NCBI RefSeq assembly: GCF_016026235.1
Contig: NZ_CP065613.1
Strand: one strand, 5' to 3'
DNA from: Escherichia coli
GTDB taxonomy: Bacteria; Pseudomonadota; Gammaproteobacteria; Enterobacterales; Enterobacteriaceae
Length of the DNA stretch: 64,000 nucleotides
The notes below the pieces were generated by a model. The model was not told the origin of the DNA, ran no database searches, and was given only the letters and a program-made list of their open reading frames with translations. Numbering within the stretch: the first letter of the stretch is position 1; each line of letters opens with the position of its first letter. Below are positions 1 to 64,000 of this stretch, one piece after another. The position numbers were made by a program, and so were the translations under genes.

Positions 1-1013
1 ACTTTGTCGTTCTCCATCACTTTCATAGAACGGAACTTCCACACTTTGATCGGCTTGCCATCCATGCCGTAGCGAGTCTGGCGGAAAATAACCGGCCCCG
101 GTGAGCTCAGTTTCACCGCCAGCGCAATGCAGCACAGCACCAGGGAGATCAGCAGCAGGATAAGCGTCGCCAGCACAATGTCTTCTGCACGTTTTATCAG
201 GCGGTTAACCCCGGAAAGCGGCGTGTCATACAGCGGCACCACCGGTACGCCATTCATCTCTTCGAGGCGTGAATGGAGAATGTTGAAGGTAAAGACATCG
301 GGGATCAGCAGCACCGAACAGGTGGTGTCCGCCAGTTGATGGACCAGTTTTTTCACTCGCGCGCCGTCGCACATCTGCATCGCGATATAGACGTTATGAA
401 TCTTGCCCGCTTTCGCATCCTCGACCAGTTGTTGCAGATTGCCCGCCCAGTCGTTAGAAACGCCACCCGGTTTCAGGTCGTGGTAAACGCCCACCACTTC
501 AAACCCTAACCACGGCTGATTACGGAAGCTCTCCATCAGCATTTGTCCGGCGGCTAAATCCCCCGCCACCGCGACCATGCGCTTGTTATAGCCATGATTA
601 CGCAGCCAGCCCGCCCCAATGCGAATACACGAACGGCAAACCACCAGTCCGATGCTGGTCAGCCCATACCACGCCAGCCAGATTTTCAGTTGCGTGTCGA
701 AATCATTGTTGAACGCCGCCAGTCCGGCGCTGAAAATCACGCTTATGGTCCAGTTTTGTAGCAACAGGGCAAATTCTGTCGCTGCCCGAACACCGCGCCA
801 TGAGCGATAAAAGTCGGTGATGCCGCCCAGCATCTGGAACACCACCAGCGTAATCAGCGCCACCAACAGGTGCATGTAGAGGAATGACAGTCCGCTCACT
901 TCGCAAACCAGCCATAGTCCGGCAAACATGATGGTGATATCTGAAAAGCGTTGCACCATAGAGATTAACGATGCATTGGTTTTCGCTCGCTCGCGCTTTT
1001 TTAGATTTGTCAT
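1..1013 (-). CDS. wcaJ: Undecaprenyl-phosphate glucose phosphotransferase WcaJ, N-terminal part (C-terminus lies beyond the window start)
   Basis: Minus-strand ATG at 1011-1013; manual translation gives MTNLKKRERAKTNASLISMVQRF... followed by hydrophobic TM segments. Not in the ORF track because it has no in-window stop. Lies immediately downstream of cpsG, as in the K-12 wca operon. Confidence 0.8.
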   Translation of the reverse strand, partial: MTNLKKRERAKTNASLISMVQRFSDITIMFAGLWLVCEVSGLSFLYMHLLVALITLVVFQMLGGITDFYRSWRGVRAATEFALLLQNWTISVIFSAGLAAFNNDFDTQLKIWLAWYGLTSIGLVVCRSCIRIGAGWLRNHGYNKRMVAVAGDLAAGQMLMESFRNQPWLGFEVVGVYHDLKPGGVSNDWAGNLQQLVEDAKAGKIHNVYIAMQMCDGARVKKLVHQLADTTCSVLLIPDVFTFNILHSRLEEMNGVPVVPLYDTPLSGVNRLIKRAEDIVLATLILLLISLVLCCIALAVKLSSPGPVIFRQTRYGMDGKPIKVWKFRSMKVMENDK

Positions 1014-1067
1014 CGTTGTTCCTGTTTTTAGCCCCTTACCCGCAGTGGGGTAAGGGAAGATCCGACA

Positions 1068-2438
1068 TTACTCGTTCAGCAACGTCAGCAGAGTTCGCGT
1101 TCGCGCTTCCATCAGCGGCACATCACCGCGTGATTCCACATTCAGGCGCACCACCGGTTCGGTGTTGGAGGAGCGCAGATTAAAGCGCCAGTCGGCAAAG
1201 GTCATGCTGATGCCATCGGTACGATCCACCGCCAGCGCCTCGCGGCTAAAGTGCTGTTCCACGCGGTTAATCGCCTCAACGGGTTGTGCCAGTTTGCTGT
1301 TGATCTCACCGCTTGCCGGAAACGCTGACATCCGGTCGCACACCAGTTCGCCCAGCGTTTTTCCTTTCAGGCACACCAGTTCGGCGACCAGCAGCCACGG
1401 GATCATGCCGCTGTCGCAGTAAGCGAAATCACGGAAGTAATGGTGGGCGCTCATTTCGCCACCGTAGATAGCGTCTTCCTTGCGCATACGTTCTTTAATA
1501 AAGGCGTGTCCGGTTTTCGACATTACCGGGGTGCCGCCTGCGGCAGTCACCACATCAACGGTGTTCCAGGAGAGACGTGGATCGTGGATGATCTTCGCGC
1601 CGGGATTTTTTTCGAGGAACGCTTCTGCCAGCAGGCCGACAATGTAGTAGCCCTCAATAAACTGCCCTTTTTCGTCAAACAGGAAACAGCGGTCAAAATC
1701 GCCATCAAAGGCAATGCCCATATCCGCGCCGTGTTTAATGACCGCATTGCGGGTATCGTCGCGACATTCCGGCAGCAACGGGTTAGGAATACCGTTGGGG
1801 AAATTGCCGTCCGGCGTGTTATGCACTTTGATCAATTCCACCGGTGCGCCGAGGGCTTTAAAGCGGGCTTCAATGGCGTCCACCACCGGACCCGCCGCGC
1901 CGTTCCCGGAGTTAATCACCAGCTTGAGCGGCGTGAGGTTTTTGACGTTGATATAACCGAACAGGTGATCAACGTATGCATCACGCAGGTTGATTTGCTG
2001 ATAGCAACCGCGTTTGGTTTCATCGACGGGAGGAAAGTCGTTGGCTTCTGCCAGACGCTGGACGTCGCGCAGTCCGGTATCGCCGCTGATCGGGCGAGCC
2101 CCTTCGCGCACCAGTTTCATGCCGTTGTAATCCATCGGGTTATGGCTGGCGGTAACTTCAATGCCGCCATCCACGCCAAGATGGAACGTGGCGAAATAGA
2201 TTTCTTCGGTGCCGGACATACCAATATCCAGCACGTCGACGCCCGCATCCTGTAAACCTTTTGCCAGCGCCAGTTTTAAGGTTTCGCTGGTGAGGCGGAC
2301 ATCACCGCCTAACACAATGGTTTTCGGTTTGAGAAATTCGCCATAAGCGCGACCAATGCGCCAGGCAATATCTTCATTCAGTTCTTCGCCTAATTTCCCG
2401 CGAATATCATAGGCTTTAAAGCAGGTTAATTTTTTCAT
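1068..2438 (-). CDS. cpsG: Phosphomannomutase
   Basis: ORF track 1068..2486; start trimmed to [14 protein letters not shown]. Active-site motif TASHNP is present. Confidence 0.92.
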
Positions 2439-2527
2439 ATCGTTACCCTTTTTCAGGCAATAGTTGGCCCTGACCGAAGCGGCCAATTTTATTTTTGTCG
2501 TTATTTACACCGCGGTTTCGCATTCAT

Positions 2528-2628
<101 letters not shown>

Positions 2629-2630
2629 GT

Positions 2631-4067
2631 TTACACCCGTCCGTAGCGATCCGCGAAGCGCACCACATCATCCTCTTCGAGATAAGAGCCGGAGCGCACT
2701 TCAATTAAATCGAGCGGAATTTTCCCCGGGTTTTCCAGGCAGTGCGTCGCCCCCAGCGGAATATAAATCGACTCGTTTTCACCAAGCAGTTTGATATCAC
2801 CATCGATAGTGACTTTTGCCGTTCCCGCGACCACCACCCAGTGTTCCGCGCGGTGATGGTGCATCTGTACCGACAAGCCTTCGCCCGGTTTCACGGTGAT
2901 GCGTTTCACCTGGTAGCGGTCGCCCGCGTCGATAGAGTCATATTTGCCCCACGGACGATACACTTCGCGATGCACCCGATGCTCATGGCGACCATCGGCT
3001 TTGATCTGCTCGACCACTTTTTTCACATCCTGCACCGCGTTACGGTCGGCAATCAGCACCGCATCTTTGGTCTGCACTACCACCAAATCTTTCACCCCGA
3101 CGGTGGTGACCAGGCCAGATTCGGCATACACATAGCTGTTTTCGGTTTTGTGATTAATCACATCGCCGTGGCAAACGTTGCCCTCGGCGGTGTGGGCGCT
3201 GATTTCCCATAAAGAGGACCAGGAGCCAACATCGCTCCAGCCCGCATCCATCGGCACCACAACAGCATCTGCCGTACGTTCCATGACCGCGTAATCCACC
3301 GACTCTTCCGGGCAGGCCAGAAACGCTTCTTCATCCACGCGAATAAAATCGAGATCCGGATCGACGGCGCTCATCGCTTGTTCACAGGCGTCGAGAATAT
3401 CCGGGCGATATTTTTTCAGTTCTTCGAGATAGCGTCCGGCGCGGAACAGGAACATGCCGCTGTTCCAGTAATATTCGCCGCTTGCCACATAGGCCTGGGC
3501 GGTTTCCAGATTCGGTTTTTCGACAAACTGCGCCACTTCAAAGGCCACCGTATCCTGCTCACCCGCCGACACTTCACCGCGACGAATATAGCCATATCCG
3601 GTTTCAGGTAGATCCGGCACAATGCCGAAGATCACCAGCTTGCCCGCTTCGGCATACGGCATGGCATTACGCACGGCGGCACGGAACGCGTCTTCATCGG
3701 CAATCACATGATCCGCCGCCAGCACCAGCATTAACGGGTCGCTCTCCGGGCTATGACGTTTTGCCGCCAGCGCCGCCAGTGCAATGGCAGGTGCAGTGTT
3801 ACGCCCTGCCGGTTCGAGAATAATGTTCTCGGTGAGTTTGTTCAGTTGACGCAGCTGTTCCGCGACAATAAAGCGGTGCTGCTCATTGCAAATCACCACT
3901 GGGCTTTCGCACTCCACGCCGTTCAGGCGGCAGATGGTGGTTTGCAGCATGGTGAGATCGCCTTTCAGGCATAAAAACTGCTTGGGGTAAAGTACGCGGG
4001 AAAGCGGCCATAAGCGGCTACCGGAGCCACCTGCCATCACAACTGGATAGAGTTTCGACTGCGCCAT
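2631..4067 (-). CDS. cpsB: Mannose-1-phosphate guanylyltransferase
   Basis: 478 aa; N-terminal nucleotidyltransferase motif [16 protein letters not shown] and C-terminal cupin-like region. Confidence 0.92.
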
Positions 4068-4069
4068 AA

Positions 4070-5293
4070 TTATCCCCGAATATCATTTATAAATTGACGT
4101 AACACGTTCTCTTTATCGAGTGTGCGTTCGGCATATTCACGTGCCACCGTGTTGTGTTTGGGCAGCAGGAGCGCCTGACGGATCCCCGCCACCAGCGCCT
4201 CGACCGATTCCGGTTCTACGCAAACCGCAATGCCCGGAAAGGTTTCGCAAAGCTGCCCCAGTTCTGTGTGGGCCTCTGCGGTAATCACCGCGTTACCGCC
4301 TACCGCCAGAATATTGGTCAGTTTCGACGGCAATACGGCATCTGCCGCACCGCGTTTTTGCACCACCAGATGGCAATCGCCCATCTTCAGCAGTGCGGGT
4401 AAAGCGTCATACGATTGCAGCGGGAAAAATTGCATGTTGCGCAGTCCACGCTGCTGCGCCATTTTTTCCAGCCGCGCTTTGCCGCCGCCCTGCCCGACAA
4501 TGGCAAAAATCAGCGGTTCATCGCGCAGACGATCGGCAGCTTCAATAACGTTTTCCAGCCCCTGCTTTTCACCAATATTGCCGGAGTAAAGAATGATTTT
4601 TTTGTTATCCGGCAGGTCAAGCTGGTTACGAAGGGCGTCAACATCGGCATCTGCAACATGCTGAAAACGGGCAATTTCCGACCAGTTGGGGAAGAAGATG
4701 ACGTTTTCCGCCGCCACGCCTTTTTCGATGGCTTTATTCATCATCGAACGCGAAATCGTGGAGACGTTATCGACGTTATGCAGTCCGCTACGTTCGAACG
4801 CCGTTGCCAGCTGTGCCACTTTGCCGCCTTTGCCTTTTCCGGCAAGGCCCAGCCCCAGCATGGCGTCCACTTCGTAATCCTGAATATGCAGCACGGTACG
4901 CGCACCAGAGAGCTTCGCCAGCAGGCGCATTCCCGGCGTGCAAAACAGCGTTGGCACTACGCCGATAATGCGATCCGGCTTCCAGCGACGTTGCGCCATC
5001 AGTGGAAAGAAACTGCTGACGGCAAAACTGCCGAGATGCAACAAGCGTTTCAGGGTGCTCGGCTGTTTTGGCACGTACAGCGGGCAGCGCCACACCGTGG
5101 CGGCCCCCTCTTCTCGTTTGTAGCGCCAGGCGGAATAGTTCTCACCCACCTGCCATTGCGGGTAGTAAGGCGGTGCGGTAATGACCCGCACCTCATGACC
5201 TTGTGCCGCCAGCCATTCCACCATCTCGCCGGTGTATTTGCCGATGCCGGTTAACTCCGGCGAGTAGTTAATGCCGTAGACCAGTATTTTCAT
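4070..5293 (-). CDS. wcaI: Colanic acid glycosyltransferase (GT1/GT4 type)
   Basis: 407 aa; glycosyltransferase-like; 4-nt overlap with gmm; position in wca operon. Confidence 0.85.
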
Positions 5294-5772
5294 AATCCGG
5301 GTACTCCGGCACGCTTCTCAGCGAGAAAATAGGCGCGGCTGTTAGCGTGAACATCGTTACTGGCGAGCAGCGCGTCCGGCGTCAGCCAGCGGTAATCGTC
5401 ATGCTGCTCATCCGGCAGTAACAGCTCTTCTTCCGCTACTCTGAAGCGAAAACCGAGCACCACATAGTGAGTGGTGAAATCCGTGCCGGAGAAGTTATCG
5501 TCATAAAAGTGCTGCCAGACACCGTAAAACTGGCCTGCTGTTATCGGCAGACGCAGCCCCAGTTCCGCCATCGTCAGCCGCTCAAATGCGGCTTCCAGCG
5601 TTTCGTCTTTCTGCACGCGCCCTCCCGGCACAAACCAGTAACCCTGCGCCGGGCGGTTGGTTCTTTTGCCAAGCAGAAACTCGCCGCGACTGTTCTCGAC
5701 AATAAAGTCGAGAGAGACAAGCGGTGTGGAGCGCACTACCGTGGCAAAGTCTTCCTGACGTAAAAACATCAT
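5290..5772 (-). CDS. gmm: GDP-mannose mannosyl hydrolase (Nudix)
   Basis: 160 aa; Nudix-like box [23 protein letters not shown]. Confidence 0.88.
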
Positions 5773-6737
5773 TACCCCCGAAAGCGGTCTTGATTCTCAA
5801 GGAACCACTGGTAAGTGCTGGCAAGCCCCGCTTCCAGTGAGATTTCGTGATACCAGCCAAGCTGATGCAGCCGCGTCACATCCAGCAGTTTGCGCGGCGT
5901 GCCATCCGGTTTGCTGGCATCAAAAACTACCCGACCTTTGTAACCCACCACTTTGGCGATGGTTTGCGCCAGCTCACGGATAGTGCAGTCAACGCCCGTG
6001 CCGACGTTAATGTGCGACAGCATCGGCTGGGTGTTCTCCTGCCAGACTTCGTGCGCCAGCTCCATCACATGAATGCTCGCCGCTGCCATATCATCAACGT
6101 GTAGAAATTCGCGCATCGGCGTACCGCTGCCCCACACCACCACGTCCGGCGCATTCTGTGCCGTCGCCTCATGGAAGCGACGCAGCAATGCTGGGATCAC
6201 ATGCGAATTACTCGGGTGGAAGTTGTCGTGTGGCCCGTACAGGTTGGTTGGCATGACTGAGCGGTAATCCCGTCCGTACTGGCGGTTGTATGATTCACAC
6301 AGTTTGATCCCGGCGATTTTGGCAATGGCATAAGGCTCGTTGGTCGGCTCCAGCGTGCCCTGCAACAACTCGCTTTCTGCCATCGGCTGTTTTGCCAGTT
6401 TCGGGTAGATGCAGGACGATCCGAGAAACAGCAGTTTGTTCACGTCGTTCTGATGCGCGGCGTGAATGATGTTGCTCTCAATCATCATGTTCTGGTAGAT
6501 GAAATCTGCCGGATACGTGTTGTTGGCAACAATGCCGCCCACTTTCGCCGCCGCCAGATAGACCTGGTCAATACGTTCGCTGGCAAAGAAATCATGCACC
6601 GCGCGGCTGTCCAGCAGGCTCAGCTCGTCGCGGGTGCGTAATACCAGTTCCACATCACCGCGCTGTTCGAGCTGTCGCCTGATGGCGGAACCGACCATCC
6701 CGCGATGGCCAGCGATAAAAATGCGTTGTTTACTCAT
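5772..6737 (-). CDS. fcl: GDP-L-fucose synthase
   Basis: 321 aa; N-terminal Rossmann motif [13 protein letters not shown] (SDR/epimerase fold). Confidence 0.92.
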
Positions 6738-6739
6738 GC

Positions 6740-7861
6740 TTATGACTCCAGCGCGATCGCCACGTCGTAGCCGTGAGATTTCAGCAGAGAGTGTTTTTTC
6801 GCCGCTTCGAGGTCATTAGCCACCATTTCAGACACCATCTCTCTGAGGGTGATTTCCGGTTTCCAGCCCAGTTTTTCGTGCGCTTTGGTCGGGTCACCGA
6901 GCAGCGTTTCAACTTCAGCCGGACGGAAGTAGCGCGGGTCAACGGCGATAATCACATCACCCGGTTTAACGCCCGGCGCGTCATGCCCGGTGACGGAAAC
7001 CACAATGCCCTTCTCTTCAACACCCGTGCCTTCAAAGCGCAGTTTGATACTCAGCTGTGCCGCCGCCATTTCCACGAACTGACGCACGGAGTACTGAACG
7101 CCGGTAGCAATAACGAAATCTTCCGGTTGTTCCTGTTGCAGCATCATCCACTGCATTTTTACGTAGTCTTTGGCGTGGCCCCAGTCACGCAGGGAATCCA
7201 TATTGCCGAGATACAGGCACGACTCCAGCCCCTGGGCGATGTTGGCGATTGCGCGGGTGATTTTGCGGGTAACGAAAGTCTCGCCACGGCGCGGGGATTC
7301 ATGGTTGAAGAGAATACCGTTACAGGCGTACATGTCGTAGGATTCGCGGTAGTTAACGGTGATCCAGTAGGCGTACAGTTTGGCGACCGCATACGGAGAG
7401 CGTGGGTAGAACGGCGTGGTCTCTTTCTGCGGAATTTCCTGCACCAGACCGTACAGTTCAGAAGTAGAAGCCTGATAGAAACGGGTTTTCTTTTCCAGAC
7501 CGAGGAAGCGGATCGCCTCGAGCAGGCGCAGCGTACCCATCGCATCGACGTCTGCGGTATATTCCGGTGACTCAAAAGAAACCGCAACGTGGCTCATTGC
7601 GCCCAGGTTGTACACTTCATCCGGCTGCACTTCACGCAAAATGCGCGTCAGGTTGGAGGTATCACTCAGGTCGCCATAATGCAGATGGAATTTCTGGTTG
7701 CAGGTGTGCGGATCCTGATAAATGTGATCCACGCGCTCGGTGTTGAATGACGATGCACGACGCTTAATACCATGCACTTCGTAACCTTTTTCCAGCAGAA
7801 ACTCTGCCAGGTAAGAACCGTCTTGTCCGGTTACACCGGTGATGAGAGCGACTTTTGACAT
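6740..7861 (-). CDS. gmd: GDP-mannose 4,6-dehydratase
   Basis: 373 aa; N-terminal [22 protein letters not shown](P)-binding motif. Confidence 0.93.
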
Positions 7862-7887
7862 GTCTTATTCCTCTGTATTTTTTGAAT

Positions 7888-8436
7888 TTATTCAGTTTCA
7901 ACGCGTTTGCGTATCACCACTGCGGGGTTCCCCCGACAAACCACATTTGCCGGAAGCGATTTAAAAACACTGCTTCGCGCACCCACGACGGTGCCGTCGC
8001 CGATCGTGACGCCAGGGGCAACAAAGACATCGGTTGCCAGCCAGCATTTCTCGCCAATCACAATAGGCGTGGCGTTAATGGTGAAATGTTGACTTGCATG
8101 GTCGTGGCTACCGGTGCATAAATAACTTTTTTGCGATATCACCGAATGTGCGCCAATGGTTATTTCACCGAGGGTATATAAATTGACCTCATCGCCGACC
8201 CACGCGTAATCACCTAAGGTTAATTTCCACGGATAGGTAATTTTTACTGACGGACGAATAACTACGTTTTTACCTATTTTTGCCCCGAATAAACGTAATA
8301 AAAATGCCCGCCAGCGATACAATACTTGTGGCGACCAGGCAAATATTGTTGCCTGTACTGCCCACCACAATTGCACTTTAATAGCGTTGCCACCCCGGAA
8401 CCCTTTCGGCACCGAGAAACCACTTAAATCCTGCAT
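7888..8436 (-). CDS. wcaF: Colanic acid acetyltransferase (hexapeptide-repeat family)
   Basis: 182 aa; left-handed beta-helix hexapeptide repeats (IGDGTVVGARSSV...). Confidence 0.85.
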   Translation of the reverse strand: MQDLSGFSVPKGFRGGNAIKVQLWWAVQATIFAWSPQVLYRWRAFLLRLFGAKIGKNVVIRPSVKITYPWKLTLGDYAWVGDEVNLYTLGEITIGAHSVISQKSYLCTGSHDHASQHFTINATPIVIGEKCWLATDVFVAPGVTIGDGTVVGARSSVFKSLPANVVCRGNPAVVIRKRVETE

Positions 8437-8451
8437 CGTTTTCCCTTATAT

Positions 8452-9198
8452 TCAGATTTTGTTATATAAGGCTTTCGTCTTTGAGGTAGTACGTTGGCGT
8501 AAATGCCAGGATAATTCTGCCCAGAAACCAGGCACATGTAATATCTGCCGTTGGACTTTTTTGGCGTCAGCACATAATTCCATATTATTGGTGGTAGATA
8601 CTCCACCCATAGAAAATTCAGACACCAGGCCATTGAGTTTTCTAAATGCATAACCGGCTTTATACATTTTGGCTGCCAGCGCGTAATCGGAAGAAACTTT
8701 ATATTCCAGGTCATAACGCCATTTTTTCAAGCCGGATACCGGAAAAAATATCGCCTGATGACTGGCGGGCAGGCTGTGATAAATATACCAGCCCGGTTTG
8801 GCGCTACGTTTAATTTTATGCCCGTCGCCAAAATCCAGCAGCGCATCGCCAGTGATCATCACGTTATCTTTTTGTACTTTTAACTTACGGACAAAATTTG
8901 CGGCATCCTGATGAAAAATATCACCTGAGTTGAGAAACAACGCGAACTTGCCTTGTGCCATCGCAATGCCTTTGTTCATGGCGTCGTAGATACCGTTATC
9001 TGGCTCGCTGACAAAACGTAGGTTATAGATACCCTTGAGATTTTCCAGGTACTCACGGGTGCCGTCATTGGAACCGCCATCGACAACAATCCATTCGAAG
9101 CTGATATCGTCCGCCTGCGCCAGATGCGCCAGCGAGGCGTGTGTTTTGACTATCCCTGCGAGGTTACGAAACGCGACAGTGATTATGCTAAGCAACAT
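8452..9198 (-). CDS. wcaE: Colanic acid glycosyltransferase (GT2)
   Basis: 248 aa; GT2-type N-terminus (ITVAFRN...[12 protein letters not shown]). Confidence 0.85.
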
Positions 9199-9208
9199 GT
9201 TCTTATTC

Positions 9209-10426
9209 TTACCTCGTAATATTTAACGCTTTTCGCAAAATAAACGGACAGACGATTAAAAATGCATATTCCGGGCTAAATATCGAACCGGTAAAAAACA
9301 GCGATACCGGAGTAAAAAGATATAATTGCACGCGAAAATTGCGGTTATCACCAAAAGCGTTGATCATCATTTTTATCACTTTCCCCATGTACCACAGCGA
9401 TAAAAACACTGCGAACCAGGAAAAATAAATAATCAGCAGATACAAACCATTGTCTATGGTTTTTCCGACATCCGCACCGTTAAATATTCCGAATGATGCG
9501 ACGTATTCATAAAGTGAGCCAAATCTGACTACACCGTCAATATGGGTCAAAGAATAACCGACCATCACCAGCGGACCGACAATACGATAATACGATGACG
9601 ATCCTTCCGTACCTAAATCGCCCAGACGGGTGGAAATATAAGGAAACGCGATTACCACACCAACCAGGAATACAGCCAGAGAAATCAATGCCAACGGTAA
9701 CTTTTTCTTAATCGCCTCTTTATTCAGATATTGAAATGCCCACTCCAGCAAATAAAACAGGATAAAGGTCATAACCCCTGAAAACGATCCGGATAATATT
9801 ATCCCTGCGAGAATCATAGCATCGGTTTTAGGCGTTTTGATACCAAACTGTTTGATGCTGAGCCAAATTGAGATTAATGCCAGAGCGAAAAATGCCGGTT
9901 CGAAATAAAGTGCTGTCGTGCGCTTGCCGCCGAATTTAATGAAATTCAGTACATAGCTGTTGCTGTAAATCAGATATTTCGAAATCGACTCCATAATACT
10001 GCTGCCACCGGTGAGGATAATTTGCGCCATCTCCACCGCCGCCAGCGCCACCACCAGCCCGACCACCAGATAAAAGAAACGTAATATCTTGCGATGGTTG
10101 TGTGGCGAAATCGTTTTAAAGCGAATACTCCACACCATGCCAATAATGATCACAATATAGACAAACAGCATGGTTGAAGTGACGTATTTACTGGCATCCA
10201 GCGACTGACCAAACAGATAGTTAAACGCCGTGAGTCCCGCACCAATCCCTAAGGCAATCATCAATTTTTTAACGCTGATGCGTTCTAAAAACAGCAGTAA
10301 CAAGACAGGTAAAAAAGTGACGATGGTGATGGGGAAACTTTCGCCAAGCTGGGCGATTTTGACGTTAACCAGCAGGTAGATCAGCGGCAGCAGCAGGTAG
10401 CTACAGATTCTGATAGAAGTTGACAT
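9209..10426 (-). CDS. wcaD: Colanic acid polymerase (Wzy-like multi-pass membrane protein)
   Basis: ORF track 9209..10498; start trimmed to [19 protein letters not shown]. Many TM helices. Overlaps the wcaC 3' end. Confidence 0.8.
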
Positions 10427-11618
10427 ACTCCTCCAGCATCTGTTGTCCACTGTAGGCCGCGCGGCTGCGTTGGCTGAACTCAGCCAGCGTGGTACCAAAT
10501 ATCGCCTGCGCGATTTCCGGTTTGCTTAACTGCACCAGTTGCAGCACGTCTTCTTCGCTGACGGTTTTACCGCCGGATTTTTGCAGCACTTCCCGCGCCG
10601 CGTCGCTATGGGTGGCAATCACCGGCACGCCAATCGATAGCGCCTCACACAAAATCAGCGGGTAGTTATCGACGCGAGAACTGAACACCAGCGCATCCAT
10701 CTGATTGAGCGCGCTCATCAACTTGCGCTTGTCAGTTTCAAAGCAGTGATTAACCACGTTGCCAGCGGTGAACGGCGAGAACTTACCAAAGGTATGCAGT
10801 TCGATTTTGTCGCCCAGCGCCATCATCTCACGCACCAGTTGCTGGTTAGTTTTGCCGTCGTAACGCAGGTCATGCGCCACCACCGCGATTTTCGGCTTAC
10901 CCTGGGTTTCGCGCACCGGGGGCAGATCCGCCAGAATCGCTTCGGTTGCCATATCAATACCATTATTGATAATCCGGCAACGCCCTGGCCCGTACAGACT
11001 ATTGAAAGCGTCAGCCACATGCTGGCTGGGGGAAATAAACTGACAGCCCAGCGCCAGCATCTCGCGGAATAACTGGCGTTTGCCCGCCACCAGCTGGTGC
11101 GCGCGATCAATCTTCACCGGCGGATAGTTATTTAAGGTCGGGCATTTCTGGCAGCCCGTTTTCCAGCCTTCGCAACCGTCGGTAAAGGCGCAGCGTCCGG
11201 TAACGCTCCAGTGGTCGTGTAACGTCCAGACCAGAGTGACGTCCGGTTTATGGTTTTTCACCTTCTCGCAAAAGCGCACCACGCTCTTAAGATTCAACCA
11301 GTAGCTGTGCAGCACATGCAAATGCAGGACCACCGGGCCCGGTGTGCGAGTAATGGTGCGATATAACTCATTGAAATTGCCAAACAGATCGTGATTAAAC
11401 AGACGAAACAGGGCAATATTCGCCATCGCGGTCATCCGCGGCGTATGTTTGATGACCTGCGGATAGTTCTGATGGCTGACGCTCTCTTTGCCGCCTTTGC
11501 CGTAGCCATAGACAAAATGTGACGCCAGCCCCTGTTGCAGCGCACGCTGGTGGAGATCTAACGCCACACCTGCTGCCCCGCCTTCCGCCAGTCGCACATT
11601 AAATTGCAAAATATTCAT
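10401..11618 (-). CDS. wcaC: Colanic acid glycosyltransferase (GT1)
   Basis: 405 aa; GT1-like; position in wca operon. Confidence 0.85.
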   Translation of the reverse strand: MNILQFNVRLAEGGAAGVALDLHQRALQQGLASHFVYGYGKGGKESVSHQNYPQVIKHTPRMTAMANIALFRLFNHDLFGNFNELYRTITRTPGPVVLHLHVLHSYWLNLKSVVRFCEKVKNHKPDVTLVWTLHDHWSVTGRCAFTDGCEGWKTGCQKCPTLNNYPPVKIDRAHQLVAGKRQLFREMLALGCQFISPSQHVADAFNSLYGPGRCRIINNGIDMATEAILADLPPVRETQGKPKIAVVAHDLRYDGKTNQQLVREMMALGDKIELHTFGKFSPFTAGNVVNHCFETDKRKLMSALNQMDALVFSSRVDNYPLILCEALSIGVPVIATHSDAAREVLQKSGGKTVSEEDVLQLVQLSKPEIAQAIFGTTLAEFSQRSRAAYSGQQMLEEYVNFYQNL

Positions 11619-12103
11619 TTAATTACCTTCACTCGCGCTTTTTCTCCCACCACCAGCGCGTTGTCCGAGACAGAGTCGAGCACCACGCTGCCCGCGCCCA
11701 CGGTGACGTTGTTACCAAGCGTGATATCACCAAGAATAATGACGTTGGCACCGAGTTCGACGCCGTTGCCAATGTGTGGACATGCCATGTTATCGGCACC
11801 ACGATTGCCGATAGTGACGCCGTGGCGAATGGTGAAATCATCCCCCGCTACCACGTTTTTATTGATCACTACGGCGTAACCGTGATGGATAGTAAAGCGG
11901 CGGCCAATGGTCGCGGCTGCCTGGATTTCATAACCGAAAAAGCATTCGGTGATAATGCGATACAGCACCAGCAGCGGGGCCGCCCACAGATTGTTGAGGA
12001 CGTTCTTTTTGCGCCACACCGAACAAAAATGAGCGACGCGATAGGCAAGAACCATGCAGCACGGGCGTAAACTCCAGCTGTTGGCGCGTAGATCTTCCAG
12101 CAT
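11615..12103 (-). CDS. wcaB: Colanic acid acetyltransferase (hexapeptide-repeat family)
   Basis: 162 aa; hexapeptide repeats (IGNGVELGANVIILGDITLGNNVTVGAGSVV). Confidence 0.85.
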   Translation of the reverse strand: MLEDLRANSWSLRPCCMVLAYRVAHFCSVWRKKNVLNNLWAAPLLVLYRIITECFFGYEIQAAATIGRRFTIHHGYAVVINKNVVAGDDFTIRHGVTIGNRGADNMACPHIGNGVELGANVIILGDITLGNNVTVGAGSVVLDSVSDNALVVGEKARVKVIK

Positions 12104-12105
12104 CT

Positions 12106-12945
12106 TTAGCGCCCCCGAATACCATCAGCCAGACGTTTGCCGTTACGCACCGACAGCAGCGTCAGCAAAGTGCGCCAGGTCATACGTTTATTGCGGATCT
12201 GGTAGAGGGTAAACAGCTGATATTTTTTACTGGCACGGTCGAATTTGTCTTTGTGCTTGCGGTAAAAGTGGAAGTATCCGGAGAATTTTTTCGGTGACGA
12301 GGTGATCTGCATTTCACCGTGATTGATATGCAGGATCTGCGTCGCCTCTTCCACTTTCCACGGTTCGCCATACTCCACCACCATCCGCAGGAAGATGTCG
12401 TAATCCTGTGCCGCTTTCAGTTCGGTATCGAACAAACACTCTTTGAAACGCCATGCCCAGGTAAAGACCTGATTGCCAATGATATTGCGTTTATAGAACA
12501 GGCGGCGTGAATACGGCGATTTGGGATACAGCGGCAAGCTTGCCGGTTGGGAATAGACTTCGCCCTGGCAAACGTAGTCGTTAGCGTACAAAAAGGCGTG
12601 AGTGACCAGTTGCTGTTTATGGGCGAGGAAGACGCTCAGACGGTTGGGTGTCCATTCATCATCATCATCGATCCCGGTGATGTATTCCCCTTGCGCCAGC
12701 ATAATCGCCTGGTTACGTACCGCGCACGCCCCGCTGTTAATGTCGTTGTGAATGTAAGTGATACGCGGATCGTTGAGGGCGGTGACGTACTGTTGCAGTT
12801 GTTCCCAGGAGGTGGAGCAATCATCCACGATGATCATCTCCCAGTTGCTGTAGTCCTGGCGCAGGACCGATTTTATCGCCCGAATCGCCAGTTGTTGGCG
12901 GTTCCAGGTCGGCATATAGATTGAAATCAGCGGATTGTCTTTCAT
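12106..12945 (-). CDS. wcaA: Colanic acid glycosyltransferase (GT2)
   Basis: 279 aa; GT2 motifs (ISIYMPTWNRQ...IIVDDCS). Confidence 0.85.
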   Translation of the reverse strand: MKDNPLISIYMPTWNRQQLAIRAIKSVLRQDYSNWEMIIVDDCSTSWEQLQQYVTALNDPRITYIHNDINSGACAVRNQAIMLAQGEYITGIDDDDEWTPNRLSVFLAHKQQLVTHAFLYANDYVCQGEVYSQPASLPLYPKSPYSRRLFYKRNIIGNQVFTWAWRFKECLFDTELKAAQDYDIFLRMVVEYGEPWKVEEATQILHINHGEMQITSSPKKFSGYFHFYRKHKDKFDRASKKYQLFTLYQIRNKRMTWRTLLTLLSVRNGKRLADGIRGR

Positions 12946-13007
12946 TGGTTGTTCTCCCGGAGTGTCGAGATGTTCTGCCGGTTTATAAGCTTGTTTACGG
13001 GTTCTGT

Positions 13008-13120
13008 TGCCGGATGCGGCGTGAGCGCCTTATCCGGCCTACGGAGCTGGTTTGCTTGCCGGATGCGGCGTGAAGGTAGGTCGGATAAGATGCGTCAGCA
13101 TCGCATCCGACAGCGGATGT
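13008..13120. repeat. REP/BIME cluster between wcaA and wzc
   Basis: Repeated GCCGGATGCGGCGTGA...CCTTATCCGGCCTAC type units. Confidence 0.8.
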
Positions 13121-13122
13121 CG

Positions 13123-15285
13123 TTATTTCGCATCCGACTTATATTCGTATTCGTAATAGCCATAATCCTGATACGCGCTGGCGCGGCGGAAGATGGAGTT
13201 CAGAATCACCCCTTTCACCGGAATACCGTTTTGCTCAAAGCGGCTCAGACTGGTTTCCACTTCTTTCAAGGTGTTGACCGCATAACGCGCCACCATTAAC
13301 GTGGTTCCGACATGACGACCAACAATTGCGGCATCGGTCACTGCCAGAATCGGCGGCGTATCAATCAACACCAGGTCGTAGTTTTTACTCGCCCAGTTCA
13401 CCAGTTCGGCAAAGCGTTCGCTCATCAACAGTTCAGAAGGATTTGGCGGCACCTGACCGCGCGGGATCAGGTCAAATTTGGCAATAGAGGTCGGTTTAGC
13501 TGCGGTAGTAATATCGCCCTGACCAATCAGAATTTCCGACAGGCCATTGACGTTATTGGTACCCAACAGCTCGTGGGTGTAGCCTTTGCGCATATCGCAG
13601 TCGATCAACAACACCCGTTTATTGGTCTGACTGATCACCGCCGCCAGGTTGGCGCAGACAAAGGTTTTACCAATTGACGGGCTAACCCCGGTCATCATCA
13701 ACACATTGTTCTGCGCCTGCATCATCGCGAAGTGCAGACTGGTACGCAGACTGCGGATGGCTTCAATCGCCAGATCGGTTGGATTCCCCACCGCCAGTAG
13801 CTGGCTCTGTTTATAGCGTTTAATCCCTTTGATGGTTTTGACGCTATCGCGCGCTTTCTGCCATTCCGACAGCGGGATGCTGGCATAGACGCTGATACCA
13901 TGTTCTTCCAGCACCTGCGGGCTTTCGATGCCGCGATTAAACAACGAGCGCAGCAGCACACCCACGATAGAGAGCATCAGGCCAAGGATAATCGCGCCGA
14001 GGATAATCAGTCCTTTCTTCGGTTTCAGCACGCCAGGCTGGGTGATTGCCGGGTCAACAATGCGCACATCGCCGACGGTGCTGGCTTCGGTGATTTTCAG
14101 CTCCTGCTCTTTATTCAGCAGTTGCATATAGACCTGCTGACCAGACTCGACATCGCGGGTCAGGCGCACAATCTCCTGCTGGGTTTTCGGCATCGCCGTT
14201 ACGCGACCGTTAAGTTTGGCTTTCTCTTCTTCCAGCGCCTGACGTTTCTCCAGCAGCGTGCGGTACGCCGGGTGAACTTTGGTGTACAGCTTGGAGATTT
14301 CCGCCTCTTTAAAGGTCAGTTCGTTCAACTGCGCGTCGATGTTCACCATCGAATCGAGCACCGCTTTCGCTTCAAGCGGCAGATCAACAGAATCTTTATC
14401 CTGACGGAAGGCATTCAGTTTGTTTTCGGCAACATCGAGGCGGCTACGTACTTCCGGTAACTGTTGCGCGAGGAAAGCGAGGCTTTTCGACGCTTCCGCC
14501 GATTTGCGCTCAATATTTTGTTCCTGATAGTTACGGGCGATGCTGTTAAGAATGTCGCGGATCTGTTCGCGATCTTCACCGGTATAAGTCAGGCTCAGTA
14601 CGCCTGCGTCTTTGCCGTTCTCCGTTACCGTCAGGCTGTTTTGCAGTTGGTTGATCATCCCCAACGTGGAGTATTTGGTGACGGTAAACTCACTGCCCGG
14701 GCGGGCGTGAATGGCTTCAACCATCAGCGTGACGCCTTCTTTTTTCAGCATCTGGCCCGCTTGCCCACGGGCGCTAAAGCCGCCATCACTGCTCAGGGTG
14801 TAGTTTTTATTGTCCAGCACATTAAGCGTAAACACCTGGTCCGCCATCTCTTTCGGGCGGTTAAAGGTAGTCACTTTCACCGTCTCGTTCTGGCGTCCCA
14901 TCAGTCGATCCCAGCCCGCCCCGAAAATCGGGAACGTGTTTTTGCTCACTGCAATATCGAGGTCGAGATCGTCCACCGTTTTACCAAGCACCAGACGCGA
15001 ACGAATCAACTGGATCTCGGCGTCCGATGCAGGCGGTTTGTTGGCTAATGCCGAACCAATGTCCTGCACTAACGAATTGCCGATGTTTTGCTCGATTTGT
15101 ACCAGTGCGTCGGCACTATAAATCGGCGTGGCGAAGAAGGTGTAAACCACGGCACAGAGGGCAAATACAGCGGTGATGCCAATCACCCACCAGCGCGCTT
15201 CAATGACGGTGCCGACCAGGCGACCAATATCGATTTCATCACTGCCCGTTACCGGAGCGGCATGTTGTTTTACTTTTTCTGTCAT
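13123..15285 (-). CDS. wzc: Tyrosine autokinase / polysaccharide co-polymerase
   Basis: ORF track 13123..15321; start trimmed to MTEKVKQHAAPVTG. Walker A GVSPSIGKT and C-terminal Tyr cluster YQDYGYYEYEYKSD. Confidence 0.93.
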   Translation of the reverse strand: MTEKVKQHAAPVTGSDEIDIGRLVGTVIEARWWVIGITAVFALCAVVYTFFATPIYSADALVQIEQNIGNSLVQDIGSALANKPPASDAEIQLIRSRLVLGKTVDDLDLDIAVSKNTFPIFGAGWDRLMGRQNETVKVTTFNRPKEMADQVFTLNVLDNKNYTLSSDGGFSARGQAGQMLKKEGVTLMVEAIHARPGSEFTVTKYSTLGMINQLQNSLTVTENGKDAGVLSLTYTGEDREQIRDILNSIARNYQEQNIERKSAEASKSLAFLAQQLPEVRSRLDVAENKLNAFRQDKDSVDLPLEAKAVLDSMVNIDAQLNELTFKEAEISKLYTKVHPAYRTLLEKRQALEEEKAKLNGRVTAMPKTQQEIVRLTRDVESGQQVYMQLLNKEQELKITEASTVGDVRIVDPAITQPGVLKPKKGLIILGAIILGLMLSIVGVLLRSLFNRGIESPQVLEEHGISVYASIPLSEWQKARDSVKTIKGIKRYKQSQLLAVGNPTDLAIEAIRSLRTSLHFAMMQAQNNVLMMTGVSPSIGKTFVCANLAAVISQTNKRVLLIDCDMRKGYTHELLGTNNVNGLSEILIGQGDITTAAKPTSIAKFDLIPRGQVPPNPSELLMSERFAELVNWASKNYDLVLIDTPPILAVTDAAIVGRHVGTTLMVARYAVNTLKEVETSLSRFEQNGIPVKGVILNSIFRRASAYQDYGYYEYEYKSDAK

Positions 15286-15287
15286 TC

Positions 15288-15731
15288 TTATACCTGCTCT
15301 GCGTTCAATGCCTGCGCCCACTGGCGGGCAGACCGTTCAAGTAATGTGTACACCGCTGCAAACGTTTCCCGGCTTTTGCGATACGGATCGGGGATTTCAC
15401 ATTCGTTATCCCAGTGACCAAACAGCATCACTTTGCCGCGCATCTCAGGTGCCATCTCGCATAAGCGTTCGATATGGCGCTTTTCCATGGTCAAAATCAG
15501 GTCATAGTTGCGACACAGGCGGCGGCTGATTTGTCGTGCACAGTGGCCTTCCAGAGACAGTTGATGTTCTGCGGCGACGCTGATAGCGGTAGGATCAGCG
15601 CCCTTACCGACCAGCGCGCCGAGTCCAGCGGACTCCACTTTCAGTTCCGGGTGATAACGTTGCAGTAAGCGTTCCGCCGTCGGGGAACGGCAAATATTGC
15701 CGACACAGACAACTAATATGTTGTTAAACAT
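15288..15731 (-). CDS. wzb: Low-molecular-weight protein-tyrosine phosphatase
   Basis: 147 aa; CX5R P-loop motif VCVGNICRSP. Confidence 0.93.
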   Translation of the reverse strand: MFNNILVVCVGNICRSPTAERLLQRYHPELKVESAGLGALVGKGADPTAISVAAEHQLSLEGHCARQISRRLCRNYDLILTMEKRHIERLCEMAPEMRGKVMLFGHWDNECEIPDPYRKSRETFAAVYTLLERSARQWAQALNAEQV

Positions 15732-15736
15732 GACGA

Positions 15737-16876
15737 TTACCAGTTATGAATGTCGCTGGCTGTATCCGTCATGTAACGGACACCGCTAATAGTTGGCAGC
15801 AACTGATTGATCAGACGGTTCCAGCGGGAAACCGGGGCGGTGGTGACATACACCACGTCATAAGGTTGCAGGCGGAATTCTGTCGCCATCACCAGCGACG
15901 TGGCATCGGACATATCCAGCTGGTAGATATTGGCAATCTTGCCATTACGCCCGCCCTCGCCTTTCAGCGGACGAATGACAAAGATGCCGCTGGCGTTGGA
16001 GGTGGTCATGTCGATACCTTCAGCATTGCCCAGAGCTTCAGTCAGGGTCATGCCGCTAAAGTCCATTTTCAGGGTGCTCTGTTTCTTCACTTCACCCATC
16101 ACAAATACTTTCAGATCATCATTACGGGGCACGTAGAGAATATCGCCGGGATAAAGCAGTCGGTTCTGATTGAGGTCGCCGTTTTGCATCAGCGCCTGTA
16201 AAGAAATGCGTTCTTCACGACCATTGTGTGTTAGCACTACGTTGCGCCAGTCAGCGGTGTCGGTCAGGCCACCTGCGGCGTTGATGGCGTCGAGAATAGT
16301 CAGTGGCACGTTGGTGATCGCCTGTTGACCGGATTTATTCACCTGACCGGAGATATAGGCCTTTTGTGAGCGGAAGGCGGCGATATTAACGTCCACCTGC
16401 GGGTCAGCGATGTACGTCGCTAAGCGCCCGGTAATATCACTGCGGATTTCAGCGAGCGTTTTCCCGACTACGTGAACCTTGCCGATATACGGGTAAAACA
16501 TAGTGCCGTCAGGCTGTACCCAGTTGCCGGTGTCGCTGGAGCTGCGGTACTGACCGGCTGGCGTGGTGAGTTCCGGGTGATCCCAGACGGTGACATTAAG
16601 AACGTCCCCCGGCCCGACGCGATACTGGTAATTCGCGATCTCGCTTTCCAGCGTCATATTGGGGCGCGCTACATTCGGGCGTGGGCGTAATTGGTCAATC
16701 AGGCGCGGGGTCAGCGGATAAACATTCACCATTTTGTCGAGATCGAAATCAGCGTCCTGCTGTTTGATGACGTCTTTGCCCATCGTCGACATATTGCTGC
16801 CCGGAAGTACTGTGCAACCGCTTATCAAGGTTACTGACACCAATAATGGCATCAATTTCATTTTGGATTTCATCAT
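15737..16876 (-). CDS. wza: Outer-membrane polysaccharide export lipoprotein
   Basis: 379 aa; lipoprotein signal peptide ...LISGC; first gene of the capsule operon. Confidence 0.93.
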
Positions 16877-17054
16877 TGTTTATTTATCACTTTGGCAGAG
16901 TAATTATCCTGTGCACTATTAATAGCAATGTCGCCATGCACATTTACCTTGCAGTTAATTGAATAAAAATTTAACTGGCATCAGTCCTAAAAAAATTGAT
17001 TTCATCCGCAGGCTATTGACAGAATAATTCAGACTGGTCTTTCAGGCATCCAGA

Positions 17055-17066
17055 CACGCTACCGCC
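17055..17066 (-). promoter_or_regulatory. ops element (RfaH recruitment site) within a JUMPStart-type leader upstream of wza
   Basis: Plus strand reads CACGCTACCGCC, so the minus-strand transcript carries GGCGGTAGCGTG, the ops consensus, about 180 nt upstream of the wza start codon. Confidence 0.7.
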
Positions 17067-17534
17067 CCTGGCTTTTTAGCTACCAATACACTGATTTAGA
17101 TTAATTTTTCAAACCCTCTCTGCATACAATCGTTGATGAGAAAGGGTTATTGCGGAAATTAACTTCCGAATATAAGGTGACATTATGGTAATTGAATATT
17201 GGCTCTCCAATAATGCAGGAGGAAGTGTTACAGCTAACGGAATAGCAGGCAAGGTAACAATTCGGCAATTGGCTATTTTTAAGAATTATATTAAGTGTCA
17301 TTCAATATGGTTTTTAGGAGTTTCTTTAGGTTGACAATATTTAATATTGCGCCTCCACATGCGATATTTCTTAAATAATGTTTTATTATTACCACTTTTA
17401 ATTCAGGGATAATGTGAGGTTATTACCCTCAAATAATATGAGATAAATAGTGCTGCAACATTGCATTTTTTCCCCGATTTATCCATGATCGAATTGTGAC
17501 ATTTGTCATACAACGAATAGGTTTTGTACTTACT

Positions 17535-19118
17535 ATGGAATGGATTGCCGATCCGTCTATCTGGGCCGGGTTAATCACGCTGATTGTGATCGAACTGGTC
17601 CTCGGCATTGATAACCTGGTCTTTATTGCCATCCTCGCCGAAAAACTACCGCCGAAGCAGCGCGACCGCGCACGGGTTACCGGGCTGCTGCTGGCGATGT
17701 TAATGCGCCTGTTACTGCTGGCGTCAATCTCCTGGCTGGTCACCCTGACTCAACCGCTGTTCAGCTTCCGCTCGTTTACCTTTAGCGCCCGCGACTTAAT
17801 CATGCTGTTTGGTGGTTTCTTCCTGTTGTTCAAAGCCACGATGGAGCTGAACGAACGGCTGGAAGGGAAAGACAGCAATAATCCCACACAACGCAAAGGT
17901 GCGAAGTTCTGGGGCGTGGTGACGCAAATTGTGGTACTGGACGCCATCTTCTCACTCGACTCAGTGATTACCGCCGTCGGGATGGTCGACCATTTACTGG
18001 TCATGATGGCCGCCGTGGTTATCGCTATCAGCCTGATGTTGATGGCCAGCAAGCCGTTAACGCAATTTGTTAACAGTCACCCGACGATCGTTATTCTCTG
18101 CTTAAGCTTCCTGTTGATGATTGGCTTTAGCCTGGTGGCAGAAGGTTTCGGCTTCGTCATTCCGAAAGGCTACCTGTACGCTGCCATTGGTTTCTCGGTG
18201 ATGATCGAGGCGCTCAATCAGTTGGCTATCTTTAACCGGCGACGTTTTCTTTCCGCTAACCAGACGCTGCGCCAGCGGACTACCGAAGCGGTAATGCGCC
18301 TGCTTAGCGGGCAAAAAGAAGATGCGGAACTGGACGCCGAAACCGCGTCCATGCTGGTGGATCATGGTAACCAGCAGATCTTTAATCCGCAGGAACGGCG
18401 GATGATTGAGCGGGTACTTAATCTTAACCAGCGTACCGTCAGCAGCATTATGACGTCGCGCCACGATATTGAGCATATCGATCTCAACGCGCCGGAAGAA
18501 GAAATCCGCCAGTTGCTGGAGCGAAATCAGCATACGCGGCTGGTGGTTACCGACGGTGATGACGCAGAAGATTTGCTCGGTGTTGTTCACGTTATCGACC
18601 TGCTACAACAGTCTCTGCGCGGCGAACCGCTCAACCTGCGGGTGTTGATTCGCCAGCCGCTGGTGTTCCCGGAAACCTTGCCGTTGTTACCTGCCCTGGA
18701 GCAGTTCCGTAATGCCCGCACGCACTTTGCTTTTGTGGTGGATGAGTTTGGCTCGGTGGAAGGGATTGTGACATTAAGTGACGTCACTGAAACCATTGCC
18801 GGTAACTTACCGAACGAAGTGGAAGAGATCGACGCCCGCCATGATATTCAGAAGAATGCGGACGGTTCCTGGACGGCGAATGGTCATATGCCGCTGGAAG
18901 ATCTGGTGCAATATGTGCCGCTGCCGCTGGATGAAAAACGTGAATATCACACCATTGCCGGGCTGTTGATGGAATATTTACAGCGTATTCCAAAACCTGG
19001 CGAAGAAGTTCAGGTGGGGGATTATTTGCTTAAAACGTTGCAGGTGGAAAGCCATCGCGTGCAGAAGGTGCAGATTATTCCGCTGCATAAGGATGGCGAG
19101 TTGGAGTACGAGGTGTGA
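17535..19118 (+). CDS. yegH: TerC-family membrane protein with CBS and CorC/HlyC transporter-associated domains
   Basis: ORF track 17496..19118; start trimmed to [14 protein letters not shown]-terminal TM helices, C-terminal CBS pair. Confidence 0.85.
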
Positions 19119-19332
19119 TGGTATCGGTCATTTTACCCGATAGCCGAAAGGAATAAGATGAGGGAACCGCGCCAGCGGCGATTTACCGCCGGGAGCCCGG
19201 GTTGCCAGGGTGGTGGCGATTGAGCCACCCTGGCACGTTCACCGGCTTGAGCGTTCCATAGTAGTGAGGAACATCAAGTGAACGGAACAGCCTTCGATCT
19301 TACATATTCAGAATATAATGGTGCCGCCGCGA

Positions 19333-19375
19333 ACGCCTGATGCGACGCTTTACGCGTCTTATCAGGCCTACAGGA
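19333..19375. repeat. REP element between yegH and asmA
   Basis: GCCTGATGCGACGCTTTACGCGTCTTATCAGGCCTAC. Confidence 0.75.
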
Positions 19376-19391
19376 CAGGTCACCTGGTAAC

Positions 19392-21245
19392 CTACATCTT
19401 CTCCAGCAACTTCTTCACATCCTTGCCATTGCGGGAATCTTTATTCCGCTCGGCCCAGTCATTCAGGCGACGTTTCGCTTCGTCCTGTAGATGTTTGCGC
19501 AGTAACTGATCCACTTGCAGACTGTAATTGAGTTGCTGCCAGTTGCCATAAACCCGCAGCGGTACTGGCGTTTCTTTGAGGAAATCAATCAGTTTGCTTT
19601 CCCCGTTCCAGCCACCCACGACCCGAATATCAAACTGGGTGTCGCAGGTTTGATCTGCCAGATTCAACATGCCTTCCCCTGTCAGCGCCAGCACAGGCGA
19701 TTGACCTTGCATGTCGTTTAACGTCACGACGCCATCCTTCAACGTCAAATCGGTGGTAAAGCGGTCAAGCCGCGTCACGTTATCAAAGTTTTCAGCGGCC
19801 TTCACATCACCGCCATTACGCTCTACCGCTTGCTGAATCATCTGCTGGAAGTTCATCCCTTCCATGCGCGTGTCGGTCATTTCGACATGTGCCTGTCCTT
19901 GCCAGTTGTGGCGGAATGCGTCGGCATCTATGTCAGCACCGGAGAAATCACCAGCCAGTGACATTTTTCCGGTCAACGAAATCGGATAGTTAAACGCCTT
20001 CAGAATGGTACCAATCTCAACGTTTTCCAGCCGTGGCTGGAAGTTTATCCGCGGATTTATTGATGTCGCGTCCAGCGTGCCCGGCAGTGAAACCTGTCCA
20101 CCGTTAAGTTTGCCCTGCAGTTGAGTAATTTCCAGCAAACCCGACTTGTTGGTCATTTGCGTGGCAACATCTGTAAAATTCATTCCGCGCCAGCGCACGT
20201 TACTGGCCTGCAACAAAATATCAGCCGTAAAGCCTTGCAGTCCCTGATAGGCCGGTTCATCAATACGCGAAGAAATGACCGGGCGCGGCAACGTTGATTG
20301 GCTCTGCCCCTGCTGCGCGGCACCGTTTTCACCATTCGCGGTTTCATTAAGCGGGATGAGGTTGTCAAGATTCAGTTGCGGGAATTGCAGTCTCAGCTGC
20401 CATTCCGGTTTCTCTGTCAGCGTGACCTGTGCTTGCCCGCTCAGCGTACTGTCATTGGCGGTCAAGCTGATTTGGTTAAATGAAAGGCGTTTATGTGACT
20501 CCTGCCACTGGGCCTGGAAACTCCCCTGCCCCTGAATACCTTGTTTGGGTAAATCGGCACCCTGCAACTGCCAGTTAATTTGTTCAATAGCCGCCGTTAA
20601 ATCATGCGGATAATCAGAAGCATCTACCGTACCGTTAAGGGATATTGTGAGATCGCGCTGATCGCGATTAACCCGCCCGGAGAACTCAAATGAGCCACGA
20701 TGTTGGGGATCTTGTTCCATTTGCAGGCGGATATTGCGGATTGTCACCTGCTCGTCATCTTCATGCTGGAACACCAGCACGCTGTCCGCCACCTTAAGAC
20801 TGGATATATCAAACGACCATCCGCGATCGTCTGACAGATCCGGCAAGGTATTGTCGCGCGGTGCAACCGGAGCGTCTTCACTGCGCACCGCTTCCGTCTG
20901 CGGCGTCAGTTGGATCACTGCCCCTTTTAGCATCACCTGCTTAACGCTCAGTTGATGACTCAGTAGTGGTAAAAGCGCCACGTCCAGACGCATGTTGTCG
21001 GCGCGAACCAGTGGCTGGCTTGCGCCCTGGGCGGTGAGAGACATTCGCCCAGAGAGGATACTAAGCTGCGGCCAGACGTGCCAACGCAGTGGCCCGTCGA
21101 GCTGCAATTGATAACCGCTACGTGCAGCAACTTGCTTGACCATATAGTCGCGGAAATCATTCGGATTCACCAGCAACACTAACGCAGATAACCCGGCCAC
21201 CAGCACGACCAGGAGTATCATCAGCGTCGTCAGAAATCGTCTCAT
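19392..21245 (-). CDS. asmA: AsmA outer-membrane assembly protein
   Basis: 617 aa; N-terminal signal-anchor MRRFLTTLMILLVVLVAGLSAL; large periplasmic domain. Confidence 0.9.
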   Translation of the reverse strand: MRRFLTTLMILLVVLVAGLSALVLLVNPNDFRDYMVKQVAARSGYQLQLDGPLRWHVWPQLSILSGRMSLTAQGASQPLVRADNMRLDVALLPLLSHQLSVKQVMLKGAVIQLTPQTEAVRSEDAPVAPRDNTLPDLSDDRGWSFDISSLKVADSVLVFQHEDDEQVTIRNIRLQMEQDPQHRGSFEFSGRVNRDQRDLTISLNGTVDASDYPHDLTAAIEQINWQLQGADLPKQGIQGQGSFQAQWQESHKRLSFNQISLTANDSTLSGQAQVTLTEKPEWQLRLQFPQLNLDNLIPLNETANGENGAAQQGQSQSTLPRPVISSRIDEPAYQGLQGFTADILLQASNVRWRGMNFTDVATQMTNKSGLLEITQLQGKLNGGQVSLPGTLDATSINPRINFQPRLENVEIGTILKAFNYPISLTGKMSLAGDFSGADIDADAFRHNWQGQAHVEMTDTRMEGMNFQQMIQQAVERNGGDVKAAENFDNVTRLDRFTTDLTLKDGVVTLNDMQGQSPVLALTGEGMLNLADQTCDTQFDIRVVGGWNGESKLIDFLKETPVPLRVYGNWQQLNYSLQVDQLLRKHLQDEAKRRLNDWAERNKDSRNGKDVKKLLEKM

Positions 21246-21266
21246 GGTATCCTCAATGGGCCTGAA

Positions 21267-21848
21267 TTAGTCTTTATCGATTCGGCTGGCTACCGCGCCC
21301 TGCTGGTTGCGATATTTCGCATCTTCACGGCGGTTGTAAGGTCGCGCCGCCGGGCCGGAAAGCGGCTCAAAGCTCAGCGCACCAATTAACATGCCCGGAC
21401 GCAGCGCCAGCGGCAGCTTACCGGAGTTGTAGAACTCCAGCACAATGCAACCAGACCAGCCCGGATCGATACGGTGCGCGGTGACGTGCACCATCAGCCC
21501 CAGACGCGCCAAAGAGGAACGCCCGTCCAACCAGCCCACCAGATCGGCTGGCAGCGTCACCGACTCCAGCGTCACCGCCAGCGCCAGCTCTCCTGGGTGA
21601 AGATAGAACGCCTCGCCCTCGTCGAGAACGATCTCATCGCTCATCACGCGGTCAAGCGCGGCGCTCACTTCATCTTTGGGACCGCTCAGATCGATAAACG
21701 CTGCCGTGTGACCACGGAAGGTACGAAATTTATTGCCCAAGCGTACATCCACCGTCGCGCCGTTAATACGCTCCACTGGCGGACGTGGGTTGATCGACAA
21801 ACGGCCTTCATCAAGCCAGGCTTCAATATCTCGGTCACACAGACGCAT
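21267..21848 (-). CDS. dcd: dCTP deaminase
   Basis: 193 aa; [19 protein letters not shown]... Confidence 0.92.
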
Positions 21849-21939
21849 GGCATTTTCTCCTTTCGCGCATCACTCCCTTAACGCCAATTACGTCAAGGGC
21901 ATACCAGGTTATCACTGAACGGTACACAATTTATCAAGC

Positions 21940-22581
21940 TTATTCAAAGAACTGACTTATTTTCGCTTTCAATATATCGATCGCGATGCGGTTTTTCCCG
22001 CCGCGCGGCACGATAATGTCCGCATATTGTTTAGAAGGCTCAATGAATTGCAGGAACATCGGGCGCACGGTTTTTTGATATTGCGCCATCACGGAATCCA
22101 TTGAACGCCCACGCTCGTTAACGTCACGCTTGATGCGGCGCATCAGGCAGATATCCAGCGGGGTATCAACGAAAATGGAGAAGTTAAGTTCGTCACGCAA
22201 ACGCGCATCCGTCAGCAACAAAATGCCTTCGAGAATGATGACCTTCTTCGGCTCAACCGTCACCGTTTCTTTCATACGCGTATGTTCAACATAGCTGTAA
22301 ACCGGCAGGTCAATTGCCGAGCCACGTTTCAACGCTTGTAAATGCTCAAGCAACAGGCTGTGATCCATCGCGCTGGGATGGTCGTAGTTGGTCTTAACGC
22401 GTTCTTCCATCGACAGATGGCTTTGATCTTTGTAATAGCAGTCTTCGGGAATTACGCCGATGTGTTCATCACCGACTTGCTCACGTAATTCACGATAAAG
22501 GGTACTGGCAATAAGACTCTTGCCGGAAGCCGATGCGCCAGCGATACCGATAATGACGCACTGATGAGACTGATCAGTCAT
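21940..22581 (-). CDS. udk: Uridine/cytidine kinase
   Basis: ORF track 21940..22644; start trimmed to [22 protein letters not shown] (P-loop). Confidence 0.92.
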
Positions 22582-22898
22582 ATATTTAGCGACCTGATTA
22601 ACCTGGATGTTAGGAAGGGGGCGACGAAGCGCCAAACGCGGCAATTATAGGGATTTCATCCGTCTGATACCAGTCGAATAGCGTTGCCGCGCGCTCAGAG
22701 TTAATTGTTGACAAAGAATTCCCGGTGGCAAATTACGTTGATCAGTTTTATGTAAGGTAAAAAATGTTATACGCAGTTGCGCAAATTATCCGCCTTTACG
22801 TCACTTTATGAGCAATTCGCATATAAAATGTAAAACTTTTGTACTAGCATAAACACAGAAACGAATACTGGCGACCTGGTCTTGCGGATAAAGCGGTA

Positions 22899-25800
22899 AT
22901 GAGCAAACAATCACAGCATGTATTAATTGCCCTGCCCCACCCGCTGCTTCACCTGGTCAGTTTAGGTTTAGTCTCGTTTATCTTTACCCTTTTCTCGCTT
23001 GAGCTTTCGCAGTTTGGCACCCAACTCGCCCCACTGTGGTTCCCGACGTCCATCATGATGGTGGCGTTTTATCGCCATGCCGGGCGCATGTGGCCGGGAA
23101 TTGCGCTGAGCTGTTCGCTGGGAAATATCGCCGCATCCATCCTGCTTTTTTCCACCAGCTCGCTGAACATGACCTGGACGACCATCAATATTGTTGAAGC
23201 CGTGGTCGGGGCAGTGCTGCTACGTAAATTGCTGCCGTGGTATAACCCCTTGCAAAATCTGGCTGACTGGCTGCGTCTGGCACTCGGCAGCGCCATTGTT
23301 CCGCCTCTGTTGGGGGGTGTTCTGGTTGTCCTGCTGACGCCCAGAGACGATCCTCTCAGGGCATTTTTGATATGGGTACTGTCAGAATCCATCGGCGCTC
23401 TGGCACTGGTGCCGCTGGGATTGTTATTTAAACCACACTATCTGCTGCGCCATCGCAACCCACGGTTGCTTTTTGAGTCGCTGCTCACGTTAGCCATCAC
23501 ACTGACGTTAAGCTGGCTTTCGATGCTGTATCTGCCGTGGCCTTTTACTTTCATTATTGTGCTGTTGATGTGGAGCGCCGTGCGCCTGCCACGAATGGAA
23601 GCCTTTTTGATCTTCCTTACCACGGTGATGATGGTGTCGCTGATGATGGCCGCGGATCCCTCCCTGCTTGCTACGCCGCGTACGTACCTGATGAGCCATA
23701 TGCCGTGGCTACCGTTTTTGCTGATCCTGCTGCCCGCCAATATCATGACGATGGTGATGTATGCCTTTCGTACTGAACGAAAGCATATTTCCGAAAGCGA
23801 AACCCGTTTTCGGAACGCCATGGAGTATTCCGCCATCGGCATGGCTCTTGTGGGAACGGAAGGACAATGGCTGCAAGCCAATAAAGCCTTATGTCAGTTT
23901 CTCGGTTACAGTCAGGAAGAGCTGCGCGGACTCACCTTTCAGCAACTGACCTGGCCGGAGGATCTCAATAAAGATCTCCAACAGGTTGAAAAGCTGATAA
24001 GCGGTGAAATAAACACCTATTCAATGGAAAAACGCTACTACAACCGTAATGGCGATGTTGTCTGGGCGTTGCTTGCCGTCTCACTGGTGCGCCACACGGA
24101 TGGCACGCCGCTCTATTTTATCGCTCAGATTGAAGACATTAACGAGCTAAAACGCACCGAACAGGTGAATCAGCAACTGATGGAACGCATCACGCTGGCT
24201 AACGAAGCGGGCGGGATTGGCATCTGGGAGTGGGAGTTGAAGCCGAATATTTTTAGCTGGGATAAGCGGATGTTCGAGCTGTATGAAATTCCTCCACATA
24301 TCAAACCGAACTGGCAGGTGTGGTACGAGTGCGTGCTGCCGGAAGATCGCCAGCATGCCGAAAAAGTGATTCGTGATTCGTTGCAATCACGCTCGCCCTT
24401 TAAACTGGAATTTCGCATTACCGTAAAAGACGGTATTCGCCATATCCGCGCCCTCGCCAACCGGGTACTGAATAAAGAAGGCGAAGTCGAACGCCTGCTC
24501 GGCATTAATATGGATATGACTGAGGTTAAACAGCTTAACGAGGCATTGTTTCAGGAAAAAGAGCGCCTGCACATTACGCTGGACTCCATCGGCGAAGCCG
24601 TGGTCTGTATTGATATGGCAATGAAAATTACCTTTATGAATCCAGTGGCGGAGAAGATGAGAGGCTGGACGCAGGAAGAAGCATTAGGTGTTCCGCTCCT
24701 GACGGTGTTGCATATTACCTTTGGCGACAATGGTCCCCTGATGGAGAACATTTACAGTGCCGACACCTCACGTTCCGCGATTGAACAAGATGTGGTGTTG
24801 CACTGCCGGAGCGGCGGCAGCTACGACGTGCATTACAGTATTACGCCGTTAAGTACTCTGGACGGCAGCAATATTGGTTCGGTTCTGGTGATTCAGGACG
24901 TTACCGAATCACGCAAAATGCTGCGCCAGCTGAGCTACAGCGCCTCCCATGATGCACTGACGCATCTCGCCAATCGCGCCAGTTTTGAGAAACAACTGCG
25001 TATCCTGCTGCAAACGGTAAACAGTACACATCAGCGACATGCCCTGGTGTTTATCGATCTTGATCGCTTTAAAGCGGTGAATGACAGCGCCGGGCATGCG
25101 GCGGGTGACGCTTTGCTGCGCGAACTGGCGTCGTTAATGCTGAGTATGCTGCGTTCCAGCGACGTGCTGGCGCGACTCGGTGGGGATGAATTTGGTCTGC
25201 TGCTACCAGACTGTAATGTTGAAAGCGCGCGTTTTATCGCTACACGCATTATCAGTGCCGTGAATGACTATCACTTTATCTGGGAAGGACGTGTACATCG
25301 GGTAGGTGCCAGTGCCGGGATTACCTTGATTGATGACAACAATCATCAGGCGGCTGAAGTGATGTCGCAGGCTGATATCGCCTGTTATGCCTCCAAAAAT
25401 GGTGGCCGGGGCCGGGTGACGATTTACGAACCGCAGCAAGCTGCCGCACATAGCGAGCGGGCAGCGATGTCGCTTGATGAACAGTGGCGGATGATTAAAG
25501 AGAATCAGTTGATGATGATCGCCCACGGTGTCGCTTCGCCACGGATCCCGGAAGCACGTAATTTGTGGCTGATTTCACTTAAGCTCTGGAATTGCGAAGG
25601 CGAGATTATTGATGAACAAACATTTCGTCGTAGCTTCAGCGATCCGGCACTTAGCCATGCTCTTGACCGACGGGTATTCCACGATTTTTTCCAGCAGGCC
25701 GCCAAAGCGGTTGCCAGTAAAGGCATAAGCATCGCCCTCCCTCTTTCCGTTGCCGGTTTGAGTAGCGCCACGCTGGTGAATGATCTGCTTGAGCAGCTGG

Positions 25801-26216
25801 AAAATAGCCCTCTACCACCACGGTTATTACATCTGATTATTCCGGCTGAAGCGATTTTAGATCACGCAGTAAGCGTGCAAAAACTGCGGCTGGCGGGATG
25901 TCGGATAGTGCTCAGCCAGGTGGGCCGCGATCTGCAAATCTTCAACTCGCTGAAAGCGAATATGGCAGATTACCTGCTACTTGATGGTGAGTTATGCGCC
26001 AACGTGCAGGGTAATTTGATGGATGAGATGCTGATTACGATTATTCAGGGGCACGCTCAGCGACTCGGGATGAAAACCATCGCCGGGCCAGTCGTTTTAC
26101 CCTTAGTGATGGATACGCTTTCTGGCATCGGCGTCGATCTGATTTATGGTGATGTGATTGCCGATGCCCAACCGCTGGATTTGCTGGTGAATAGCAGTTA
26201 TTTCGCGATTAACTGA
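22899..26216 (+). CDS. dgcE: Diguanylate cyclase DgcE (N-terminal membrane domain, PAS domains, GGDEF, degenerate EAL-like C-terminus)
   Basis: 1105 aa; multi-TM N-terminus; GGDEF motif in RLGGDEFGLLLPD; C-terminal region lacks an obvious E-A-L catalytic motif. Confidence 0.9.
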   Translation: MSKQSQHVLIALPHPLLHLVSLGLVSFIFTLFSLELSQFGTQLAPLWFPTSIMMVAFYRHAGRMWPGIALSCSLGNIAASILLFSTSSLNMTWTTINIVEAVVGAVLLRKLLPWYNPLQNLADWLRLALGSAIVPPLLGGVLVVLLTPRDDPLRAFLIWVLSESIGALALVPLGLLFKPHYLLRHRNPRLLFESLLTLAITLTLSWLSMLYLPWPFTFIIVLLMWSAVRLPRMEAFLIFLTTVMMVSLMMAADPSLLATPRTYLMSHMPWLPFLLILLPANIMTMVMYAFRTERKHISESETRFRNAMEYSAIGMALVGTEGQWLQANKALCQFLGYSQEELRGLTFQQLTWPEDLNKDLQQVEKLISGEINTYSMEKRYYNRNGDVVWALLAVSLVRHTDGTPLYFIAQIEDINELKRTEQVNQQLMERITLANEAGGIGIWEWELKPNIFSWDKRMFELYEIPPHIKPNWQVWYECVLPEDRQHAEKVIRDSLQSRSPFKLEFRITVKDGIRHIRALANRVLNKEGEVERLLGINMDMTEVKQLNEALFQEKERLHITLDSIGEAVVCIDMAMKITFMNPVAEKMRGWTQEEALGVPLLTVLHITFGDNGPLMENIYSADTSRSAIEQDVVLHCRSGGSYDVHYSITPLSTLDGSNIGSVLVIQDVTESRKMLRQLSYSASHDALTHLANRASFEKQLRILLQTVNSTHQRHALVFIDLDRFKAVNDSAGHAAGDALLRELASLMLSMLRSSDVLARLGGDEFGLLLPDCNVESARFIATRIISAVNDYHFIWEGRVHRVGASAGITLIDDNNHQAAEVMSQADIACYASKNGGRGRVTIYEPQQAAAHSERAAMSLDEQWRMIKENQLMMIAHGVASPRIPEARNLWLISLKLWNCEGEIIDEQTFRRSFSDPALSHALDRRVFHDFFQQAAKAVASKGISIALPLSVAGLSSATLVNDLLEQLENSPLPPRLLHLIIPAEAILDHAVSVQKLRLAGCRIVLSQVGRDLQIFNSLKANMADYLLLDGELCANVQGNLMDEMLITIIQGHAQRLGMKTIAGPVVLPLVMDTLSGIGVDLIYGDVIADAQPLDLLVNSSYFAIN

Positions 26217-26225
26217 GGGAGCGTT

Positions 26226-26262
26226 TGCCCATTGCCTGATGCGACATATCAGGCCTACAATT
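26226..26262. repeat. REP-like element between dgcE and alkA
   Basis: GCCTGATGCGACATATCAGGCCTAC (short variant). Confidence 0.6.
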
Positions 26263-27112
26263 CGTCCGTTCCGTCTGGTTGCCAGCCTTCCGTATACCAG
26301 ATATGCAACAGCGCATAAGAACGCCAGGGCTTCCAGCGCTCGGCATAACGGCGGATTTGTGCCGGTGTCATCCCCGGAAATCGCTGTTTAATCAGATAAT
26401 CATCCGGCAGAAAAACATCTTTCGCCTGCCAGCCACGCAAAGCGAAATAATTCGCCGTCCAGCGCCCAATACCCGGAAAAGTTTGCAGCGTTTTCATCGC
26501 CTGCTCCACATCGCCCGGAATTGTCATTGGTAAGCTGCCCTCCAGCGCCGCATTTGCCAGATGAATCAGTGCCTCTGCCCGTTTCAACGGCATGCCTAAC
26601 GCTTTTAATGCCTGCGGGTCGGCTGCTGCCAGCCGCTGAGGCGTGGGGAAGCAGATATACTCCGGAAAATCATCCAGCCGTTCGCCATAAAGCTGTACAA
26701 CTTTGGCAGTCAATTTTGCCGCCATCGCCACGCTCACCAGTTGGCCTAAAATCGCCCGCACACCCTGCTCAAAAGCATCAATACAGCCGGGTAAACGCAA
26801 TCCGGGCCGCGCCGCGCCTAACTTGCCCAACGCACCGTTAACAATCTGCGGGTTACATTGCAGATCAAACAGGCGGCTCATTTTCGCCAGACACTCAGCG
26901 GCAACGGGTTCTAAACCTGCACTTAAATTTATGTGCAGAGTATGGCGGGCTATATCCGGAATAGCAGTCACCACGCCGCGATATTCGCCCACCGCCAGAC
27001 TACGGGCATAATAATCCTCAGCGACCGTTTCCACACCACTCACTGCACGGGCGGCGAGAAATCCCAACATCCACGACCAGTCATACGGCGGCTGCCAGTT
27101 CAGGGTATACAT
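26255..27112 (-). CDS. alkA: DNA-3-methyladenine glycosylase II
   Basis: 285 aa; MYTLNWQPPYDWSWMLGFLAARAV...; HhH-GPD fold. Confidence 0.9.
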   Translation of the reverse strand: MYTLNWQPPYDWSWMLGFLAARAVSGVETVAEDYYARSLAVGEYRGVVTAIPDIARHTLHINLSAGLEPVAAECLAKMSRLFDLQCNPQIVNGALGKLGAARPGLRLPGCIDAFEQGVRAILGQLVSVAMAAKLTAKVVQLYGERLDDFPEYICFPTPQRLAAADPQALKALGMPLKRAEALIHLANAALEGSLPMTIPGDVEQAMKTLQTFPGIGRWTANYFALRGWQAKDVFLPDDYLIKQRFPGMTPAQIRRYAERWKPWRSYALLHIWYTEGWQPDGTDEL

Positions 27113-27245
27113 CGCATCTCCTTATTCATCCGCTTTCAGCATAAACGTTATTCAGACGCTACGCTTTGCTTTCATATTCCGGTTGTCGCGACGGCAACAT
27201 TTCGCTAAAGTCACGCCCCTTCTTCACCGGCATGGGGATTAATTC

Positions 27246-28586
27246 GTGTTTATTGGTTTTGATTACGGTACAGCAAACTGTTCAGTGGCGGTCATGCGTG
27301 ACGGTAAACCGCAATTACTGAAAATGGAAAACGACAGCACGCTGCTGCCTTCAATGCTTTGCGCGCCAACGCGTGAAGCAGTAAGTGAATGGCTGTACCG
27401 CCATCATGATGTTCCGGCAGACGACGATGAAACGCAGGCGCTGTTACGTCGGGCGATTCGTTATAACCGCGAAGAAGATATCGATGTTACGGCGAAAAGC
27501 GTGCAGTTCGGTCTTTCCTCACTGGCACAGTACATTGATGATCCAGAAGAAGTGTGGCTTGTGAAATCACCAAAATCGTTCCTCGGTGCCAGCGGCTTAA
27601 AACCGCAGCAGGTAGCGCTGTTTGAGGATCTGGTCTGCGCAATGATGTTGCACATTCGCCAGCAGGCGCAGGCGCAGCTGCCAGAAGCGATTACTCAGGC
27701 GGTGATTGGTCGCCCGATCAACTTCCAGGGGCTGGGCGGCGATGAAGCAAACGCCCAGGCGCAAGGGATTCTGGAACGCGCGGCGAAGCGTGCCGGATTC
27801 AGGGACGTGGTATTCCAGTACGAGCCGGTCGCGGCTGGGCTGGATTACGAGGAAGAAAAACGGGTGCTGGTGGTGGATATCGGCGGTGGTACGACTGACT
27901 GTTCATTGCTGCTGATGGGACCGCAGTGGCGTTCGCGTCTCGATCGTGAAGCCAGCCTGCTGGGTCACAGTGGTTGTCGTATTGGCGGTAACGATCTGGA
28001 TATCGCCCTGGCGTTTAAAAACCTGATGCCACTGCTGGGTATGGGTGGCGAAACCGAAAAAGGCATCGCCCTGCCGATCCTGCCGTGGTGGAATGCGGTT
28101 GCCATCAACGACGTACCTGCGCAGAGTGATTTCTACAGTAGTACCAACGGTCGTCTGCTTAACGATCTGGTACGCGATGCCCGCGAACCGGAAAAAGTGG
28201 CCCTGTTACAGAAAGTCTGGCGTCAGCGTTTAAGCTATCGCCTAGTGCGTAGCGCAGAAGAGTGCAAAATTGCTCTTTCAAGCGTAGCGGAAACCCGCGC
28301 CTCACTGCCGTTTATCAGCAATGAACTGGCTACGCTGATTAGCCAGCGAGGGCTGGAAAGCGCCCTCAGCCAGCCACTGGCGCGGATTCTGGAACAGGTG
28401 CAACTGGCCCTGGATAACGCCCAGGAAAAACCGGACGTTATCTACCTGACCGGCGGTAGCGCCCGTTCTCCGCTGATTAAAAAAGCGCTGGCAGAACAGT
28501 TGCCGGGCATTCCGATTGCAGGCGGCGATGACTTTGGCTCCGTCACCGCCGGGCTGGCACGCTGGGCGGAAGTGGTGTTTCGTTAA
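27246..28586 (+). CDS. yegD: Hsp70-family (actin-fold ATPase) protein YegD
   Basis: 446 aa; N-terminal phosphate-1 motif IGFDYGTANCSVAV and later DIGGGTTDCSL. Confidence 0.88.
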   Translation: MFIGFDYGTANCSVAVMRDGKPQLLKMENDSTLLPSMLCAPTREAVSEWLYRHHDVPADDDETQALLRRAIRYNREEDIDVTAKSVQFGLSSLAQYIDDPEEVWLVKSPKSFLGASGLKPQQVALFEDLVCAMMLHIRQQAQAQLPEAITQAVIGRPINFQGLGGDEANAQAQGILERAAKRAGFRDVVFQYEPVAAGLDYEEEKRVLVVDIGGGTTDCSLLLMGPQWRSRLDREASLLGHSGCRIGGNDLDIALAFKNLMPLLGMGGETEKGIALPILPWWNAVAINDVPAQSDFYSSTNGRLLNDLVRDAREPEKVALLQKVWRQRLSYRLVRSAEECKIALSSVAETRASLPFISNELATLISQRGLESALSQPLARILEQVQLALDNAQEKPDVIYLTGGSARSPLIKKALAEQLPGIPIAGGDDFGSVTAGLARWAEVVFR

Positions 28587-28598
28587 TTGAAAAATGGC

Positions 28599-30548
28599 TC
28601 AGCAGCGGCTTAAATCTGCCTGCGCCTGAGCCAGTTTTTCTGCTGCCTGACGTAACGGTTCCATCAACGGCATGGTCCGTGCTGGAGCATGAAGGCGGAA
28701 TCGCTGCAACTCTGTCGCGCCGACTGTCAACGCCGATTCCAGCCGATGTCGTTTGGCGGTCATTTTCGCCATTACCGCTTGTCTGTCTGCTGGCGTTATC
28801 GCTTCATTCGGCCTGAACACAAAACGGCGTTCACAGCTCGCTTTCCAGTCGATAACCGCCTGGGTCAGATGGTCGCCAAACCCTTTCACTTGCTTAACAC
28901 CACGACGGGTAACATCTGCCGCTGTTTCAATACCAAAGGACCGTAACGCCGCTTTACGCGCAGGGCCAACGCCGGGAATAGAGGCAACATCAATAAAAAA
29001 TCCCTCCAGAAACTTCTGCTTCTGCCGTTCCCTTGCGGTGTCGTGAAGTGCTGCCAGAGCGCGTTTCTCTTCTTCCGGTAACCCGAGAATTTCGTCTTTC
29101 ATTTTTTCGAGCATCGCCCGTTTGGCGATAAAACCTTCCAGCCCGCCCAACTGTTGGATCTGGTTGACTAAATGGTCATAGTCCATTTTCGCGCGATTAA
29201 ATGCCTCACGGCGTTGCTGGATTTCTGCTTTATAAGCTTTGCTTGTCAGACTGCCAATAATCCAGATAGCCGCCAGCACAGGAACCAAAATAATATAACG
29301 CGGTTCTGCCTGAAGGCCGCAAAGCAACAGCGATAACGCTGACAGTGCGATCTCAATCAGAATGATGTATTCGCGCCGTAACAGGCCTAAAGGAAGCGGC
29401 CGGCCAGTCGGTTGGAAATGATCGGGTAATGGCAATTGCAATGCTGGCGGTGCTACTGACGCCATCACCATCGCCCAGACTTTCGCCAGCACAAAATCAC
29501 CGCTGGTGGTAATGACCTCTTCGCCGAGATCAATAAAATAGATAACGCCTTGATTATCCAGCGCACACCACGGGCAGTCAGTCAAATGAGCGGGGTAAAC
29601 ATGCATTGCTGAAACGGTACATTTCTTTAAATGTTGGCGTAGAGAGTCCAGTGCCGCTACCCACGCTTTAGCCGTCGGACGCCCGGTTGCCACGCCACTT
29701 TCCGTGAATGCCTGCTGAAACATGGCTTCAACATCACTCGGTAACATCGACAGCGGAATCGATCGTGGCGGCGGTTTTAAACCACGCCGCTGATTATCTG
29801 ACGCGTAGGCATAACGGAAATGGGCAATATCCGTCTCCAGCGCATTCCCCGCATCAGAGATAAGCGGCACACCGGAATAAGGATGCCGGCCACCAAACAA
29901 GACGTGAAAAATCAGCAAGGCAAGGCCAAAATTATCGTGATTTTCTGTGCGTTCAAAGCCGACAAATGACGACAAGGTTTGTAGCTCTGGCGGCGTAAAA
30001 TGCGACACGCCGACTTCGCATAAATGCAGTGTGCCATTGGCGTTAATCTGAAAGGAGTCGCTATCAATCAACACCACTTTGCTGTCGCGACCTACCATAA
30101 AGCTGTTCTGGTTTACGTCACCCACGACGTGCCCGTGCTCGTGAACCGTAGCAAAAGATAAAGCAATATTGCGCGCAACATAGAGTAGAAAATCCCACGC
30201 ATAATGAGGGTAACTCTGGCGACGATGTGCCGGGCTATAGATCATATGAATCGGTTCTTTACCAGAAACTTTTGGCATCATAAAACCGATAACTTTTCCG
30301 CCTCGTCCACCGTGAAGCGTTGCCTGCGGCCAGGCGACATAATTCAACAACTGCGCGTCAGCTGTCGCAGCCATAAAGGCAAGTTTGTCCTGTTTTAAGG
30401 CGGGTGGCGGCGTGTGATAAATCTTGGCGACGCTATCGACAAACTCATTGATATCATAAACCGCGCCTTCACCGCCTTTGCCCAGTTCACGGCCTGGCGT
30501 AACGCACTCACCAGTAGCAGTATATAAAGTGGGTTTCATGGTAACCAC
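28599..30548 (-). CDS. yegI: Eukaryotic-like Ser/Thr protein kinase-like membrane protein YegI
   Basis: 649 aa; N-terminal kinase-like domain, central hydrophobic helices, C-terminal helix-hairpin-helix-like motifs (IPGVGPARKAALRSFG, VKGFG). Confidence 0.85.
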   Translation of the reverse strand: MVTMKPTLYTATGECVTPGRELGKGGEGAVYDINEFVDSVAKIYHTPPPALKQDKLAFMAATADAQLLNYVAWPQATLHGGRGGKVIGFMMPKVSGKEPIHMIYSPAHRRQSYPHYAWDFLLYVARNIALSFATVHEHGHVVGDVNQNSFMVGRDSKVVLIDSDSFQINANGTLHLCEVGVSHFTPPELQTLSSFVGFERTENHDNFGLALLIFHVLFGGRHPYSGVPLISDAGNALETDIAHFRYAYASDNQRRGLKPPPRSIPLSMLPSDVEAMFQQAFTESGVATGRPTAKAWVAALDSLRQHLKKCTVSAMHVYPAHLTDCPWCALDNQGVIYFIDLGEEVITTSGDFVLAKVWAMVMASVAPPALQLPLPDHFQPTGRPLPLGLLRREYIILIEIALSALSLLLCGLQAEPRYIILVPVLAAIWIIGSLTSKAYKAEIQQRREAFNRAKMDYDHLVNQIQQLGGLEGFIAKRAMLEKMKDEILGLPEEEKRALAALHDTARERQKQKFLEGFFIDVASIPGVGPARKAALRSFGIETAADVTRRGVKQVKGFGDHLTQAVIDWKASCERRFVFRPNEAITPADRQAVMAKMTAKRHRLESALTVGATELQRFRLHAPARTMPLMEPLRQAAEKLAQAQADLSRC

Positions 30549-31297
30549 AGCGCCAGTGCCAACGTTTTATCATCATCCGTACGCTCGTTTACCGCCGGGC
30601 TGGACAAAAACTGCTTTAACAATTCAGGTAATAAATCGAGTTGTTCCTGCGTTGCTGACGCCAGTCCATTGAAAAACGGGGTAAAGAAAGGCACATGCGG
30701 AGAATTATCCAACATATTTAACGCCAGTCGCTGGATACCATCCGTAAATGCTGCAACTTTATGCACACGCTCAGTGCTGGTGAAAGTTTCCAGTCTGGAA
30801 ACGGCATCTTCATCGGTAATGAAGTGCGTCATATTGGCATATTCACCCACCATCGGCGTAAGCGGCAATTGCAGACCGTGACCAAAATCCACCACCACGC
30901 CGCCATCGCCAATCTGCATAATCAAGGTGCCATTAGCCGATGAAATCAATCCCAGAAACGTGCAGGCAAAATCGCGAACTGCTAATTCTTTGGCTTCCGC
31001 CTCGGCAAAAAGTCGCTGACGAACGGTCAGCACAATATCCGTGGCGAGGATATCATTAAGCCCCAATTCCCCACCCTGCACTTTTTGCGACATATAAGCC
31101 ATCGCTTCATTGACGGCGAGCGTCGCGCCTTCTCCTCCCTGCGAAACGCTACCTGCGCCATCAGCAAGGAACATCACCAGTAATGGCTGCTGGTCATTTA
31201 GCCAGGCAACCTGCATCTGGCAGGCATCCTGGCAAGGCAAGTCCGCGCTGATGTGCGACGTTCCAACAGCGGATGCATAAACCAGACGCCAGCTCAC
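30536..31297 (-). CDS. pphC: PP2C-family Ser/Thr protein phosphatase
   Basis: 253 aa; PP2C-like aspartate motifs ([18 protein letters not shown]); overlaps yegI by 13 nt. Confidence 0.85.
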
Positions 31298-31953
31298 ACT
31301 GACGTCCAGCCTTTTGGCGCTTCCAGCACAACTTCCGTTCCCGGCGTGGAGCGGGAAACCGAACGCAGCGAACTGGATAACCAGCTAAACAGTTCACGGA
31401 ATTGTAATCCTTGCAGAGGCAAAGGCTGACGAACGCTGATTTGTGCCAGAGTCTTCATATCCGCCCCCTGAACACCGATGGAAAAGAAAGCAAACCTTTT
31501 ATCTTCTTCCCCCCGAAACACTTTGTTGGCTGCAGCCTGCCACTCATCGGTTGGTGCACCATCGGTAATCAGGAAAATCCACGGGCGATAATACGAAATA
31601 CCATTTGCACGATACTCACGTTTCCGCTCCTCTACCATATCCAGGGCTTTGGTAATGGCCGCACCCATTGGTGTATCGCCCTGGGCAAACAGGATGGGCG
31701 GAAAAAAATTAGCGGCGCTGGTAAAGGGTTGTTCCACATGCACCGGGCCGAACGTCACAATGCCGAGTTCCACTCTTTTTAAAGCCAGCGAATCGGCAAG
31801 CAGCTCATCGCGAAAGGTAACCAATCCGGTGTTAAGTTCATTAATAGGTCTGCCACTCATCGAGCCAGAAACATCCAGCAGCAGAATGCAGGGGCAACGT
31901 GGTTCCGGGTTACTGGCAAAATCGCTGGTGGCAAACGTGATTTGTTCGCTCAT
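31294..31953 (-). CDS. yegL: von Willebrand factor A (vWA) domain protein
   Basis: 219 aa; MIDAS motif [10 protein letters not shown]; overlaps pphC by 4 nt. Confidence 0.85.
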
Positions 31954-32134
31954 AAGAAATCCTTTCTTAGAGAATTATTGAGGTCCGGTATCATACCGAC
32001 TGCAATAATGAAATAAGAGCAAACGAAGAAACTTTCAGAATTAGTCCCGGCGGCGCAGAAAATTTTGCTATTCGCCTCGCAAGAACGGAGAGCCGTCGAT
32101 TGACACTAAGGGCGGAGTGACATAATTTCAGGAG

Positions 32135-32278
32135 TGAGGGTTAGGGAGAGGTTTCCCCCTCCCCCTGGTGTTCTTAGTAAGCCTGGAAGCTAATCACTAA
32201 GAGTATCACCAGTATGATGACGTGCTTCATCATAACCCTTTCCTTATTAAAAGCCCTCTTCTCCGGGAGAGGCTTTCC
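32135..32278 (+). ncRNA. sibA: SibA antisense sRNA (type I antitoxin); coordinates approximate
   Basis: Sigma70-like promoter TTGACA(32100-32105)-17-TAATTT(32123-32128); transcript region fully antisense to the ibsA ORF; imperfect hairpin plus T-rich tail near 32251-32278. Confidence 0.6.
32174..32233 (-). CDS. ibsA: Ibs-family type I toxin peptide (19 aa)
   Basis: Minus-strand ORF ATGATGAAGCACGTC... translates to MMKHVIILVILLVISFQAY; too short for the ORF track. Confidence 0.65.
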   Translation of the reverse strand: MMKHVIILVILLVISFQAY

Positions 32279-32492
32279 CGTTTCAGCGTCCCGCTGAAAT
32301 CATCGGCTTACCTCCTTTCGCCCTGAATGCAGTCTATCGCTAACGCGTGAATAAAATAGTTTCCTCTGTGATTATTGCGTAACGACTCGCAAAGAATATT
32401 TGCTGGCAGGATCGCAGACTACAAAGCCTACGGATTGACAATCTTATCGTGAAGGCATACTTTCAGGAGTGAGGGTAGAGCGGGGTTTCCCC

Positions 32493-33786
32493 CTGAGGAA
32501 TCCCCAGAAAACAAGACAGGCATAGTGAGATGTGATCTAATTGATTGTGCTAACAATTTCAAGGAGATCACCACTATGCCTGCACGTTCATTATGCCAAA
32601 ATTTCCTTAACAACATACTGGCCCCTTTGCATCTTTACCGTCAAAAATCACTGATTGACGCAACTAATGCTGTAATAAATGGCGCTTCCCTCACACTTAC
32701 CAGTATCGGGCGTCATTTAACCGGTACGGCATCAGTTAAAAACAAAATAAAGCGGGTGGATCGACTGTTGGGGAATCGACATTTGCAAAATGAGGTTTCC
32801 ACCATTTTTCAGCGAATTACCCAAAAGATTACGCGGGGAATGTCTCGTGTTGTGATACTCATTGACTGGAGTGCTTATCATGCCTCTCGTTTTCAGCTTT
32901 TGCGGGCAAGCCTGGCATGTGACGGGCGTTCTTTACCGTTGATGAGTTGTGTCGTTCCATCATCACAGACAGCGAATGCAGATGTACATGAGCGTTTTCT
33001 GGAATCGCTTGCTGAGTGCTTTTCCCCCGGGACTGATGTCATTGTTATTACAGATGCCGGTTTTCAGGGGCGATGGTTCCAACAGCTCCGCTCCCGTGGC
33101 TGGACCTATATTTGCCGGGTACTGGGCAATCATTATTACAATGTTGGTAATGGCTGGGAAAAGGTGTCGGACTCAGGCACAAAAGCATCAACGACAGCAA
33201 TTTATTTAGGTGAAGGCCTGCTGGGTCGAGATAAAAATGCACAACATGAAGGGCATTTTTATCTTTATAAAAGTAAGCCTAAAGGTCGTAGATTTAAACG
33301 CTCGAAGGAAAGAGCAACCAGACCATCGGTGACGGCTAAAGCTCGTACTGCCGGGAAATCACCATGGTTTATTTTCACAAACAGTACTGAGTTCTCGCCA
33401 AAACAGGTAATGAAATTATACAGCCGTAGAATGCAAATTGAGCAAAATTTCAGGGATGAAAAAAATCCTCGCTGGGGATTTGGACTACGGTTTGGTGCCA
33501 GTCATTCATCCGGGCGGGTCACGGTATTGAGTCTGATCGCAACATTAGCCAGTATCATTATGTGGTTAAGCGGTTTCAGTCTGGAAAACAAAGGGATACA
33601 TCATAAATATCAGGCAAATACAGTGAAGCACAGGCGAGTCATCTCGTTATTAAAACTGGCGGAGAATGTGATTCGACATTCTCCACTCATACTAAACACA
33701 CTGTCACTTGACGCAGGGCTGAAAGTTCTACAGCAACGGTATACCAATATGATAATGGTTTACTAAATTTTCTGGGGATCCCTCAG
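32493..33786 (+). mobile_element. IS10-like insertion sequence (IS4 family), copy 1, 1294 bp
   Basis: Imperfect terminal inverted repeats CTGAGGAATCCCCAGAAAAC / CTGAGGGATCCCCAGAAAAT; flanking direct repeat GGGTTTCCCC (32483-32492 and 33787-33796; 10-12 bp depending on end assignment); encodes an IS10-like DDE transposase. Confidence 0.9.
32525..33766 (+). CDS. IS4-family (IS10-like) DDE transposase
   Basis: 413 aa; recognisable similarity to the IS10 transposase (KRVDRLLGNRHL, YSRRMQIEQNFRDEKN, HKYQANTVKHR); alternative start at MPARSL (32576). Confidence 0.9.
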   Translation: MRCDLIDCANNFKEITTMPARSLCQNFLNNILAPLHLYRQKSLIDATNAVINGASLTLTSIGRHLTGTASVKNKIKRVDRLLGNRHLQNEVSTIFQRITQKITRGMSRVVILIDWSAYHASRFQLLRASLACDGRSLPLMSCVVPSSQTANADVHERFLESLAECFSPGTDVIVITDAGFQGRWFQQLRSRGWTYICRVLGNHYYNVGNGWEKVSDSGTKASTTAIYLGEGLLGRDKNAQHEGHFYLYKSKPKGRRFKRSKERATRPSVTAKARTAGKSPWFIFTNSTEFSPKQVMKLYSRRMQIEQNFRDEKNPRWGFGLRFGASHSSGRVTVLSLIATLASIIMWLSGFSLENKGIHHKYQANTVKHRRVISLLKLAENVIRHSPLILNTLSLDAGLKVLQQRYTNMIMVY

Positions 33787-33912
33787 GGGTTTCCCCCGCC
33801 CTGGTAGCCTTAGTAAGCTGGCCAGCTAATGACTAAGAGCACCACGATGATGAGTAGCTTCATCATGACCCTTTCCTTATTTATGGCCCCTTCCTCGGGA
33901 GGGGCTTTCCCG
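33787..33912 (+). ncRNA. sibB: SibB antisense sRNA, 3' portion; promoter and first ~25 nt are separated by the IS (5' fragment about 32465-32492)
   Basis: Second copy of the Sib repeat unit: promoter TTGACA(32435-32440)-17-TACTTT(32458-32463), then the IS, then the remainder antisense to ibsB, ending in a hairpin plus T tail near 33885-33912. Confidence 0.55.
33810..33866 (-). CDS. ibsB: Ibs-family type I toxin peptide (18 aa)
   Basis: Minus-strand ORF translates to MMKLLIIVVLLVISWPAY. Confidence 0.65.
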   Translation of the reverse strand: MMKLLIIVVLLVISWPAY

Positions 33913-34144
33913 TTTCAGCGTCCCGCTGAAATCGGCGGCTTACCTCCTTTCGCCATGCAAGCAGTCTATCGCTAACGCGTAGATAAAATAGTTTCCTGTG
34001 TTATTACTGGATGCGTGCTCGCAAATGTGCCCGTCATTCAGACGATTCCCGACAGTGTTTCATAATTCCTCCATTTTTCTCCCTTATTGGCTGGCTACAC
34101 TAGTATCATTCCGCGAAACGTTTCAGGAAGAGAAACTCTTAACG

Positions 34145-35392
34145 ATGAAAGGCAGTTATAAATCCCGTTGGGTAATCGTAATCGTGGTGGTTATCGCCGC
34201 CATCGCCGCATTCTGGTTCTGGCAAGGCCGCAATGACTCCCAGAGTGCAGCCCCAGGGGCGACGAAACAAGCGCAGCAATCGCCAGCGGGTGGTCGCCGT
34301 GGTATGCGTTCCGGCCCATTAGCCCCGGTTCAGGCGGCGACCGCCGTAGAACAGGCAGTTCCGCGTTACCTCACCGGGCTTGGCACCATTATCGCCGCTA
34401 ATACTGTTACGGTGCGCAGCCGCGTGGACGGTCAACTGATGGCGTTACATTTCCAGGAAGGCCAGCAGGTCAAAGCAGGCGATTTACTGGCAGAAATTGA
34501 CCCCAGCCAGTTCAAAGTTGCATTAGCACAAACCCAGGGCCAACTGGCAAAAGATAAAGCCACGCTTGCTAACGCCCGCCGTGATCTGGCGCGTTATCAG
34601 CAACTGGCAAAAACCAATCTCGTCTCCCGTCAGGAGCTGGATGCCCAACAGGCGCTGGTCAGTGAAACCGAAGGCACCATTAAGGCTGATGAAGCAAGCG
34701 TCGCCAGCGCGCAGTTGCAACTCGACTGGAGCCGCATCACCGCACCAGTCGATGGTCGCGTTGGTCTCAAGCAGGTTGATGTTGGTAACCAAATCTCCAG
34801 TGGTGATACCACCGGAATTGTGGTGATCACCCAGACGCATCCTATCGATTTAGTCTTTACCCTGCCGGAAAGCGATATCGCTACTGTAGTGCAGGCGCAA
34901 AAAGCCGGAAAACCGCTGGTGGTAGAAGCCTGGGATCGCACCAATTCGAAGAAATTAAGTGAAGGCACGCTGTTAAGCCTCGATAACCAAATCGATGCCA
35001 CAACCGGTACGATTAAAGTGAAAGCACGCTTTAATAATCAGGATGATGCGCTGTTTCCCAATCAGTTTGTTAACGCGCGCATGTTAGTCGACACCGAACA
35101 AAACGCCGTAGTGATCCCAACAGCCGCCCTGCAAATGGGCAATGAAGGCCATTTTGTCTGGGTGCTGAATAGCGAAAACAAGGTCAGCAAACATCTGGTG
35201 ACGCCGGGCATTCAGGACAGTCAGAAAGTGGTGATCCGTGCAGGTATTTCTGCGGGCGATCGCGTGGTGACAGACGGCATTGATCGCCTGACCGAAGGGG
35301 CGAAAGTGGAAGTGGTGGAAGCCCAGAGCGCCACCACTCCGGAAGAGAAAGCCACCAGCCGCGAATACGCGAAAAAAGGAGCACGCTCCTGA
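34145..35392 (+). CDS. mdtA: RND efflux membrane fusion protein
   Basis: ORF track 33998..35392; start trimmed to [16 protein letters not shown] (signal-anchor); periplasmic adaptor family. Confidence 0.9.
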
Positions 35393-38300
35393 TGCAGGTG
35401 TTACCCCCGAGCAGCACAGGCGGCCCGTCGCGCCTGTTTATTATGCGTCCTGTCGCCACCACGCTGCTGATGGTGGCGATCTTACTCGCCGGGATTATCG
35501 GTTATCGCGCCCTGCCCGTTTCGGCGCTGCCGGAAGTGGACTATCCGACCATTCAGGTGGTCACGCTCTACCCAGGTGCCAGCCCGGATGTCATGACCTC
35601 TGCCGTTACCGCGCCGCTCGAACGCCAGTTCGGGCAGATGTCTGGCCTGAAACAGATGTCGTCGCAAAGTTCCGGCGGTGCGTCAGTTATCACTTTGCAG
35701 TTCCAGCTAACATTACCGCTCGATGTCGCCGAGCAGGAAGTGCAGGCCGCGATTAACGCTGCGACCAACTTGTTGCCGAGCGATCTGCCTAACCCGCCGG
35801 TTTACAGCAAAGTGAACCCGGCAGATCCGCCGATCATGACGCTCGCCGTCACCTCAACCGCCATGCCGATGACGCAAGTGGAAGATATGGTGGAAACCCG
35901 CGTCGCGCAGAAAATCTCGCAGATTTCCGGCGTCGGCCTGGTGACGCTTTCCGGCGGTCAGCGTCCGGCTGTTCGCGTCAAACTTAACGCTCAGGCGATT
36001 GCCGCCCTCGGCCTGACCAGCGAAACCGTGCGCACCGCCATTACCGGCGCTAACGTTAACTCGGCAAAAGGTAGCCTCGACGGCCCTTCCCGTGCGGTCA
36101 CGCTTTCCGCGAACGACCAGATGCAATCCGCCGAAGAGTATCGCCAGCTAATCATCGCCTACCAGAACGGCGCGCCAATTCGTCTGGGCGATGTCGCAAC
36201 TGTAGAGCAAGGTGCAGAAAACAGCTGGCTCGGCGCGTGGGCGAACAAAGAACAGGCCATTGTGATGAATGTTCAGCGCCAGCCCGGTGCTAACATTATC
36301 TCCACCGCCGACAGCATTCGGCAGATGCAGCCACAGCTCACTGAGAGTCTGCCGAAATCGGTGAAGGTGACAGTGCTTTCCGATCGCACCACCAATATCC
36401 GCGCATCCGTCGATGATACTCAGTTTGAATTGATGATGGCTATCGCGCTGGTAGTCATGATTATCTACCTGTTTTTGCGCAATATTCCGGCGACCATCAT
36501 TCCCGGTGTTGCTGTACCGCTGTCGTTAATCGGCACTTTCGCGGTTATGGTGTTTCTCGATTTTTCAATCAATAACCTGACACTGATGGCGTTAACTATC
36601 GCCACCGGATTCGTGGTCGATGACGCCATCGTGGTGATCGAAAACATTTCCCGCTATATCGAAAAAGGCGAAAAACCGTTGGCGGCGGCGCTCAAGGGCG
36701 CAGGTGAAATCGGCTTTACCATTATCTCGCTGACCTTCTCACTGATTGCGGTGTTGATCCCACTGCTGTTTATGGGCGATATCGTCGGGCGACTGTTCCG
36801 CGAATTTGCTATTACCCTGGCGGTAGCGATTTTGATCTCAGCGGTGGTGTCGCTGACCCTGACACCGATGATGTGCGCGCGGATGCTCAGCCAGGAGTCG
36901 TTGCGTAAACAGAACCGCTTCTCCCGTGCCTCGGAAAAAATGTTCGACAGGATAATCGCCGCCTATGGTCGTGGACTGGCGAAAGTGCTGAATCATCCGT
37001 GGCTGACCTTAAGCGTGGCACTCAGCACGCTGCTGCTTAGCGTGCTGCTGTGGGTGTTCATTCCGAAAGGTTTCTTCCCGGTACAGGACAATGGCATTAT
37101 TCAGGGCACTTTGCAGGCACCGCAATCCAGCTCCTTTGCCAATATGGCCCAGCGACAACGCCAGGTCGCGGACGTGATTTTGCAGGATCCGGCAGTGCAA
37201 AGCCTGACCTCATTTGTTGGCGTTGATGGCACTAACCCGTCGCTGAATAGTGCACGTTTACAAATCAACCTCAAACCGTTGGATGAACGTGATGATCGGG
37301 TGCAAAAAGTCATCGCCCGTCTGCAAACGGCGGTAGATAAAGTGCCGGGCGTCGATCTCTTCCTGCAACCAACGCAGGATCTGACTATTGATACTCAGGT
37401 CAGCCGCACCCAGTACCAGTTTACCTTGCAGGCCACCTCACTGGATGCGCTCAGTACCTGGGTGCCACAGTTGATGGAAAAACTCCAGCAACTGCCACAG
37501 CTTTCTGATGTCTCCAGCGACTGGCAGGACAAAGGGCTGGTGGCGTATGTCAATGTTGATCGCGACAGCGCCAGCCGTCTGGGGATCAGCATGGCGGATG
37601 TCGATAACGCCCTGTACAACGCGTTTGGTCAGCGACTGATTTCCACTATTTATACTCAGGCTAACCAGTATCGCGTGGTGCTGGAGCACAACACCGAAAT
37701 TACCCCGGGCCTCGCGGCGCTGGATACCATTCGCCTGACCAGTAGCGACGGCGGCGTGGTGCAGTTAAGCTCAATTGCCAAAGTTGAACAGCGTTTTGCG
37801 CCGCTTTCCATCAACCATCTGGATCAGTTCCCGGTAACGACCATCTCCTTTAACGTGCCGGATAACTATTCGCTGGGCGATGCGGTGCAGGCGATTATGG
37901 ACACCGAAAAGACGCTGAATCTGCCGGTGGATATCACCACGCAGTTCCAGGGCAGCACCCTCGCCTTCCAGTCGGCGCTGGGCAGCACTGTCTGGCTGAT
38001 TGTCGCGGCGGTGGTGGCGATGTATATCGTGCTCGGCATTCTGTACGAGAGCTTTATTCACCCGATCACCATTCTCTCGACGCTACCCACCGCAGGAGTC
38101 GGCGCACTGCTGGCGTTAATGATTGCCGGTAGCGAACTGGATGTGATTGCGATTATCGGCATTATTTTGCTGATCGGTATCGTGAAGAAGAACGCCATCA
38201 TGATGATCGACTTCGCGCTGGCTGCTGAGCGCGAGCAAGGCATGTCGCCGCGCGATGCCATCTACCAGGCTTGTCTGTTGCGTTTTCGTCCGATCCTGAT

Positions 38301-38514
38301 GACCACTCTGGCGGCTCTGCTTGGCGCGCTGCCGCTGATGTTGAGTACCGGGGTCGGCGCGGAACTGCGTCGTCCGTTAGGTATCGGCATGGTCGGCGGC
38401 CTGATTGTCAGCCAGGTGCTGACGCTGTTTACCACGCCGGTGATTTATCTGCTGTTCGACCGCCTGGCATTGTGGACCAAAAGTCGCTTTGCTCGCCATG
38501 AAGAGGAGGCGTAA
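35392..38514 (+). CDS. mdtB: RND multidrug efflux transporter subunit
   Basis: 1040 aa; 12-TM RND permease; start overlaps the mdtA stop (TGATG). Confidence 0.93.
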
Positions 38515-41500
38515 GTGAAGTTTTTTGCCCTCTTCATTTACCGTCCGGTGGCGACGATTTTACTGTCGGTTGCCATTACCCTGTGCGGCATACTGGGCTT
38601 CCGTATGCTGCCGGTCGCCCCGCTGCCGCAGGTCGATTTTCCGGTGATTATGGTCAGCGCCTCGCTGCCCGGTGCGTCACCAGAAACAATGGCGTCTTCC
38701 GTTGCCACGCCGCTGGAGCGCTCACTTGGGCGCATTGCCGGAGTCAGTGAAATGACCTCCAGCAGTTCGCTCGGCAGCACGCGTATTATTTTGCAGTTTG
38801 ATTTTGACCGGGATATCAACGGCGCGGCGCGCGATGTGCAGGCGGCGATCAACGCTGCACAAAGTTTGCTGCCCAGCGGGATGCCCAGCCGTCCGACCTA
38901 TCGCAAAGCTAACCCGTCGGATGCGCCAATTATGATCCTCACGCTGACATCCGATACTTATTCGCAGGGTGAACTGTACGATTTCGCCTCGACGCAGCTG
39001 GCTCCGACGATTTCGCAAATCGACGGTGTTGGTGATGTCGATGTCGGCGGCAGCTCACTGCCCGCCGTACGCGTCGGGCTGAATCCGCAGGCGCTGTTTA
39101 ATCAGGGCGTCTCGCTGGACGACGTACGCACTGCCATCAGCAATGCCAACGTGCGTAAACCGCAGGGGGCGCTGGAAGATGGCACTCACCGCTGGCAGAT
39201 CCAGACCAATGATGAGCTAAAAACCGCCGCCGAATATCAGCCGCTGATTATTCATTACAACAACGGCGGCGCGGTTCGTCTGGGCGATGTGGCGACAGTG
39301 ACCGACTCTGTACAGGATGTACGTAACGCCGGGATGACCAATGCCAAACCGGCTATTTTGCTGATGATCCGCAAGCTGCCGGAAGCCAATATTATCCAGA
39401 CGGTTGACAGCATCCGGGCAAAATTACCGGAGTTGCAGGAAACCATTCCGGCGGCGATTGATCTGCAAATTGCCCAGGATCGCTCCCCCACCATTCGCGC
39501 CTCGCTGGAAGAAGTCGAGCAAACGCTGATTATCTCGGTGGCGCTGGTGATTCTGGTGGTGTTTTTATTCCTGCGCTCGGGTCGCGCCACTATTATTCCC
39601 GCCGTTTCGGTGCCGGTTTCGCTGATTGGTACGTTTGCGGCGATGTACCTGTGCGGATTCAGTCTCAATAACCTTTCGTTAATGGCGCTCACCATCGCTA
39701 CTGGTTTCGTGGTGGATGACGCCATCGTGGTGCTGGAAAACATTGCCCGTCATCTGGAAGCGGGAATGAAACCGTTGCAAGCCGCACTGCAAGGTACTCG
39801 CGAAGTCGGTTTTACGGTGCTGTCGATGAGTCTGTCACTGGTGGCGGTGTTCCTGCCGCTGCTGTTGATGGGCGGATTGCCGGGCCGACTGTTACGCGAG
39901 TTTGCCGTGACGCTTTCTGTCGCCATTGGTATTTCGTTGCTGGTTTCCCTGACGCTAACGCCAATGATGTGCGGCTGGATGCTAAAAGCCAGCAAGCCGC
40001 GTGAGCAAAAGCGACTGCGTGGTTTTGGTCGCATGTTGGTTGCCCTGCAACAAGGCTACGGCAAGTCACTGAAATGGGTGCTCAATCATACCCGTCTGGT
40101 GGGCGTAGTGCTGCTTGGCACCATTGCGCTGAATATCTGGCTATATATCTCGATCCCGAAAACCTTCTTCCCGGAGCAGGACACTGGCGTGTTGATGGGC
40201 GGGATTCAGGCGGATCAGAGTATTTCGTTTCAGGCGATGCGCGGTAAGTTGCAGGATTTCATGAAAATTATCCGTGACGATCCGGCAGTGGATAATGTCA
40301 CCGGCTTTACAGGCGGTTCGCGAGTGAACAGCGGGATGATGTTTATCACCCTCAAGCCACGCGACGAACGCAGCGAAACGGCGCAGCAAATTATCGACCG
40401 TCTGCGCGTAAAACTGGCGAAAGAACCGGGGGCGAATCTGTTCCTGATGGCGGTACAGGATATTCGCGTTGGTGGGCGTCAGTCGAACGCCAGCTACCAG
40501 TACACGTTGTTATCCGACGACCTGGCGGCACTGCGAGAATGGGAGCCGAAAATCCGCAAAAAACTGGCGACGTTGCCGGAACTGGCGGACGTGAACTCCG
40601 ATCAGCAGGATAACGGCGCGGAGATGAATCTGGTTTACGACCGCGACACCATGGCACGGCTGGGAATCGACGTACAAGCCGCCAACAGTCTGTTAAATAA
40701 CGCCTTCGGTCAGCGGCAAATCTCGACCATTTACCAGCCGATGAACCAGTATAAAGTGGTGATGGAAGTGGATCCGCGCTATACCCAGGACATCAGTGCG
40801 CTGGAAAAAATGTTCGTTATCAATAACGAAGGCAAAGCGATCCCGCTGTCGTATTTCGCTAAATGGCAACCGGCGAATGCCCCACTATCGGTGAATCATC
40901 AGGGATTATCGGCGGCCTCGACCATTTCGTTTAACCTGCCGACCGGAAAATCGCTCTCGGACGCCAGTGCGGCGATCGATCGCGCAATGACCCAGCTTGG
41001 GGTGCCTTCGACGGTGCGCGGCAGTTTTGCCGGCACGGCGCAGGTGTTCCAGGAGACGATGAACTCGCAGGTGATCCTGATTATCGCCGCCATCGCCACG
41101 GTGTATATCGTGCTGGGTATCCTTTACGAGAGTTACGTACATCCGCTGACGATTCTCTCCACCCTGCCCTCGGCGGGCGTTGGAGCGCTGTTGGCGCTGG
41201 AGCTGTTCAATGCCCCGTTCAGCCTAATCGCCCTGATAGGGATCATGCTATTAATCGGCATCGTGAAGAAAAACGCCATTATGATGGTCGATTTTGCGCT
41301 TGAAGCCCAACGGCACGGTAACCTGACGCCGCAGGAAGCTATTTTCCAGGCCTGTCTGCTGCGTTTTCGCCCGATTATGATGACCACCCTGGCGGCGCTG
41401 TTTGGTGCGCTGCCGCTGGTATTGTCGGGCGGCGACGGCTCGGAGCTGCGGCAACCCCTGGGGATCACCATTGTCGGCGGACTGGTAATGAGCCAGCTCC

Positions 41501-41592
41501 TTACGCTGTATACCACGCCGGTGGTGTATCTCTTTTTCGACCGTCTGCGGCTGCGTTTTTCGCGTAAACCTAAACAAACGGTAACCGAGTAA
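38515..41592 (+). CDS. mdtC: RND multidrug efflux transporter subunit
   Basis: 1025 aa; paralogous to mdtB; GTG start immediately after the mdtB stop. Confidence 0.93.
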
Positions 41593-43008
41593 ATGACAGA
41601 TCTTCCCGACAGCACCCGTTGGCAATTGTGGATTGTGGCTTTCGGCTTCTTTATGCAGTCGCTGGACACCACCATCGTAAACACCGCCCTTCCCTCAATG
41701 GCGCAAAGCCTCGGGGAAAGTCCGTTGCATATGCACATGGTCATTGTCTCTTATGTGCTGACCGTGGCGGTGATGCTGCCCGCCAGCGGCTGGCTGGCGG
41801 ACAAAGTCGGCGTGCGCAATATTTTCTTTACCGCCATCGTGCTGTTTACTCTCGGTTCACTGTTTTGCGCGCTTTCCGGCACGCTGAACGAACTGTTGCT
41901 GGCACGCGCGTTACAGGGCGTTGGCGGCGCGATGATGGTGCCGGTCGGCAGATTGACGGTGATGAAAATCGTACCGCGCGAGCAATATATGGCGGCGATG
42001 ACCTTTGTCACGTTACCCGGTCAGGTCGGTCCGCTGCTCGGTCCGGCGCTCGGCGGTCTGCTGGTGGAGTACGCGTCGTGGCACTGGATCTTTTTGATCA
42101 ACATTCCGGTGGGGATTATCGGTGCGATCGCCACATTGCTGTTAATGCCGAACTACACCATGCAGACGCGGCGCTTTGATCTCTCCGGATTTTTATTGCT
42201 GGCGGTTGGCATGGCGGTATTAACCCTGGCGCTGGACGGCAGTAAAGGTACAGGTTTATCGCCGCTGACGATTGCAGGCCTGGTCGCAGTTGGCGTGGTG
42301 GCACTGGTGCTTTATCTGCTGCACGCCAGAAATAACCACCGCGCTCTTTTCAGTCTGAAACTGTTCCGCACTCGTACCTTTTCGCTGGGCCTGGCGGGGA
42401 GCTTTGCCGGACGTATTGGCAGTGGCATGTTGCCCTTTATGACACCGGTTTTCCTGCAAATTGGCCTCGGTTTCTCGCCTTTTCATGCCGGACTGATGAT
42501 GATCCCGATGGTGCTCGGCAGCATGGGGATGAAGCGAATTGTGGTACAGGTGGTGAATCGCTTTGGCTATCGTCGGGTACTGGTGGCAACCACGCTTGGC
42601 CTGTCGCTGGTCACCCTGTTGTTTATGACTACCGCCCTGCTGGGCTGGTACTACGTTTTGCCGTTCGTCCTGTTTTTACAAGGGATGGTCAACTCGACGC
42701 GTTTCTCCTCCATGAACACCCTGACGCTGAAAGATCTCCCGGACAATCTGGCGAGCAGCGGCAACAGCCTACTGTCGATGATTATGCAATTGTCGATGAG
42801 TATCGGCGTCACTATCGCCGGGCTGTTGCTGGGACTTTTTGGTTCACAGCATGTCAGCGTCGACAGCGGCACCACACAAACCGTCTTTATGTACACCTGG
42901 CTTAGCATGGCGTTGATCATCGCCCTTCCGGCGTTCATCTTTGCCAGAGTGCCGAACGATACGCATCAAAATGTAGCTATTTCGCGGCGAAAAAGGAGCG
43001 CGCAATGA
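41593..43008 (+). CDS. mdtD: MFS transporter
   Basis: 471 aa; 14-TM MFS-like protein. Confidence 0.9.
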
Positions 43009-44408
43009 AGTTCTGGCGACCCGGTATTACCGGCAAACTGTTTCTGGCGATTTTCGCCACCTGCATTGTCTTGCTGATCAGTATGCACTGGGCGGTGCGT
43101 ATCAGTTTTGAGCGTGGCTTTATTGATTACATCAAGCATGGTAATGAACAGCGATTACAACTGTTAAGTGATGCGCTTGGCGAGCAGTATGCGCAGCATG
43201 GCAACTGGCGCTTCCTGCGCAACAATGATCGCTTTGTCTTTCAGATCCTGCGTTCATTTGAACACGATAATTCGGAAGATAAACCCGGCCCGGGTATGCC
43301 ACCGCACGGCTGGCGTACCCAGTTCTGGGTGGTTGATCAAAACAACAAAGTGCTGGTTGGTCCGCGAGCGCCGATTCCACCTGACGGTACACGGCGACCC
43401 ATTCTGGTCAACGGTGCGGAAGTTGGCGCGGTGATCGCCTCCCCCGTTGAGCGGTTAACGCGCAATACTGATATCAATTTCGATAAACAACAGCGGCAAA
43501 CCAGCTGGTTGATTGTCGCCCTGGCAACGTTACTCGCGGCACTTGCCACTTTTCTGCTGGCGCGCGGTTTACTGGCACCGGTAAAACGACTTGTCGATGG
43601 CACGCACAAACTGGCGGCGGGCGATTTCACTACCCGCGTAACGCCCACCAGTGAAGATGAACTGGGCAAACTGGCGCAAGACTTCAACCAGCTTGCCAGC
43701 ACACTGGAGAAAAACCAGCAAATGCGGCGCGATTTTATGGCCGATATTTCTCACGAACTGCGTACGCCATTAGCGGTGCTGCGCGGTGAACTGGAAGCCA
43801 TTCAGGATGGCGTGCGTAAATTCACGCCGGAGACGGTGGCGTCTTTACAGGCGGAGGTCGGTACACTGACCAAACTGGTTGACGATCTCCATCAGTTGTC
43901 GATGTCTGATGAAGGCGCTCTCGCCTATCAAAAAGCACCGGTAGATTTGATCCCACTGCTGGAAGTGGCGGGCGGCGCATTTCGCGAACGATTCGCCAGT
44001 CGTGGCCTGAAACTGCAATTTTCCCTGCCAGACAGTATTACCGTATTTGGCGATCGCGACCGTTTAATGCAGTTATTCAATAACTTACTTGAAAACAGCC
44101 TGCGCTATACTGACAGCGGCGGCAGCCTGCAAATCTCTGCCGGGCAGCGCGACAAAACGGTGCGCCTGACCTTTGCCGACAGTGCGCCAGGTGTCAGTGA
44201 CGATCAGCTACAAAAATTGTTTGAACGTTTTTATCGCACCGAAGGTTCCCGCAACCGTGCCAGCGGCGGTTCCGGGCTGGGGCTGGCGATTTGCCTGAAC
44301 ATTGTTGAAGCACATAATGGTCGCATTATTGCTGCCCATTCGCCTTTTGGCGGGGTAAGCATTACAGTAGAGTTACCGCTGGAACGGGATTTACAGAGAG
44401 AAGTATGA
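43005..44408 (+). CDS. baeS: Envelope-stress sensor histidine kinase
   Basis: 467 aa; two TM segments, HAMP, H-box [12 protein letters not shown], ATPase G-box GGSGLGLAI. Confidence 0.93.
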
Positions 44409-45127
44409 CCGAGTTACCAATCGACGAAAACACACCGCGTATTTTGATCGTGGAAGATGAACCGAAGCTGGGGCAGTTGCTCATTGATTATCTGCGTGCT
44501 GCGAGCTATGCGCCGACGCTTATCAGCCACGGCGATCAGGTACTGCCGTATGTGCGCCAGACACCACCGGATCTGATCCTGTTAGATCTGATGCTCCCTG
44601 GCACCGATGGCCTGACGCTGTGCCGGGAAATTCGTCGTTTTTCTGACATTCCGATCGTGATGGTGACGGCAAAAATCGAAGAGATCGATCGCCTGCTGGG
44701 GCTGGAGATTGGCGCAGATGACTACATCTGCAAGCCGTACAGCCCACGGGAAGTGGTAGCGCGCGTCAAAACCATTTTGCGCCGTTGCAAACCGCAGCGC
44801 GAGTTGCAGCAACAGGATGCTGAAAGCCCGTTGATTATCGACGAAGGTCGTTTTCAGGCTTCATGGCGCGGTAAAATGCTTGACCTGACGCCTGCGGAAT
44901 TTCGTCTGCTGAAAACGCTCTCTCATGAACCAGGAAAAGTGTTCTCCCGCGAGCATTTGCTCAATCATCTTTATGACGACTACCGCGTAGTAACCGACCG
45001 CACCATCGACAGCCACATTAAAAACCTGCGCCGCAAGCTGGAATCTCTCGACGCCGAACAGTCATTTATCCGCGCCGTTTACGGCGTCGGTTACCGCTGG
45101 GAAGCCGACGCCTGCCGCATCGTTTAG
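44405..45127 (+). CDS. baeR: OmpR-family response regulator
   Basis: 240 aa; receiver motif [11 protein letters not shown] and winged-helix C-terminus. Confidence 0.93.
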
Positions 45128-45281
45128 TTTTAGCGACATTATTTTGTTAGCCGGAGATGGCGTTCAGACCCGATCCGGCCACATTATCCCACGCATGGTC
45201 AGCAAACTGACATTATCTCTCCGCCCTGGCAGGCATCAGAAAATCGCTCATACTTTAATCGGTAAACAGCACCTTTAGATG

Positions 45282-46707
45282 TAATGCCAGTCAGTTAAGC
45301 AACTGACTGGCTCTTTTTCGGGGCTGTGGGGTATTTCCAGGGCCTCTCCTTTACCACTCTCGGGAAGGCCCTTCCCCTTCTCGTCGGTAATTTCACAAGT
45401 TGTCCCATACTTGCAAGATCGCGCATCAGCTCCGGTATACGTCCCGGTGAAGCGCCCTGCAATGTCATCAGCATTCTCATCACCATTCCGCATGATTCTG
45501 AGAAACTCAGTTGATTCGGCCAGTAACCTTTCAGATGTTCCGCCATTTTAATCATCTGATATCTCACCAGATTATAAGCCAGTAAGACACCCCACAGCTC
45601 TTGCTCCACAAGCTCCGGCTTTTTACTTCTCAGCGTCAGCCTGCTCAGTTGCATCGTCTGTTTTATCTCCCTGTATCCCAGTTCGATTTCCCAGCGATGA
45701 CTGTACAGATCCGCCATTTCTCCTCCGGGGAAGCGCATGGCGTCCGTCATCGACGTCAGCAGATGGCAGACTTTTCCTTTGCGCGTCACGGTCAGCAGGC
45801 GGGCTGTCACTTCATTTCCCAGTCCCGGCCACTTTTTTCGTGCCTGCGGGCTGGTTTTCAGCTTCACCAGATGATCGCCTTTACCCAGTTTTCTGAGCTC
45901 TTCATATTGCGCTCCCTTTCTGAGAGGTATCATCCAGTGGCGGTGTTCTCCCGCCAGGCTCCAGGCATTTAACAGTCCCAGTGAGTAATAACCTTTATCC
46001 ATTAACGTCAGAGTGTTATCGCCGGTTTGTTCTATAAGTTGCTCAGCAAGCTCATTTTCGCTGTTCTTCATCGTGCCGAAGGCTGCAGCCGTCAGCAGAT
46101 GGCTGGTCAGTTCCATCTGGCAGACCATTTTGACCTGCGGGTAGAGCGCCGGGTTCCCGGCATGTGTCTGGCGGGGGAAGGCTGCATCGTTCTCTGGTGT
46201 ATCCGGTGTGCGCCAGAACACACCATCGATGGCCAGCAGGGTCAGGCCGCACCAGTGCGGATGCGGCGTGGCGTTATGCCAGAGCTGCGCTGTTTTCGTG
46301 AACACGCGGCGGACAGCCTCACTTCCCAGGCGCTGGCGGGCCTGAATAACGGCACTGGGGGCAACGAAGGGGCGATTGCCCGGCAGCATGATGTCCAGGC
46401 GATTCACAATCTGGTGAAGAGGTTCTTTACGCTCAAGCGCCATGCCAACAATACACCAGACCATCATTTCGAGGGGAAGACGGCGCTTGCGTAGCGTTAC
46501 AGTACCTGATTCGGCAAGGCAACGAGAGATGAGTTCGGGGTCGAGGTAATCCCCCAGAGAAGTCAGTGGGTTACGCAGAGAATCGTAACGGGATACCAGA
46601 TCAAGAGCCTGTCCAATGTGCATAAAAAAATCCGGAAACAAGTGAGCGTTTCCGGATTCTTACACAGCCACTGGATCGGTCAACTGATCCTTAACTGATC
46701 GGCATTA
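45282..46707 (-). mobile_element. IS4 insertion sequence, 1426 bp
   Basis: 18-bp imperfect terminal inverted repeats TAATGCCAGTCAGTTAAG / TAATGCCGATCAGTTAAG; 12-bp target-site duplication CACCTTTAGATG at 45270-45281 and 46708-46719; length matches IS4. Confidence 0.93.
45295..46641 (-). CDS. insG: IS4 DDE transposase
   Basis: 448-aa ORF (likely start at [13 protein letters not shown]); DDE motifs [30 protein letters not shown]. Confidence 0.92.
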
Positions 46708-46755
46708 CACCTTTAGATGCTGTTTTCGATACACAATTTCAATCAAGGAGTCATT

Positions 46756-47088
46756 ATGGCTGGTTGGTTTGAACTCAGTAAGAGCAGTGATAATCAGTTC
46801 CGGTTTGTGCTAAAAGCGGGCAATGGTGAGACTATCCTCACCAGCGAGCTGTATACCTCAAAAGCCTCTGCGGAAAAGGGCATCGCGTCGGTGCGTAGCA
46901 ACAGCCCGCAAGAAGAACGCTATGAGAAAAAAACGGCAAGTAACGGCAAATTCTATTTCAATCTGAAAGCCGCTAATCATCAAATTATCGGCTCCAGCCA
47001 GATGTACGCCACCGCGCAATCTCGTGAAACCGGAATTGCCTCCGTTAAAGCCAATGGCACAAGCCAGACGGTGAAAGACAATACGTAA
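46756..47088 (+). CDS. yegP: YegP (UPF0339/DUF1508 tandem-repeat protein)
   Basis: ORF track 46717..47088; start trimmed to MAGWFEL with SD AAGGAG at 46745-46750; two DUF1508-like repeats. Confidence 0.85.
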   Translation: MAGWFELSKSSDNQFRFVLKAGNGETILTSELYTSKASAEKGIASVRSNSPQEERYEKKTASNGKFYFNLKAANHQIIGSSQMYATAQSRETGIASVKANGTSQTVKDNT

Positions 47089-47240
47089 TTACGATGCCGG
47101 GCGTGGGTTGTTGGCGTCCGGCTTTATATCCAAATAACGCTTAGTTATTAATAATTAAGAGTAACCGCCGCCATTAAAATAGTGGGCACTGACGAGCACT
47201 CGTTGTGCTTTCTTTGTTTACCATCCCATACTTATCCTCC

Positions 47241-47252
47241 TGAACATGTTCA
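47241..47252. promoter_or_regulatory. Perfect 12-bp palindrome TGAACATGTTCA, candidate operator upstream of parDE
   Basis: Palindrome sits about 90 bp upstream of the parD start, within a likely promoter region. Confidence 0.35.
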
Positions 47253-47341
47253 TGTGCCAAAATATCTTCTAATACTTTCGTGACGCTATCCGGTTTATGA
47301 CATACACTGATGTAAGATTTTTACTTACAGGCGGGCGTAAA

Positions 47342-47593
47342 ATGGCCAGAACGATGACGGTTGATCTCGGCGATGAGTTGCGTGAATTTATCGAGTCCTT
47401 AATTGAATCCGGCGACTATCGCACCCAAAGCGAAGTGATCCGTGAGTCACTGCGATTACTTCGAGAAAAGCAAGCAGAGTCTCGCCTGCAAGCGTTACGT
47501 GACATGCTCGCAGAAGGGTTGAGTAGTGGTGAAGCTCAGCCGTGGGAAAAGGACGCGTTCTTACGGAAGGTGAAAGCAGGGATAAGGAAATAA
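47342..47593 (+). CDS. parD: ParD-family antitoxin (ribbon-helix-helix)
   Basis: ORF track 47297..47593; likely start at MARTMTV; resembles ParD/COG3609 antitoxins (TQSEVIRESLRLLREKQ); immediately upstream of a ParE-like ORF. Confidence 0.8.
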   Translation: MARTMTVDLGDELREFIESLIESGDYRTQSEVIRESLRLLREKQAESRLQALRDMLAEGLSSGEAQPWEKDAFLRKVKAGIRK

Positions 47594-47594
47594 T

Positions 47595-47891
47595 GTGCGT
47601 ATTATTAAACTCATGCCAAAAGCCAATGAGGATTTAGAAGGCATCTGGTATTACAGCTATCACCATTTCGGCGAACCACAAGCCGACAGATATGTGGAAC
47701 ATCTTTCAGACGTTCTCCAGATTCTGAGTAACAATAATATAGGTACGCCCAGACCTGAATTAGGCGAAGGTATTTTTGTTCTTCCTTTTGAACGCCACGT
47801 CATTTATTTCCTGCAATCACCAGGGGAAATTATCGTCATTCGTATCCTTAACCAAAACCAGAACGCCACCAGACATTTACACTGGAGCTAA
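47595..47891 (+). CDS. parE: ParE-family toxin (RelE/ParE superfamily)
   Basis: 98 aa; GTG start 1 nt after the parD stop, preceded by SD AAGGA; N-terminal EDLEGIWYYS and C-terminal IIVIRILNQNQNATRHL resemble ParE toxins. Confidence 0.8.
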   Translation: MRIIKLMPKANEDLEGIWYYSYHHFGEPQADRYVEHLSDVLQILSNNNIGTPRPELGEGIFVLPFERHVIYFLQSPGEIIVIRILNQNQNATRHLHWS

Positions 47892-47993
47892 ACCCGCCGA
47901 TTGCGCTACAATGCCCGCCCTTAAAGTGGGGGCACTCCCCTAACCGCTTCATCAGGTGAAGCGGATCTGACCTGTCATCAGAACGAGAGAATT

Positions 47994-49355
47994 ATGTTTA
48001 AACCGGAACTCCTTTCCCCGGCGGGAACGCTGAAAAATATGCGTTACGCTTTCGCTTATGGCGCAGATGCTGTTTATGCGGGCCAGCCGCGTTATTCCCT
48101 GCGTGTGCGCAACAACGAATTCAACCACGAAAATCTTCAGCTCGGCATCAATGAAGCCCACGCGCTGGGGAAAAAGTTTTATGTCGTGGTCAACATTGCA
48201 CCGCACAACGCCAAGCTGAAAACCTTTATCCGTGACCTGAAACCGGTGGTGGAAATGGGGCCGGATGCGCTGATTATGTCCGATCCAGGGCTGATTATGC
48301 TGGTGCGTGAGCACTTCCCTGAAATGCCGATCCACCTTTCGGTGCAGGCTAACGCCGTGAACTGGGCGACGGTGAAATTCTGGCAGCAAATGGGCCTGAC
48401 CCGCGTGATCCTCTCTCGCGAGCTGTCGCTGGAAGAGATTGAAGAGATCCGCAATCAGGTGCCGGATATGGAGATCGAGATCTTCGTTCACGGCGCGCTG
48501 TGCATGGCCTACTCCGGTCGCTGCCTGCTCTCTGGCTATATCAACAAGCGCGACCCGAACCAGGGCACCTGCACCAACGCCTGCCGCTGGGAGTACAACG
48601 TCCAGGAAGGGAAAGAAGATGATGTTGGCAACATCGTACACAAGTACGAGCCGATTCCGGTGCAAAATGTTGAGCCGACGCTGGGTATCGGCGCACCAAC
48701 CGACAAAGTGTTTATGATCGAAGAGGCCCAGCGTCCGGGCGAGTATATGACCGCGTTTGAAGATGAGCACGGCACTTACATCATGAACTCGAAAGATCTG
48801 CGCGCCATCGCCCATGTAGAACGCCTGACCAAAATGGGCGTGCATTCGCTGAAAATCGAAGGTCGTACCAAATCTTTCTACTATTGTGCACGCACCGCAC
48901 AGGTTTACCGCAAAGCTATCGATGACGCCGCTGCGGGAAAACCGTTCGATACCAGCCTGCTGGAAACTCTGGAAGGTCTGGCGCATCGTGGCTATACCGA
49001 AGGTTTCCTGCGTCGTCATACTCACGACGATTATCAGAACTACGAATACGGTTATTCAGTTTCTGACCGCCAGCAGTTTGTTGGTGAGTTTACCGGTGAG
49101 CGCAAGGGGGACCTCGCGGCGGTAGCGGTGAAAAATAAATTCTCCGTTGGCGACAGCCTTGAGCTGATGACGCCGCAAGGCAACATTAATTTTACCCTTG
49201 AGCACATGGAAAACGCCAAAGGCGAAGCTATGCCGATAGCACCAGGCGATGGTTATACTGTGTGGCTCCCGGTCCCGCAGGATCTTGAGCTCAATTACGC
49301 GCTGCTGATGCGTAATTTCTCCGGGGAAACCACGCGTAATCCCCACGGTAAGTGA
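47994..49355 (+). CDS. trhP: Peptidase U32-family protein YegQ/TrhP (tRNA hydroxylation)
   Basis: 453 aa; MFKPELLSPAGTLKNMRYAFAYGADAVY...; U32 family, with a Cys-rich segment. Confidence 0.9.
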   Translation: MFKPELLSPAGTLKNMRYAFAYGADAVYAGQPRYSLRVRNNEFNHENLQLGINEAHALGKKFYVVVNIAPHNAKLKTFIRDLKPVVEMGPDALIMSDPGLIMLVREHFPEMPIHLSVQANAVNWATVKFWQQMGLTRVILSRELSLEEIEEIRNQVPDMEIEIFVHGALCMAYSGRCLLSGYINKRDPNQGTCTNACRWEYNVQEGKEDDVGNIVHKYEPIPVQNVEPTLGIGAPTDKVFMIEEAQRPGEYMTAFEDEHGTYIMNSKDLRAIAHVERLTKMGVHSLKIEGRTKSFYYCARTAQVYRKAIDDAAAGKPFDTSLLETLEGLAHRGYTEGFLRRHTHDDYQNYEYGYSVSDRQQFVGEFTGERKGDLAAVAVKNKFSVGDSLELMTPQGNINFTLEHMENAKGEAMPIAPGDGYTVWLPVPQDLELNYALLMRNFSGETTRNPHGK

Positions 49356-49385
49356 TTAATTTCGATTATTTTTCCCGGATGGAAA

Positions 49386-49407
49386 ATTCTTAGAAACCGA
49401 TCACATA
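49386..49407 (+). promoter_or_regulatory. Candidate CRP binding site in the cyaR promoter
   Basis: AATTCTTAGAAACCGATCACAT contains the TCACA half-site centred about 43 nt upstream of the cyaR 5' end; -10 TATCAT at 49428-49433. Confidence 0.4.
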
Positions 49408-49439
49408 CAGCTGCATTTATTAAGGTTATCATCCGTTTC

Positions 49440-49526
49440 GCTGAAAAACATAACCCATAAAATGCTAGCTGTACCAGGAACCACCTCCTTAGCCTGTGTA
49501 ATCTCCCTTACACGGGCTTATTTTTT
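49440..49526 (+). ncRNA. cyaR: CyaR (RyeE) sRNA
   Basis: Sequence GCTGAAAAACATAACCCATAAAATGCTAGCTGTACCAGGAACCACCTCCTTAGCCTGTGTAATCTCCCTTACACGGGCTTATTTTTT matches CyaR as recalled; terminal hairpin plus T6. Confidence 0.9.
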
Positions 49527-49684
49527 ATGCATAAGCCCTATCCCTGGTCACCGTCTTCCATTGACCACATCGATAGAATCTCCCTTCATAGCACGATGCC
49601 TTTCACGTAACGGCATCGTGCTCGCACAGGTTCCGGCTAAGCACAACCAGAACGCGCATGTTTGACGCTTACCAAAAAATATTC

Positions 49685-50002
49685 TCACTCTCCACATTTG
49701 AATGTCAGACGAGCGACGCCATGTAATCCTGCACCTTCTGTCTTCAGGTCAACTATCTGCATTTTTTTGCCCTGAGTAACACAGAAATGGGCTGCATCAT
49801 TTTTTACTATATTTTCTGCACCAGATATTCTGCCCCTGGCTAAAGAAGCTTCGGCTTCGGTGTAGTATTGGTTATCGAGTTTACGCTGAATATTACTTTT
49901 ATATGCAAGACCAAATTTACCGATACTTGTCTCATCATTATGCACAGCACAACCAGACATAATAAAAATACTAATTAATGATATAGCAGCTATCTTTTTC
50001 AT
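49685..50002 (-). CDS. yegR: Small lipoprotein YegR
   Basis: ORF track 49685..50062; start trimmed to MKKIAAISLISIFIMSGC (lipobox). Confidence 0.8.
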   Translation of the reverse strand: MKKIAAISLISIFIMSGCAVHNDETSIGKFGLAYKSNIQRKLDNQYYTEAEASLARGRISGAENIVKNDAAHFCVTQGKKMQIVDLKTEGAGLHGVARLTFKCGE

Positions 50003-50407
50003 CTCACCTTCCCCCATTAAATACCAACGACACTCTCTAGTGTTTAAATATAATAATGGCATGATTATTATAATTGAATAGGATTATAATAAATGTTCTG
50101 TACAACATTTCCTACATAAGTAGGAATTACGGACATTGAGGCCCTTCAGGGTAACTCCATGGGGGCTTTAATATATTATATTGAAGATGCCACTGTTTAG
50201 TTGAATATTAGGTATATGCTCTTTTTTGAAATTTATCGGTGGCAGCCGTTAGTATTCGCTGTCCCCATTGCAAGCTCCTGGTGGTAACCACTGAATCCTC
50301 CATACTTGAACTGACTTTTTATCCTCCGACTTTCATCCTGTTCTGACTCCACCTTTTGTTTTCTGCTCTACACTATCTACAGACCAATCATAAAGGCACA
50401 TACGATC

Positions 50408-51307
50408 ATGGCAGAATTTCCCGCCAGCTTACTGATTCTTAATGGCAAAAGTACTGACAATCTACCCTTGCGCGAAGCAATTATGCTGTTGCGTGAGGAA
50501 GGAATGACGATCCATGTGCGGGTCACCTGGGAGAAAGGCGATGCCGCACGATATGTAGAGGAGGCCCGGAAGTTGGGCGTCGCAACGGTGATTGCCGGTG
50601 GTGGCGATGGCACCATTAATGAAGTTTCTACGGCGTTGATTCAGTGTGAGGGGGATGACATACCCGCGCTGGGAATTTTGCCATTAGGAACCGCCAATGA
50701 TTTTGCCACCAGTGTAGGGATTCCTGAGGCACTGGATAAGGCGCTGAAACTGGCAATTGCCGGTAATGCCATTGCGATAGATATGGCGCAGGTCAACAAA
50801 CAAACCTGTTTTATTAATATGGCGACAGGCGGGTTTGGGACGCGTATTACCACAGAAACGCCGGAAAAATTAAAAGCCGCGCTGGGTGGCGTCTCATACA
50901 TCATTCATGGCTTAATGCGTATGGATACTCTGCAACCGGACCGTTGTGAAATCCGCGGTGAAAACTTTCACTGGCAAGGTGACGCCCTGGTCATTGGTAT
51001 TGGTAACGGGCGTCAGGCCGGTGGCGGTCAACAATTGTGCCCGAACGCGTTAATTAACGATGGCTTGCTGCAACTGCGCATTTTTACCGGCGATGAAATT
51101 CTTCCGGCTCTCGTATCAACCTTAAAATCTGACGAAGATAACCCGAATATTATCGAAGGCGCTTCGTCGTGGTTTGATATACAAGCCCCACACGAAATCA
51201 CTTTTAATCTTGATGGCGAACCGTTGAGTGGACAAAACTTTCATATTGAAATACTTCCGGCGGCGTTGCGTTGTCGATTACCACCAGATTGTCCATTATT
51301 GCGTTAA
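50408..51307 (+). CDS. yegS: Lipid kinase YegS (diacylglycerol-kinase catalytic family)
   Basis: 299 aa; GGDGT motif in [13 protein letters not shown]. Confidence 0.9.
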
Positions 51308-51344
51308 TCAAACTATTCTCTCTTGAACCAGGGAGAATCCGTAA

Positions 51345-51378
51345 TGCCGGATGCGGTGTAAATACCTTATCCGGCATA
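51345..51378. repeat. REP element between yegS and gatR
   Basis: GCCGGATGCGGTGTAAATACCTTATCCGGCATAC. Confidence 0.75.
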
Positions 51379-51388
51379 CAGAACAATA

Positions 51389-52168
51389 CTACACCGTAAT
51401 TAATTTCACCCGTGTCTTCTGCAATGCCAGTTTATCCACCTCAGACACAGCATCATCGGTAATAATAATGTCAATTTTTTCGATTGGCAGTACCTGATTA
51501 AAACCGCGACGGTTAAATTTCGATGAATCGAGAACGGCAATCACTTTATTAGCGGCTGTGACCATCGCACCGCTAACGGAATAACCCTCATTAAAGGTCG
51601 TAATACCATTAACCGCATCAATACCATCAGCACCGACAAACATTAAATCGGCATTAATATCCTGCAGGGAACGTTCAGCAATAGATCCATGCATAGATCG
51701 CGTTTTATGGCGGACCGTGCCACCGCAGACGACCAGAGTAATGTCTTTATTTTCGGAAAGGGCAAACGCAGCCGGGAGACTGTTGGTAATCACCGTGATA
51801 TTTTTGGCGGTCATTAATCCTTCGGCGATAAGCATTGTGGTACTTCCGCTGTCGAGAATAACGGTCATCCCTTCATGGATCATTTTGACTGCCGCCTGCG
51901 CTATTCTGTTTTTCGGCGCGCTGGCGAGCTGAAATCGCTCTTTAAACCCGACTTCCTGGGTCTCGGTTTCACTATTACCGGACATTATTTTCGCCGCACC
52001 GCCATGAAAGCGCGTAACCACGCCTTTTTGTTCGAGAAAGCGCAAATCGGCACGGATTGTCGCTTCCGAGGCAGCAAATACTCCCGCCAGATCCTGAACA
52101 AGCACGGTTCCCTGTTCATTCACTAATTGGATGATCTTATTCCTTCGCTCGAATGAATTCATCGTCAT
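51389..52168 (-). CDS. gatR: DeoR-family repressor of the galactitol operon (intact)
   Basis: 259 aa; N-terminal HTH and C-terminal DeoR sugar-binding domain; uninterrupted here. Confidence 0.88.
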   Translation of the reverse strand: MTMNSFERRNKIIQLVNEQGTVLVQDLAGVFAASEATIRADLRFLEQKGVVTRFHGGAAKIMSGNSETETQEVGFKERFQLASAPKNRIAQAAVKMIHEGMTVILDSGSTTMLIAEGLMTAKNITVITNSLPAAFALSENKDITLVVCGGTVRHKTRSMHGSIAERSLQDINADLMFVGADGIDAVNGITTFNEGYSVSGAMVTAANKVIAVLDSSKFNRRGFNQVLPIEKIDIIITDDAVSEVDKLALQKTRVKLITV

Positions 52169-52267
52169 TTACCCATATTCAATTGTGGCTAGTGTAAACG
52201 AAGGGGGACCATTGGTGAATGATCTGTTTTGCACAATACCGGGCCAGCATCACGCTGGCCCGCGGTT

Positions 52268-53308
52268 TCAGGGAATGAGCAACACTTTGCCCGGCATGGC
52301 ATTACGAGCGATGTCACGCACCGCCTGGGCGAAGCTTTCAAAGCTTCCACGGTGAGCGATTAATGGCTCCAGGCTTAACTTACGTTCTGTCAGCAACCGG
52401 CTCGCCGTTTCCCACTCCTGCCCCGGCCAAGGGCTGGAGTAGTTCATCCAACTGCCGATAACCGTCAGCTCTTTACGCAATATTTTGCCAAACGTTGCCG
52501 ATGTTAAATGCAGATCCTGATGCAACGTGCCCACCAGCGCCAGTTGGGCATGAGGACCGGCAATCTCTACCGCCAGTTCGACAGTTTGCGGTACGCCAGC
52601 CGTCTCGAGGATAAGCTGATTAAAGCGCAGTTCGCGTAAAACGCTCTGCATTTGCGGCGCGCTCATTTCGCTACTGTTAAATGTTTGCATCGCACCGAAA
52701 GATTTTGCCAGTGCCAGTTTTTCTGAGCTAATGTCGATAGCCGTCACACTCTTTGCTCCCAGCGCGACAGCGCACTGAATAGCCAGCAGGCCAATGGTTC
52801 CGGCACCAATAATAATAACGTTTTTATTCTCACAACCTTGCGCTAAATGAAAAGCATGCAGTCCAACGGTAATCGGCTCAATAAAAGCCCCATCCTCAAT
52901 AGGCATATCCGTGGGTAGAGCAAAGACATTTTTTCGCTTAACGACAATATATTCAGCAAATCCACCATCACGCCGCGAGCCAATAAAATCATATTTTGCG
53001 CACTGGGAATAAAACCCTTTCAAACACTCTGGACAAGTAAAACAGGGTAATAACGGCACACAGGCAACCGCATCGCCAAGGTGTAAATCATCAACACCGG
53101 ATCCCACCGCATCAATATAGCCGCTAAATTCATGGCCTAACGTTATTGGATAATAATGTGCACCATTTTTAAATATCCTGGGTAAATCGGAACCACATAA
53201 GCCCGAGCTGGCAATTTTTACCCGTACCTCATCCTGATGTTTAATTTCAGGAATGACGCTTTCTGCAACGCGCACGATACCATCAGTATCATTCACCACT
53301 GATTTCAT
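52268..53308 (-). CDS. gatD: Galactitol-1-phosphate 5-dehydrogenase (Zn-dependent)
   Basis: 346 aa; Zn-ADH motifs GHEFSG and GAGTIGL. Confidence 0.92.
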   Translation of the reverse strand: MKSVVNDTDGIVRVAESVIPEIKHQDEVRVKIASSGLCGSDLPRIFKNGAHYYPITLGHEFSGYIDAVGSGVDDLHLGDAVACVPLLPCFTCPECLKGFYSQCAKYDFIGSRRDGGFAEYIVVKRKNVFALPTDMPIEDGAFIEPITVGLHAFHLAQGCENKNVIIIGAGTIGLLAIQCAVALGAKSVTAIDISSEKLALAKSFGAMQTFNSSEMSAPQMQSVLRELRFNQLILETAGVPQTVELAVEIAGPHAQLALVGTLHQDLHLTSATFGKILRKELTVIGSWMNYSSPWPGQEWETASRLLTERKLSLEPLIAHRGSFESFAQAVRDIARNAMPGKVLLIP

Positions 53309-53340
53309 AAAAACTCCTGATTGTTAAGGGGGATAAACTC

Positions 53341-54634
53341 CTGAGGAATCCCCAGAAAACAAGACAGGCATAGTGAGATGTGATCTAATTGATTGTGCTA
53401 ACAATTTCAAGGAGATCACCACTATGCCTGCACGTTCATTATGCCAAAATTTCCTTAACAATATACTGGCCCCTTTGCATCTTTACCGTCAAAAATCACT
53501 GATTGACGCAACTAATGCTGTAATAAATGGCGCTTCCCTCACACTTACCAGTATCGGGCGTCATTTAACCGGTACGGCATCAGTTAAAAACAAAATAAAG
53601 CGGGTGGATCGACTGTTGGGGAATCGACATTTGCAAAATGAGGTTTCCACCATTTTTCAGCGAATTACCCAAAAGATTACGCGGGGAATGTCTCGTGTTG
53701 TGATACTCATTGACTGGAGTGCTTATCATGCCTCTCGTTTTCAGCTTTTGCGGGCAAGCCTGGCATGTGACGGGCGTTCTTTACCGTTGATGAGTTGTGT
53801 CGTTCCATCATCACAGACAGCGAATGCAGATGTACATGAGCGTTTTCTGGAATCGCTTGCTGAGTGCTTTTCCCCCGGGACTGATGTCATTGTTATTACA
53901 GATGCCGGTTTTCAGGGGCGATGGTTCCAACAGCTCCGCTCCCGTGGCTGGACCTATATTTGCCGGGTACTGGGCAATCATTATTACAATGTTGGTAATG
54001 GCTGGGAAAAGGTGTCGGACTCAGGCACAAAAGCATCAACGACAGCAATTTATTTAGGTGAAGGCCTGCTGGGTCGAGATAAAAATGCACAACATGAAGG
54101 GCATTTTTATCTTTATAAAAGTAAGCCTAAAGGTCGTAGATTTAAACGCTCGAAGGAAAGAGCAACCAGACCATCGGTGACGGCTAAAGCTCGTACTGCC
54201 GGGAAATCACCATGGTTTATTTTCACAAACAGTACTGAGTTCTCGCCAAAACAGGTAATGAAATTATACAGCCGTAGAATGCAAATTGAGCAAAATTTCA
54301 GGGATGAAAAAAATCCTCGCTGGGGATTTGGACTACGGTTTGGTGCCAGTCATTCATCCGGGCGGGTCACGGTATTGAGTCTGATCGCAACATTAGCCAG
54401 TATCATTATGTGGTTAAGCGGTTTCAGCCTGGAAAACAAAGGGATACATCATAAATATCAGGCAAATACAGTGAAGCACAGGCGAGTCATCTCGTTATTA
54501 AAACTGGCGGAGAATGTGATTCGACATTCTCCACTCATACTAAACACACTGTCACTTGACGCAGGGCTGAAAGTTCTACAGCAACGGTATACCAATATGA
54601 TAATGGTTTACTAAATTTTCTGGGGATCCCTCAG
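53341..54634 (+). mobile_element. IS10-like insertion sequence (IS4 family), copy 2, 1294 bp
   Basis: Same element as copy 1, with at least two single-base differences (offsets 121 and 1087); flanking direct repeat GGATAAACTC (53331-53340 and 54635-54644). Confidence 0.9.
53373..54614 (+). CDS. IS4-family (IS10-like) DDE transposase
   Basis: 413 aa, protein identical to the copy-1 transposase. Confidence 0.9.
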   Translation: MRCDLIDCANNFKEITTMPARSLCQNFLNNILAPLHLYRQKSLIDATNAVINGASLTLTSIGRHLTGTASVKNKIKRVDRLLGNRHLQNEVSTIFQRITQKITRGMSRVVILIDWSAYHASRFQLLRASLACDGRSLPLMSCVVPSSQTANADVHERFLESLAECFSPGTDVIVITDAGFQGRWFQQLRSRGWTYICRVLGNHYYNVGNGWEKVSDSGTKASTTAIYLGEGLLGRDKNAQHEGHFYLYKSKPKGRRFKRSKERATRPSVTAKARTAGKSPWFIFTNSTEFSPKQVMKLYSRRMQIEQNFRDEKNPRWGFGLRFGASHSSGRVTVLSLIATLASIIMWLSGFSLENKGIHHKYQANTVKHRRVISLLKLAENVIRHSPLILNTLSLDAGLKVLQQRYTNMIMVY

Positions 54635-54659
54635 GGATAAACTCCCCCTCAGTTAAAAA

Positions 54660-56015
54660 TTATTCTGCGAGAACGGCTTTCTCTTGTTTAATAAAACCAC
54701 GCGCTCTACGCCAGGTAATGAAAATACCGGTCAGATAAATTGCGCCGATAATAATGAAACCGGGAATATTTTGCGGGGAGAAAACCTGAATCAGTAACCA
54801 GGTAATGGGAGAACCGCCCTGATCCATTGAAGCCACCATACCCCCGGCTTTTAACGCCCCAGCATTAGCCGCCAGTTGGGTGTGCAAACCAATAGTTTGC
54901 GTCGCGATCCACAGAGTGATGCTCATGATGATGACACCCGAGATTAAGGTGCGGAACAGATTTCCACGATGCACGGCGACTGCCATCGCCACAAAGAAGC
55001 CGATGGTGGCAAGATCGCCAAACGGCAGCACCTGATTACCCGGAACACAAACAGCAATTAAAATGGTGAGCGGGATAAAAATCAGGCTTGCCGATACCAC
55101 CGCCGTATGCCCCAGCAGTAATGCGGGATCCAGGCCAATCAGGAACTCCTGACCGCCGAACTTCGCCTGTAAACGACTACGGGCCTGCTTAGCGATGGGC
55201 GTTAAACCATCCATGATGGGTTTAATCACCCGTGGCATTAGCAGCATCACTGCCGCCGTTTTTACCGCCAGCTGCAATACACCTTTGACATCGTAACCCG
55301 CGAGGATGCCGATAATCAGCCCCATCACAAAACCCACGGTGACAGGCTCGCCAAATGGACCAAATTTGCGCTGAATATCGTCGGCGCTAAATTTAATTCG
55401 GTTAACGCCTGGGATTTTCTCGATGATAGCATCGACCAGCACCGCAATCGGCCCCATATACGCCGACGTACCGTGCGGAATAGCAATACCTTCCAGCTCA
55501 AAGAAATTTCGGGTATCGCGGGCAAACCAGTCGCCGAGCTTATAAACAAACGCCGCGTGAATTACCACACCTGCCATCCCTATCATCCATGAACCGGTTG
55601 CCAGATGCAGCAACGCGCCGGTGAAGGTCATATGCCAGATATTCCAGATATCAACATTTACCACCCGCGTCATACGGGTCAGTAACATCGCCACGTTAAC
55701 CAGAATCGCAATCGGAATCGCCACCAGCGCAATTTGCGACGCCCAGGTCATTGGTGAAGAGCCCGGCCAGCCGACATCGACCACATGCAGATTCAGGTCG
55801 AAATTTTCCGCCATCGCTTTCGCCGCCGGACCAATGGAATCCAGCATTAAGCCAATCACAAGGCCAATGCCAACAAAGCCAATCCCGATATGCAGACCCG
55901 CTTTAAAGCAATCGCCTGCCTTCATGCCTAATATTTTAGAAAAAATAATGATGACAATCGGAAGCATCACCGTAGGGCCGAGGTCGAGAATATAACGCAT
56001 GACTTCTGAAAACAT
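54660..56015 (-). CDS. gatC: PTS galactitol-specific EIIC
   Basis: 451 aa; polytopic membrane protein. Confidence 0.92.
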   Translation of the reverse strand: MFSEVMRYILDLGPTVMLPIVIIIFSKILGMKAGDCFKAGLHIGIGFVGIGLVIGLMLDSIGPAAKAMAENFDLNLHVVDVGWPGSSPMTWASQIALVAIPIAILVNVAMLLTRMTRVVNVDIWNIWHMTFTGALLHLATGSWMIGMAGVVIHAAFVYKLGDWFARDTRNFFELEGIAIPHGTSAYMGPIAVLVDAIIEKIPGVNRIKFSADDIQRKFGPFGEPVTVGFVMGLIIGILAGYDVKGVLQLAVKTAAVMLLMPRVIKPIMDGLTPIAKQARSRLQAKFGGQEFLIGLDPALLLGHTAVVSASLIFIPLTILIAVCVPGNQVLPFGDLATIGFFVAMAVAVHRGNLFRTLISGVIIMSITLWIATQTIGLHTQLAANAGALKAGGMVASMDQGGSPITWLLIQVFSPQNIPGFIIIGAIYLTGIFITWRRARGFIKQEKAVLAE

Positions 56016-56018
56016 AGG

Positions 56019-56303
56019 TCACCCCTGTAAGATAGTCAGAATTTTATTTTGTAATGCTTCGATACCGACACCAGAAATAAAAGGCATGCCGTGAACTAAC
56101 GGAATATCGCCAAAACTACGATCCACTTTGGCAGTGGTGCATATCAAATGCACACCATCCATATAGGTTTCTATTTCATTAACCCGACACTGGATTAATT
56201 CAACAGGAATATTATGATTCTGACACAACTCTTTAATTTCTTCTGCCGCCATCGTAGAGGTCGCAACCGCGCCTCCGCAAGCGACAATAATCTTGCGTTT
56301 CAT
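56019..56303 (-). CDS. gatB: PTS galactitol-specific EIIB
   Basis: 94 aa; [16 protein letters not shown] with phospho-Cys. Confidence 0.92.
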
Positions 56304-56333
56304 AAATAGTCCTTTTTATTGTTACAGAGGGAT

Positions 56334-56786
56334 TTATTCGTCTGAATCTAAAACATACTTTGTGAAGTATTCCTTTAACTGGGTTTCAGGAAGAGTGATT
56401 AGTGTCTCGACGATATCGGGCTGTTGTAACTTGCCAAATAAACAGCGTAAAAGTTTCAATTGCTGCTGCGGATTTTCCACAATCAACGCAATAACCAACG
56501 ATACCTCCACGTCGTTATCATCATCCGCTTGCTGAAAATGAACTTTATTTGTTGGCCTTAACAGATAAATGGCTGACGACTTAGCATGAATCGCCTCACA
56601 ATGCGGTATTGCAATGGCGTGCTGCTCAAGCATTATCCCGGTAGGGAATTCTGCTTCTCTGGCAATTAATGCCTGTGGCCAGGTATCATGAACCACACCT
56701 TTGGCGAGCATCTCATTACCGATATGGGTTAAAACTTCGCTACGATCGACAAAAGAAATTCCGCTACGAACAAACAGGTTAGTCAT
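56334..56786 (-). CDS. gatA: PTS galactitol-specific EIIA
   Basis: 150 aa; EIIA (mannitol/fructose type). Confidence 0.92.
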   Translation of the reverse strand: MTNLFVRSGISFVDRSEVLTHIGNEMLAKGVVHDTWPQALIAREAEFPTGIMLEQHAIAIPHCEAIHAKSSAIYLLRPTNKVHFQQADDDNDVEVSLVIALIVENPQQQLKLLRCLFGKLQQPDIVETLITLPETQLKEYFTKYVLDSDE

Positions 56787-56795
56787 ATACCGTCC

Positions 56796-58995
<2,200 letters not shown>

Positions 58996-59108
58996 TTAAA
59001 TATCGAGATAACGATCACAAAAACGACAATATGAAAATTGTTCGAGGAGTGAAAGGCAAAAAAACGGCCTCCCGATAGGGAAGCCGTAGCAAAGTGCGCG
59101 TGTTTTTA

Positions 59109-59222
59109 TGCCGGATGCGGTGTAAACATACGTGGCAGTGCTATGTAGGCATGATAAGACGCTTCCGCGTCGCATCAGGCATAGGTTGCCGGATGCAGTG
59201 TAAACGCCTTATCCGTCCTACG
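59109..59222. repeat. REP/BIME cluster between gatY and fbaB
   Basis: Three REP-like units (GCCGGATGCGGTGTAAAC..., CGCATCAGGCATAGG..., GCCGGATGCAGTGTAAACGCCTTATCCG). Confidence 0.8.
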
Positions 59223-59248
59223 GGGTGGTGTTGTTCGTATAAGGCGTA

Positions 59249-60301
59249 TCAGGCAATAGTAATTTTGCTATCGAGATAAACGTCCTGCACGGCGTTAATC
59301 AGTTTCACGCCGTCAGCCATCGATTTCTTGAACGCCTTACGTCCAAGAATCAGCCCCATTCCGCCAGCGCGTTTGTTGATAACCGCAGTACGCACTGCAT
59401 CACTGAGGTCAGTTTCACCGCCTGCAGCACCGCCGGAGTTTATCAACCCAGCCCGGCCCATATAGCAGTTAGCTAACTGATAACGCACCAGATCAATCGG
59501 GTTTTCGCTGGTTAACTTGCTGTACACGCGATCGTCGGTATAACCGTAATTAATCGCTTTATAGCCGCCGTTATTTTCCGCCATTTTTTGTTTGACGATA
59601 TCTGCGCCGATGGTTGCCGCCAGATGGTTTGCCTGACCGGTCAGGTCGGCGGAAACATGGTAATCAACGCCATCTTTCTTAAAGGCGGAGTTACGCAAAT
59701 AGGCCCACAGCACGGTCACCATGCCCAGCTCATGCGCACGTTCAAAAGCCGCAGAAATTTCTTCAATCTGGCGACGTGACTCTTCCGAGCCAAAATAGAT
59801 AGTCGCACCAACCGCCACCGCGCCCATGTTGAAAGCCTGCTCCACGCTGGCATACAGCGTTTGATCGTAGGTATTCGGGTAACTTAGCGTCTCGTTGTGA
59901 TTAAGTTTGACGAGAAATGGAATGCGATGCGCATAGCGCCGCGATACCGACGCCAACACGCCGTAAGTTGATGCCACACAGTTACAGCCCGCTTCGATCG
60001 CCAGTTCAACAATGTTTTTCGGGTCAAAGTAGAGCGGGTTAGCAGCAAATGAAGCTCCGGCAGAGTGCTCAACGCCCTGGTCAACCGGCAGAATAGAAAG
60101 ATATCCTGTGCCAGCCAGACGCCCGGTGTTGTACAACGTCTGCATATTACGTAACACCGCTGGCGGGCGATTATTGTCAATCATTACGCGGTCTACGTAG
60201 TCATGTCCGGGGAGATAAAGCTGGTCAGAAGGAATTGTCATACAACGGTGCTGTAAAAGGTTGTCGGCGTCTTTGCCAAGCAACTGCGCAATATCTGTCA
60301 T
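59249..60301 (-). CDS. fbaB: Fructose-bisphosphate aldolase class I
   Basis: ORF track 59249..60373; start trimmed to [16 protein letters not shown]. Confidence 0.9.
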
Positions 60302-60557
60302 TACTATGCTCCCGTAAATTCCGATTGGATATCGGCTATGGATTGTCCTGGCCCGCCTTTTGCGGGCAATCATAATCCTGGTCGTTACGGGCGAGTTTTT
60401 CCATCTTTTGGATGTTTTTTCAGCGTTTTCTGTTGGCTCGATTCATCAGAAAAAATGTTAGCGCGGTCAAGTTTTCACCGTAAAGGCATTTAAAAGGTAT
60501 TATTAAGTGGTATTGTCATCGCGTACCTTACATTACCTGTCATGAAGGAATTAAAAG

Positions 60558-61835
60558 ATGAAAACAACAGCAAAGCTGTCGTTCATGATGTTTGTTGAAT
60601 GGTTTATCTGGGGCGCGTGGTTTGTGCCATTGTGGTTGTGGTTAAGTAAAAGCGGTTTTAGTGCCGGAGAAATTGGCTGGTCGTATGCCTGTACCGCCAT
60701 TGCGGCGATCCTGTCGCCAATTCTGGTTGGCTCCATCACTGACCGCTTTTTCTCGGCGCAAAAAGTGCTGGCGGTATTGATGTTCGCAGGCGCGCTGCTG
60801 ATGTATTTCGCTGCGCAACAGACCACTTTTGCCGGGTTCTTTCCGTTACTGCTGGCTTACTCTCTAACCTATATGCCGACCATTGCGCTGACTAACAGCA
60901 TCGCTTTTGCCAACGTGCCGGATGTGGAGCGTGATTTCCCGCGCATTCGTGTGATGGGCACTATCGGCTGGATTGCCTCCGGTCTGGCATGTGGTTTCTT
61001 GCCGCAAATACTGGGGTATGCCGATATCTCACCGACTAACATCCCGCTGCTGATTACCGCCGGAAGTTCTGCTCTGCTCGGTGTGTTTGCGTTTTTCCTG
61101 CCCGACACGCCACCAAAAAGCACCGGCAAAATGGATATTAAAGTCATGCTCGGCCTGGATGCGCTGATCCTGCTGCGCGATAAAAACTTCCTCGTCTTTT
61201 TCTTCTGTTCATTCCTGTTTGCGATGCCACTGGCGTTCTATTACATCTTTGCCAACGGTTATCTGACCGAAGTCGGCATGAAAAATGCCACCGGCTGGAT
61301 GACGCTCGGCCAGTTCTCTGAAATATTCTTTATGCTGGCATTACCGTTTTTCACTAAACGCTTTGGTATCAAAAAGGTATTATTTCTTGGTCTGGTCACC
61401 GCTGCGATCCGCTATGGCTTCTTTATTTACGGTAGTGCGGATGAATATTTCACCTACGCGTTACTGTTCCTCGGTATTTTGCTTCACGGCGTAAGTTACG
61501 ATTTTTACTACGTTACCGCTTACATCTATGTCGATAAAAAAGCCCCCGTGCATATGCGTACCGCCGCGCAGGGGCTGATCACGCTCTGCTGCCAGGGCTT
61601 CGGCAGTTTGCTCGGCTATCGTCTTGGCGGTGTGATGATGGAAAAGATGTTCGCTTATCAGGAACCGGTAAACGGACTGACTTTCAACTGGTCCGGGATG
61701 TGGACTTTTGGCGCGGTGATGATTGCCATTATCGCCGTGCTGTTCATGATTTTTTTCCGCGAATCCGACAACGAAATTACGGCTATCAAGGTCGATGATC
61801 GCGATATTGCGTTGACACAAGGGGAAGTTAAATGA
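60558..61835 (+). CDS. yegT: MFS nucleoside transporter family protein
   Basis: 425 aa; 12-TM MFS. Confidence 0.88.
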   Translation: MKTTAKLSFMMFVEWFIWGAWFVPLWLWLSKSGFSAGEIGWSYACTAIAAILSPILVGSITDRFFSAQKVLAVLMFAGALLMYFAAQQTTFAGFFPLLLAYSLTYMPTIALTNSIAFANVPDVERDFPRIRVMGTIGWIASGLACGFLPQILGYADISPTNIPLLITAGSSALLGVFAFFLPDTPPKSTGKMDIKVMLGLDALILLRDKNFLVFFFCSFLFAMPLAFYYIFANGYLTEVGMKNATGWMTLGQFSEIFFMLALPFFTKRFGIKKVLFLGLVTAAIRYGFFIYGSADEYFTYALLFLGILLHGVSYDFYYVTAYIYVDKKAPVHMRTAAQGLITLCCQGFGSLLGYRLGGVMMEKMFAYQEPVNGLTFNWSGMWTFGAVMIAIIAVLFMIFFRESDNEITAIKVDDRDIALTQGEVK

Positions 61836-62836
61836 AAACAGAACGTATTCTCGGTGCTCTTTATGGGCAGGCGTTAGGGGATGCGATGGGGATGCCCTCC
61901 GAGCTTTGGCCACGCAGCCGCGTTAAAGCACACTTTGGCTGGATTGACCGTTTTCTGCCTGGACCAAAGGAGAATAACGCGGCCTGTTATTTTAACCGCG
62001 CCGAATTCACCGACGATACCTCGATGGCGCTGTGTCTGGCGGATGCGTTGCTGGAACGTAAAGGCAAGATCGATCCGGATCTGATTGGGCGTAATATCCT
62101 CGACTGGGCGCTGCGTTTCGACGCCTTCAACAAAAACGTGCTAGGTCCGACCTCGAAGATTGCGCTTAACGCCATTCGCGACGGTAAACCCGTTGCTGAA
62201 CTGGAAAACAACGGCGTAACCAACGGCGCAGCGATGCGCGTCTCGCCATTAGGTTGTTTGCTTCCGGCGCGCGATGTTGATTCCTTTATTGATGATGTGG
62301 CGCTGGCGTCGAGCCCGACCCATAAATCCGATCTGGCAGTTGCAGGTGCGGTAGTCATCGTATGGGCGATTTCTCGTGCTATTGACGGAGAAAGCTGGTC
62401 AGCGATTGTTGATTCACTGCCTTCAATTGCGCGACATGCCCAGCAAAAACGCACCACCACGTTCAGCGCCTCACTGGCGGCGCGGCTGGAGATTGCGCTG
62501 AAAATTGTGCGCAATGCCGACGGCACCGAATCCGCCAGCGAACAGCTTTACCAGGTCGTTGGCGCAGGTACCAGCACTATTGAGTCCGTTCCGTGCGCCA
62601 TTGCGCTGGTTGAACTGGCACAAACCGACCCGAACCGTTGCGCCGTCCTCTGCGCTAACCTTGGCGGCGATACAGACACCATCGGTGCTATGGCGACGGC
62701 AATCTGCGGCGCGTTGCATGGCATTAACGCTATCGATCCTGCGTTAAAGGCGGAGCTGGATGCGGTAAATCAGCTTGATTTCAACCGCTATGCCACAGCG
62801 CTGGCGAAATATCGTCAACAACGGGAGGCGGTATGA
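61832..62836 (+). CDS. yegU: ADP-ribosylglycohydrolase-family protein
   Basis: 334 aa; N-terminal GQALGDAMGMPSE typical of the ADP-ribosylglycohydrolase fold. Confidence 0.85.
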   Translation: MKTERILGALYGQALGDAMGMPSELWPRSRVKAHFGWIDRFLPGPKENNAACYFNRAEFTDDTSMALCLADALLERKGKIDPDLIGRNILDWALRFDAFNKNVLGPTSKIALNAIRDGKPVAELENNGVTNGAAMRVSPLGCLLPARDVDSFIDDVALASSPTHKSDLAVAGAVVIVWAISRAIDGESWSAIVDSLPSIARHAQQKRTTTFSASLAARLEIALKIVRNADGTESASEQLYQVVGAGTSTIESVPCAIALVELAQTDPNRCAVLCANLGGDTDTIGAMATAICGALHGINAIDPALKAELDAVNQLDFNRYATALAKYRQQREAV

Positions 62837-63798
62837 GCGGCGCTCGATTACACACGCTGCTGCCTGAATTAACCACGCGTCAGTCGGTGATGGTCGTCGG
62901 CGCGGCGGTCATTGACGTGATCGCCGACGCTTATGCCCTCCCCTGGCGTGGGTGCGATATCGAACTGAAACAGCAGAGCGTTAACGTTGGCGGCTGCGCA
63001 CTGAATATTGCCGTGGCGTTAAAGCGCCTCGGCATCGAAGCGGGTAATGCCTTGCCGCTCGGTCAGGGGGTATGGGCGGAGATTATTCGCAACCGGATGG
63101 CGAAAGAGGGGTTAATCAGCCTGATCGATAACGCCGAAGGCGATAACGGCTGGTGTCTGGCGCTGGTTGAGCCGGATGGCGAACGTACTTTTATGTCATT
63201 CAGCGGTGTGGAAAATCAGTGGAATCGCCAGTGGCTGGCGCGATTAACCGTTGCGCCTGGCAACCTGCTCTATTTTTCCGGTTATCAACTGGCCTCGCCC
63301 TGCGGCGAATTGTTAGTGGAATGGCTGGAAGAGCTGCAAGACGTGACGCCGTTTATCGATTTTGGCCCACGTATTGGCGATATCCCGGACGCATTACTGG
63401 CGCGGATCATGGCCTGTCGACCTTTAGTGTCACTCAATCGTCAAGAGGCTGAGATTGCCGCCGAACGTTTTGCTTTATCCGCAGAGATAACAACACTTGG
63501 CAAGCAATGGCAGGAGAAATTTGCCGCGCCGTTGATCGTTCGTCTCGATAAAGAAGGCGCATGGTATTTCAGCAACGACGCTTCTGGCTGCATTCCGGCA
63601 TTTCCAACGCAAGTTGTCGACACCATTGGGGCGGGCGACAGTCATGCCGGTGGCGTACTTGCCGGGCTGGCCTCTGGTCTGCCACTGGCGGATGCCGTAT
63701 TACTGGGCAATGCAGTGGCGTCGTGGGTTGTCGGGCATCGGGGCGGTGATTGTGCGCCAACGCGCGAGGAACTACTCCTCGCACACAAAAACGTATAG
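62833..63798 (+). CDS. yegV: PfkB-family sugar/nucleoside kinase
   Basis: 321 aa; C-terminal PfkB motif DTIGAGDSHAGG. Confidence 0.85.
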   Translation: MSGARLHTLLPELTTRQSVMVVGAAVIDVIADAYALPWRGCDIELKQQSVNVGGCALNIAVALKRLGIEAGNALPLGQGVWAEIIRNRMAKEGLISLIDNAEGDNGWCLALVEPDGERTFMSFSGVENQWNRQWLARLTVAPGNLLYFSGYQLASPCGELLVEWLEELQDVTPFIDFGPRIGDIPDALLARIMACRPLVSLNRQEAEIAAERFALSAEITTLGKQWQEKFAAPLIVRLDKEGAWYFSNDASGCIPAFPTQVVDTIGAGDSHAGGVLAGLASGLPLADAVLLGNAVASWVVGHRGGDCAPTREELLLAHKNV

Positions 63799-64000
63799 AT
63801 CGCTGCGACAGTGGCTAATGCTGTACTCAATAGGCCGTTGCTGTTGGTCAAGCGCCACTTGCTTGATCACCAGCACCGGTATTTTGCTATCTAACTGAAT
63901 ATGTGACTGAAACTCGGCATCCGGCATCCGGGCGCTAACGCGGGAACGCGTACGTTGTGGGTAAATGTGCTGGCTGCGGAAATAGTCATAAAGTGAAATC
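63772..64000 (-). CDS. yegW: GntR/HutC-family transcriptional regulator, C-terminal part (N-terminus beyond window end)
   Basis: Minus-strand frame ends ...YSISHCRSDLYVFVCEE with stop at 63772-63774; overlaps the yegV 3' end by 27 nt. Not in the ORF track because the start is outside the window. Confidence 0.65.
   Translation of the reverse strand, partial: ISLYDYFRSQHIYPQRTRSRVSARMPDAEFQSHIQLDSKIPVLVIKQVALDQQQRPIEYSISHCRSDLYVFVCEE

Follow-up and report, generated by a model that had tools for sequence, protein, structure and literature searches.

Among the systems closest to the locus described here is IS10: its antisense RNA comprises 69 nt with a 35-nt overlap with the mRNA and a 3' end at nt 47, and a Dam site overlaps the -10 region of the pIN promoter (PMC5006887). 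Outward promoters of IS10 have been reported to switch on adjoining genes (PMC4574204). The closest named relative of the element found here is ISSfl1, an IS4-family element of the Shigella flexneri virulence plasmid. In the literature that we searched, ISEc60 itself was mentioned only in two resistance surveys, and the insertion reported below was not described. The galactitol (gat) locus is a known target of insertion sequences. When E. coli K-12 evolved in the mouse gut, all of the sequenced clones gained a mutation in gat; IS insertions accounted for 79% of these mutations, and the ancestor was inhibited by galactitol (PMC3945185). An earlier note on this DNA stated that K-12 carries an IS3 in gatR, and the annotation of K-12 JM83 agrees, showing the gatR homologue split by IS3 and, in addition, an IS4 in gatY. 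The gatYZABCD genes are reportedly co-transcribed, as Nobelmann and Lengeler are said to have found in 1996.

We analyzed a window of 64,000 nucleotides from Escherichia coli, in which an IS of 1294 bp lies between gatC and gatD (Table 1). The earlier note had placed this IS at coordinates that all hold, and its geometry was also correct: all gat genes run in one direction, on the minus strand, and the transposase-proximal end of the IS faces gatD. Reading the sequence directly, we found 32 bp between this end and the gatD ATG (53306-53308, minus strand), 10 of which belong to the target-site duplication, and an undamaged gatD ribosome-binding site, CAGGAG (53319-53314), as previously claimed. 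The opposite end is located 25 bp from the gatC stop codon (54660-54662). In E. coli 300709, the uninterrupted gatC-gatD spacer measures 47 bp, equal to 32 + 25 - 10, and the alignment with this empty site, a comparison that the earlier note had proposed, confirmed the 10-bp duplication GGATAAACTC. The site, the size, and the duplication of the insertion are confirmed to the base.

Table 1. Features of the gat locus and of the two ISEc60 copies in the window.
Feature	Position	Strand	Remarks
ISEc60 copy 1	32493..33786	+	duplication GGGTTTCCCC; within Sib/Ibs repeat
gatR, DeoR-family repressor, intact	51389..52168	-	259 aa from first ATG; 257 aa per NCBI
gatD, galactitol-1-phosphate 5-dehydrogenase, intact	52268..53308	-	346 aa; NF007642
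Target-site duplication GGATAAACTC, left copy	53331..53340	.	alignment with empty site of strain 300709
ISEc60 copy 2 (IS4 family, 1294 bp)	53341..54634	+	gatC-gatD spacer; boundaries set by empty-site alignment
Left terminal inverted repeat CTGAGGAATCCCCAGAAAA	53341..53359	+	like IS10 outside end; without GATC
Candidate pIN-like transposase promoter, AAGACA-17 nt-TCTAAT	53361..53389	+	Dam site GATC (53382-53385) over -10
Candidate RNA-OUT-style antisense RNA hairpin	53364..53431	-	spans transposase ribosome-binding site and start codon
Transposase gene, antisense to gat	53424..54614	+	396 aa; NF033591; start and length as in NCBI WP_001111632.1
Candidate pOUT-like outward promoter, extended -10 TGgCATAAT	53438..53446	-	reads toward gatD
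Terminator-like hairpin, 11-bp stem, tail CAGUUUUAAU	54507..54534	-	consensus scan
Right terminal inverted repeat CTGAGGGATCCCCAGAAAA	54616..54634	-	like IS10 inside end; GATC at 54625-54628
Target-site duplication GGATAAACTC, right copy	54635..54644	.	alignment with empty site of strain 300709
gatC, galactitol PTS subunit IIC, intact	54660..56015	-	451 aa; TIGR00827
gatB, gatA, gatZ, gatY, intact, promoter-proximal	56019..58941	-	ORFs of 94, 150, 420, 284 aa

The presence of two near-identical copies 21 kb apart within the window could point to an assembly or scaffolding error, in which a repeat copy was misplaced into the gatC-gatD junction. We regard such an error as next to impossible. The 10-bp duplication is clean and corresponds to the exact empty-site sequence, and the two copies can be told apart, differing at 2 of the 1294 positions. 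Moreover, the junctions at gat recur in a public assembly of independent origin, which is 100% identical over 9 kb, and this rules out an assembly artefact; the assemblies with identical junctions include a short-read contig that stops within the IS past the junction it shares. For both copies in the window, an 11-bp or 12-bp duplication with a shorter IS was also conceivable, as each target begins with G and has a C after it. We excluded this reading at the right end by the sites in ampH-iprA, mscL, mppA, and one plasmid, and at the left end by the homology to ISSfl1, where the C is not provided by the flanking sequence.

Near-identity to named copies identifies the element as ISEc60, and the transposase profile, the inverted repeats, and the target duplication place it in the IS4 family. 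Over all 1294 bp it shares 99.9% identity with 11 records annotated as "IS4-like element ISEc60 family transposase", and by tblastn a copy on plasmid NZ_CP011417.1 encodes a transposase with 100% identity. The transposase matches the NCBIfam model NF033591 (transpos_IS4_2) with 360 bits (cut-off 152), covering positions 1-339 of the 340 in the profile. Pfam DDE_Tnp_1 is also recorded for this protein, and its gene is preceded by the ribosome-binding site AAGGAG at 53409-53414. The 19-bp inverted repeats match at 18 of 19 positions, and both ISSfl1 and a Salmonella relative share the left terminus. The ISEc60 copies of the enteroinvasive strain (EIEC) CFSAN029787, FDAARGOS_943, and others have the same termini, transposase, and 10-bp duplications, differing in the insertion site alone.

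The earlier note had called the element IS10-like, a term acceptable for its architecture but not for its identity. ISEc60 and IS10 share CTGA..ATCCCC-type termini of which only the transposase-distal one contains a GATC, a GATC over the putative -10 region of the transposase promoter, a long predicted hairpin that overlaps both the ribosome-binding site and the start codon of the transposase gene, a minus-strand -10 hexamer (a candidate in ISEc60) at about the same offset from the ATG, and a symmetric target preference. However, IS10 comprises 1329 bp and generates 9-bp duplications, whereas all eight distinct ISEc60-type sites have 10-bp duplications, and the left untranslated end of ISEc60 is about 24 nt shorter, with the ATG at IS nt 84, compared with nt 107 for the copy of IS10A. 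The transposase shows only 36% identity to those of IS10A and ISVsa5 (93% of the protein covered), compared with 52% to that of ISSfl1. ISSfl1 also has the same left terminus as ISEc60, carries the conserved hairpin, in which compensatory changes occur, and shows TGaCATACT where the pOUT-like site lies. It is nevertheless a distinct element, and the single copy read has an apparent duplication of 9 bp, CCTGAAGGG.

The left end of ISEc60, which faces gatD, resembles that of IS10 in its layout. The hairpin has a predicted folding energy of -37.8 kcal/mol (z = -6.5), reached by none of 200 shuffled sequences, and UCUUGUUUUCU (53363-53353) follows directly on its 3' side. Across five related IS elements, 97% of the cells in the alignment pair, compared with 25-41% in slid controls, and two pairs changed on both sides, a small sample of covariation from five sequences. 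The Rfam search of the region returned no match to RNA-OUT (RF00240) down to E = 5, nor any other credible match, while the same model detects the genuine IS10A at 85.9 bits and places its RNA-OUT from ATG+7 down to IS nt 46. The pOUT-like hexamer is located at ATG+14..+19, and the -10 of IS10A at ATG+15..+20, both inside the transposase gene. It reads CATAAT or CATACT in all five relatives, but this conservation is ambiguous because the site overlaps the coding sequence. In the opposite direction, AAGACA-17 nt-TCTAAT is a candidate transposase promoter in the pIN position. A consensus promoter scan reported no promoter at the left end of ISEc60; we did not count this result as evidence, because the scan likewise fails to detect either pIN or pOUT in genuine IS10A. 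An outward transcript would immediately meet the strong, conserved hairpin and UCUUGUUUUCU, so that read-out into gatD from the pOUT-like site may be weak.

All seven gat reading frames, from gatR through gatY, are intact, and their content and order agree with the annotations of 300709, CFSAN029787, and K-12 JM83. Each Gat protein differs by 0-3 amino acids from those of 300709 and CFSAN029787, and gatB, gatA, gatZ, and gatY are almost identical to their annotated counterparts in three E. coli strains. The intact gatR of 259 codons noted before is borne out by its reading frame; the protein matches DeoR-family models and is one residue off WP_001295426.1. GatD scores 726 bits with the equivalog model NF007642 (cut-off 550), and GatC, which has the same sequence as its 300709 counterpart, scores 711 bits with the subfamily model TIGR00827. 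The single difference between GatD and WP_000844219.1 is L77 for P77. We considered whether L77 reflects decay after the insertion and rejected this, since the allele also occurs in empty-site genomes.

The locus is the one repeatedly struck by IS elements in K-12 (JM83; PMC3945185), but those insertions break coding sequences or the repressor gene, whereas ISEc60 resides in an intergenic spacer. All proteins are intact, and the insertion can act only via transcription, by polarity or by promoter replacement. ISEc60 lies between co-transcribed genes, the 32 bp downstream of it leave no room for a promoter, and it probably cuts gatD off from the gatY promoter. The consensus scan, which misses the IS10A promoters as mentioned, found no promoter-like site in these 32 bp. 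The best hybrid promoters that we could pick by eye on the minus strand at the IS-gatD junction (TTCCTC-17-AACAAT and TTGTTT-17-AGTTTA) were rejected as poor and as starting inside the ribosome-binding site.

To reach gatD, transcripts from the gatY promoter would have to extend through 1.35 kb that is not translated and lies antisense to the transposase gene. In the gat direction, the longest stop-free stretch of the IS does not exceed 78 codons. About 100 nt inside the IS, these transcripts would reach the terminator-like hairpin at 54507..54534, with a predicted energy of -17.4 kcal/mol (z = -4.6) and a weak U-run. C exceeds G in 68 of 99 composition windows in this direction, and such stretches could load Rho, a guess from base composition. 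Finally, 20-25 nt before the IS end, the RNA-OUT-like hairpin and its U-tract could form a terminator-like block. With untranslated RNA, hairpins, and possible Rho loading, induced gatD expression should drop sharply. Whatever gatD mRNA is left would stem from read-through or from the pOUT-like extended -10; expression from the latter would be weak and constitutive, without control by GatR. Our best inference is polarity on gatD, with ISEc60 itself contributing weak constitutive expression at most, and we consider it rather likely that galactitol-induced gatD expression is strongly reduced in this way by the insertion of ISEc60 into the hairpin native to the spacer (see below). The strain would be expected to grow on galactitol (dulcitol), or to form acid from it, late or not at all. 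Its growth might also be inhibited by galactitol, since GatABC would continue to produce galactitol-1-phosphate.

Tn10 and IS10 insertions in operons are strongly polar, which speaks against a nearly neutral insertion, with read-through and outward transcription from the IS together supplying enough GatD to ferment galactitol, perhaps more slowly. The 1.35 kb of untranslated RNA within an operon are a classic setting for Rho-dependent polarity, and the -37.8 kcal/mol hairpin with its U-rich tail close to the IS end also argues for reduced expression. Even so, the seven gat reading frames have stayed intact across a lineage of several assemblies, the gatD ribosome-binding site is not only intact but also unstructured, and neither of the two IS hairpins is a textbook intrinsic terminator by the rules of the scan. 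Neighbouring genes are also expressed from the outward promoters of IS10 (PMC4574204). We hold near-neutrality to be possible, if on the doubtful side.

The insertion site itself is structured, a feature absent from the earlier note, as is its recurrent targeting. At the empty site, a native hairpin, UGAGGGGGAGUUUAUCCCCCUUA, with a 9-bp stem fills most of the 47-bp gatC-gatD spacer. ISEc60 landed in the loop and destroyed the hairpin: the predicted folding energy of the spacer changes from -16 kcal/mol at the empty site to -3.7 kcal/mol after insertion, no better than that of shuffled sequences. In FDAARGOS_943, whose chromosome has 38 places matching ISEc60, the element resides in the same gatC-gatD hairpin in the opposite orientation, with the duplication AGGTTATCCC and a 1-bp offset. 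This insertion is independent of the one in the window, and the second hit in the same hairpin marks a target hot spot. Three lineages likewise have an insertion at the sib target GGGTTTCCCC of the other copy in the window, with both orientations represented. The eight distinct ISEc60-type sites take the form GGG-(A/T-rich)-CCC. ISEc60 thus favours 10-bp targets in which G-rich and C-rich flanks enclose an A/T-rich core, and this preference makes the gatC-gatD hairpin a hot spot. A strict pattern, GGGWWWWCCCC with up to one mismatch, does not capture the gat site; the consensus is therefore loose, and we describe it qualitatively.

These observations might be taken further. ISEc60 could be an element of the IS10 group that targets hairpins or palindromes of the type GGG-(A/T)4-CCC and whose outward promoters take over the expression beyond it. 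The repeated landing in small intergenic stem-loops, at gatC-gatD in two lineages and both orientations and in the Sib repeats in three lineages, would fit such a behaviour. The left end would then drive constitutive, GatR-independent gatD expression, and the right end would provide a replacement promoter for the decapitated Sib antitoxin RNA. Insertions would rewire expression predictably and not act as simple knock-outs. We judge this extended proposal rather unlikely.

Recurrence at one locus also raises the question of selection, as losing or uncoupling galactitol catabolism could be advantageous in the gut, so that the insertion was favoured and not merely tolerated. The IS-driven gat mutations of K-12 in the mouse gut (PMC3945185), the gatY::IS4 of JM83 in addition to its gatR::IS3, and the independent hit in FDAARGOS_943 are in line with such an advantage. 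However, target preference explains the recurrence at least as well, given that the sib repeats are equally recurrent, and the finding in K-12 hinges on gatR::IS3 making gat expression constitutive, while the gatR in our window is undisrupted. Among 5080 complete genomes carrying the region, the junction is uninterrupted in 5056, and only 24 have an interruption of any kind within 250 bp of it. Selection for the insertion thus seems very unlikely to us.

If the polarity on gatD holds, the lineage would make GatYZABC upon induction but little GatD. It would then be expected to be dulcitol-negative or galactitol-sensitive, a character that serves in biotyping, and the insertion would be a natural parallel to the IS-driven gat loss in gut-evolution experiments. 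As its repeated hits show, ISEc60 is strongly selective for its targets, and this helps to predict its landing sites in the few lineages in which it is expanding, such as EIEC CFSAN029787 and FDAARGOS_943. The insertion is an event of an ordinary kind, and the understanding of IS biology and of the gat operon is unchanged by it. The exact insertion, with the same site and orientation, occurs in none of 5426 complete E. coli genomes, and we found it identically in at least three draft assemblies (GCA_031665325.1, GCA_014155105.1, and GCA_008180225.1), which makes it a lineage marker. Within this lineage all gat genes, including gatD, are intact, consistent with a recent insertion or with continued use of the pathway.

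The galactitol genes gatYZABCD lie co-directionally on the minus strand, and a 1294-bp insertion sequence between gatC and gatD physically separates gatD from gatYZABC by 1.35 kb, a layout that an earlier note had described and that the sequence and the ORFs confirm. The element, the second ISEc60 copy of the window, has the termini CTGAGGAATCCCCAGAAAA and, as the reverse complement of the other end, CTGAGGGATCCCCAGAAAA. In the alignment with the uninterrupted gatC-gatD junction of E. coli 300709, our empty-site reference, GGATAAACTC occurs once in 300709 but twice in the window (53331-53340 and 54635-54644), as anticipated for a 10-bp target duplication. Where the native spacer measured 47 bp, 32 bp now lie between the element and gatD and 25 bp between it and gatC; the ribosome-binding site of gatD, CAGGAG, is unaltered, as had been read from the sequence, and no promoter-like site was found in the 32 bp left between the element and gatD. 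NCBIfam models matched GatD (726 bits), GatC (711 bits), a DeoR-family GatR, and an IS4-family transposase (360 bits), and the gatR gene is intact as claimed. Each of the seven gat proteins is full length; they differ by 0-3 residues from those of 300709 and the EIEC strain CFSAN029787, and by up to five (GatY) from those of FDAARGOS_943.

Coordinates (window positions) of the features discussed in the text
Feature	Position	Strand	Remarks	Basis
gatD	52268-53308	-		sequence reading and ORF listing
gatC	54660-56015	-		sequence reading and ORF listing
ISEc60 copy 2	53341-54634		1294 bp, between gatC and gatD	sequence reading
Transposase ORF	53424-54614	+	396 aa	ORF listing
Candidate extended -10, TGgCATAAT	53446-53438	-	upstream of left-end hairpin	read from sequence
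Promoter-like TCTACA-18 nt-GATAAT	54575-54604 (copy 2); 33727-33756 (copy 1)	+		consensus match only
SIB_RNA, intact	32100-32248		149.5 bits	Rfam
SIB_RNA, weaker match	33749-33881		72.3 bits; starts inside IS right end	Rfam
CyaR	49438-49523	+		Rfam gathering threshold
algC RNA motif	2443-2492	-		Rfam gathering threshold
JUMPstart element	17055-17093	-		Rfam gathering threshold

The element had been called IS10-like, which holds for the architecture of its left end but not for its identity. Copy 2 is 99.9% identical over its full length to copies annotated by NCBI as "IS4-like element ISEc60 family transposase" and differs at two positions from copy 1 (32493-33786). Because its transposase shares 52% identity with ISSfl1 but only 36% with IS10A and ISVsa5, the element is not IS10; it also duplicates 10 bp at 8 of 8 distinct readable sites, whereas IS10 duplicates 9 bp. 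Of 5426 complete E. coli genomes, only 14 contain ISEc60 at full length. Among these 14, matching chromosomal places number 6 in CFSAN029787 and 38 in FDAARGOS_943, and RMDEC332, RMDEC364, and VL46 carry 7-10 each. The large CFSAN029787 plasmid pCFSAN029787_01 (NZ_CP011417.1 65558-66971) bears two copies near-tandem, the duplication GGGATTTACC after one copy leading directly into the left end of the next.

At the empty site, the gat-sense RNA is predicted to form UGAGGGGGAGUUUAUCCCCCUUA, a hairpin with a 9-bp stem (-16 kcal/mol) located after the gatC stop codon and ahead of the gatD ribosome-binding site. Copy 2 entered at its loop and abolished the structure. An ISEc60 has also entered this hairpin in FDAARGOS_943, with the transposase gene co-directional with gat, opposite to the window, a duplication (AGGTTATCCC) offset by 1 bp, and a SNP in the loop; it is an independent event. 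The target GGGTTTCCCC at the sib locus is likewise occupied in the window, twice in CFSAN029787, and, with the element reversed, in FDAARGOS_943, in backgrounds differing by 1-2% from the window. The eight duplications (GGGATATCCC, GGGTTTCCCC, TGGTTATCCC, AGGTTATCCC, GGGATTTACC, GGGTAGGCCC, GGGACAATCT, and GGATAAACTC) share a loose, symmetric pattern of G-rich and C-rich flanks around an A/T-rich core, so that target preference explains the repeated gatC-gatD hits. This hot-spot behavior is modestly interesting. In FDAARGOS_943 (NZ_CP065615.1 385000-430000), an IS66 element interrupts the sib-region ISEc60, and mdtD is frameshifted. GatY, GatC, and GatR have accessions in the WP_1979xxxxx range there, like other strain-specific proteins of that strain, which might mean that its gat alleles are private and under relaxed selection.

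Copy 1 (within 32440-33881) interrupts the gene for a Sib antitoxin RNA, roughly 50 nt downstream of the gene's 5' end, and seems to leave intact the cognate ibs toxin ORF of the opposite strand. In CFSAN029787, the 10-bp target of copy 1 is occupied in two adjacent repeats. The promoter-like TCTACA/GATAAT pair reads outward from about 30 nt inside the right end of the element. In copy 2, its transcript would be antisense to the gatC 3' end; in copy 1, the site would drive transcription into the antitoxin remnant and could replace the lost promoter.

Among complete genomes, 5080 include the gatC-gatD junction, which is uninterrupted in 5056, and none of the complete RefSeq E. coli genomes has the insertion of the window. 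Looking up the window's GatD allele as an exact protein match retrieved the identical arrangement in at least three assemblies: GCA_031665325.1 (100% identity over 9041 bp), GCA_014155105.1 (one indel), and GCA_008180225.1, in which the contig ends inside the element, past the same junction. Since these assemblies are independent, the insertion is real and marks a lineage. It was correctly observed and is ordinary in kind: a known element at a preferred target in a well-known operon. GatD carries Leu77 (codon at 53078-53080), as opposed to Pro77 in three comparison strains. Decay after the insertion was ruled out as its origin: the public collection contains this allele in 35 blocks, some with the element and some, from empty-site genomes, without it. 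Leu77 is thus a polymorphism of the lineage with no connection to the insertion.

Transcripts from the gatY promoter would enter ISEc60 antisense to its transposase gene. In this direction, no frame across the element stays open beyond 78 codons, C exceeds G in 68 of 99 windows, a hairpin with an 11-bp stem and a weak U-run is predicted about 100 nt inside by consensus scan and folding, and a conserved hairpin with a U-tract lies 20-25 nt short of the exit. Taken together, these features make strong polarity on gatD likely.

The conserved hairpin belongs to a left end that, judged by sequence, resembles that of IS10 in its layout, a second modestly interesting point. The element has IS10-type termini, and only the transposase-distal one contains GATC. 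Another GATC lies over a plausible transposase-promoter -10, TCTAAT, with AAGACA 17 nt upstream, much as the Dam site of IS10 overlaps the -10 of its transposase promoter pIN (PMC5006887). The minus strand at 53431-53364 is predicted to fold into a long hairpin (-37.8 kcal/mol, z = -6.5) spanning both the ribosome-binding site and the start codon of the transposase gene and followed by UCUUGUUUUCU. When it is aligned with four relatives (ISSfl1, a Salmonella plasmid element, and two ISEc60 variants of 82-85% identity), pairing is kept in 97% of cells versus 25-41% with partners slid, and two pairs are changed on both sides.

The proposed outward promoter toward gatD now has a concrete candidate by analogy, TGgCATAAT, because its hexamer lies 14-19 nt inside the transposase gene, compared with 15-20 nt for the -10 hexamer of IS10A. 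The Rfam model of the antisense RNA-OUT covers ATG+7 down to IS nucleotide 46 of a genuine IS10A copy; the same model does not recognize ISEc60. A consensus promoter scan reported none in the ISEc60 left end, a negative of no weight because it also missed pIN and the outward promoter pOUT of IS10A, both experimentally established. A transcript from the candidate would at once meet the terminator-like structure.

On this basis, a clear defect in galactitol use seems the probable outcome. Near-normal use through leakage is rather unlikely. Any gatD expression driven by a pOUT-like promoter would not depend on GatR and would be both weak and constitutive. Outward promoters of IS10 are reported to activate neighboring genes (PMC4574204), but RNA-OUT itself ends inside IS10 (PMC5006887). 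Positive selection of the insertion, to which we give most of the small probability left by these two outcomes, recalls K-12 evolving in the mouse gut, where every sequenced clone gained a gat mutation, 79% of them IS insertions (PMC3945185); that case, however, depended on constitutive gat expression, and gatR is intact in the window, as in the three non-K-12 strains examined. The IS3 that the earlier note named in K-12 gatR is present in the JM83 annotation, along with an IS4 in gatY.

Another IS4, at about 45282-46707 in the baeR-yegP spacer, is 99.2% identical to the JM83 gatY IS4; compared with CFSAN029787, its flanks overlap by 12 bp, which would fit an IS4 target duplication, and strain NN5 shares the arrangement. 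CyaR, the algC RNA motif, and the JUMPstart element fit the Escherichia coli chromosomal identity of the region.

Follow-up and report, generated by a model that had tools for sequence, protein, structure and literature searches.

In a window of 64,000 nucleotides of Escherichia coli DNA, the sugar kinase gene yegV and the oppositely oriented repressor gene yegW (ggaR) share the last 27 nt of their coding sequences (63772–63798), and each stop codon is read as part of a leucine codon of the partner gene. Our analysis indicates that this old and genuine coding overlap is most likely kept frozen by the constraint of encoding two proteins at once, with the complementarity between the two RNAs being incidental.

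The segment 62800–64000 of the window was matched in 5423 of 5426 complete E. coli genomes (best match 99.9%), in which yegU, yegV and yegW are the annotated features. In the closest genome (99.9%; locus L001), fbaB and then yegT-yegU-yegV are arranged on one strand and yegW-yegX-thiD-thiM on the other; the layout is the same in K-12 MG1655, where yegW is named GgaR. On the plus strand of the window, yegT (60558–61835; nucleoside:H+ symporter family) and yegU (61832–62836; ADP-ribosylglycohydrolase family) form the upstream part of the yegTUV operon, which ends with yegV (62833–63798 according to the ORF list and annotation; 321 aa, PfkB-family sugar kinase). Both yegT/yegU and yegU/yegV overlap by 4 nt (ATGA). 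The minus strand carries the 3' part of yegW (63772–64000), which encodes a repressor of the GntR/HutC family that has a UTRA effector domain. The window includes no more than the final 229 nt of this gene, corresponding to codons 173–248 and the stop, as the gene runs past the window end; in the extended locus L001 the full yegW encodes 248 aa.

Each gene contributes eight sense codons and its stop to the shared segment. On the plus strand, the segment reads CTA CTC CTC GCA CAC AAA AAC GTA TAG, which encodes L314–V321 of YegV (LLLAHKNV) and the stop; the minus-strand sequence, CTA TAC GTT TTT GTG TGC GAG GAG TAG, encodes L241–E248 of YegW (LYVFVCEE) and the stop. According to the ORF list and translation, YegV terminates with ...REELLLAHKNV and a TAG at 63796–63798, the complement of the YegW Leu241 codon CTA. 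Vice versa, the minus-strand frame translated from position 63999 ends with ...CRSDLYVFVCEE, giving YegW the C-terminal end ...SDLYVFVCEE, and its TAG stop at 63772–63774 (CTA on the plus strand) is the complement of the YegV Leu314 codon CTA. The two frames are in exact antisense register, codon position 1 being opposite position 3 of the partner, and in this register a single YTA (Leu) or TCA (Ser) codon in one gene suffices to place a stop in the other. The RefSeq annotation gives the same tail-to-tail pair, with each ORF including its own stop, both in L001 (yegV 4034–4999, yegW 4973–5719; shared 4973–4999) and in K-12 MG1655 (yegV 2181096–2182061, yegW/GgaR 2182035–2182781; shared 2182035–2182061). 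The convergent 27-nt overlap proposed by a sequence-only reading of this DNA is thus confirmed by the ORF list, the translation and the annotation of both genomes, and the accompanying statement that the yegV stop falls within the last nine codons of yegW is right when the stop is counted along with the eight sense codons.

As a background, we used seven annotated stretches of the K-12 genome of 50 kb each (350 kb), which contain 58 adjacent convergent CDS pairs. Six of these 58 pairs overlap, every one by exactly 4 nt, and none has a longer overlap. A convergent overlap of 27 nt is therefore uncommon, accounting for roughly less than 5% of convergent pairs.

Both ORFs are real genes: the products match PfkB (8e-57) and GntR plus UTRA (2e-36) in Pfam, have relatives of solved structure and are conserved in about 80 species. 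A scan with YegW as the query and one genome per species yielded 80 loci, and at 78 of them the junction comprised both genes. In 75 of these 78 loci across the Enterobacterales, the two genes share the same 27 nt, and the two stop codons sit in identical places; the genera and species represented include Escherichia, Citrobacter, Salmonella diarizonae, Klebsiella/Raoultella, Enterobacter, Kluyvera, Pectobacterium, Cedecea and Leminorella (Budviciaceae), with the consensus YTA CTC CTC GCA CAC AAA RAC GTA TAR. Within this group, protein identity drops to 62% for YegV and 78% for YegW. Among the E. coli genomes, an 81-nt junction probe was matched in 5400 of 5426. The fixed placement of the two stops in 75 of the 78 species loci means that the overlap is no accident of ORF calling.

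Codon-by-codon counts over the 75 species loci with the 27-nt junction show how the two genes accommodate each other. The codon for YegW Leu241 is CTA in 53 and TTA in 22 loci, its third base A being invariant, and these two codons make up 12% of the remaining yegW leucine codons. As its stop codon, yegW uses TAA in 44 and TAG in 31 loci, and because of this YegV Leu314 is always encoded by YTA, while CTA and TTA together account for 10% of the remaining yegV leucine codons. Only the change from CTA to TTA is without consequence for both products, as it exchanges one leucine codon for another in one gene and one stop for another in the partner; it has occurred repeatedly. Most of the other variation in the overlap sits at wobble positions of yegW, where it is silent in YegW and alters YegV; the YegV tail correspondingly varies between Ala and Thr, between His, Asp, Asn and Tyr, between Lys and Glu, and between Asn, Asp and His. 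An exception are the wobble bases of yegW Glu247 and Glu248, which face the first positions of YegV leucine codons and are almost fixed. Beyond these two bases, we found no extra constraint on synonymous sites in the overlap among the 75 loci: the entropy at yegW wobble positions (0.18–1.47) is similar to that of the codons preceding the overlap, and hence there is no pointer to a constraint other than that of two proteins and two stops. Loss of the respective stop codon would extend YegV by 31 and YegW by 23 residues.

The two protein ends that meet in the overlap are of different nature. In Pfam, the PfkB domain (PF00294) covers YegV residues 17–309, and alignments of YegV with ribokinases stop at about residue 313–316. 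In YegW, the GntR domain covers residues 29–87 and the UTRA domain residues 108–242, residues 229–248 are nearly invariant among the 75 loci, and the protein could be aligned with the sequence of the NagR/YvoA structure through residue 245 (CRSDLYVFV versus YRGDRYTFV), close to the end of NagR/YvoA. We take this end of YegW, through residue 245, to be the last beta-strand of the UTRA domain as in HutC-family regulators. Together, the Pfam limits and the structure alignments suggest that the overlap combines a structured and constrained end of YegW with a loose tail of YegV. The length of YegV is unchanged by the overlap, as 12 residues follow the GGDCAP motif in E. coli and also in orthologues whose genes are separated by a spacer.

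A number of loci have other junction states. In C. amalonaticus (S646), the last approximately 100 nt of yegW are duplicated (the copies being 87–88% identical), and yegV ends in the decayed yegW copy, 56 nt past the live yegW stop. In C. sedlakii, a 69-nt insertion or spacer sets the genes apart. A 1-nt deletion within the overlap of Yokenella has shifted both tails, and S. arizonae has lost yegTUV and kept yegW. More divergent orthologues, identified by protein search and contig look-up, retain the convergent order of yegW and yegV-yegU-yegT with different junctions: yegW and yegV are separated by 67 nt in Yersinia intermedia (L090), by 32 nt in Providencia (L091) and by 32 nt in a further locus (L093), and overlap by 14 nt in a different phase in Pantoea dispersa. 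Each of the three spacers contains a palindromic hairpin, which is A/U-flanked in Providencia and L093; these hairpins beat shuffled sequences on both strands (z −2.4 to −4.6) and have the predicted shape of a bidirectional terminator. On a contig labelled as Aeromonas, a junction of the 27-nt type lies beside an IS110 transposase, and the Yersinia locus is near an integrase; judging from these flanking elements, the yegTUVW module appears to move horizontally. The presence of a spacer or of a 14-nt overlap in distant loci and the renewed separation of the genes in two Citrobacter lineages show that the overlap itself is dispensable. The adjacency of yegW to its target operon was kept across the loci examined. 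As judged from these comparisons, the convergent arrangement is the widely conserved feature, and the coding overlap is one among several workable junctions.

These findings suggest the following scenario. The overlap probably arose by loss of a short spacer bearing a terminator-like hairpin, of the kind that persists in the more divergent orthologous loci; the direction from spacer to overlap rather than the reverse is inferred from a few loci. After the spacer was lost, the junction would have been frozen because most insertions and deletions would harm both proteins. Within the overlap, as the codon counts show, the near-invariant YegW tail LYVFVCEE, the end of the UTRA domain, dictates the DNA sequence, and the last residues of YegV are largely passengers: the YegV tail changes whenever a yegW wobble base changes, with selection retaining both stops. 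However, the exact junction may also have been maintained across so many species because the arrangement itself was selected for, and the conserved convergent placement of the repressor gene downstream of its target is left unexplained by coding constraint.

The assignment of YegW as a GntR-type regulator of the kinase operon, which had been suggested from the sequence alone, is well supported. In addition to the GntR and UTRA domains and the conserved adjacency, Saito et al. (2024) have shown YegW/GgaR to bind upstream of yegT and to repress yegTUV, its only target in the genome; the regulator responds to ADP-glucose (PMC10819704). In the same study, GgaR was present at about 20–30 molecules per cell, constant over the media and growth phases tested. 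Deletion of ggaR was needed for yegTUV mRNA to be seen, as one species of about 3.3 kb, and this mRNA was undetectable in the wild type (PMC10819704). This Northern blot is uninformative on the native 3' end of yegTUV, as the downstream yegW had been replaced in the strain used; gene overlap, convergence, antisense transcription and terminators are not mentioned in that paper.

The sequence-only reading had further stated that the two transcripts must overlap at their 3' ends. This holds as a logical necessity for full-length mRNAs: each must contain its own stop codon, and there is no space for a terminator between the genes, so that each full-length mRNA carries at least 27 nt that are antisense to the other. 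On neither strand did scans of the window region 60000–64000 and of L001 3900–6800 reveal an intrinsic terminator at the junction or close to it, and the actual transcript overlap is therefore probably longer than 27 nt. Each mRNA would probably end deeper within the partner gene, either by Rho-dependent termination or by RNA polymerase collision. With regard to base composition, the first 100 nt or so of RNA past the yegW stop are rich in C and poor in G (C 0.39–0.41, G 0.21–0.25), which resembles the composition of Rho sites, and the RNA past the yegV stop turns C-rich and G-poor only after about 200 nt; both observations are suggestive only. The Term-seq and Rho tables of Adams et al. (2021) have no entry for yegV/yegW and none at K-12 2181800–2182399 (PMC7815308), and the TRS RNAtag-seq supplements have no entry at the junction either. 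The Term-seq data do contain one minus-strand 3' end that lies antisense within yegU, at K-12 2180176 (window 61913), in M63 glucose (PMC7815308). More generally, Conway et al. (2014) found complementary 3' transcript ends at 276 of 370 (75%) convergent E. coli operons, with a mean length of 286 nt (PMC4161252); a transcript overlap at yegV/yegW is therefore expected and ordinary.

An overlap of transcripts does raise the question of whether they interfere with each other, as the sequence-only reading had proposed. If the overlap were a functional cis-antisense module resembling an excludon, release of GgaR by ADP-glucose would allow RNA polymerase on yegTUV, encountering no terminator, to run antisense over ggaR, and collisions or cleavage of RNA duplexes by RNase III would lower the synthesis of repressor, amounting to positive feedback that sharpens the switch; conversely, read-through from yegW would damp basal expression of yegV. 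Such a module would fit the position of ggaR, which is convergent to and directly downstream of its single target operon in every locus examined, whatever the type of junction. It would also be in line with the deep conservation of the junction and with the lack of both intergenic space and an intrinsic-terminator pattern on either strand in E. coli. The minus-strand 3' end within yegU makes a long antisense RNA over the operon possible, and convergent transcription regulates genes elsewhere (cited in PMC4161252). However, the level of GgaR was constant in all conditions, including the glucose-rich ones in which ADP-glucose is proposed to act (PMC10819704), and both units are expressed at very low levels, at which little effect would be expected from complementary ends. 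Moreover, the yegW synonymous sites in the overlap lack extra constraint, orthologous loci have spacers with a terminator-like hairpin, the genes have become separated in two Citrobacter lineages, and the Term-seq tables show neither 3' ends nor Rho-termination regions at the junction. Mutual antisense interference between the yegV and yegW transcripts is thus weakly disfavoured, and we consider a functional module of this kind unlikely. A more specific version, in which loss of the spacer turned GgaR/yegTUV into an obligate convergent-transcription module, read-through would lower the repressor to give feedback or hysteresis in a glycogen-related response, and the junction would be conserved partly for this reason, appears quite unlikely.

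The junction also contains a perfect palindrome, GCGAGGA-ACTAC-TCCTCGC (63764–63782, both strands), with a 7-bp stem and the yegW stop codon in its loop. This hairpin could be imagined as a functional RNA element shared by both transcripts, that is, a stem-loop stabilizing the 3' ends or an unconventional bidirectional terminator that replaced a lost one. Folding predictions give it a very high stability in the two RNAs (−12.7 and −16.2 kcal/mol; z about −5.3 and −5.5), no shuffled sequence folds equally well, the stop codon is placed in the loop, and a hairpin occupies the corresponding position in the spacer-type orthologous loci. However, the stem is not followed by a U-tract on either strand and was missed by the terminator scan, so that the E. 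coli junction does not qualify as a bidirectional intrinsic terminator. On the yegV strand, the palindrome lies upstream of the stop, and ending transcription there would truncate the message. The helix was also examined by pair counting on 76 aligned junctions (71 distinct sequences), which gave no covariation: 80.9% of the cells are paired compared to 81.2% in shuffles, and 448 of 500 shuffles pair equally well. Mismatches in the middle of the stem are frequent across the aligned junctions, and the left arm is missing in Pectobacterium, Atlantibacter, Cedecea and Leminorella, all of which retain the overlap. The absence of covariation among the 76 aligned sequences rules out the hairpin as a conserved RNA element, and a functional role of the palindrome is very improbable. 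The most plausible reading is that the hairpin merely results from Glu-Glu codons (GAGGA) lying opposite Leu-Leu codons (TCCTC).

Finally, an annotation artefact, in which one of the proteins truly ends earlier owing to a sequencing error or a mis-assigned frame, could appeal to the poor conservation of the YegV tail and its position beyond residue 309, where the Pfam PfkB model ends, but is ruled out for practical purposes by both stops being fixed in independent assemblies of 75 species and, within E. coli, in thousands of genomes, by the lack of an earlier in-frame stop in either frame, by the 12 residues after GGDCAP, equal to the number in spacer-type orthologues, and by the alignment of YegW 241–245 with the UTRA end in the NagR/YvoA structure sequence.

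The coordinates of the two genes are already available in RefSeq, and short tail-to-tail overlaps as well as complementary 3' ends of convergent transcripts are well known as classes. What is new here is descriptive: the reciprocal design with each stop embedded in a leucine codon, how deeply the junction is conserved, how unequally the two proteins are constrained, and which other junction states occur. Biologically, the finding is of modest importance; the locus provides a clean and deeply conserved case of how a convergent coding overlap is built. We propose that yegV/yegW illustrates an overlap frozen by double coding constraint, which one Citrobacter lineage has undone by duplicating the shared segment. 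Should the regulatory interpretation hold after all, the locus would offer a simple natural model of feedback between a repressor and its target via convergent transcription.

The overlap may also have practical consequences. According to the legend of Figure 4 in PMC9504249, the Keio deletions retain the start codon and the last six codons with the stop, i.e., 21 nt. As the overlap comprises 27 nt and 21 nt are kept, the Keio deletion of either gene should, by design, alter the C-terminus of the partner protein. The yegW deletion JW2088, which was used to define the function of GgaR, should remove codon 321 and the stop of yegV, and the yegV deletion used in glycogen screens should remove codon 248 and the stop of yegW, whose tail is nearly invariant. 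With the priming-site sequence of pKD13, each partner would presumably read about 12 extra residues into the cassette. Phenotypes ascribed to yegV or yegW may thus partly stem from an altered partner protein.

Four known systems can be compared to the yegV/yegW junction. In excludons and convergent switches, such as the conjugation switch of Enterococcus faecalis (cited in PMC4161252), transcription of a regulator and of its target is mutually antisense, as it would be here, and can in principle result in mutual exclusion or bistability. In contrast, the known regulation of yegTUV/yegW is exerted by binding of GgaR upstream of yegT (PMC10819704), both units are expressed at very low levels, and just 27 nt of overlap are obligatory. 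Bidirectional intrinsic terminators are resembled by the A/U-flanked spacer hairpins of Providencia (L091) and L093 and by the palindromic spacer hairpin of Yersinia (L090), whereas yegV/yegW of E. coli has neither a spacer nor a hairpin with a U-tract, and its coding palindrome was neither picked up by the terminator scan nor supported by covariation. The convergent operons described by Conway et al. (PMC4161252, where ilvA-ilvY and dnaQ-rnh are cited as classic cases) share with yegV/yegW the tail-to-tail arrangement of the units, the complementary 3' RNA ends, the lack of an efficient terminator in between and the conservation of the junction sequence among E. coli genomes. Most of them, however, overlap in their untranslated ends across an intergenic terminator, whereas the 27-nt overlap of the yegV and yegW coding sequences renders the complementarity obligatory. 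Short tail-to-tail gene pairs of prokaryotes likewise consist of two real genes whose stops are embedded in the partner coding sequence, a state that persists as changes hit both genes. The overlapping pairs in the K-12 sample share only 4 nt, compared to 27 nt for yegV/yegW, in which codon position 1 lies opposite position 3 throughout.

In C. amalonaticus S646, a natural case is found in which the 27-nt overlap of yegW and yegV has been resolved through duplication. Here, the last ~100 nt of yegW are directly duplicated (L023:5652-5856; coordinates of loci from other genomes are locus-internal), the two copies being 87-88% identical, and this duplication of the yegW 3' end created a gap of 56 nt between the genes. 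yegV now ends within the decayed yegW copy, and its tail is altered and longer. The two genes are also separated in Citrobacter sedlakii, where a 69-nt spacer (L016:5748-5816) holds short palindromes such as TGCAGAC-CGGTC-GTCTGCA and the YegV tail differs (…REQLLVSLKR). In Pantoea dispersa (L092:4728-4741), the phase of the yegW-yegV overlap is different and its length is 14 nt; the 246-aa YegW has the C-terminus …MYVFIAE.

A 1-nt deletion in the shared segment of Yokenella regensburgei (L064:5730-5975) shifts the frame of both tails, and the yegW frame then continues for ~76 further codons; either a genuine mutation or a mistake in the draft assembly could account for it. Salmonella enterica subsp. 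arizonae (L027) has an intact yegW, while downstream of position 5747 all that is left of yegV is a remnant with an internal deletion, joined to a yegT-like fragment. Thus, the target operon has decayed and the repressor gene persists. In Pragia fontium (L094), yegW is present without an adjoining yegV.

Within E. coli, an 81-nt probe across the junction was absent from 26 of 5426 genomes, and one copy of the yegV-yegW region was located on a plasmid. In strain LB858871 (match H30), only 56% of the yegV-yegW probe was matched and the kinase gene carries a generic annotation only, which together suggests a disrupted yegV. Enterobacteriaceae-type loci with the 27-nt overlap also occurred on contigs labelled as unrelated genera, Aeromonas jandaei (L095) and Chryseobacterium sp. 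18061 (L035), the former with an IS110-family transposase adjoining yegW. Their placement is due to horizontal transfer, contamination or mislabelling.

The genes of yegTUV additionally overlap on the same strand, yegT with yegU (window 61832-61835) and yegU with yegV (window 62833-62836), each by 4 nt (ATGA). This is the usual arrangement, which is associated with translational coupling inside an operon.

Published Term-seq data (Adams et al. 2021, PMC7815308; supplementary file 1, in what appears to be the M63-glucose sheet) place an RNA 3' end on the minus strand, antisense within the 5' part of yegU (window 61908-61949, end at ~61913, equal to K-12 2180176). Counted from the yegW stop, this end is ~1.86 kb downstream, and it could stem from yegW read-through or from an independent antisense RNA.

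Where E. coli has the overlap, the loci of Yersinia intermedia (L090:4748-4814), Providencia (L091:4748-4779) and L093 (L093:4748-4779) have a yegW-yegV spacer with a palindromic hairpin. All three hairpins fold well on both strands, and those of Providencia and L093 bear A/U flanks. The element looks like a bidirectional terminator.
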